Source: Macrostomum lignano
Taxonomy: Eukaryota
Length of the DNA stretch: 64,000 bases
Direction: 5' to 3'
Assembly (NCBI GenBank): GCA_002269645.1
Contig: NIVC01000033.1
Span: forward strand, 299,335-363,334
The notes beneath the pieces are model-generated. The model was not told the origin of the DNA. It ran no database searches and worked only from the letters and a program-made list of their open reading frames with translations. The position numbers and the translations under genes were made by a program. Each line of letters starts with the position of its first letter. The first letter of the stretch is position 1. This document shows positions 1-64,000 of this stretch, one piece after another.

Positions 1-3000
1 AAGGAGCTCACGGCACGCCGAGTGAAATGGGGGCAGCAGGCCAGCTGCTCGGTGAACAGAACCTCCGGGTTGGCCGAGCTGCGGGAGAGGGTCACTGCGG
101 GGGGAGAGGATCACTGCGGGGGGAGAGGACCACTGCGGGGGGAGAGGGTCACTGCGGGGGGGGGGAGAGGGTCACTGCGGGGGTAGAGGGTCACTGCGGG
201 GGGGGGAGAGGGTCACTGCGGGGGTAGAGGGTCACTGCGGGGGGGGAGAGGGTCACTGCGGGGGGGAGAGGGTCAGGTCACTGCGGGGGAGAGGGTCACT
301 GCGGGGGGAGATGGTCACTGCGGGGGGGAGAGGATCACTGCGGGGGGGAGAGGGTCACTGCGGGGGAGAGGGTCACTGCGGAAAGGAGGAGGGTCACCGC
401 TGGTGGTTGGGTTGATGCGATTCCTGCAGTTTGCGAACATTGAAATGTCAGAATACTCTAGGAGTTGGAGCAGCTTAACAAGTACAGTGTCAGCTGTCAG
501 CGGATGTAGTCTGTCAGGAATTGTGTCAGGTAAATAGGGTGTCACAGCACTGCTTGGGCTATCATGTCATGTAGTCTGTCATGTAGGATGTCATGAGCTA
601 CAGTAGGATGTCATGAGCTACAGTAGGATGTCATGAGCTACAGTAGGATATCATGAGCTACAGTAGGATATCATGAGCTACAGTAGGATATCATGAGCTA
701 CAGTAGGATGTCATGAGCTACAGTAGGATATCATGAGCTACAGTAGGATATCATGAGCTACAGTAGGATATCATGAGCTACAGTAGGATATCATGAGCTA
801 CAGTAGGATATCATGAGCTACAGTAGGATATCATGAGCTACAGTAGGATGTCATGAGCTACAGTAGGATATCATGAGCTACAGTAGGATATCATGAGATA
901 CAGTAGGATATCATGAGCTACAGTAGGATATCATGAGCTACAGTAGGATATCATGAGCTACAGTAGGATATCATGAGCTACAGTAGGATGTCATGAACTA
1001 CAATAGGATGTCATGAGCTACAATAGGATGTCATGAGCTACAATAGGATGTCATGAGCTACAGTATGATATCATGAGCTACAGTAGGATGTCAGGAGCTA
1101 CAGTAGGATATCATGAGCTACAGTAAGACGTAAGGGACTACAAAAGTGACTCATCAGTTTTCAAGCATTATTAGCAAACTCACGCTTATGCTTAATGCTT
1201 TGAGTCCTTTCAAGGTCGAGCACTTCGCCGTCCATGTTGACAACCAGGCCCATCCGCTTCATGATTGGGACTAAAGCTGAAATTCATACAAGCAATTGGG
1301 ATCTCTGAGTTGCATCTCGACTTCAGAGACCACTTCAGTCAATGTAAAGCGAGCTGATGGATCTGTCTGGAGGACATTGTTGGGGTCTGAAGGACTCTGT
1401 GGGGTCTGGAGGACATTGTTGGGGTCTGAAGGACTCTGTGGGGTCTGGAGGACTCTGTGGGGTCTGGAGGACATTGTTGGGGTCTGAAGGACTCTGTGGG
1501 GTCTGGAGGACTCTGTGGGGTCTGGAGGACATTGTTGGGGTCTGAAGGACTCTGTGGGGTCTGGAGGACTCTGTGGGGTCTGGAGGACTCTGTGGGGTCT
1601 GGAGGACATTGTTGGGGTCTGAAGGACTCTGTGGGGTCTGGAGGACTCTGTGGGGTCCGGAGGACACTGTGGATCTGGAGGACTCTGTGGGATCTCTATA
1701 AAGCATTTTGGAGTCTGGAAGACACTCTGGAGGAAACTGTGGGATCTGGAAGACCACAATGGCTTGCATAAGGCTTTCCTAAAAAGTTAAACTAAAAGAC
1801 AATAAAAGCTGTGGAAACCTTTGCTGAGCTGCAGAGAGCCAGTCTGCTCCGAGATATAGCAGATGAGGTTGTCCCGATTCGGGCACTGACAGTCCTCAAA
1901 GTGAACCACCAGGTCCTGATAGATGTACCGGCAGGAAACGCCGGAATCGAACCCGGGACGTCCGTTCATAGCGTAGAGATTGTAGCCCCAGCCTTCGGTG
2001 AAATTTCCTGTGAAGCTGAACCCGAACCTTGACCACATGGATTTGAGTACTTCGGCAAATACGAAGTGGGTTCGAACTTTGTTGGGCACGAAGCCGGCTT
2101 GTCTGAGGGCCTCCGACAGCTGGGCGGACCTCTGAAATGAGCGGCGGCCGATATTTTCGGGTCATGGAGGGTGAAACTGTCCGGGTCATAGAATATGGCA
2201 TTTAGGGTCACAGAGGGTAAAATTGTCTGGGTCATAGAATATGAAATTTAGGGTCATAAAAGGTGAAATTTTCCAGGTCATAGGGTCATAGAATATGACA
2301 GATCGGGTCATGGAGGTGTGAAACCAGTGAAATTTTTCGGTTAAGAAATCTGTTATTCTCCAAATATTCTGGCGGGTTGATCACAGTTTGCATTAAAATT
2401 CTGTTTTGAACTTAAGCTACTGAGTCAGTAGTAAAACAAGCTGCATAGAGTGCATAAACACAGCATAATTTAAAAGTACTTAAGTACAGAAATCGACTGG
2501 TAGCGCTTCCACTGACGCATTTTCAAATTCAAATTCACGCCACCCGCGCGTGACCGGGCAGGGAGTTGCAGTTAGCGAAGGCAACGGGCAGGGGAGGAAG
2601 GTGAGCAGTGAATGTACAAGTATATAACTGAAAGATTATTAATCAGGGTACTCCGCCCTCATTAAAGCAATTTTATAGAAGCAAGTCATGTGACAATGGC
2701 AGGCTAAAGCACCGACTTTGAGAACAATTCAACTATTCCAAGACCCTCTTTGAAATCAATAAAATTTACTGAAAGCGCTGTACTAGTGTGAGTTTCTGCA
2801 TTTGGGTAAGCCTTACGAAATAAATGACTAAGTGCCTTGGGAGCTGCATTATGAATAGTTATTGCACTGTTTCACATAAGATTTGCCTGCTTGGCACTAG
2901 TAGCTGGAAAACTTGTGTTTGGGGTGCTAAAATGCAAATCTCCCTCACACTCTCCCTCACTCTCTCCCTCACTCTCTCCCTCACTCTCTCCCTCACACTC

Positions 3001-3873
3001 TCCCTCACACTCTCCCTAACTCTCTCCCTCACTCTCCCCACACTCCCCCTCACTCTCCCTCACACTCTACCTAACTCTCTCCCTCACTCTCTCCCTCACA
3101 CTCTCCCTCACTCTCTCCCTCACACTCTCCCTAACTCTCTCCCTCACTCTCTCCCTCACACTCTCCCTAACTCTCTCCCTCACTCTCCCCACACTCCCTC
3201 CCTCACTCTCCCCACACTCCCCCTCACTCTCCCTCACACTCTCCCTAACTCTCTCCCTCACTCTCTCCCTCACACTCTCCCTAACTCTCTCCCTCACTCT
3301 CTCCCTCACACTCTCCCTAACTCTCTCCCTCACTCTCTCCCTCACACTCTCCCTAACTCTCTCCCTCACTCTCTCCCTCACACTCTCCCTAACTCTCTCC
3401 CTCACTCTCCCCCACACTCCCCTCACTCTCTCCCCAACACTCCCCCTCACTCTCTTTCTCAAATTCCCTCACTCTCCTCCACACTCTCCCTCACTCTCCC
3501 CCACACTCTCCCTCACTCTCCCTCACTCCCCCCACACTCTCCCACACTCTCCCTCACACTCTCCCTCACTCTCTCCCTCGCTCTCTCCCTCTCCCTCTCT
3601 CTCCCACTCTCCCTCTCCCACTCTCTCCCTCAATCGGGCACACATCGGGCACTTCTTGATCAGCTTTGCCAGTCTCCCCATCCCCCTCACCTCCTCCTCG
3701 GACATCGCCGAACCCTCCAGTCCACCGTCCGCCAGTGGAGACGGAGTGGCGCCTCTCGGCTGGGGCTGCCTGACGGGCCGGGTCACGGTGCCGCGGTCTC
3801 CCTCAGGCGGAGGCGGAAAAGTCTGCCTCAGCTGGTTGTAGGACATTCCAATCTGGACTCTCGACTGCAAGAC
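1..3873 (-). CDS. Mab-21/cGAS-like receptor (cGLR)-like protein with degenerate catalytic motif; 3' part runs off the window
   Basis: Phase-consistent GT-AG exons 3691-3873, 1819-2131 and 1184-1276 give VLQSRVQIGMSYNQ...SEEE|RSAQLSEALRQAGF...FTGNFTEGWGYNLYAMNGRPGFDSGVSCRY...VHFEDCQC...LSK|ALVPIMKRMG...IKHK. An internal ATG lies at 3846. Further exons near 398-423 and 1-78 are unresolved. The family call is from recalled motif resemblance (GS..EGW..L...GR...DSDhD), not a search. Confidence 0.5.
84..392. repeat. 19-20 bp minisatellite (minus strand TGACCCTCTCCCCCCGCAG)
   Basis: Tandem gggggagagggtcactgcg units with variable G runs. Confidence 0.9.
586..1127. repeat. 20 bp minisatellite
   Basis: (tcatgagctacagtaggat[a/g])n, intronic. 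Confidence 0.95.
1365..1745. repeat. 19-20 bp minisatellite
   Basis: ggggtctggaggactctgt and variants, inside intron 1277-1818. Confidence 0.9.
2940..3625. repeat. CT-rich ~10 bp repeat array
   Basis: (ctctccctca)-type units, inside intron 2132-3690. Confidence 0.9.
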
Positions 3874-5319
3874 CTGCTGAATAAGATGAGGACAAATCGT
3901 TGCAAAGACCCTGAAAGAGTTATTTTGCAGCCAAAAATGGGCAGACTGTCTCGCGGCTTTTATTTATATAGTGTGGCTAAATAAATGCAGGTCCCCGCAT
4001 TTCCAGCCTGCAACGAGCGGGGCTCGGGCATATGGCGCCACTTGCTCATGAATGAAAAAATTTGGGGTTGTTGCCGCGGGATGGGTGGGTGGGTCATTGC
4101 TTAGCAGAGGGCTGGAGAGAAGCAAGGTAACAAAAAGCAGATGTTCGTTTTACGAGCCACGAGCAGCTCTGCATGGGCACGCAGTCGGAGGCCGGGAATT
4201 CGTTTAGTAGTAAGAGCTGAGAATTAATTCAGCGCTAATAAGGCGAATAGCAACTGCCAACTGGGTTGGTGGGGTGGGTGAACGGCCATCTACACAATAA
4301 AGTTCTTCACGCAACTTCTCACAGGGCGGAGCCTGCAGTTCAAAAGGTTAAACCGAAAGAGCTGCGTGTAGCTTCTAAGAAGGATTTGGGACTGGCTTGT
4401 GACCAAATAAACAAATTGAGACCATCTGACTCTGTAGATAATTGCGGACTAAATTACAAGTTCAAGCAGTCCTTGCGCTGCTCTGCTTACTGCTGCAGCC
4501 GTTCTTGATTAATTCAGATTAATTAAACCCCTTATGGTCAGCCTCGGACCCTTGTGGCGCGCAGGCCGCGCCTCTCCTCTATTTTCCGTCCCCCGTGACC
4601 CTCGCCCCACCCCCCAACTCCGTTTTGCTGCAGCCCTGCGTGCCGTTTCGGGGGCGGCGGGGGGGGGGGGGTTGGGCATTTCCCCCTCTCCCTCCCTCAT
4701 TAATAACTGAACTTCTGCTTATCAAGATGATCGCAGCCGCTGATTGGCCAGCTATCTAATACCGTCCATCCCTTCCCCCAATAAGCGCCCCTGTACATTG
4801 CTATAAGTACAGAGAGCCCCCACCCCACTTCGGTCCAGCCCGCTTGGTTTTCCTCTCCTTGCGAACCCTGGAAAAGTAAAGTGAGACAGACAAGTGCGCA
4901 CAGGGGATGATATCAGTAATATTGTAAGAGAAGAAACGTAATGATTAATTGTTTTGATACTAATGATCGATGATGCAATGTATTTCAACAACTTTTTATC
5001 CGCAAAACAGCTAAAATTTACACGACAATGCAATTTTTATGCACACAAATGATGAGTGCAGAAAAAAATTAAATATGGTAATATTCACAAACTGATTAAC
5101 ATACAAGGACCACTAGGAACACTTCGTTATATATCTAGTCTAGTCTAGTCTAGTCTAGTCTAGTAGTCCTTGTTAACTAATCTTGAGCTAATAAATCAAA
5201 TAACATTATTCAAATTTGTCCTGCAAAGTCCAGCAAATTATAACTGAAGGCTAGCTTTTCCAGATTTTTTCCACACTTTGACACTGGATTGATAATTGGC
5301 AGTCATTAGTTAGGTGAGA

Positions 5320-5687
5320 AGTCAGGAGACTCAGGAGAGGAGTGAGGTGTCAGTTAGCAGTCAGCTGTCAGCTGTCAGGAGTCAGCTGTCAGGTTTTAGA
5401 CCCAGGTGTCAGCAGTCAGCAGTCAGGTGTCAGTTTTCAAATGTCAGCCGTCAGCAGTCAGCAGTCAGCTGTCAGCTGTCAGGAGTCAGCTGTCAGCTGT
5501 CAGGAGTCAGCTGTCAGGAGTCAGCTGTCAGGAGTCAGCTGTCAGGAGTCAGCTGTCAGGAGTCAGCTGTCAGGAGTCAGCTGTCAAGTTTCAAACCCAG
5601 GTGTCAGCAGTCAGCAGTCAGGTGTCAGCAGTCAGTAGTCAGGTGTCAGCTGTCAGGTGTCAGCAGCCAGGTGTCAGCAGTCAGAAG

Positions 5688-5690
<3 letters not shown>
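5320..5690. repeat. degenerate gtcagct/gtcagga array starting at the NAGS stop codon
   Basis: Repeated gtcagctgtcagga units abutting the TGA at 5688-5690. Confidence 0.85.
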
Positions 5691-10674
<4,984 letters not shown>

Positions 10675-11189
10675 TATTGCTTTAGTTTGTTAGGATTGCT
10701 GTTGCTCAGTGCTTGTCGAGTCTCTACTCACTGCTGACTGCGTGGCGCACGGGACTGTAGGGGGGCTCAAGTTAATATAGCCAGTGTATAATTAGTTCTG
10801 CTGGTCTGCCCTCTGCTTAGTTGAACAATGAAGCAAAGACGCTTCTGGAAATTTCTTCCACTTTTCTGAGACTCAGTCATGGGGAATTACCGGGTCAACT
10901 CAGAGCTGAGCTGCAGCCAATTAGTCTATACCCTTGGTTGCTGTTTCTGCTGTCTTTTTATCGGGGGGGGGGGGTGACAACCCCTCAGAGGCTTCATTGT
11001 TTTAAAATTGGCAGCTGGCGTTCTGACTCGGTCAGCGTGTGGTCACGCAGCTCCGCATGGTCCGATAGTGCGAATTAGCGAGGCTAATATGGCAGTCATA
11101 CTCAATGCGTGACGCATGGACTTCTCAGAAGCGAAAAAGCACTTGTTGACTCAACGGAGTTTAAGGGAATTCTATTATGGGATCTTTGG

Positions 11190-11660
11190 GATGCTCAGGG
11201 TAATTCTCAATTGAGCTTCAGGGATGCTCAGGGTAATTCTCAATTGAGCTTCAGGGATGCTCAGGGTAATTCTCAATTGAGCTTCAGGGATGCTCAGGGT
11301 GATTTTAGATTGAGCTTCAGGGATGCTCAATTCTCAATTGAGCTTCAGGGATGATCAGGGTGATTTTAGATTGAGCTTCAGGGATGCTCAGGGTGATTCT
11401 CAATTGAGCTTCAGGGATGCTCAGGGTGATTTTAGATTGAGCTTCAGGGATGCTCAATTCTCAATTGAGCTTCAGGGATGATCAGGGTGATTTTAGATTG
11501 AGCTTCAGGGATGCTCAGGGTGATTCTCAATTGAGCTTCAGGGATGCTCAGGGTGATTTTAGATTGAGCTTCAGGGATGCTCAGGGTGATTTTAGATTGA
11601 GCTTCAGGGATGCTCAGGGTGATTCTCAATTGAGCTTCAGGGATGCTCAGGGTGATTTTT
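11190..11660. repeat. 33 bp minisatellite
   Basis: cagggtgattttagattgagcttcagggatgct and variants. Confidence 0.93.
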
Positions 11661-11908
11661 TAGTTTAGGTGATCTAAGCTGACTTGAGAGTGGTTCTCTA
11701 GTTAGGGTAAAAAAGCTGCTAAACGAGACAAGGAATTTATTTATTCACCTTGCAGTAAATGGCTTGCCAGTGGCCCAGCAACCAATATAAATACCGTGAA
11801 CTCAACGCGCAGGGACCAGACCACTGTACTGTTATTTAGCAGAAAATTTGCTAGCAGCACTGACGCCAGCAACAGTCTGTGACCCGCTAGCAACTGGAAT
11901 GAGCCAAT

Positions 11909-12142
11909 ATGAGCACAGAGAAGCCCAATAAACGGAAGCCGCAAACAGAGGAACCTCAAGCGACTCAACCGAACGCGGCATCGCTGCAGTCAATGGAAGA
12001 CCAGCTGGACAAAGACCTGAGCAACCTGTGCCGGTTCGGACTGGATCTGGAGCCGGATTATCTGCTTCTAACTGACGAGTCTAAAGCTGAGGACAAGCGA
12101 GTGGTTGAGTCGCTGCTCACTGGAAGCTACTCGGTCGAGTAG
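11909..12142 (+). CDS. Hypothetical 77-aa acidic protein
   Basis: ATG-to-TAG ORF outside any repeat, with codon usage resembling the neighbouring genes, followed by AT-rich sequence. No family recognised. Confidence 0.4.
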   Translation: MSTEKPNKRKPQTEEPQATQPNAASLQSMEDQLDKDLSNLCRFGLDLEPDYLLLTDESKAEDKRVVESLLTGSYSVE

Positions 12143-12459
12143 CCGAATTTAACTGACAAAATTAATTCGATCAAAGAAGTACGAAACTTGCTTTTTAAAG
12201 ACAAAGTAGTAAGCAACATTAATGCTGATTTAGTCATTTTATTAGTTAAAAATAAGTAATTACAGATTGGATAAAATGCAGCATTGAGCTCAAGTTTGAA
12301 TTGTTTAATGCCATCCATCATTTAAAGCGAAAGTCGACGCGGAATATTAAAATTAAAATAAACAATTTTCTAAGAAATGGAACGAGATCGCTTCTAGAAT
12401 TAAATGACCTGACGAAGATGCAATGACAGCCAGGCATGCTTTCTTATAAATGACCAGTG

Positions 12460-13815
12460 TTGGTTTCTTAGAATGGCCTGGGCCCAGGGGTGATTTCTTA
12501 GAGTGGCCAGGGCTGGTTTCTTTGAATGGCCCTCTTTGGTTTCTTAGAATGGCCAGGGGTGGTTTCTTAGAATGGCCAGGGGTGGTTTCTTAGAATGGCC
12601 AGGGGTGGTTTCTTAGAATGGCCCTCTTTGGTTTCTTAGAATGGCCAGGGGTGGTTTCTTAGAATGGCCAGGGGTGGTTTCTTAGAATGGCCAGGGGTGG
12701 TTTCTTAGAATGGCCAGGGGTGGTTTCTTAGAATGGCCAGGGGTGGTTTCTTAGAATGGCCAGGGGTGGTTTCTTAGAATGGCCAGGGGTGGTTTCTTAG
12801 AATGGCCAGGGGTGGTTTCTTAGAATGGCCAGAGGTGGTTTCTTAGAATGGCCAGGGGTGGTTTCTTAGAATGGCCAGGGGTGGTTTCTTAGAATGGCCA
12901 GGGGTGGTTTCTTAGAATGGCCAGGGGTGGTTTCTTAGAATGGCCAGGGGTGGTTTCTTAGAATGGCCCTCTTTGGTTTCTTAGAATGGCCCTCTTTGGT
13001 TTCTTAGAATGGCCAGGGGTGGTTTCTTAGAATGGCCAGGGGTGGTTTCTTAGAATGGCCAGGGGTGGTTTCTTAGAATGGTTTCTTAGAATGGCCAGGG
13101 GCGGTTTCTTGGAATGGCCAGGGTGGTTTCTTTGAATGGCCAGGGGTGGTTTCTTAGAATGGCCCTCTTTGGTTTCTTAGAATGGCCAGGGGTGGTTTCT
13201 TAGAATGGCCCTCTTTGGTTTCTTAGAATGGCCAGGGGTGGTTTCTTAGAATGGCCCTCTTTGGTTTTTTAGAATGGCCAGGGGTGGTTTCTTAGAATGG
13301 CCAGGGTGGTTTTTTAGAATGGCCAGGGGTGGTTTCTTAGAATGGCCAGGGTGGTTTTTTAGAATGGCCAGGGGTGGTTTCTTAGAATGGCCCTCTTTGG
13401 TTTCTTAGAATGGCCAGGGGTGGTTTCTTAGAATGGCCAGGGGTGGTTTCTTAGAATGGCCAGGGGTGGTTTCTTAGAATGGTTTCTTAGAATGGCCAGG
13501 GGCGGTTTCTTGGAATGGCCAGGGTGGTTTCTTTGAATGGCCAGGGGTGGTTTCTTAGAATGGCCCTCTTTGGTTTCTTAGAATGGCCAGGGGTGGTTTC
13601 TTAGAATGGCCCTCTTTGGTTTCTTAGAATGGCCAGGGGTGGTTTCTTAGAATGGCCCTCTTTGGTTTTTTAGAATGGCCAGGGGTGGTTTCTTAGAATG
13701 GCCAGGGTGGTTTTTTAGAATGGCCAGGGGTGGTTTCTTAGAATGGCCAGGGGTGGTTTCTTAGAATGGCCAGGGGTAGTTTCTTAGAATGGCCAGGGGT
13801 GGCATTTTAGAATGA
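12460..13815. repeat. 23 bp minisatellite downstream of the ERCC4 stop
   Basis: (ggtttcttagaatggccaggggt)n with a ...ggccctcttt variant. Confidence 0.95.
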
Positions 13816-13910
13816 CCAGGAGCTGACCTCTTAGAAAGGCGAAACGATTTCAGATTGTATTGACAGAGCCATCTTCACAGCATAGCAAAGCTTCCTAGAA
13901 AGCGAAACCG

Positions 13911-21463
<7,553 letters not shown>

Positions 21464-21828
21464 CTGGAATTGGCCAGTTTATGTAAATGCAGATCCGGTG
21501 TATCAATGAATGAGAAATGAACAGTTAGAATGTCAAAGAGAGATTCATTCATAGCCATTTTTTAAGTTATAAAAGATGCACTCGCCACAAGGACAGTCGG
21601 TACACAGACATCTTAAATACAGTTAATTGGCCATTTATTTGAGGCGCAACTCGCATAACAATTGAAACAGATCCGGCTAAATATGCTTGAATGAATATGA
21701 AAATCATTTAATTTCACCTACTAACAGTCGCAAGATGCAAAATGCGGCTGAAATAATAAAATTACAGTATAGACGTAGCAGTTCAAATCAATCCAATGTC
21801 ACGGAGTCCGACTGAGCAGCAACTCAAA

Positions 21829-24800
21829 TCAGGTCTGAGTCATCTTCCTCTGCGGGTCGAACAGCAGCCGCTTGAAGTTCAGGCAAACCTCGACCGGCTC
21901 CGAGGCGCCGTCGCCGCCGCTGGCGCCTTTTTTGGCGCGCTTGCCGCCGCCGTAGCGCTGGCAGAATTCGTCCGACAGGGGCTCCGACATGCGGACTGTG
22001 CACTTGCCGCTCTGCCCGAATGAGCCCTCGATGCGGCCCTGCTGTCCTGTGGACAGGGACACCTGGGGTTCCGGGGGGTGGGCAGGCGTCACGGATGGAT
22101 GAAATTGTCACAGCTGAGATTCCATCAAAATCTCATATATCAAAGAGATTGCTCGAAGCCTGTCATAATATCGATAGACAATCTTGTATAGATAGATCAC
22201 AGTCTTGTAAGAAGATTTCAAAATCTCAGAGAGGTGAATCAAAATCTCATAGAAGTGAATCAGAATTTCATAGAAGTGAATCAGAATCTCATAGAAGTGA
22301 ATCAGAATCTCATAGAAGTGAATCAGAATCTCATAGAAGTGAATCAGAATCTCATAGAAGTGAATCAGAACCTCATAGAAGTGAATCAAAATCTCATAGA
22401 AGTGAATCAGAATCTCATAGAAGTGAATCAGAATCTCATAGAAGTGAATCAGAATCTCATAGAAGTGAATCAGAATCTCATAGAAGTGAATCAGAATCTC
22501 ATATAAGTGAATCAAAATCTCAAAGAAGTGAATCAGAATCTCATAGAAGTGAATCAGAATCTCATAGAAGTGAATCAGAATCTCATAGAAGTGAATCAGA
22601 ATCTCATAGAAGTGAATCAGAATCTCATAGAAGTGAATCAGAATTTCATAGAAGTGAATCAGAATCTCATAGAAGTGAATCAGAACCTCATAGAAGTGAA
22701 TCAGAATCTCATAGAAGTGAATCAGAATCTCATAGAAGTGAATCAGAATCTCATAGAAGTGAATCAGAATCTCATAGAAGTGAATCAGAATCTCATAGAA
22801 GTGAATCAGAATCTCATAGAAGTGAATCAGAATCTCATAGAAGTGAACCAGAATCTCATAGAAGTGAATCAGAATCTCATAGAAGTGAATCAGAATCTCA
22901 TAGAAGTGAATCAGAATCTCATAGAAGTGAATCAGAATCTCATATAAGTGAATCAAAATCTCAAAGAAGTGAATCAGAATCTCATAGAAGTGAATCAGAA
23001 TCTCATAGAAGTGAATCAGAATCTCATAGAAGTGAATCAGAATCTCATAGAAGTGAATCAGAATCTCATAGAAGTGAATCAGAATCTCATAGAAGTGAAT
23101 CAGAATCTCATAGAAGTGAATCAGAATCTCATAGAAGTGAATCAGAATCTCATAGAAGTGAATCAGAATCTCATATAAGTGAATCAAAATCTCAAAGAAG
23201 TGAATCAGAATCTCATAGAAGTGAATCAGAATCTCATAGAAGTGAATCAGAATCTCATAGAAGTGAATCAGAATCTCATAGAAGTGAATCAGAATCTCAT
23301 AGAAGTGAATCAGAATCTCATAGAAGTGAATCAGAATCTCATAGAAGTGAATCAGAATCTCATAGAAGTGAATCAGAATCTCATAGAAGTGAATCAGAAT
23401 CTCATAGAAGTGAATCAGAATCTCATAGAAGTGAATCAGAATCTCATAGAAGTGAATCAGAATCTCATAGAAGTGAATCAGAATCTCATAGAAGTGAATC
23501 AGAATCTCATAGAAGTGAATCAGAATCTCATAGAAGTGAATCAGAATCTCATAGAAGTGAATCAGAATCTCATAGAAGTGAATCAGAATCTCATAGAAGT
23601 GAATCAGAATCTCATAGAAGTGAATCAGAATCTCATAGAAGTGAATCAGAATCTCATAGAAGTGAATCAGAATCTCATAGAAGTGAATCAGAATCTCATA
23701 GAAGTGAATCAGAATCTCATAGAAGTGAATCAGAATCTCATAGAAGTGAATCAGAATCTCATAGAAGTGAATCAGAATCTCATAGAAGTGAATCAGAATC
23801 TCATAGAAGTGAATCAGAATCTCATAGAAGTGAATCAGAATCTCATAGAAGTGAATCAGAACCTCATAGAAGTGAATCAGAATCTCATAGAAGTGAATCA
23901 GAATCACAGAGCTGAATTAAAGTCTCACAAATACCCCGAGACAAAGAGATCAGTGACATCGAAGCCCCACCCCCCCCCCAAATCACGCACCTGCAGTCCA
24001 ATAAAGACATCAAGCGCGGTCTCCTTTCGAAACAATCCAGTCACCACCACGGTGTAGGGGTCCTTGACCCGGTCCAGCCGGCCTCGCCGACACTTTGGCC
24101 GGTAGACTCGAACGAGTTTGGGCAGCTGAGCAGTGCGATAGTCGGCTGAGGTGAGCAGCTCCAGCGGCCGGCCGTGCATGGCGATGCGGCACACGTTCTG
24201 GTTGATGTCCACGTCCAGCTTGGAGACTATCACCGTGGCGCTGGGCGGGGCCTGGGAGAATTATTGTTGCGTAATGGGATTTCATATTCATAACTGGGAT
24301 ATTGTACGCTGTGGTTTCTGTTACTGTGGGATAGAGATATAAGCTCAAAGTCTCGTTAGATAGAATATTCCCCTAATGTCAGATCAGAATTCCTCAATAT
24401 GTCAGAGCCTGTGTCAGATTACAATTCCCCAGTATGCCAGAGCCTGTGTCAGATTACAATTCCCCAATATGCCAGAGCCTGTGTCAGATTACAATTCCCC
24501 AGTATGTCAGAGCCTGTGTCAGATTAGAATTCCCCAGTATGTCAGAGCCTGTGTCAGATTACAATTCCCCAGTATGTCAGAGCCTGTATCAGATTACAAT
24601 TCCCCAATATGCCAGAGCCTGTGTCAGATTACAATTCCCCAGTATGTCAGAGCCTGTGTCAGATTAGAATTCCCCAGTATGTCAGAGCCTGTGTCAGATT
24701 ACAATTCCCCAATATGTCAGAGCCTGTATCAGATTAGAATTCCCCAGTATGTCAGAGCCTGTATCAGATTACAATTCCCCAATATGCCAGAGCCTGTGTC

Positions 24801-27800
24801 AGATTACAATTCCCCAGTATGTCAGAGCCTGTGTCAGATTACAATTCCCCAATATGCCAGAGCCTGTGTCAGATTACAATTCCCCAATATGTCAGAGTCT
24901 GTGTCAGATTACTATTCCCCAATATATCAGAGTCTGTGTCAGACTACAATTCCCCAGTATGTCAGAGCCTGTGTCAGACTACAATTCCCCAGTATGTCAG
25001 AGCCTGTGTCAGACTACAATTCCCCAGTATGTCAGAGTCTGTGTCAGACTACAATTCCCCAGTATGTCAGAGCCTGTGTCAGACGCTACTCCCCGATCAA
25101 GACTCACCAGAACAGGCCGCTCAAACTCCAGCAGGGCGTGCAGGCCAGGCGGGCAGTCCCGCATGCTGGCCTCGTCCAGGTATTCGCAGAACTGCTCGGC
25201 CAGCGGCTGGTCGGGCCGCGGCGCCTGGAACAGCAGCAGGCTGGCCATGGCGGTCTCGTGGCCGAGGCTGACGTGCAGCTTGGACTTGGAGCGCACAGGC
25301 AGTTTGTAGTGCGGCACCGGAGACACCGGCAGCAGCAGGGCGTGGATGGTGGGCACGGAGCCGGGCGCGCACACCAGGCCGCGCTCGAGCAGGCGCGGGT
25401 CCAGCTGGGTGACGCAGAGGCCCAGCCGGTCGCCCTGCTGAGCGAAATCGACCGGCTTGCGGAATACCTGAGTTGGGGGGGGGGAGAGCTTGGCTCAGTA
25501 ATAATGCGAGCATATTACAGCTATACTACTGTGCTGTGACATTCTGGGTACACCAGCAACTCAAAGCCTTTTAGTGCAAAATGATGTTACTACTGCTACT
25601 ACTATATTAGTACTACTACAATTAGTACTACTAATAATATTAGTATTATCACTAGTACCACTAATACTACTACTATTAGTACTACTGATACTACCATTAA
25701 TACTATTGCTATTAGTACTATTACCTACTACAATTAGTACTACCAATACTATAGTACTACCACCACTACTACTACTACTACTATTATTACTACTACTAAT
25801 ACCACTACTACTATTATTACTACTACTACTATTAGTGCTACTACTACTATTAGTAGTACTACTACTACTATTAGTACTACTACTACTACTATTAGTACTA
25901 CTACTACTACTATTAGTACTACTACTACTATTAGTACTACTACTACTACTATTAGTACTACTACTACTATTAGTACTACTACTACTACTATTAGTACTAC
26001 TACTACAATTAGTACTACTACTACTATTAGTACTACTACTACTGTTAGTACTACTACTACTATTAGTACTACTACTAATACTATTAGTACTACTACTACT
26101 GATACTATTTACTGCTAATACTACTTTTCCACAAAGATAAATACATACGAGCTGACCTGCCGCCGAACACCCATGCAGAAAAAACATATTTTCAATGCCC
26201 CCCCACCCTATGACTGCCCCCTCCAGCCAGACAGCCGATCCCAGCCTCACCTGCATCCCTTTGACTCGACGCTGCTCGTGCGCGACCTCCACGGTGTCGC
26301 CAACGCGAACGCAGCCGGCCAGGACGGTGCCGGTCAGCACGGTGCCCTGGCCGCGGATGCCGAAGCAGTGGTCCACGGCGAATAGAAACGGACCGGCGGG
26401 GCTTCGAGTGGGCACCGGCGCGGTGGCAACCAGCTGCTTGACGAGATTCGCCAGGCCGATAGGCTCGGGAGCGGCGGCGTCGGGTGCGTCGCCTCCCGAC
26501 GGGCTGGCGGCCACGGCTGCCACGGGACAGTTGGCGAACTTCGTGCCGGCCAGGGTCTTCAGCAGGCGCTTGCTCAGCCGGTCCAGGGAGCGGTCGCGCT
26601 CCGCTTCCGGGAGGAGATCCACCTGCGATGAACCGCTTGGCAATGGAATTGTCTGGGAAATTCCCCTAGGCAATCTTGAAACCTACTGAAAAATTCCTCT
26701 AGAGAATTTCAAATCCTAACAGAAAAATTCCCTTACAGAATCTTAAATCCTACTGAGAAATTCCCCTCAGTAATTTTGAAACCTACTGAGAAATTCCCCT
26801 CAGTAATTTTGAAACCTACTGAGAAATTCCCCTCAGTAATTTTGAAACCTACTGAGAAATTCCCCTCAGTAATTTTGAAACCTACTGAGAAATTCCCCTC
26901 AGTAATTTTGAAACCTACTGAGAAATTCCCCTTAGTAATTTTGAAACCTACTGAGAAATTCCCCTCAGTAATTTTGAAACCTACTGAGAAATTCCCCTCA
27001 GTAATCTTGAAACCTACTAAGAAATTCTCGTATTTAAACATAAATCATACTGAGAAATTCCCCTACAGAATCTTAAATCCTACTGAGAAATTCCCCTAAG
27101 TAATCTTGAAACCTACTGAGAAATTCTCCTATTTAAACATTAAATTCTATTGAGAAATTCGAATAGAAAATCTAAAATCCTACTAAGAAAATTCCCCTAG
27201 CGAATCATAAATAATGCTGAAAAAATTCCCCTAGATAATCTTAAATTATCTCAGCGGATCTTAAATCCTGCTGAGAAATTCCCCTAGAGAATCTTAAATC
27301 CTGTTGAGAAAGTGCTTACACAAAGACTAAACAAATAACAGTGAGTTCGCACTCTGCACCTTATTGATGACGAGCAGCAGGCAGGAGCAGACGATCTCGG
27401 CCAGCACCAGGCACTCTGCAGTCTGGGTCTGGATGCCCTTAGTAGCGTCCACAACCAGCATCACCGCGTCGATAATCTGGGCACCGCCGATGACCGCACG
27501 AATAAGCGATGCGTGTCCGGGACAGTCAACCAGTGTGAACTGCAATTCGGCCGGTCGGCCCCAGCGCTCGGACAGTTCGGCCGGCAGCCGCCGCCAGGAG
27601 CTGCCAGTGGCGGAAGAGTCTTCCTCAGCAAAAGACACGCTGAAAGTTGAGAAGCCCAGGTCCAGGGTGATGCCGCGCTCCTGACTCTGTGGATTCTTGT
27701 CGAAGCTGGCCGTGCTGGCCTGGGTGCTCAGCGCCTTGGACAGCGAGGTCTTGCCGCTGTCCACGTGACCCAGCACGCCAATGTTCACGTTCAGCGGCAT
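21829..27800 (-). CDS. EEFSEC: Selenocysteine-specific elongation factor
   Basis: Exons 27360-27800, 26251-26622, 25108-25467, 23991-24251, 21829-22062 = 1668 nt, all phase 0. Motifs NVNIGVLGHVDSGKT, SQERGITLDLGFS, DCPGHASLI, FAVDHCFGIRGQGTV, GRIEGSFGQSGK. Confidence 0.95.
22230..23905. repeat. 21 bp minisatellite in EEFSEC intron 4
   Basis: (gaagtgaatcagaatctcata)n. Confidence 0.97.
24375..25083. repeat. 35 bp minisatellite in EEFSEC intron 3
   Basis: (cagagcctgtgtcagattacaattccccagtatgt)n. Confidence 0.95.
25580..26125. repeat. (TAC/TAT/TAG) trinucleotide tract in EEFSEC intron 2
   Basis: actactactattagt... repeated. Confidence 0.93.
26685..27300. repeat. 33 bp hairpin-unit minisatellite in EEFSEC intron 1
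   Basis: cctactgagaaattcccctcagtaattttgaaa. The unit contains the inverted pair tactgag/ctcagta. Confidence 0.92.
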
Positions 27801-29329
27801 GCCTTCAGTGCCGGGCACAGCTGCAAGGCGGCCACAAATCACTGCAGTCTCTGCGAAGTATTTTTCAATCTGATAGCTAGAATCCTGAGGTGCCTGACCC
27901 GCTAAAGGTGGCCAGGTGTGGCCTGCTGTGTACAGCTTGTGAAGCGCCAACAATAGACTTAGGCCGAGAAGCGTCCCAGAGTCATTTGCGTCGCCCCAGA
28001 CTCATAGCAAGTAACGCAGGTCCGAAATAGGAAAGAAGTGACTCTAGACGACTCTAAAACCACGAGATGTCTCGGTAAAAGTCGCCAAAGTCGTCAAAGA
28101 GTCGCCTAAGAACCAATTTGAGGCGTTTTATTGCCTGCGACTCTGAAACGACGTGACGCGAGTGACTCTGGGGCCGTAGAGTCATATCCACGGATATTAA
28201 AAAAATAACTAGATGGGCCACTCAGGCATATATACTTAGTAAAACAGCTTCCTACTTTCAGTTCAGTAGCAAAGAAGAATACATAAGCTATTTTATAAAA
28301 ATAGAGGCAGCTGAAATAACTTCGATAAGTTTAGAAGCCAATCTTGCAGGCGTAAACAACTTGCTAATTTGTTCAGCAATAATGTACATTAGCCAGTCCA
28401 CTGAAATGTACATGGCAGTTTTAGGGTGGAATTCCGAGAAAAGCAATAAAAATTGGGGTGGGCGGAGGGGGGTAGGGTGGAAGGGCGCGGTTGGAGGGTT
28501 TAAGCTGGGGGGGGGGGTAGGAGCCAATAAAGTATCCTTGGCTTTACAAATACATTAAAATGCTTGTCTAACCTACTACTGAACTGAAAGTAGCTTACTC
28601 GCAAATGTGCTGAGTGGCTTATCTAGTTATTCTAGTATCTAGCTGAGGCGTGCCAGAGTCGCTGTAGAATCACTGAGTTGCCTCTAAAGCGCATCTGCGC
28701 CAACTTATGAATTAGAAAGTTAAGCGCCAACAAAGGTCGACTTTTTTCCCGCCTCTCCGTCGCATTGCAGTCGTTTGAGTCGTTAAAAGGTCGCAAGTGT
28801 TGCCCCCAGAGAGTCGCTAGAGTCACTCTTTAGCGATTGTTGCCACTTCAGCTTAATTTGCCACTTGTTAGTGGTATGTTGCTTACTAACTGCTACCAAC
28901 TTTGCTTAACTTAGCGCCGATCGAACTGGGCCAGCGGAAATCGACATTAATTCAGTCACATCTTTTATAATTAATGAGTAGTCTGTATAAAACCAGTACT
29001 AATATATATTTAAGCAATATATTCACAATATTGACAAATTTATGGTGACAAGTTGCAAACAGTAATAAATCACATAGCACAGGTATTAAGTGACTTGGAA
29101 TCTTAATTAACAATATTTTAAATTAAAGCGAATGATCGATCAATATCATGCATTATTGCCAATCTGCTTGTCTCTTGGATCCAGCGTTAATTGGGTAATT
29201 TAAAATCGTTGATTCCGCAATCACTGTCCTGATTATTGAATTTTTATGAGCCAGAATAAGCAAAACAAGAGTGAAAATTTCTATAAAAGGGAGTTCGTTG
29301 TGAGGCTTGACTACAGTAGCTTATGTGTC

Positions 29330-29682
29330 TGCACTGTCTATCCACTGCTTAATTCATCTGTCTGCAGTGTCTATCCACTGCTTAATTCATCTGTCTGCCC
29401 TGTCTATCCACTGCTTAATTCATCTGTCTGCAGTGTCTATCCACAGCTTAATTCATCTGTCTGCAGTGTCTATCCACAGCTTAATTCATCTGTCTGCAGT
29501 GTCTATCCACTGCTTAATTCATCTGTCTGCACTGTCTATCCACTGCTTAATTCATCTGTCTGCAGTGTCTATCCACTGCTTAATTCATCTGTCTGCCCTG
29601 TCTATCCACTGCTTAATTCATCTGTCTGCAGTGTCTATCCACTGCTTAATTCATCTGTCTGCCCTGTCTATCCACTGCTTAA
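29330..29682. repeat. 33 bp minisatellite between BORCS5 and EEFSEC
   Basis: (gtgtctatccactgcttaattcatctgtctgca)n. Confidence 0.94.
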
Positions 29683-29908
29683 TTAGCGCAGCTCACCCTT
29701 TCACTGTGTAATGACAATGATGCATGGCAGGGCACCTTGCTGCAACGTCTTTGGCGACATCGTCCCACAACTAAAGCGCTGAGGCAATCTGCCCATTCCG
29801 CAGACTCCTGAACACACACAGGCGCGACAATACTGTACTCACGCAGGCTTCATCTCTGCGCCTTCATGGGTACGAGGCGGTGGATATTCAATGTTGCTGC
29901 TGATCAAT

Positions 29909-31541
29909 TCAATCTAATAGAGAATTCGCAGGGCTTGGCGTGGAGGCATTCGAGGCTCCGGCAGCGCGACTTGCTGCTGCTGCAGTGGAAACAGCAGAGC
30001 TGTCAGACTGCTGCTGCTGCGGCAGGGTGGACTGCCAGGAAAACGGCTCCAGCTGGCAGTCGGCTGGCAGAGCGGAGTTCAGCTCCTCCATCAGGGCGCC
30101 GAGGTGCCTGAAAAGGGGGGCGGCGGGCTGAAGCTGCAACTGACTGCAGGGCACAGACTGAATCTACCCTGAAGATAATTAAACTTTTAATATACGGATC
30201 ACTTATGCGTAAATAATATAAGCGTATTACAGAATCCGAACAATAGACTACAGAATCCGACTAATATGTTACAGAATCTGACCAATAGATTACAGAATCT
30301 AACCAATATATTACAGAATCTGACCAATAGATTACAGAATCCGACTAATAGATTACAGAATCTGATCAATAGATTACAGAATCCGACTAATAGATTACAG
30401 AATCTGACTAATAGATTACAGAATCTAACCAATAGATTACAGAATCTAACCAATAGATTACAGAATCTAACCAATAGATTACAGAATCTAACCAATAGAT
30501 TACAGAATCTGACTAATAGATTACAGAATCTAACCAATAGATTACAGAATCTGACCAATAGATTACAGAATCTAACCAATAGATTACAGAATCTGACTAA
30601 TAGATTACATAATCCGAACAATAGACTACAGAATCATGAGACTAATAGATGACAGAATCTGACCAACAGATTACAGAATCTAACCAATAGATTACAGAAT
30701 CTAACCAATAGATTACAGAATCTAACCAATAGATTACAGAATCTGACTTGTAGATTACAGAATCTGACTAATAGATTACAGAATCCGAACAATAGACTAC
30801 AGAATCAGACTAATATGTTACAGAATCAAACATAAATGCCAGAATCCAGTTTCAAACTCAGACTAGCCACAGTAGCCAGGCATTTCCTCACTTTGCGTGA
30901 CTCCGCATCCTGGTAAGCATGCTCCTCAGCTCAGTGACCTTGTGAATTTGCTCGGCCAGCCGCTGGAACTTCTTGTGCCGCTCCTGCAGGCTGTCGTGAA
31001 TGGACTTGGACCCGGCCTCCAGCTCCTTGATGCGGCCGCACAGCGAGTTCTGATCGAACGCCACGGCCTCGGCGCACTGCTTCAGGTGCTCCTGGTAGCG
31101 GGTGCAGAAGTGCAGCAGGCTGCGGTGGTCCACTCGCTCAGCGGCCGGAGCCGCCGACGCCGAGCTGTCCAAGGCGTGTCCGGTCGACGTGGCCGATGAT
31201 TTGATCAGCGGCATAAAAGTTGGTAGAGTGCCAAGCGCGCGCAACTCGTCGCTAACGGCGGCGCTGTCGGGCCTGGGGCCGGAGTTCACCACCACAATGC
31301 GATGCTTGCCATCGTCCGCAGTAGACGAACTGCCGCTCGCCGGAGCTGCCGCGGTGTTGGCAGCAGCCGAGTTTCCATGGAGATTAAAGTTTGACTGAGG
31401 CGGGCTGGAGTCGCTGCCAATCGGCCTGTTGACCGAATACTGGTGGCTGGCCGCGGCTTTGCCGGCCGCCGATGACGAGCCTCCGGGATGCTGGCGCCTG
31501 TCTGATGAAGCTCCGCCGCCGCTGCTGGACTCGTTGCCCAT
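29909..31541 (-). CDS. BORCS5: BLOC-1-related complex subunit 5 (myrlysin/LOH12CR1)
   Basis: join(30892-31541, 29909-30107) = 849 nt. N-terminal MGNESS (myristoylation-type Gly2), IVVV, P.FMPLIK, RYQEHLKQCAEAVAFDQNSLCGRIKE, ELNSALP...LEPFS. Confidence 0.92.
30225..30830. repeat. 21 bp minisatellite in the BORCS5 intron
   Basis: (ttacagaatctaaccaataga)n. Confidence 0.95.
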
Positions 31542-32054
31542 AGCAACTAAATTTTCTGCTCGAACTGCATGAGTGAAAATAGGATTTATGAATTTACTGG
31601 AAACAAACTACTGATGTTGCTACTGCTAGTAGAAATTCAAGAATATTTGCAGAATATTTCACCTAAATAAAAAATGAAATCAAAACAGACCAAAGACTTT
31701 CGTTCGCATTTTTTCTATCCAAATCCAGCGCGTTGCTCCAGCAATGGAGCAGCAGAAATTTACAGGGCGAAACTTTTTTGTATTAAAAAAGCTTTGAAAA
31801 TCTTGTTACTATTAAAGGCAGTTGAGAATTGAGGCAACAGAAATGCCAAATCATTGAAAAAAACCATGACAAGTCAAAACTTTAAAAGCAGCCATCAGTT
31901 CACAATAAGTAGACAAGAGTTTAACGAGTCAAGGATTGCTAACGCATCCACACAAGTAATCAGATATTACCAAATTAAGGGTTAGTTTTTGATATATTAT
32001 CCATATATTTATTCCAATTCAGTTCAAAACGTTAATTAACGCTATAATATAGGT

Positions 32055-32375
32055 TAAATATGACTCAAATGGGGTCAAAAATGATTCAAATATCGGTCAA
32101 ATGACTCAAATATGGGTCAATTATGACTCAACTATGGTTCAAATATGACTCAACTATGACTCAACTATGACTCAAAATATGACTCAACTATGACTCAAAT
32201 ATGGGTCAAATATGACTCAAATATGGGTCAAATGACTCAAATATGGGTCAAATATGACTCACACTATAGGTCAACTTTGACCCAAACAATGGGTCAACTA
32301 TGACTCAAATATGGGTCAACTATGACTCAAATATGGGTTAACCATGAGTCAGCTAAGACTCAACTATGACCTAAC
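32055..32375. repeat. imperfect tatgactcaa array (about a dozen TGACTCA motifs)
   Basis: Direct reading, in the WDR36-BORCS5 spacer. Confidence 0.8.
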
Positions 32376-32528
32376 AATAAGTGAACAGACTCCATTATGA
32401 ATATACTATGGTTCAATAACGGCCAATCAACGGCTTAAACAGAGGTGAAATGCTCATGACACGGAACTCCAGCTGCAAGCTGAGCAAGTGGAAAATCAGA
32501 TGATAAGCCTCAAAGTATCCCAGCAGCG

Positions 32529-38940
<6,412 letters not shown>

Positions 38941-39469
38941 CAGGAAGAGAGAGAATGTACTGTTAGATACTTAATATTTAAATGCGCGATTTTTTTGACT
39001 GTTTGCAATAACTAAATAAAGCTAGACATTATCTAGGCAGAATGCAGACAGACAGACAGGTAGAAAGATCGGTAGGACACAGAATCATTACATAATTTAG
39101 AGCTATGAAAAGAAAAATTCGGCTTATTTCTGGAGCGGCTTTGGCTCAATGTATTAAATAAGTTAAACAAACATTCGCAATTTGCTTCATAATGTAAAAC
39201 TGTTTGAGCACATTGAAACGCCGCATTGCTTTGGCGAACTTAGTTTATTAGAAAATGCACGGGGTAGGGGCACTAATAGGAGCAAATGCTAAGCTTATAT
39301 TTTAACGTGAATTTGTATAATAATAATAATAACATGCGCCTTATACCAAAAATTAGTTTACAAGACCAATACAAATACATGCGTGCTGGCTCACAGTGAA
39401 ATGCATATTTATGTAAATTTTACTCAACATTCACAAATATGTGCAATATTTTAATAACACATTACGACT

Positions 39470-39825
39470 ATAGCAACATCCCGATCCTGCCTAGCAACAT
39501 TCCAATCCCGCCTAGCAACATCCTGATCCTGCCTAGCAACATCCCAATCTTGTCCAGCAACATCCCGATCCCGCCTAGCAACATCCCGATCCTGCCTAGC
39601 AACATACCAATTCAGCCTGGCAACATCCCGATCCTGCCTGGCAACATCCCGATCCTATCTAGCAACATCTCAATCTCACCTAGCAACATTCCAATCCCGC
39701 CTAGCAACATCCCGATCCTATCTAGCAACATCTCAATCCCACCTAGCAACATCCGAATCCCGCCTAACAACATCCCGATCCCGCCCAGCAACATCCCGAT
39801 CTTGCCTAACAAGATCCCGATCGCG
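39470..39825. repeat. 21 bp minisatellite between PRIM1 and WDR36
   Basis: (ctagcaacatcccgatcctgc)n, degenerate. Confidence 0.88.
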
Positions 39826-39870
39826 TCAAATCTGTCAACCAAAGCCCGAGTCGCGATTGCACACAGCAAG

Positions 39871-41641
39871 CTACAGAATCTCGCCCCCATTGCTGGTATC
39901 CCGCAGCGCGGCCCCAGCAGCGGCAGCGCCGTCGGCAGCCTGAGCTTCGTCAGCGCGCAGGCTGTCAACAAACTTGGCAAACAATTCAATGGAAGCCTTC
40001 AAAGAAGTGGACTTGTAAGCCATGAGATGCGGCTTCTGTTGCTGCTGCTGAGCAGAGGCGGAACTGAGCTCGGCAAGCAGCTGGGCCAGGGTGGGCACAG
40101 AGTCCGGCTCGAAGCTGTCAACAGCCGCCGGATCGAACGGCACGCAGATTCGGCCAGTCTTGGGGTGGACGCAGAACGGCGCCTTCAACAGGTGATTGAC
40201 GCCGGTGCTGACGCCCACGTCCAGCCTGGGGTAGGCGTACTGGATCAGCAGCTGCTGCTCCACATCCTGCCGGCCTCGGCTCACGGCGAACTTGCTGATC
40301 GTCTTCCAGCGCTTCAAGGACGGATAGGCGTCGGGATCGGCCAGCCAGGAGGCCACGGCGGTGTCCGCCACCGAGCGGAGATCCTCGGGCAGCTGCGCCA
40401 ACAGGGCGCGGGTTCGATCCTCGGTGCCGAACAGATCCTGCTGACGGACCAGATCGTCGAATTGGCGACGAATAGCGTCGGCTGCCGCGGCCACGCTGGG
40501 GTGGCACTTCGGCGGCTGCTGCTGGCCCTGCTGGGGCTGCTTGTCTCCGGGCCGGCGCACCAGGGACAGGTACTCGATCACGGCGGTGCGAGCATTGGCC
40601 GACAGTTGCCGGGCGGTGCGGTCGCAAATCCAACAGTGAATGCCGCGACGGCCGGAGTAAACCCACAGCAGGTGGCGGAACCCGAAGTCGCAGCGCAGGG
40701 CCCGGTCCAGGACCTGGCGGTGCGGAAATCGGCTTTATATTAGTTGCCCACACCTGCTCCAGTCTTGCGCCAGGCCTGAGGCCCAACACCAGCCAAGAAG
40801 GGAATCTCAAACTAGCTTTGGGATCCGAGAACACCCAATGCCAGGCAAAGAACCGGAGCCAGCCCTGAAGCACCCCAAATCAGCCCCGAAGCACCTTCAA
40901 AACTAGGCATAACCACCAAAAGCTAGCCCTGAAGCACCAAAAGCCAGCCCTGAAGCACCCAAAGCCAGCCATGAAGCACCCAAAGCCAGCCCTGAAGCAC
41001 CCAAAGCCAGCCCTGAAGCACCATAAACGAGCCTTGAAGCACAATAAACCAGCCCTGAAGCACGCAAAGTCAGCCCTGAAGCACCCAAAGCCAGTCCTGA
41101 AGCACTATAAACGAGCCCTGAAGCACCATAAACGAACCCTGAAGCACGATAAACCAGCCCTGAAGCACGCAAAGTCAGCCCTGAAGCACGCAAAGTCAGC
41201 CCTGAAGCACCCAAACTCAGCCCTGAAGCACCATACCTGCACAGCGATCCGCATGAACAGCCAGCACTTTGAGCACACGCGAGCATCTGAGCAGCACAGC
41301 CGAACTCCGTCATAGTCGGTGAGGTCAATATCGATCACCAGCTCTTTCTCCTTAGCCTGGAAGGCCCCGCCGCTGACGGTCGCTCTGTCCCGCGGCCGGC
41401 AGCTGTACACGGCGCCGATGTCAATCTTCTCGGGCCGACGGTCCAGCAGGGCTCCGCGAAACTCGGACTCGTCATTGTAGCTGAGAAATCTCAGGTAGAT
41501 ATCATCGTGCAGGGTCATGGAGAATTCTCTGTTGGCAAAGTAGGCTGGGGATCTGTAGGACAGCCACTGCATCATCAGGTGGGTGGGGTACAGCCGCTTG
41601 TAGTAGGTGGCCAGCTCCTCCGGTAGCAGCTCCGCGCACAT
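39871..41641 (-). CDS. PRIM1: DNA primase small (catalytic) subunit
   Basis: join(41237-41641, 39871-40713) = 1248 nt. Motifs YYKRLYP, NREFSMTLHDDIYLRF, KIDIGAVY, KELVIDIDLTDYD, LWVYSGRRGIHCW, YPRLDVGVS, HLLKAPFCVHPKTGRICVP. Confidence 0.96.
40855..41232. repeat. 21 bp minisatellite in the PRIM1 intron
   Basis: (ccctgaagcacccaaagccag)n and variants. Confidence 0.92.
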
Positions 41642-41739
41642 GCTCAAAGGCTGCAGAAATAGGAAAGCAAAATCAAGCAAATTTAATCCCATCATCCCAT
41701 TTAATCTACATATCTATTACCACAACCATCCACCACGAC

Positions 41740-42495
41740 TATTCCCATCACACTGGAAATATCCCTATCACACTGAAAATGTCCCATCACACTGAAAATA
41801 TCCCCATCACACTGGAAATATCCCTATCACACTGGAAATATCCCATCACACTGGAAATGTCCCCATCACACTGGAAATATCCCCATCACACTGGAAATAT
41901 CCTTATCACACTGGAAATATCCCCATCACACTGGAAATATCCCCATCACACTGGAAATATCCCCATCACACTGAAAATATCCCTATCACACTGGAAATAT
42001 CCCTATCACACTGGAAATATCCCATCACACTGGAAATGTCCCCATCAAACTGGAAATATCCCTATCACACTGGAAATATCCCCATCACACTGGAAATATC
42101 CTTATCACACTGGAAATATCCCCATCACACTGGAAATATCCCTATCACACTGGAAATATCCACATCATACTGGAAATATCCCCATCACACTGGAAATATC
42201 CCCATCATACTGGAAATATCCCCATCACACTGGAAATATCCCCATCATACTGGAAATTTTCCCATCACACTGGAAATATCCCTATCACACTGGAAATATC
42301 CCCATCATACTGGAAATATCCCCATCACACTGGAAATATCCCCATCACACTGGAAATATCCCCATCATACTGGAAATATCCCCATCACACTGGAAATATC
42401 CCCATCATACTGGAAATTTTCCCATCACACTGGAAATATCCCTATCACACTGGAAATATCCCCATCATACTGGAAATATCCCCATCACACTGGAA
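41740..42495. repeat. 19-20 bp minisatellite just upstream of the PRIM1 acceptor
   Basis: (cacactggaaatatccccat)n. Confidence 0.95.
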
Positions 42496-42859
42496 ATAAT
42501 AAATAATCATGAATAATATTGACGAACAATTTTATTTGTGAAATAAATTACAATTATAAAATGTAGTCAATATTTACTTGCCATTGCAAATTCAAAATGA
42601 GCAATAGTTATAAACGATGAACTTAAAGACAATTCAATTAAAATACACTTACTAGTTAACAAACGGTTTATATAATTAGCACAATTAATAACATGCAGCA
42701 ATGTTTTAAAAGTTATCAATTGCAGCACAGACATGCAACAGACAGCGAGTTTTACTTTTTTATCAGGAGAAATGATTTATAAACGAAATAAAAAAAACGA
42801 ATAATTACACAATGTAAAATACTATTAATTTTAACACAAACAACTTTTAAAGTGAATAT

Positions 42860-43480
42860 TTCTAGAAGTCCATTCTTTTGATGAAAAAAACTTGTCACTT
42901 TTAAGAAACGTACGAGTAGATTAAGAACGCCAAATACTTTCTAAGAAACCCCAAGCCATTTACTTTCTAAGAAATTTGACTACTGACTATAAGAAAACAA
43001 GTACGATTTCGAAGATACGCCAGTTGATTTCTAAGAAACTACAGCTACTTTCTATGAAGACAAAATAATTTCTAAGAAACCTCAAGCCTTTTACTTTCTA
43101 AGAAATTTGACTACTGACTATAAGAACCACAAGTACGATTTCGAAGATACGCCAGCTGATTTCTAAGAAACTACAGCTACTTTCTATGAAGACAAAATAC
43201 TTTCTAAGAAACCTCAAGCTCTTTAATTTCTAGGAAACGTAACCGCTGTCTATAAGAACACACGTCGCTTAATAAAAAACTGTATCGGATTTTTTATGTC
43301 AGTCGATTTCTAAGAAATTACTGCTAATTTCTAAGAATACAGAAACCTCGAACCACTCAAATCCCAGGAAATTTAACTAATGAATAAAAAACAAATTGCT
43401 TTATTGAAAAACTGCCTATGATTTCTTAGAAAATCATCCACTTTCAACAGAACACGAAAAACCTGTAAGTTCCAAGAAAC
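42860..43480. repeat. AT-rich array of ttctaagaaa motifs with a ~130 bp higher-order duplication
   Basis: ttctaagaaacc(c/t)caagc recurs near 42940, 43070 and 43200. Confidence 0.75.
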
Positions 43481-43573
43481 CTAAACCAGTCATTTTATAA
43501 AAACTTCAGATTTTCATGGTGATATCCAATTAGTGATATTTATAAAAAATCAGTAGCTATATTGACTGTTCTG

Positions 43574-44195
43574 TCATCTCGGAGCATTATAGTAGCTGCC
43601 AGGATGCGAGGGAAACATCTGGACATGCTGCTGCTGTTGCTGCTGCTGCTGGTTGCTGTAGGCAGAATAAGCGGGCGGGGGTGGCGGCTGCTGCTGCTGC
43701 AGATGCGGAGCCACCGATACGGCTGAAGGTCTCTGGGCGTACATGGGAGCGGCTTGCTGCTGCTGCTGTGCGTGCTGCCGACCCACCATGGAGCGCTGAA
43801 GGGCATCGTTGGTGGCGGGGGCCTGGGCTCGCTGGACAGGGCCCGGCATCATCATGGCTGCACTGCCGCTGCCGCCACCGCGGCCACGAGCCTGCACCGG
43901 CGCCTGCTGGCGGAATCCCGCTGGATGCTGCTGCGGTTGCTGCTGCTGTTGCTGCATGTGATGAGGCATCTGCGGCTGATGATGCGGCTGGGGATGGCCG
44001 AAACTCGAGCCGACGCCGCCACCGGAGCCGTTCCAGGCGGCCGGCTGCGCTGGAGGCGGCGGTGGCGGAGGCGGCGGCGGCTGTAAAGCGTAGCCGGGAG
44101 CAGTGGCGGCCGGATGATGAAGATAGCCGTGGCCGTGAGGCGGCTGCTGGCTTGGCTGCTGCATCGCATAGCTGGTAGAAGAGGCCGGTTGCTGC

Positions 44196-44227
<32 letters not shown>

Positions 44228-47200
44228 CAGCGAGGCCTTCTTCTTTACCGACTTCCGCCCGGTGGTTTGCGGAGCCGGCGGAGGCAGCGGCGGCGGCTGG
44301 TGCGAATGCTGGCTGTGCAGATTCTGATGCGGATTCTGGTGCAGCTGCTGATGCAGGGGCTGATGCGGCTGGTGCTGCTGCTGATGAGGCGGATGCGGAG
44401 GCTGATGCGTATGCTGGTGCTGCATTTGAGCATGCTGATGAGCATGCTGATGCTGGAGCTGCTGCTGGTGTATATGATGATGGTGATGGTGGTGCTGCTG
44501 CTGAGGCGTCATCATGTGATAGGGAATCTGGCCCGGGTGTTGGTGCTGGCTGTGCATAGGATGCTGAGGATGCTGCATCTGCTGATGAGGCACAGCTGGT
44601 AAGCCATTGGACATTTTCATCTTTTTGGGCTCATCCGGGACCAGGTCCTCCTCCGGCAGGTCGGGACTGCGCAGGTAATAGCGCTCGTCTCGGACTGGCC
44701 TGGCGCCGGCGCCGGCGCGGGTTAGGGGCGCCACCAGGTGCGCCAGCTCGTGCCGGCTGGGCGGCAGGTCGTAGCGCATGGCGGTGTACCAGGACAGCGA
44801 CAGTGGCTGGAAAGTCTTGACGCCTTCGATGAGCTCAAGAGGGCTCATGTGCTCGCGGCCGTGCAGAACGCAGCTGGCTGGGCGGCGAGCTGCGGATAAT
44901 TGATTTTGGATGGGGGGGGAACTGCCGATTTGAGCCTGCTGCTTGTGTCAGAGAGTGTCAGTTAATGTGTCAGTGAGTGGGTCAGCTGATGTGCCAATGT
45001 GTGGGTCAACTGATGGGTCAGTGAGTGCCAGTGAGTGGGTCAGCTGATGGTTCAGTGAGTGGTTCAGCTGATGTGTCAGTGAGTGGTTCAGCTGATGTGT
45101 CAGTGAGTGCGTCAGCTAATTAATTTGTCAATGATGTGTCATTGTGTCAGTTAATGTGTCAGCGGTTCTGTCAGTGCGTCAGGAAATGTGTCAGTAAGAG
45201 TACTTGCCGGTCAGTGTGTTAGTAGAGGAGACTGTCAGTCAGTGTGTCAGTAGAGGACATTGTCAGTCAGTGTGTGAGCGAATACAATCTCCCGGCCTCA
45301 CTCACCGATGCGGCACACGGGCACCTCAAAGGTGAGCCTGGGCGTGACGAACAGCGGTCTGAGCGGGGCCGGCAGCAGGTCGCTGTCTTTGAGCTCCTTG
45401 CGCAGCTTCTTCACCACGCCCAGCAGGTTCTTTCTCTCATCGTCCAGCGTCGGCTGCCGCTCCGGGTCGGAGCCGGGCGGCCCGGTGGCCACCGCGTGCA
45501 GCAGCGACACCAGCATGTCGATGACGCGGTGAAAGTCCTCCCGACTGCTGCCGATGTCCACCACCGAGTGGGTGACCAGCTTGGCTAGCAGCATGGACCA
45601 CTCCGCGCACAGGCTGGTGTTTTGCAGCAGGACGCCGAACAAGGAGCCGACAAGGGAGAGGCGCAGACGCAGAGCCTGGCAGTTAGTGAAGGGGAAACAG
45701 GACGGAAATCATGCACATGTGAACAAAGACTAGTGACATAGGTGTTACTCGAAGCAAATATAGACACAAAGACAGGGGTTTAGAGACATGCGTACAAAGC
45801 ATCGGAGTCCGGACACGCAGGACTAATGACAGACACGAGATATAAATCATATAATTGGACCAGATGACAGACATGTATGGGACAATATGAGCAGGGGACA
45901 AAAACATGGGATAATCCGGCCAGAGAACAAAGACACATGGCATAATACGTCCAGAGAACAAAATACACATGGGATATTACAGCCAGAGAATAAAGACATA
46001 TGCAATAATGAGCAGGGGACAAAGACATGGGATAATAGAGCCAGAGGACAGAGCCATGGGACAATGCGGTCAGAGGACAAAGACATATGGGATCATATGA
46101 GCAGAGAAAAAAGACACATGGGATTATACGGCCAGAGAACAAAGACACGTGGGATAATACGGCCAGAGAACAAATACACATGGGATAATACGGCCAGAGA
46201 ACAAAGACACATGGGATAATACGACCAGAGAACAAAGACACATGGGATCATACGACCAGAGAACAAAGACACATTATATCATACGGCCAGAGAAAAAAGA
46301 CACACGAGATCATACGGCCAGAGTACGCGTATTCAATAACGCTGCCGAAGCTCACCTGCCCGAGCAGACAGCGCACCCGCAGATCCTCTTCAATACCGGA
46401 GTCCAGCGCCTTCTCAGCGTGCTCAATGTACCTGTTAATCTGCTGGAACAGGCCGGACTGAGTGCCAGGGCTGAGGATGTCCAGCCGGACGGATTCCTCG
46501 GCCAGAGACTCCTGCAGCAGGCAGAGGAAGGGCGGATAGGCCAGCAGAACTGAGCTCCGCCTCAGCATGTCCTCGCGCTCGTGATCGGCCTTGGCGTTGC
46601 TGAAGCTGGCGCCGCAGTCCAGCAGAGAGCCGGCGGATTTCACAATCTGAGCTCGAATACTCGGGCCGAGACTGTGCGAGCTGAGCTTCCGGATTAGCAA
46701 GCTGACGAGCCAATCAGTCTCCACCGGCTCAATTAGCGGCAAGCCGGGCGGCGGCGGCGGCTGATGAAGCTGCTGGTGATGCTGGAGCTGGTAGGCCTGG
46801 CTGCCGCCGCTGGGCGTGGGCGTGGCCGCAGTCTCAGACTTGAGCACCGGGGCAACCCGATGGCTGAAGAACTCGCACAGTGAGTTGGCAAATTGGCGCT
46901 GAGTCGAGTCCAAATCGCCTGGGCCGGAGATGAGCCTGAGCAGGCTCAGCTCAACCTCAAGCAGGCTCCAGGTGAGGTACCAGAGCGACAGGCCTTTGAA
47001 CAGGTGGCTAAAGTTCTGAGTCTGGCGCCAGAAGTCGGAGAACGAAGCAACGGACGAGCCGGTCATCTCCGCTCGCTGCGGAGTCGGGCAGCGGTAGGCG
47101 ATGCTGTGCAGGATGAAGCGGGCCTGAGAGTCCGTGATGAAGGAGTCCAGCAGGGCCTCCTTGCTCAGTAGAGTCTCTGTGAACGGCTGGCGAAGGAATT

Positions 47201-50200
47201 TCTCCCTAATCCAGGCCGAGTCGGTGATCTCCTTGTACACTCGGGCGGCAAAATCGGCGAATCGCAACGAGCGAAGGTCGACGGGCGACTCGCGAGCGGC
47301 CTCGCGTTGAACGCATTCAAGCCAGGAATCACCTGGGATGAGCAGCAGCACCTGGGGCAGGATGGGTGGCGGCGGGGACCGGGTTGGCGATGGGTGATAG
47401 AAGTTTAGAGAGGTGGATATGGCTTTTACAGGAAGCGGATATGGGCTGTTAGAGGGGGCGGATACGGCTGTTACAGGGGCGGATTTGAGCTGTTAGAGGA
47501 AGCAGATATAGCTGTTACAGGGGCGGATATGGGCTGTTAGAGGGAGCGGATATGGCTGCTTTAGGGAGGGCGGGTATGGCTGTTAGAGGGGCGGATATGG
47601 CTGTCAGAGAGAGCGAATATGACTCTAAAAAGAGGCGGATATGGCTGTCAGAAGGGGCGGATATGACTCTAAAAGGAGGCGGATATGGCTGTCAGAAGGG
47701 GCGGATATGACTCTAAAAGGAGGCGGATATGGCTGTCAGAAGGGGTGGATATGACTCTAAAAAGAGGCGGATATGGCTGTCAGAAGGGGCGGATATGACT
47801 CTAAAAGGAGGCGGATATGGCTGTCAGAAGGGGCGGATATGACTCTAAAAAGAGGCGGATATGGCTGTCAGAAGGGGCGGATATGACTCTAAAAGGAGGC
47901 GGATATGGCTGTCAGAGGGGGCGGATATGACTCTAAAAGGAGGCGGATGTGGCTACGAGCAATTAAGACAAGTAGTGGAAAGGGGAAATAAGCCTCAGTA
48001 AAGAACCGCAGGGAAGCTGCCTCAGCATAAACCTACCTTCAGAAAGAAGCTGAGCGAATTGGAAGATATTTTATCCACAACGGCGCCACGCAGCAGCAGT
48101 TTGTCCGTTAACGACGTGAGCGGCAGCTTGAGCGTCACGATCAGGTAGAACACGTGGATGGCCAGCCTGGCGGAGGGCTCGGCGCTTTGATTCTTCAAAT
48201 AATCGCTGACCACGGGGAACAGCACGTTGGTGACAAAGTCGGCGATGGTGAAGCAGGTCCTGGACAGCAGCAGGCCGCACAGTACGGACAGCTTCTCGGC
48301 CAGATTCGGACAGTTGCAGACGAGATCGCGCAGCATCTGAGGCAGCACCGGTTCGAATTTGGCACTGCCTGAGGCTGAGTTGAGCAGAGCCCGAAGAATC
48401 CAAAGCCAACGAGGCGGCAGCTGAGCACAGAAGGTGGTGCACTCGCAGGCCTCCACGCAGGTCTTCAGGACCTGGGCGGGTTTGATGCGAAGTTCAAACA
48501 CAATGAATAGCTTGTGGGTTCAACAGGCAGTGAATGGATCCTGAAGCCGATGATGACCATGAAGAATCCTGTACAGAATCGCCACTATCAGATCCTGTAC
48601 AGAATCGCCCCTATCAGATCCTGTACAGAATCGCCACTATCAGATCCTGTACAGAATCGCCACTATCAGATCCTGTACAGAATCGCCACTATCAGATCCT
48701 GTACAGAATCGCCACTATCAGATCCTGTACAGAATCGCCACTATCAGATCCTGCACAGAATCGCCACTATCAGATCCTGTACAGAATCGCCCTTATCAGA
48801 TCCTATACAGAATTCCCCATAAGATCCTGTATAGAATGGCCCTATAAAATCCTGTACAGAATGGCCCCTAAAGATCCTGTAAAGAATGGCCCTATAAAAT
48901 CCTGTACAGAATGGCCCCCAAAGATCCTGTAAAGAATGTCCCTAAAGATCCTGCACAGAATCCCCCATAAGATCCTGTACAGACCCATAAAATCCTGTAC
49001 AGAATCCCCCGTTTTTTATTAGAGGCAGGGGGGTTGTGTGCACCCTGGCGCACTTTAAGCGACATAGGCGAGAGGCATTACTGCCCATTCCGCCAACTCC
49101 CCTTAGCAGGCGCGCGGATACGTACGCAGGCACACACTCACACAGGAGTGTACAGCGGCCCTAACTTTATATTATCGTTAGGCATGTACACTTCACTGCG
49201 CCTTGGGGGGTTGGCTCGCAAGGCCGTTAATTGCACCAGCAGAGCCAAGCCGAGATTCCAATTCAGCCCCAAATTAATGTGACTGCACTTGGAATCGAGC
49301 CTGGGTCGCTGGCACACCAGAGCAGCTGCGCTACCGCTGGGCTACGGCCCCCTTCAGAATCCCCCATAAAATCCTGTACAGAATTTCAGTACAGATTCTG
49401 TATAGAATTTCACTACAGATTCTGTACAGAATCCCCAAAAAAATCTTGTATTTAAAGATCCTGTACAGAATCGCCCATAAGATCCCACGGAACCGCCCAA
49501 GAGGCCAAGAAGAATCACCTTCTCATCCGTGTCGCACATGAGCACATTGTACAAATAATAAGAGAAGAAGTTGGTTCGCTTCTCCTCCTCAGACGAGTTG
49601 GCCCGTTTCCGTTCTTCCTCATCGTTGAGCAGAAGCTCCTCAATGCTGGGGTGAGTCAGGTTCATCAGAGTTGGAGGAAATTTTGCCTGCGGAATTTCGT
49701 AGGCCTCAATTTTCTTATAGATTGCCTGCTTGAGTTTCGGCCTAGCCCGGGAGAAGATGTTATGAAAGCCGGCCTTCACTGAGATGGACTGCGAGTACAG
49801 GTCGAACAGGTAGGCCAGGGTGCAACGGTCGGCACATGAGCACTGCTCAGGATTGCCAACTTTCTTGACATTAGTTCGGACCAAATTAGAGAACAGGGCT
49901 CGCATTTCAGCCGGCATGGTCATCAGGATCGCCTGGTACTGGCGGAGGTAGCCGAGGACCCGAAGCACCACTTTGTTGCTCCACATGCGCAGGAAATTGT
50001 TGCGCTGCTGCTCCTCCGGGGTGACCGGCATTGCGGCGCCCGCTGCCGCTGCCGAGCCCGGACAAACCTTGTTTTCCACTCTGCAATTGGCGGGGCAGTG
50101 AGATGCTTTGGGTGTGCTCAAGGGCGATGGTTTGGGTGTGCTCAAGGGCGATGTTTTGGGAATGCTCAAGGGCGATGCTTTGGGTGTGCTCAAGGGCGAT

Positions 50201-53200
50201 GATTTGGGAGTGCTCAATGGCGATGATTTGGGAGTGCTCAAGGGCGATGATTTGGGAGTGCTCAATGGCGATGATTTGGGAGTGCTCAAGGGCGATGATT
50301 TGGGAGTGCTCAATGGCGATGATTTGGGAGTGCTCAAGGGCGATGATTTGGGAGTGCTCAAGGGCGATGATTTGGGAGTGCTCAATGGCGATGCTTTGGG
50401 TGTGCTCAATGGCGATGATTTGGGAGTGCTCAAGGGCGATGATTTGGGAGTGCTGAATGGCGATGATTTGGGAGTACTGAATGGCGATGATTTTGGGAGT
50501 GCTGAATGGCGATGATTTGGGAGTGCTGAATGGCGATGATTTGGGACTGCTCAATGGCGATGCTTTGGGTGTGCTCAATGGCGATGATTTGGGAGTGCTC
50601 AATGGCGATGATTTGGGAGTGCTCAAGGGCGATGATTTGGGACTGCTCAATGGCGATGCTTTGGGTGTGCTCAATGGCGATGATTTGGGAGTGCTCAAGG
50701 GCGATGATTTGGGAGTGCTCAAGGGCGATGATTTGGGAGTGCTCAAGGGCAATGATTTGGGAGTGCTCAAGGGCGATAATTTGGGACTGCTCAATGGCGA
50801 TGATTTGGGAGTGCTCAAGGGCGATGATTTGGGAGTGCTCAAGGGCGATGATTTGGGAGTGCTCAAGGGCAATGATTTGGGAATGCTCGAGGGCGATGAT
50901 TTGGGACTGCTCAAGGGCGATGATTTGGGACTGCTCAATGGCGATGATTTGGGAGTGCTCAAGGGCGATGATTTGGGAGTGCTCAAGGATGATGCTTAAG
51001 GATCATAGGAAATTCAAGGAATCAAAGATCAAAGAAATTCTATTTAAAATCTCGCTAAAGCTCACAAAGGCGCAACACTTACTTTAAAATGCTATTCGAA
51101 ATCTCAACTAGAAAGTAGATCAGGCCGGTGAGATTGCCGGACAGCTCTACCAGAGTCACGAGGAACAGCATCCGGGATGGAGAAGGCAGGATATTGCAGC
51201 TGGGATCTTCGTAAAACTGGCGCAGCGATTCCATGAGGCTGCGCTTGCCCTAAAGAGATATGGGTTTGACTTTGAATCATTGTGTTCGTTGTGCCTGGCT
51301 TTGGCTATAAAAGCTCAGAAACTAAAGACCTGGGAGGCCGGCCCGGCAACTGAGGATCTGGGAGGCTGGCCCAGCAACTGAGGATCTGGGAGGCTGGCCC
51401 GGCAACTGAGGATCTGGGAGGCTGGCCCGGCAACTGAGGATCTGGGAGGCTGGCCCAGCAACTGAGGATCTGGGAGGCTGGCCCAGCAACTGAGGATCTG
51501 GGAGGCTGGCCCTGCAATTGACACTCTGGGAGGCTGGCCCAGCAACTGAGGATCTGGGAGGCTGGCCCTGCAATTGACACTCTGGGAGGCTGGCCCAGCA
51601 ACTGAGGATCTGGGAGGCCGGCCCGGCAACTGAGGATCTGGGAGGCCGGCCCGGCAACTGAGGATCTGGGAGACTGGCCCAGCAACTGAGGACCTGGGAG
51701 GCTGCCCTAGCACCTAAGGATCTGAAAAATTTGCGGTTATTTCCAGACTCACTTGAGCAGTAACCAGCTCCATCTCGCAGAATGTGAGCATAGAGAATCG
51801 GCGTTTAATATCGTTGAGCTCGGCGTCCTCGTCGGCGCTGCCAGCCCGGCGCTGCTTGGCGTACATGCCGGTGCTGGCGTCCATCAGGTTGTGCTTCTTG
51901 GTGAACAGCCGGCTGACCTCCCGCACCAGACGGCGCAGGAATCTCTTCAAAGCTTCCTCGCTTTTGCCCACTCCGTAGAGCATGTGGAGGCGCTGGCTGG
52001 CCTCGTGAGCGTAGGTGTCATCGGCGGGCAGGGGGAAGTGGGCCAGGTACTGGATGTGCTTGCTGGGCTGCTGAGCCAGGCCAGGCGGGCTGTACTCGGT
52101 CTCGGAGAAAACCAGCGGCGCCTTCTCCGAGCTCAGAATGTCGTGCGCGATCAGGTACCTGAATAGTGTGCGCAGGATATGCCCTAATGTAATTCAACTG
52201 TAGCAAGTCACCTGGTGTCACCTGTTGGAGGTCTTGTTGAAAGTCAGAGCTGATGCAGACACGTGTGGATGACATGCTGATGAAATTTCAGCTGAAGAAT
52301 TGAATACACTAGCGCTTATGGGGAATCCGACCTGCTGGTATAATTGTGTTGAATATCTCGAAAGTCCGGAGATACTCAAGATTTGACTCTTGTTTGAGAA
52401 GGCGAGCAACTAAAATTAGCCCGTGTTTTTGCATTTCGTATGGCTGAGTAGTTAAAGTACACCTACGAATCGTCATGTACACCCCTCACCTGGCATAGCT
52501 GTCGTGGTCGAAGATCTCCCTATCGATGAGCTCGCCAAAGAGGGCCACCAGATTCCGGAACGGCTCCTGGCAGTCGGGTCCGGAGTCGCGGTCCTGCCTA
52601 GGCGCCGAGTCGCTATTCAGAAAGCTGACCAGCTGATCGTGCAACCGGACCGGATCCACCCGGTTCAGCAAGCGCAGCTTCTCCATGAGCACCGCGGCAA
52701 CCACTGGCCGGTGGCAGCCGCCGCGGCTCGGGTGCACAGCCCACTGGCAGAGCAGATTGGCCACCCGAAGGTCGCTCTCCGGGTCCTCCCGATCGAAGCA
52801 CTTGGTGAAGAGGTTGTGCATGATGTCCTTGTCCTGCAGTGGCATCTCAGACTCGCCCTGCTGCAGCGCCTCCTGGGGAACAGATTGGAGGGTTGCTTGC
52901 TTGGGAAAAGGCGTGAAATTTGTCTGAAAAACAAAGCCCAAAATCTCATGTTACAGCCACCTAGTCTCATATTACAGCTGGCTAAAATCTCATATTACAG
53001 CAGCCCAAAATCTCATATTACAGCAGCCCAAAATCTCATGTTACAGCCACCTAGTCTCATATTACAGCTGGCTAAAATCTCATATTACAGCAGCCCAAAA
53101 TCTCATATTACAGCAGCCTAAAATCTCATATTACAGCTGCCCAAAATCTCATATTACAGCAGCCTAAAATCTCATATTACAGCTGCCAAAAATCTCATAT

Positions 53201-56200
53201 TACAGCAGCCCAAAATCTCAAATTACAGCAGCCCAAAATCTCATATCACAGCAGCCCAAAATCTCAAATTACAGCAGCCCAAAATATCATATTACAGCTG
53301 CCTAAAATCTCATATTACGGCTGCCAAAAATCTCATATTACAGCTGCCAAAAATCTCATATTACAGCTGCCAAAAATCTCACATTACAGCTGCCCAAAAT
53401 CTCATATTACAGCAGCCCAAAATCTCATATTACAGCAGCCTAAAATCTCATATCACGGCTGTCTCTGTCAGTATCTTTTATCCCTTGATCAGTAGAACAG
53501 TTAGAATCACCCCAATGACACTGGGATTCGGTACTCGCGGCTTGGCTCACTTTATTATCCTCAGACATATAGTCGTGCTTGTCCAGGTGCTCCAGCACTT
53601 CAATAAGCCGCAGAGTGTCCGGACTGTCAACCCGACGGGTCCAATGCTGCTCAGCCTCGGCGCTCCTGTTGATAATCTCTAGCATGAGCTGGCGCAGGGG
53701 GTCCAGCAGTTTCGGCGGCACTGGCAGGCACAGCAGGTTGCATGGCAGGCGGTCCAGGGGGCTTCCATACAGCGGCGACTCGCAGCTGACGGCGGCGGAC
53801 CAAACGGCGGACTCAGGGCAGCGCAGGATGGTGGTGACAATCAGGCTGGTGACTGACAGCAGGATCTGGTAGTGCTGCGGGCACTGCGACCGCTGGGCGA
53901 ACTGCAGGTCAACAACGCTGCTCAAGTCGCGAACAACGCTGCAGCAGACGCCGAGAAATCTGCGACTCTCCAGCTCGGAGGTGGAGAAGTGCTGCACCAC
54001 GGCCAGCAGGTGAGGCAGGAGGAACGCCAGCTGATTCTCTGAGCGGCGGCAGCGCTCAATGAACTCGGTGACCCAGCGGAGAATCTCCAGCTGCTCGAAC
54101 AGGCTCTGATCCAGCATGGCAACCAGCAGGTCCCAGACGTAGTTCCATTCGTCTTGCACATCCTCGTCTGCGCCATCGACCGCGGCCTCGAATGTGTCCT
54201 TTAGGTGCGTGCAGATGTCGTTCTTGACCTGTGTTTGGACGGCAAATAGGTCAATAGGTCAGTAGGTCTGCTTGGGTCAGCAATCACTGACACACTAAAT
54301 AGGTCAGTAGGTCTGCTTGGGTCAGCCGTCACTGACACACTAAATAGGTCAATAGGTCAATAGGTCTGCTTGGGTCAGCCGTCACTGACACACTAAATAG
54401 GTCAGTAGGTCTGCTTGGGTCAGCAATCACTGACACACTAAATAGGTCAACAGGTCTGCTTGGGTCAGCAATCACTGACACACTAAATAGGTCAGTAGGT
54501 CTGCTTGGGTCAGCAATCACTGACACACTAAATAGGTCAGTAGGTCTGCTTGGGTCAGCCGTCACTGACACACTAAATAGGTCAATAGGTCTGCTTGGGT
54601 CAGCAATCACTGACACACTAAATAGGTCAGTAGGTCTGCTTGGGTCAGCAATCACTGACACACTAAATAGGTCAACAGGTCTGCTTGGGTCAGCAATCAC
54701 TGACACACTAAATAGGTCAGTAGGTCTGCTTGGGTCAGCCGTCACTGACACACTAAATAGGTCAATAGGTCTGCTTGGGTCAGCAATCACTGACACACTA
54801 AATAGGTCAATAGGTCTGCTTGGGTCAGCAATCACTGACACACTAAATAGGTCAATAGGTCTGCTTGGGTCAGCCGTCACTGACACACTAAATAGGTCAA
54901 TAGATCTGCTTGGGTCAGCAATCACTGACACACTAAATAGGTCAATAGCTCTGCTTGGGTCAGCAATCACTGACACACTAAATAGGTCAATAGCTCTGCT
55001 TGGGTCAGCAATCACTGACACACTAAATAGGTCAATAGGTCTGCTTGGGTCAGCCGTCACTGACACACTAAATAGGTCAATAGGTCTGCTTGGGTCAGCA
55101 ATCACTGACACACTAAATAGGTCAATAGGTCTGCTTGGGTCAGCAATCACTGACACACTAAATAGGTCAATAGGTCTGCTTGGGTCAGCAGCCAGCAGGT
55201 TTACCTGAACCTCAGGCGCATCAAATGGTTTTTTCTTCTTAGACGATTCGGACAAGCTGCTGCTGAACTGCCACCAGACCTTCAGATACCAGATGGCCCG
55301 GTGCACGGGCAGACGGTTCTTGAACACCTCCTTGAGTATGTCCTCCTTCTTCACTGACAGGGGCACTTTAGCCGACAATTTAGTCAATTGTTCGCCAGAT
55401 TTGAAATCCTTAAACCACTCTTCAACTTTGCTGGCGGTCCGGCCGGCCATGGGCAGAGAGATGTCCTTGCTGATGGCGCCGCGCCTCTTGCTGGTGTCCG
55501 GCATCACATTAACGTCCACTTTGCGCTGTACAATCTTCTTAAATGCGCCCAGCACGTTTTCGCTGGAGCAATTGAAATCTTTGGCTATGGAAGAGTATTC
55601 TTCCAGTTTGGTGCTTTTGAATCGATTCTGCAGGATGTCTTTGAAGCCTTCGCGGACATTCACCTACAGGGATTAGTGATGCAGTAAATAAGGTACAAGA
55701 ATGCTCAAGAGTGAGTGTGTTGTAGGAGTGCTCAAGGGCGATGATTTGGGAGTGCTCAAGGGCGATGATTTGGGAGTGCTGAATGGCGATGATTTGGGAG
55801 TGCTCAAGGGCGATGATTTGGGAGTGCTCAAGGGCGATGATTTGGGAGTGCTGAATGGCGATGATTTGGGAGTGCCAAGAGGCCAAGAGGCCTCTTGAGG
55901 CCAAGAGCCAAGAGGCTTTCTCTCCAGCCGGGCCTTCTTCAGCGAGAGCGTCTCCAAGGAGGGAAACGATGGCATGCTCATTCACGGGCCGGTGAAATGC
56001 CTCAGTGGCCAATTAGCACTGGGAAATTGCAATATGAGTTAGCACTGGTGAGTAAAGAGCTCTGAGTGCTCTGGGCGATGCGTTGGGAGTGCTCAAGGGC
56101 GATGCTTTAGGAGTGCTCAAGGGCGATGCGTTGGGAGTGCTCAAGGGCGATGCTTTAGAATCATAGAATACAAAGACTGCTAAGCCATGAAATACCCGCA

Positions 56201-56503
56201 AACGGTGGTCACAGATGTACAGCCTAAGCTGCAGCCTTCAAAGGCTGTGTACCAGCTTGCACAATGCTGTCGCGGAGACACTGTGAGAGCTGCAGCTTCT
56301 AGCCTGTATTTATTGCAGCAAAGAATTATCAACTAGGACTCATCCCCTGCCAACAAGATAGATATTGAACCAACCTGATCCAGTTTATCCTCATCCTGAT
56401 TGGGCATCTGCGGATAAACCTCAGGCGGGCCAAGAGGCTTTCTCTCCAGCCGGGCCTTCTTCAGCGAGAGCGTCTCCAAGGAGGGAAACGATGGCATGCT
56501 CAT
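43574..56503 (-). CDS. MED12: Mediator of RNA polymerase II transcription subunit 12
   Basis: Exons 56375-56503, 55205-55663, 53551-54228, 52490-~52833, 51753-52158, 51083-51249, 49519-50080, 48037-48471, 46356-47351, 45306-45675, 43574-44889 = 5862 nt, in phase. Motifs LKKARL..LGPPEVYPQ, VNVREGF, LLCQWAV, HFPLP, LAYLFDLY, PFLCLL, LRLRLSLVG, SPLELIEG, and a Gln/His/Pro-rich tail. Confidence 0.93.
44950..45275. repeat. degenerate gtgtcagt low-complexity array in MED12 intron 10
   Basis: Repeated tgtgtcagtgagt / gtcagctgat units. Confidence 0.7.
45800..46320. repeat. ~31 bp imperfect minisatellite in MED12 intron 9
   Basis: ccagagaacaaagacacatgggataatacgg variants. Confidence 0.85.
47420..47950. 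repeat. 21/22 bp (43 bp dimer) minisatellite in MED12 intron 8
   Basis: ggcggatatggctgtcagaagg / ggcggatatgactctaaaagga. Confidence 0.9.
48555..49010. repeat. 26 bp minisatellite grading into 20 bp units, MED12 intron 7
   Basis: (cagaatcgccactatcagatcctgta)n. The array resumes at 49355-49500, after the SINE. Confidence 0.9.
49012..49352 (-). mobile_element. tRNA-derived SINE, copy 1
   Basis: Minus-strand head GGGGCCGTAGCCCAGCGGTAG...GGCTCGATTCC (A-box and B-box like) and a 3' AATAAAAAA tail. A close second copy lies at 57210-57566. Flanked by cagaatccccc on both sides. Confidence 0.8.
50095..50990. repeat. 24 bp minisatellite in MED12 intron 6
   Basis: (gggagtgctcaagggcgatgattt)n. Confidence 0.96.
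51328..51712. repeat. 28 bp minisatellite in MED12 intron 5
   Basis: (ggaggctggcccagcaactgaggatctg)n. Confidence 0.94.
52935..53452. repeat. 23 bp minisatellite in MED12 intron 3
   Basis: (cccaaaatctcatattacagcag)n. Confidence 0.94.
54245..55190. repeat. 45 bp minisatellite in MED12 intron 2
   Basis: (aataggtcaataggtctgcttgggtcagcaatcactgacacacta)n. Confidence 0.96.
55725..56160. repeat. 24 bp minisatellite (same family as intron 6) interrupted by an exon-1 duplicate
   Basis: gggagtgctcaagggcgatg units at 55725-55875 and 56068-56160. Confidence 0.9.
55907..56067 (-). pseudogene. 161 bp partial duplicate of MED12 exon 1 and its upstream region
   Basis: Matches 56429-56589 (offset 522) with one mismatch (aatatgag vs aatgtgag). 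It lacks the PPEVYPQ half of the exon and the donor site. Confidence 0.9.
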
Positions 56504-57209
56504 TCACGGGCCGGTGAAATGCCTCAGTGGCCAATTAGCACTGGGAAATTGCAATGTGAGTTAGCACTGGTGAGTAAAGAGCTCTGAGTATCCTGAGCAA
56601 GTTTCTATTGCCAACTAAGCAAAAGGTTACATGCAGTCTGGCCACCAGAAATATTATTTCATTATATACAAATTCTATTTTAATAGCCCCTTGACTTTTG
56701 AGTTTGCTTAATCGATTTTAAAAATGTCACTAACAGAATATTAACTTTGGATTAACAAACCTACCTTTAATTAAACTAAAATTGCTCTTTACCATAACAA
56801 ATATGAGCAAATTTCTTAAAAACATATATGGCTGAATTTGTCTGAAATTGCTATTGTAAGAATGGGTAAATACCATAGACAAGAGGATAATTTCTTTTTT
56901 AATTGATGCAACAAGTTCTAAATGCTATTGCTCATGAATGAAAGCACCAAAAAAGAAGAACTGCAAAAAACAAAATTATAAATGTTGACTATTAGCATGT
57001 GTAGTTGCTAGGATACAGGAATAGACAATTTTGCACAGTATTAGATAAAAAATTTTCCTTTTTGGGACACCCAGTATTTATGATATATGGATCAATGGTG
57101 CAATAAAAATGATAAAAAAATTAGTCACATTTTTTAAATACTAGATCATAGTAAAATACACTATATACAATATTATATAATATAAACTACAATACTACAT
57201 ACTAATATC

Positions 57210-57566
57210 TTTTTTATTAGAGGCAGGGGGTTGTATGCACCCTGGTGCACTTTAAGCGACATAGGCACACAACTAGCGAGAGGCATTACTGCCCATTCTG
57301 CCAACTCCCCTGAGCAGGCATACAAGCGCACAAATACATACGCAGGCACACACTCACACAGGAGTGTACAGCGGCCCTAACTTTATATTATCGTTAGGCA
57401 TGTAAACTTCACTGTGCCTTGGGGGTGGCTCTCAAGGCCGTTAATTGCACGAGCAGAGCCAAGCTGAGATTCCAATTCAGCCCCAAATTAATGTGACTGC
57501 ACTTGGAATCGAGCCTGGGTTGCTGGCACACCAGAGCAGCTGCGCTACCACTGGGCTACAGCCCCC
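57210..57566 (-). mobile_element. tRNA-derived SINE, copy 2
   Basis: Colinear with 49012-49352, with scattered substitutions and small extra segments. Confidence 0.8.
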
Positions 57567-60500
57567 ACCTATTTTCTATCTTAGTAATTATTATTTATTA
57601 GTAAATCTTGGATAAGGACCTTGGGTTGGTCTATTTTAGTTTATCTTAAAATTGTTTATTTTATTAGTTTAAATAATACATAGTAACTATATTTACTACC
57701 TACTCCTGTTTTCAAAATGGTTATTACTAAACTAATCTATCAATATCATTAAAATGGTTACTACCAAAAATCATTCTTATTGAAATAGATTAGATTCCAT
57801 TAAATTATTTCTTATTATACCTATTATAAATATGACCTTATAAAAAGATATTTAATATGCTATAATTATATCTTTGGTACACTGTCATAAGATAAGGTCA
57901 AAATGTATTATATATAAAGGATTACAGTTGTTTTGGTGACAAGCAAGTTATTTCGGTGACAAGAAGACCTTTTTGGCATGGTGATGGACTGTTGTGTTTA
58001 CAAGCATAAAATTATATTGCCAATCTTAATTAAATGAAACCTAAAATTTCAGATTGGTAAAATAGTTAAATATTGATTTATTTAATTTTATTTATTTACT
58101 TTCAAGGGTTGTATGATCTTTTGTATTTCTTGTACATTTTTGAAACCTTGCTTTTCTCTCGCAGTAGGCATTTCATGATGAGGATCCTTATAAACATAGA
58201 GCCGCTAGTCTAGATTTATATGTTTAAATATTCTGGGAAAAATTTGAAACAAGTTGTACAAAAATAAAACAATGCATTAGATTAAATTTTTCTTAAAATT
58301 GAATTTTAAGAAAATTGATTTTTTTATATTAATCTTAAATTATTACTAAGTAATATTATGAAGCACCTTGATGTCACTAAAATAATAAACTCACCAACTC
58401 TCATTTTTATCAAAGTTCAAGTGTGTTTGTTATAAAATTAACTTGTCACTGAAATGTCTATTACCAAAACACCTTGTCACCAAATGACTAGCATGTATAT
58501 ATAAATGTTTAACTAGGCCTATTAGTCTATATCATAAAAATAAGGCCAACTCATATTTTCTCTTGTGCTTAAATGTAATTATACTTGATAAAAATGTTTT
58601 TTGCTATTTTTCCTATTAGGTATTTATCAGACATATTTTTGAGCCACAGAGAACTTCTAGATTTTTTAAAGTGCATTAGCAATCAACTTATTATCATTCA
58701 GCATTGACACAATTTCAAATTAAAATGAAAAATAATGTTGCAACTCTGTGTTAAGGTAAATCATTTACTATACTACTAGCAAAATTTTAATGAAACATAA
58801 TTTTGCAAATATTAGTATTAAGGTTAATGACTATAGTTTTCATTTTTAGTATATTTGATTTATTAGCACTGGTACAATTTTAAATAAAAATTTTTACAAA
58901 CAAAGCTACATTATGTATCTAGGGAGGGCTAGGCAATATAACATTCTATTAGTGGTGTAGGCAAGGGGGGGTATAGGGATTTATCCCCCTTATGGGCCTG
59001 GTTGGTAGGTATAAGAAATTTATTGGTGTTGACTATGGAAAGCATAGTGCATGCTAGTGCAAGTCAAAAATGATTTTCATTTATTAAAGAATTCAGTACA
59101 AAAGAAATTTTTTTAAATTTTTTTCATTAAATTGTGAATTTGAGTAGGTTTGAATTTTGAATTTGAATTTGAATTGAATTTTCATATAATTAGAAACTTG
59201 ACTAGCCATTCAAAGCTACTAAGCACATGTCTACATATTTGATTTATAGCACTTAATTTTCTTGTGAACTGCCCATTGGGCCAGCAAGTATAAGTAGCAA
59301 CAGCAACTCATATCCCTGCACCCCCTATGAGAAATTCCTGGCTATATCCCTGCATTATATATAATACTTATAGAAAATGGAGAGCTTGCAGTTGCATGCT
59401 CAGCAGCTGTCCATCTAGTGTTTTAATTGCATGCATAGTGGCTATACACCTAGTGTTTTAATTGTATGCATGGCAACCCACAGTTGGCCACAGTATAGGC
59501 CTAGTAAATTGGACCCTTTCCCTTAAATATACTGGTCCCTATTAACTAAACCTAATTAAAAAAATTATTGTTACTATATTGTTTTATAATGTTTTTCCCA
59601 CATACCATGTACACCTAATGTAATCTCAACTTCCTTCCTTCCTATATCCTAAAAATGAGTTGTCTTATATGTAGGTATGTAGCTGTGTGATCAATTAAAG
59701 AAAAAATAGCTTGACCAAATTTCTTCAAACTTGCACCATTTGATCAGAAATTTTCCTGATGGTACATACATTGTGGCTAAGAAATTGCTAAATTTTAAAG
59801 GGATTAAATATTCAAAAAACATGTTTTTGCAAAGGTCAAGCAAAATTTTTGACTTGAAATATATTGTAAAAATGCTATGAGAAAAAAACTGACAGAATTT
59901 TGATTCTAATAAAGGTTGCATCACAACTACTGATAGATCTGGATATTTGGATTTGGATTCCAAATCCGAAAAGTCTCATATTTTTAGAAATCCGAATGTT
60001 TTGGATTTAGAAATTTTATTTTCCAAATTTCCAAATGTGCTTCCCAATATGAAAAAATCAAAAAACCAAAATAAAATTATGCAAACATAAAAGTAATACA
60101 ACTTTAAAAAAAGATATTAAATTTAAAAAATGAGAACTTAAAATTTAACACCATTTTGTTTGTATTTACAATAGTCTATTTTTGCAGTAATGTATATTTT
60201 TAAAGTGCTATTAAATAAAGTTACTTAACTTCGGGACCTTTGAGGCATTTAACCTAAAGTTGCAGAAACATTTTTAGGTAGGTAATCATTGTTTAAGTAT
60301 AATTGTTACTTTGTTTTTTTCAAAATGCAAATGCAACTGACTTTACGTGCACTATACATAGTAAAGTTATCAAATTGCACAAATGTCAGTTAGCAATAGT
60401 TAATGGAATTAGTTAGATTAGATGTACTAGGGGTATAAGAATTAACTTCAATTCTATTCAGATACTAGATAGATAGATATAGTATAAGCACGAGCTAGAT

Positions 60501-62309
60501 TAAATCTTGTCAATAAACAAATGTACAGCACTTGAGCACTAATATGATTACTAATTAGATGATGAGGCATTGACATGACTAAAAGGTGTCAAAGTTATTC
60601 CCGCCATTTACCTTTTACTTTTTTACATTTGGAAACACATTCGGAAACTTGCAAAAATCTATATTTGGTCCATCACTAATCACAACAGGTTGAAACAATG
60701 TCAAAGAGAAGCCCAAAACTTGATTGAAATTGTGCAACTATATTGCTAACTTAAATTGAGACTGATACTGATACTAGCTCATTGAGAAATTGATGATATT
60801 ATAACTTTCTACTCTAATTGACTTGCCATAAGTATTGAATTATAAGGGCCACAATTTATGTTCTCCAATTGAAAAGAGATAGCCTAGATGTGAACAGACT
60901 GGACTGCTAATGTAGCCACCTAGGTTCAAATCTTAGTAGTGCAAAATAATATTTTTATTAAAACACCTAAAAAAACACAAAACTGCTAAACATAAAAGAA
61001 GCACCATATAGAACAGAAGAGGCACTATGTCAAACATAAAAGAGCACTATTATTAGGCCCAATGGTGACTAGGCTACCGCTACACTTAGATAGGCCTAGA
61101 TGTATAACTAGCGCATTCCGCTAGATATAGCTTGTGTACGAATTAGCTTATTTGAATATGTAGCGATACGCCATATTAATAGAACTGAACTGTTCTTTAT
61201 TAAATAGTAACAATAGGTAAAATACTAAAATACGTCACGTTTTAGGGGCCCGGTCGATTTACATAATAATAGTAGTAGTAAGTTTGGCTCAGGCAAGAAG
61301 CCTGTTTGGCCAATATATTTCAATATATTTATATATTTATATATATATTTATTTATTTATTTATTAAATTTCAAAAAATCACACAGAATAGTAATTCGAG
61401 AGTAGAAGGAAGTATTCATGCGATTAATTTAGTGGTTTTGCAATAATGTAGTATTTGAAAGAGCGCCTAAATCTTTTCTACGAAACTTCAAACGGGCTTT
61501 AGCGAGTAACAAAGCAAAAAGTATTTAAGTAAGGAATTAAAAAACAAATACTGTATGAACATGATGTATAACAATTTCATTGATCCCGTAGATGATGAAA
61601 AATAAGTTGGCATCACTAGGGGAGCGCATAGATGCTGGCAGGGAGAAAGGATTTCAATACTAATCTCCGGCTTAAGCCAAAAAAAGTTCTGCAACGTCAA
61701 AACGAAATGCATATAGGTATTGATCAGACAATAACAAAAATCAAATGTAAGGATTGTTGGCAATTATTAGGCATTAAAGATGAAGGATATTTTTTAAAGC
61801 AAGTATAGGAGGAAATGACGAAAAAATAGAGCGCTTGAAACAAAATTTTTAGGTAGACATTAAGTGTTTGCGATTAGAGAATTTATGGTACGAATGAAAG
61901 CGTAATGTGGGAGAAATTGCACCGGTATTTTTAAACGAAGCAAAGCAGGAAATTAATTGCAAGGAGGTATATTGTATCTCTTATATTGTATCTCTTATCA
62001 TATATAGTTTTGGTTATTTAAAACAGATCCTTTCGGACGAAGCAGTGATAGAAATTTATGGTATGAAAACCTCAAAGAGATCTTCAAGTTAATCTTATAT
62101 CAGATAGGAAACTATAAATCTTTTGGATTGCATTGAGGTCTTTTCTGATTTTGTTTGCGTTGTTGTCAAAAATATATAATGAGCTGGTTTGTGCTGCCAG
62201 CACTAACCGGCGTTTGTGTACACCGCCAGCCAACCCCCTCCCCCGGCTTGCGCCCACCCCCTCCCTCGGGAGGGTTTTATGCCTGCGGACTAGCTGAGTT
62301 TGTGTCTCG

Positions 62310-64000
62310 CTGCGCGCTTGAATTTTGAAGTTTGAATTAGGCGACGTTGAGCCGACCTACATGGTTGACACCCGGCTGCCGTTTGGTGCAGCGTTGTTGC
62401 AGCGTTGGTGCAGCGTTTGGTGTCAGCAGCTTCTTTCAGGTTAGCAATGCCATCCGGTTCATGATGCTCAAGCGCAAGTTTTACAACTTCGAGGTCTACA
62501 TGGACGATTTCGGCTTCGCGCGGTCGCTGACTGATTGCTGGCGGTTCTACACGGAGCTGACGCAGCTGGTGCAGAGGCTGGGCCTGCCTGTTAACTGGAA
62601 GAAGTGCGTTCAGCCGACTCAAGAAATGTGCTTCCTGGGCATCCAGTTCAATACTCTGTCGGGGCTCATGAGCTTGCCAGGATCCAAAGTGGAAGAGCTG
62701 CGGGTCAGCCTTGATCAGTGCTGTGCGATGCGGTGGATCTCCAAGCATGAGCTGCAGAAGCTGGTGGGAAAGCTCAACTGGGCCTCCCAGGTGATTGTCA
62801 ACGGCCGGCCGTTCTTGCGCGACTTGATCGACCGCGTCAACAACCTGTCAAGCTCTAAGGATCGGCTATTGGTGGATGACCAGTTGAGAAGCATTCTCGG
62901 CTGGTGGAATGTGGCCTTGCGGCAGCAGCGAGGTCGTGAAATTTGGCCCACGGACAGGAGACCGGTTGCCATAGAGACGGACGCCTGCCTGGTGGGAGCG
63001 GCAGCTATTTTGCGTGACCCGGCTGGTTTTGACTGGTGCTACCTGAAGTGGGATGTCGATGCTGGTGGCGTCTTCAGCGAGTGCTGCATCAACTACAAGG
63101 AGGCTGCTGCGGTCCTGCTGGCCTTGCTGCGCTGGTGCCATCCGCTGCACAACTGCCGGGTCGCTGTCTACTGCGACAACGCCGCCGCCTTCGCGATCAT
63201 CAACAAGGGGTCTTCCAGGGAGCCCCGGTTGCTGCGGCTGCTGCAAACTGTTGCTCTGCTTTGCCTGAAGCAGAACGTGGTGGTTACTGCCCATCATGTG
63301 CCTGGCCGGTTCCAGCTGTTTGCTGACGCAGCTTCCGCCTGCACTGCCGTCAAGAATTGGTGAATTTTGTGTTGCGAGCCTATGCAACATGTTGTGTCAG
63401 CCCGCAAGAGTTTGCCGGTCATGCGCTCAGCCCTCCCACCGCCGCCTTTCTCCTTTTGCAGGTCGCCTCCCTGGGTCTCTCAACGCCGCCGCCGCCAAGC
63501 TTCTCCAGCAGGCCTACGCCTCATCATCCAAGAAGTCGCTATCGTCCGCCATCCGCTCCTGGCAACGCTTCTATCTCGAGCGGCGGTTCGACCCGCTCTG
63601 CTGCCGGGCGGAGGACCTCGCGAATTACGTTGCCTGACTCGTGGATGGCCGGCTCAGCTCCTTCGGCAGCGTCCGCGTGCACATCAGCGCTCTCACCGCC
63701 AACTTCCGGCTGGCAGGGGCGCCAGATCTGACCAAGCATCCGCTGCACCTGGTGCTGCGGGGAGCCAAGCGCGAGCTCGGGGCGGAGCCGAGCCGCAAGC
63801 TGCCGGTGTCTCCCGAGATTTTAACAAGGCTGCGTCGCCAAGCTGACTGCTCGAACCCAGCCCAAGCTGCCTGCTGGGCGGCAGTCATGTGCGCCTGGTG
63901 GGGTATGTTTAGGAAGTCCAGCCTGTTGCCTGCTGGGCGCGCTGATCCGCCAGTGCTGCGGCTCAGTTCTCTGTCGGAGTGCAAGGACGGTCTGCTTCTG
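62310..64000 (+). mobile_element. Truncated DIRS-order (Ngaro-like) retrotransposon: RT-RNase H plus tyrosine recombinase
   Basis: RT motifs YMVDTRLPFG and EVYMDDF, CFLGI. RNase H motifs IETDAC, INYKE, YCDN, ADAAS. The overlapping recombinase ORF has LRGAKR, RKLPV, GMFRKSSLL, with an in-frame stop near 63637. No gag or RT N-terminus seen. Confidence 0.88.

What the first reader, a model, noticed from the sequence alone, without database searches (positions are those of the whole stretch)
21455..21830. ERCC4/XPF has no start codon of its own; a spliced-leader AUG would complete it in frame
Seen: the minus strand reads TAA ACT GGC CAA TTC CAG|TCT ACA GAC GGC CTG CTG GAC TAC GAG. The conserved XPF N-terminal LL[DE]YE follows a CAG acceptor (21464-21465), an in-frame stop lies 16-18 nt upstream of the exon start, and no Met occurs for about 130 codons. 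Only 365 bp separate this acceptor from the EEFSEC stop. Established: flatworm spliced leaders end in AUG, which can act as the initiator Met (shown in schistosomes). Inference: trans-splicing gives [10 protein letters not shown]..., so an essential repair gene would depend on the SL for its start codon. A weak alternative is a cis micro-exon ATGTCT|GTGTAC in the spacer.
Basis: partly seen in the sequence, partly recalled or inferred. Interest (0 to 1): 0.78.

Follow-up and report, generated by a model that had tools for sequence, protein, structure and literature searches.

The report
XPF gene needing a spliced-leader start
In this Macrostomum lignano flatworm contig the DNA-repair gene XPF/ERCC4 has no start codon of its own and most likely gets its AUG from the trans-spliced leader RNA, a mechanism already documented in other flatworms, so this is a clean but ordinary example.

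Summary
On the minus strand an in-frame TAA (21481-21479) lies 15 nt before TTCCAG|TCT ACA GAC GGC CTG CTG GAC TAC GAG, with the exon starting at 21463. The first genomic in-frame ATG is 131 codons further on (21070). The EEFSEC stop codon lies exactly 365 nt upstream.

The window is Macrostomum lignano. Its published 35-nt spliced leader (SL) ends in ATG. Its top trans-splice acceptor motif, [T/C]TNCAG, matches this site. Its operon criterion (same strand, under 1 kb) is met.

The N-terminus [10 protein letters not shown] has a normal length for XPF proteins. GC content jumps from 0.38 to 0.60 at the acceptor. Three UniProt M. lignano gene models could only "start" XPF by fusing it to EEFSEC.

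No RNA evidence was reachable, so trans-splicing at 21463 is inferred (confidence about 0.75).

SL-AUG initiation is established in Schistosoma and Echinococcus, so this is a new member of a known kind and of low-to-moderate interest.

Side finding: a 1-nt frameshift in XPF exon 7 (C-run 14396-14393). It is probably an assembly error, otherwise a decaying gene copy.

The parts
21829..22065 (-). Terminal coding exon of EEFSEC (3' part), with stop codon TGA at 21831-21829. The gene's own ATG is at 27800.
   Evidence: Aligned to human eEFSec residues 527-614 of 616. The N-terminal GTP_EFTU domain lies in ORF 28001-27330.
21464..21828 (-). 365-nt AT-rich spacer, made up of the EEFSEC 3'UTR plus the inter-cistronic region (the outron of XPF).
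   Evidence: Length 365 nt and GC 0.37. The 60-nt bins just upstream of the acceptor have GC 0.30 and 0.38, against 0.60 and 0.78 downstream.
21634..21639 (-). AATAAA, the probable EEFSEC poly(A) signal. It ends 170 nt before the acceptor.
   Evidence: Its function is inferred from the canonical metazoan poly(A) site layout.
21579..21612 (-). The GU-richest stretch of the spacer (GATGTCTGTGTACCGACTGTCCTTGTGGCG...).
   Evidence: 11 TG/GT dinucleotides per 30 nt against a spacer mean of 4.3 (sd 2.4). It starts 22-26 nt after AATAAA.
21479..21481 (-). In-frame TAA that closes the XPF reading frame 15 nt before the acceptor.
21464..21469 (-). TTCCAG, the predicted SL trans-splice acceptor.
   Evidence: It matches [T/C]TNCAG, the top motif at M. 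lignano trans-splice sites, found at 9,551 of 21,754 sites (PMC8629364). Position.
21038..21463 (-). XPF/ERCC4 exon 1 (STDGLLDYE...LDLCQ), with donor CAG|GTGAGC. GC3 is 0.87.
21068..21070 (-). First genomic in-frame ATG of XPF. Starting here would remove the residues aligned to human XPF 14 to about 134.
13911..20519 (-). XPF exons 2-7: 20519-20322, 19510-19241, 17723-17479, 16968-16116, 15537-15328 and 14554-13911 (stop at 13913-13911). The nuclease motif [18 protein letters not shown] is intact.
   Evidence: Manual model. Full-length alignment to human XPF at E=5e-163. Pfam ERCC4 at E=2.5e-24.
14393..14396 (-). CCCC run where one base is missing. The frame breaks between LHFP and QLRILW. The downstream frame stays open and conserved to the natural stop.
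21883..21888 (-). Cryptic phase-0 donor GAG|GTTTGC inside the last EEFSEC exon. If cis-spliced to 21463 it would give an in-frame EEFSEC::XPF fusion.
   Evidence: Read directly from the sequence. The related hexamer GTTTGT is the real donor of XPF intron 3.

Best explanation
XPF/ERCC4 is the downstream gene of a two-gene, operon-like unit, EEFSEC then XPF, in Macrostomum lignano.

- The pre-mRNA is cleaved and polyadenylated after the EEFSEC AATAAA (21639-21634).
- The 35-nt spliced leader, which ends ...TTGCATG, is trans-spliced onto the TTCCAG acceptor, so the mature XPF mRNA begins SL-AUG|UCU ACA GAC GGC CUG CUG.
- The SL's terminal AUG is the only in-frame initiator. It gives [10 protein letters not shown], probably matured to Ac-STDG...

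Shown here: the missing genomic ATG, the upstream in-frame stop, the acceptor motif and its phase, the gene identities, the spacing and the species.

Taken from the literature: the SL sequence, the motif, the operon criterion, and the fact that flatworm SL AUGs can initiate translation.

Inferred: that trans-splicing happens at this site and that the SL AUG is used there.
For: 1. Species. UniProt M. lignano models A0A1I8FQ47, A0A1I8FA24 and A0A1I8FI84 carry this exon. A0A1I8FQ47 is 100% identical over 56 aa.

2. The M. lignano SL ends in ATG and is followed by a GTAAG donor. 30-39% of genes are trans-spliced, the top acceptor motif is [T/C]TNCAG, and operon spacing peaks near 100 bp with a 1-kb threshold (PMC8629364; PMC5730564). 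The site here is TTCCAG. It lies 365 nt after the EEFSEC stop and about 150 nt after the predicted poly(A) site, on the same strand.

3. There is no in-frame ATG between the TAA and the conserved LLDYE. The next ATG is 131 codons on.

4. The acceptor is in phase 0, so SL-ATG reads straight into the XPF frame. The chance of the motif ending at a permitted in-frame position is 0.02-0.04.

5. The coding signal starts at the acceptor: GC goes from 0.38 to 0.60, and exon GC3 is 0.87.

6. The predicted N-terminus has 5 residues before the LLDYE motif. This is typical. Among 100 homologues that reach the motif the median is 4, and among 35 homologues of at least 800 aa the median is 6. Several start MLEYE or MLEFE. 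No conserved upstream exon is therefore missing.

7. The three other genes in the window with a visible N-terminus (EEFSEC, LOH12CR1/BORCS5, PRIM1) each have a genomic ATG 9-55 nt after the same kind of acceptor. XPF has 0 nt and no ATG.

8. All three UniProt models that contain exon 1 are EEFSEC::XPF chimeras, and the two mapped back onto the window join XPF exactly at 21463. So gene finders working on other assemblies or copies also found no XPF start.

9. The mechanism has precedent. The S. mansoni SL AUG is in frame in 28% of trans-spliced cDNAs and is needed by more than 40 of them (PMC9851317). E. granulosus and S. japonicum show conserved SL-AUG use (PMC3510090).
Against: - No SL-containing read, cDNA or peptide for this gene could be obtained. 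Paper supplements hold nothing on ERCC4, XPF or EEFSEC. Exact look-ups of the predicted proteins failed.
- The spacer holds five ATGs with in-phase GT donors. This gene really does use weak donors (GTGACA, GTTTGT, GTTGGT), so a cis 5' exon cannot be excluded on motif grounds.
- One candidate, ATG 21611...GCGA|GTGCAT (MSVYRLSLWR), has GC3 of 0.70.
- This copy carries a frameshift in exon 7, so it might not be the expressed copy.
- The acceptor motif occurs about once per 250 nt in the window.
Confidence: 0.75

Rival explanations
1. A short cis-spliced 5' exon inside the spacer supplies the ATG. Candidates are ATGTCT|GTGTAC (21611-21606), ATG...GGCGA|GTGCAT (21611-21582, MSVYRLSLWR) and ATGGCT...AACT|GTTCAT (21558-21523). 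The XPF transcript would then come from its own promoter inside or just after the EEFSEC 3'UTR.
For: In-phase ATG and GT combinations exist. XPF's own introns use non-GTRAG donors in 3 of 6 cases. The 21611-21582 candidate has GC3 of 0.70.
Against: No candidate donor matches GT[G/A]AG, the motif found at 65% of M. lignano donors. The resulting introns would be 59-142 nt, against 510-1517 nt for the six real introns of this gene. Most candidates have non-coding composition, with GC3 of 0.26-0.33 against 0.87 for exon 1. The 21611 ATG lies in the GU-rich element right after AATAAA, at about the EEFSEC cleavage site. In a 365-nt AT-rich spacer such ATG...GT combinations are expected by chance. 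XPF homologues need no extra N-terminal residues.
Confidence: 0.1
2. The missing ATG belongs to a dead or mis-assembled copy. This XPF locus would be a decaying duplicate in the partly duplicated M. lignano genome, or the sequence carries errors, and a functional copy with a normal start exists elsewhere.
For: A 1-nt deletion in the C-run 14396-14393 breaks the nuclease and HhH2 region. M. lignano assemblies carry extensive duplication (79% duplicated BUSCOs, PMC10468722; PMC8629364).
Against: Apart from that single homopolymer site, the gene is intact over 948 codons. The post-frameshift frame stays open and conserved to the natural stop, which is typical of an assembly indel. Three other M. 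lignano models from other assembly loci show the same STDGLLDYE exon fused to EEFSEC, and none has a start of its own. No single-base indel creates an in-frame ATG between the TAA and LLDYE (reading of the sequence).
Confidence: 0.07
3. XPF is translated as a C-terminal fusion to eEFSec. The cryptic phase-0 donor GAG|GTTTGC (exon end 21889) in the last EEFSEC exon would be cis-spliced to the 21463 acceptor, giving ...[16 protein letters not shown]...
For: Both sites are in phase 0, so the fusion is in frame. GTTTGT is a genuine donor in XPF intron 3. Three UniProt models predict EEFSEC::XPF chimeras.
Against: Those models hop between frames on an indel-rich assembly and are not transcript evidence. 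The 19 EEFSEC residues that would be skipped are conserved with human eEFSec to its C-terminus. No XPF homologue examined carries such an N-terminal fusion apart from these models. One in three GTs is in phase by chance.
Confidence: 0.03
4. Translation starts at a non-AUG codon, such as the CUG of Leu5 or Leu6 in LLDYE, on an mRNA that is not trans-spliced at 21463.
For: In-frame CTG CTG codons are present at 21451-21446. Near-cognate initiation is known in eukaryotes (discussed in PMC9851317).
Against: It would need a long AT-rich leader holding seven ATGs, each opening a short upstream ORF or out-of-frame reading frame. It is unnecessary in an organism whose SL supplies an AUG at a consensus acceptor in the right phase.
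Confidence: 0.03

Closest known systems
SL-AUG-initiated mRNAs of parasitic flatworms (Cheng et al. 2006, J Biol Chem 281:733, as cited in PMC9851317 and PMC12582326; E. granulosus survey PMC3510090)
   Same: The SL's 3'-terminal AUG is joined directly to the ORF in frame. There is no genomic initiator. The conserved N-terminus of the orthologue is recovered only if the SL AUG is used.
   Different: This is a free-living macrostomorph rather than a neodermatan. The gene (XPF/ERCC4) was not found named in any paper held here. There is no cDNA or peptide evidence in this case.
Macrostomum lignano SL trans-splicing and operons (Ustyantsev & Berezikov 2021, PMC8629364; Wudarski et al. 2017, PMC5730564)
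   Same: Same species. The acceptor fits [T/C]TNCAG. The neighbouring gene is on the same strand less than 1 kb away. XPF is a conserved gene of the class reported to be preferentially trans-spliced.
   Different: Those papers do not analyse the use of the SL ATG as an initiator. Whether their SL-read track marks 21463 could not be checked here.
Downstream genes of C. elegans operons (SL2 trans-splicing)
   Same: A poly(A) signal of the upstream gene, a short inter-cistronic region of about 100-150 nt, then a trans-splice acceptor of the downstream gene.
   Different: Nematode SLs do not end in AUG, so downstream genes keep their own start codon. Here the SL would supply the initiator codon itself.
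XPF/ERCC4 orthologues of other animals (human 6sxa; Schistosoma spindale CAI2734200.1; Logan contig DRR639838_75667)
   Same: A helicase-like N-terminal domain beginning at LL[DE]YE, an ERCC4 nuclease domain and an HhH2 tail, with a very short N-terminal extension.
   Different: Those orthologues have a genomic ATG: MYELLEYE in Schistosoma, and MGDVDDLLDYE six nt after a TTTTCAG in the Logan contig. The Macrostomum gene has none.

Membership tests
Flatworm mRNA initiated at the SL 3'-terminal AUG | The organism has an SL RNA whose leader exon ends in AUG. | tested here: met
   The species was identified as M. lignano from identical UniProt models. The published SL is ...TTGCATG followed by GTAAG (PMC8629364). 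No SL RNA gene lies in the window itself.
Flatworm mRNA initiated at the SL 3'-terminal AUG | [quoted passage not shown] | tested here: met
   TTCCAG at 21469-21464 fits [T/C]TNCAG. No GT[GA]AG donor accompanies any in-phase ATG in the spacer.
Flatworm mRNA initiated at the SL 3'-terminal AUG | The SL AUG is in frame with the main ORF, with no stop between them. | tested here: met
   ATG|TCT ACA GAC GGC CTG CTG reads straight into XPF, and the exon is open to its donor.
Flatworm mRNA initiated at the SL 3'-terminal AUG | No genomic in-frame AUG can give the conserved N-terminus. | tested here: met
   TAA lies 15 nt upstream. The first ATG is at codon 132. Homology to human XPF starts at exon codon 5.
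Flatworm mRNA initiated at the SL 3'-terminal AUG | SL-bearing transcripts map to the acceptor. | not testable with these tools
   No M. lignano RNA-seq or cDNA is reachable. Supplements and exact look-ups were empty.
Flatworm mRNA initiated at the SL 3'-terminal AUG | The protein N-terminus derives from the SL AUG. | not testable with these tools
   This needs N-terminal proteomics or ribosome profiling.
M. lignano operon (criteria of Ustyantsev & Berezikov 2021) | Adjacent genes on the same strand with a repeat-adjusted distance under 1 kb. | tested here: met
   EEFSEC stop at 21829 to XPF exon start at 21463 is 365 nt, both on the minus strand. No tandem array was reported within the spacer 21828-21464.
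M. lignano operon (criteria of Ustyantsev & Berezikov 2021) | The downstream gene is SL trans-spliced. | not testable with these tools
   Inferred only.
XPF/ERCC4 structure-specific endonuclease | Helicase-like N-terminal domain, ERCC4 nuclease domain with the GDXn-ERKX3D motif, and a C-terminal HhH2. | tested here: met
   Aligned to human XPF 14-906 at E=5e-163. Pfam PF02732 at 86 bits. [18 protein letters not shown] is present.
XPF/ERCC4 structure-specific endonuclease | An uninterrupted reading frame. | tested here: not met
   A 1-nt deletion in the C-run 14396-14393 truncates the raw model at 845 aa. Whether this is an assembly error or real is unresolved.

The most novel reading that the evidence does not exclude
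The operon precursor is also cis-spliced from the cryptic in-frame donor inside the last EEFSEC exon (GAG|GTTTGC, exon end 21889) to the XPF acceptor. This would make an eEFSec::XPF fusion protein, so XPF would borrow the EEFSEC start codon rather than, or as well as, the SL AUG.
Probability: 0.03. Interest if true: 0.6.

Novelty: new member of a known kind. Interest (0 to 1): 0.25.

Why it matters
If confirmed, XPF synthesis in M. lignano would depend entirely on SL trans-splicing, because a pre-mRNA that is not trans-spliced carries no usable initiator for XPF.

This has practical weight for annotation. Gene finders that ignore the SL either fuse such genes to their upstream neighbour, as three UniProt entries do here, or truncate them.

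It would also extend SL-AUG initiation from parasitic flatworms to a basal free-living one, in a transgenesis-capable model where it can be tested directly.

It does not reveal a new mechanism.

Tried and rejected
- The Rfam scan of the window found nothing, and the SL sequence has no match within 3 mismatches. There is no SL RNA gene here.
- Searches for ERCC4, XPF and EEFSEC in the supplements of PMC8629364, PMC5816591, PMC5730564 and PMC5173321 found nothing. No paper held here mentions both Macrostomum and ERCC4.
- Cheng 2006 and Wasik 2015 are not held.
- The contig look-up for P0001 found nothing on record.
- Exact look-up of four versions of the predicted XPF protein found none in the collection.
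- The three word-index protein searches returned only UniProt M. lignano fragments and chimeras plus distant XPFs. The index is lossy. It missed P0004 and P0005 despite 52 and 84 shared 5-mers. Absence of transcript-derived proteins is therefore weak evidence.
- I tried to derive the odd junction residues of the chimeric models (VAS, SRILHLAT, KRLL) from the window sequence. They could not be reconciled and are attributed to indels in the older assembly.
- I rejected using donor-motif mismatch alone to dismiss cis exons, because XPF's own introns use GTGACA, GTTTGT and GTTGGT.
Full report
**Observation.** Reading the minus strand confirms the finding to the base.
- An in-frame TAA lies at 21481-21479.
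- It is followed by ACT GGC CAA TTC CAG, with the AG at 21465-21464.
- The exon starts at 21463 and reads TCT ACA GAC GGC CTG CTG GAC TAC GAG.
- The upstream ORF ends with TGA at 21831-21829, and the spacer is exactly 365 nt (GC 0.37).
- The first genomic in-frame ATG is at 21070-21068, 131 codons into the exon.

**Gene identities.**
- Exon 1 aligns to human XPF residues 15-144 (E=2.7e-20).
- I built a seven-exon model: 21463-21038, 20519-20322, 19510-19241, 17723-17479, 16968-16116, 15537-15328 and 14554-13911.
- Its product aligns to human XPF 14-906 (E=5e-163). It carries the Pfam ERCC4 domain and the GDY...ERK...SD nuclease motif.
- The upstream ORF is the C-terminus of eEFSec, aligned to the penultimate residue of the human protein. 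Its GTPase N-terminus, with its own ATG at 27800, lies further upstream.

**Organism.**
- The closest database matches are UniProt gene models of Macrostomum lignano. A0A1I8FQ47 is 100% identical over the first 56 residues of the exon. A0A1I8FA24 and A0A1I8FI84 also carry the exon.
- The window's architecture is that of a Macrostomum contig: GC-rich exons, AT-rich spacers, and introns filled with tandem arrays of 20-35-nt period.

**What is known for this species.**
- M. lignano has a single 35-nt SL, CGGTCTCTTACTGCGAAGACTCAATTTATTGCATG, followed in the SL RNA gene by a GTAAG donor.
- 30-39% of genes are trans-spliced.
- The top motif at trans-splice acceptors is [T/C]TNCAG.
- Intergenic distances within operons peak near 100 bp, and the authors use under 1 kb on the same strand as the operon criterion (PMC8629364; PMC5730564).

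**Fit of the locus.**
- The acceptor TTCCAG matches the motif and is in phase 0, so SL-ATG|TCT ACA... gives [10 protein letters not shown].
- The chance of the motif ending at one of the ten permitted in-frame positions between the TAA and LLDYE is 0.02-0.04.
- Composition changes at the acceptor: GC is 0.30 and 0.38 in the two 60-nt bins upstream and 0.60 and 0.78 downstream. Exon 1 has GC3 of 0.87.
- An AATAAA lies at 21639-21634. The GU-richest 30-nt stretch of the spacer begins 22-26 nt after it. This is the canonical layout of a metazoan poly(A) site, which I infer from general knowledge.
- That layout leaves about 150 nt between the predicted EEFSEC 3' end and the XPF acceptor, as in an operon.

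**Is an upstream coding exon expected?** No.
- An exhaustive HMMER search with exon 1 found 463 homologues.
- Among 100 whose alignment reaches the LL[DE]YE motif, the median number of residues before it is 4. Among 35 proteins of at least 800 aa the median is 6. Several start MLEYE or MLEFE.
- The SL-AUG model gives 5 residues.
- Starting at the first genomic ATG would delete about 120 conserved residues.

**Context within the window.**
- The three other genes with a recognisable N-terminus each have a genomic ATG shortly after the same type of acceptor:
  - EEFSEC: ATG 20 nt after TTGCAG.
  - LOH12CR1/BORCS5: ATG 55 nt after TTCCAG.
  - PRIM1: ATG 9 nt after CTGCAG.
- XPF is the exception, with 0 nt and no ATG.
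- All three UniProt models that contain XPF exon 1 are chimeras with the EEFSEC C-terminal exons. tblastn of A0A1I8FA24 and A0A1I8FQ47 against the window places the XPF part from exactly 21463.
- These models hop between frames on an indel-rich older assembly and are not transcript evidence. They do show two things: EEFSEC-to-XPF adjacency holds in other copies or assemblies, and gene finders never found an XPF start.

**Rivals.**
- Cis 5' exon. The spacer has five ATGs with in-phase GT donors.
  - No donor fits GT[GA]AG.
  - The implied introns (59-142 nt) are far shorter than the gene's real ones (510-1517 nt).
  - Most candidates look non-coding.
  - However, three of XPF's six true donors are also non-consensus, so a cis exon is not excluded. 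I give it about 0.10.
- In-frame EEFSEC::XPF fusion through the cryptic donor GAG|GTTTGC. It is formally possible but would remove conserved eEFSec residues. About 0.03.
- Non-AUG initiation. About 0.03.
- Defective or mis-assembled copy. This is raised by a 1-nt deletion in the C-run 14396-14393, which breaks LHFP|QLRILW. The downstream frame remains open and conserved, so an assembly indel is more likely. The ATG-less 5' end is shared by the other models. About 0.07 that this explains the missing start.

**Comparison with what is known.**
- Use of the flatworm SL's terminal AUG as initiator methionine was shown in schistosomes in 2006. The AUG is in frame in 28% of trans-spliced cDNAs and is required by more than 40 (as summarised in PMC9851317).
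- It was extended to E. granulosus and S. japonicum, where SL-AUG use is described as phylogenetically conserved (PMC3510090).
- All reported parasitic flatworm SLs end in ATG (PMC12582326).
- The present case is a further instance, in a free-living basal flatworm and in a named DNA-repair gene.
- Other XPF genes have a genomic ATG: Schistosoma spindale (MYELLEYE), and the closest non-Macrostomum hit, Logan contig DRR639838_75667 (MGDVDDLLDYE, ATG 6 nt after TTTTCAG). Loss of the genomic ATG therefore looks lineage-specific.

**Limits.**
- No RNA or peptide data for M. lignano were reachable.
- The word-index protein search is demonstrably lossy.
- The central step, trans-splicing at 21463 and use of the SL AUG, is therefore inferred.

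**Verdict.**
- Observation confirmed.
- Interpretation supported at about 0.75.
- Novelty: new member of a known kind.
- Interest 0.25.

Noticed in passing
window 14393-14396 (minus strand, XPF exon 7): A CCCC run where five C are needed. This 1-nt frameshift splits LHFP|QLRILW in the nuclease domain. The downstream frame stays open and conserved to the natural stop at 13913-13911. It is probably a homopolymer assembly error, otherwise a young pseudogene copy.
   Followed up: partly
UniProt A0A1I8FA24 (P0001), A0A1I8FQ47 (P0004), A0A1I8FI84 (P0005); window 25283-21254: These three M. lignano database proteins are frame-hopping chimeras of EEFSEC C-terminal exons and XPF. Two carry misleading names ('VPS13 domain-containing', 'ILEI domain-containing'). 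Two further fragments (A0A1I8FQ68, A0A1I8J2E4) start at XPF exon 2.
   Followed up: yes
window 21883-21891 (minus strand): A phase-0 GAG|GTTTGC donor-like site lies inside the last EEFSEC exon. Splicing from it to 21463 would be in frame and give an EEFSEC::XPF fusion.
   Followed up: partly
window 41641-41656 (minus strand, PRIM1 start): A CTGCAG acceptor lies 9 nt before the PRIM1 ATG. An SL ATG spliced there would be in frame and add MPLS to the N-terminus. At EEFSEC (TTGCAG ending at 27821, 20 nt before the ATG at 27800) the SL ATG would be out of frame and open a short ORF overlapping the start.
   Followed up: no
window 15000-30000, e.g. 22218-23905, 17791-19163, 19624-20319, 20659-20988: In the scanned part of the window (15000-30000) most introns of XPF and EEFSEC carry a long tandem array: 80 copies of a 21-mer, 69 copies of a 20-mer, 172 copies of TCTG, and so on. 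These arrays inflate intron length, while the EEFSEC-XPF spacer has none.
   Followed up: no
window 6428-55663 minus strand; 62341-63360 plus strand: Minus-strand gene order is MED12 (with a long poly-Q/His tail), PRIM1, WDR36/UTP21, LOH12CR1/BORCS5, EEFSEC, XPF, then an unidentified gene at 10689-6428. A reverse-transcriptase/RNase H fragment lies on the plus strand at the window's end.
   Followed up: partly
L001 (Logan DRR639838_75667) 2100-4660: The closest non-Macrostomum XPF (47% identity over exon 1) is an uninterrupted 850-codon ORF in an AT-rich contig of unknown organism. Its ATG lies 6 nt after a TTTTCAG. An SL ending in ATG spliced there would also be in frame. The 3' part of the contig is much more GC-rich and may be chimeric.
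   Followed up: no
tool behaviour: The word-index homology search missed proteins sharing 52 and 84 exact 5-mers with the query, which the exhaustive HMMER search did find. Negative results from that tool are weak.
   Followed up: yes
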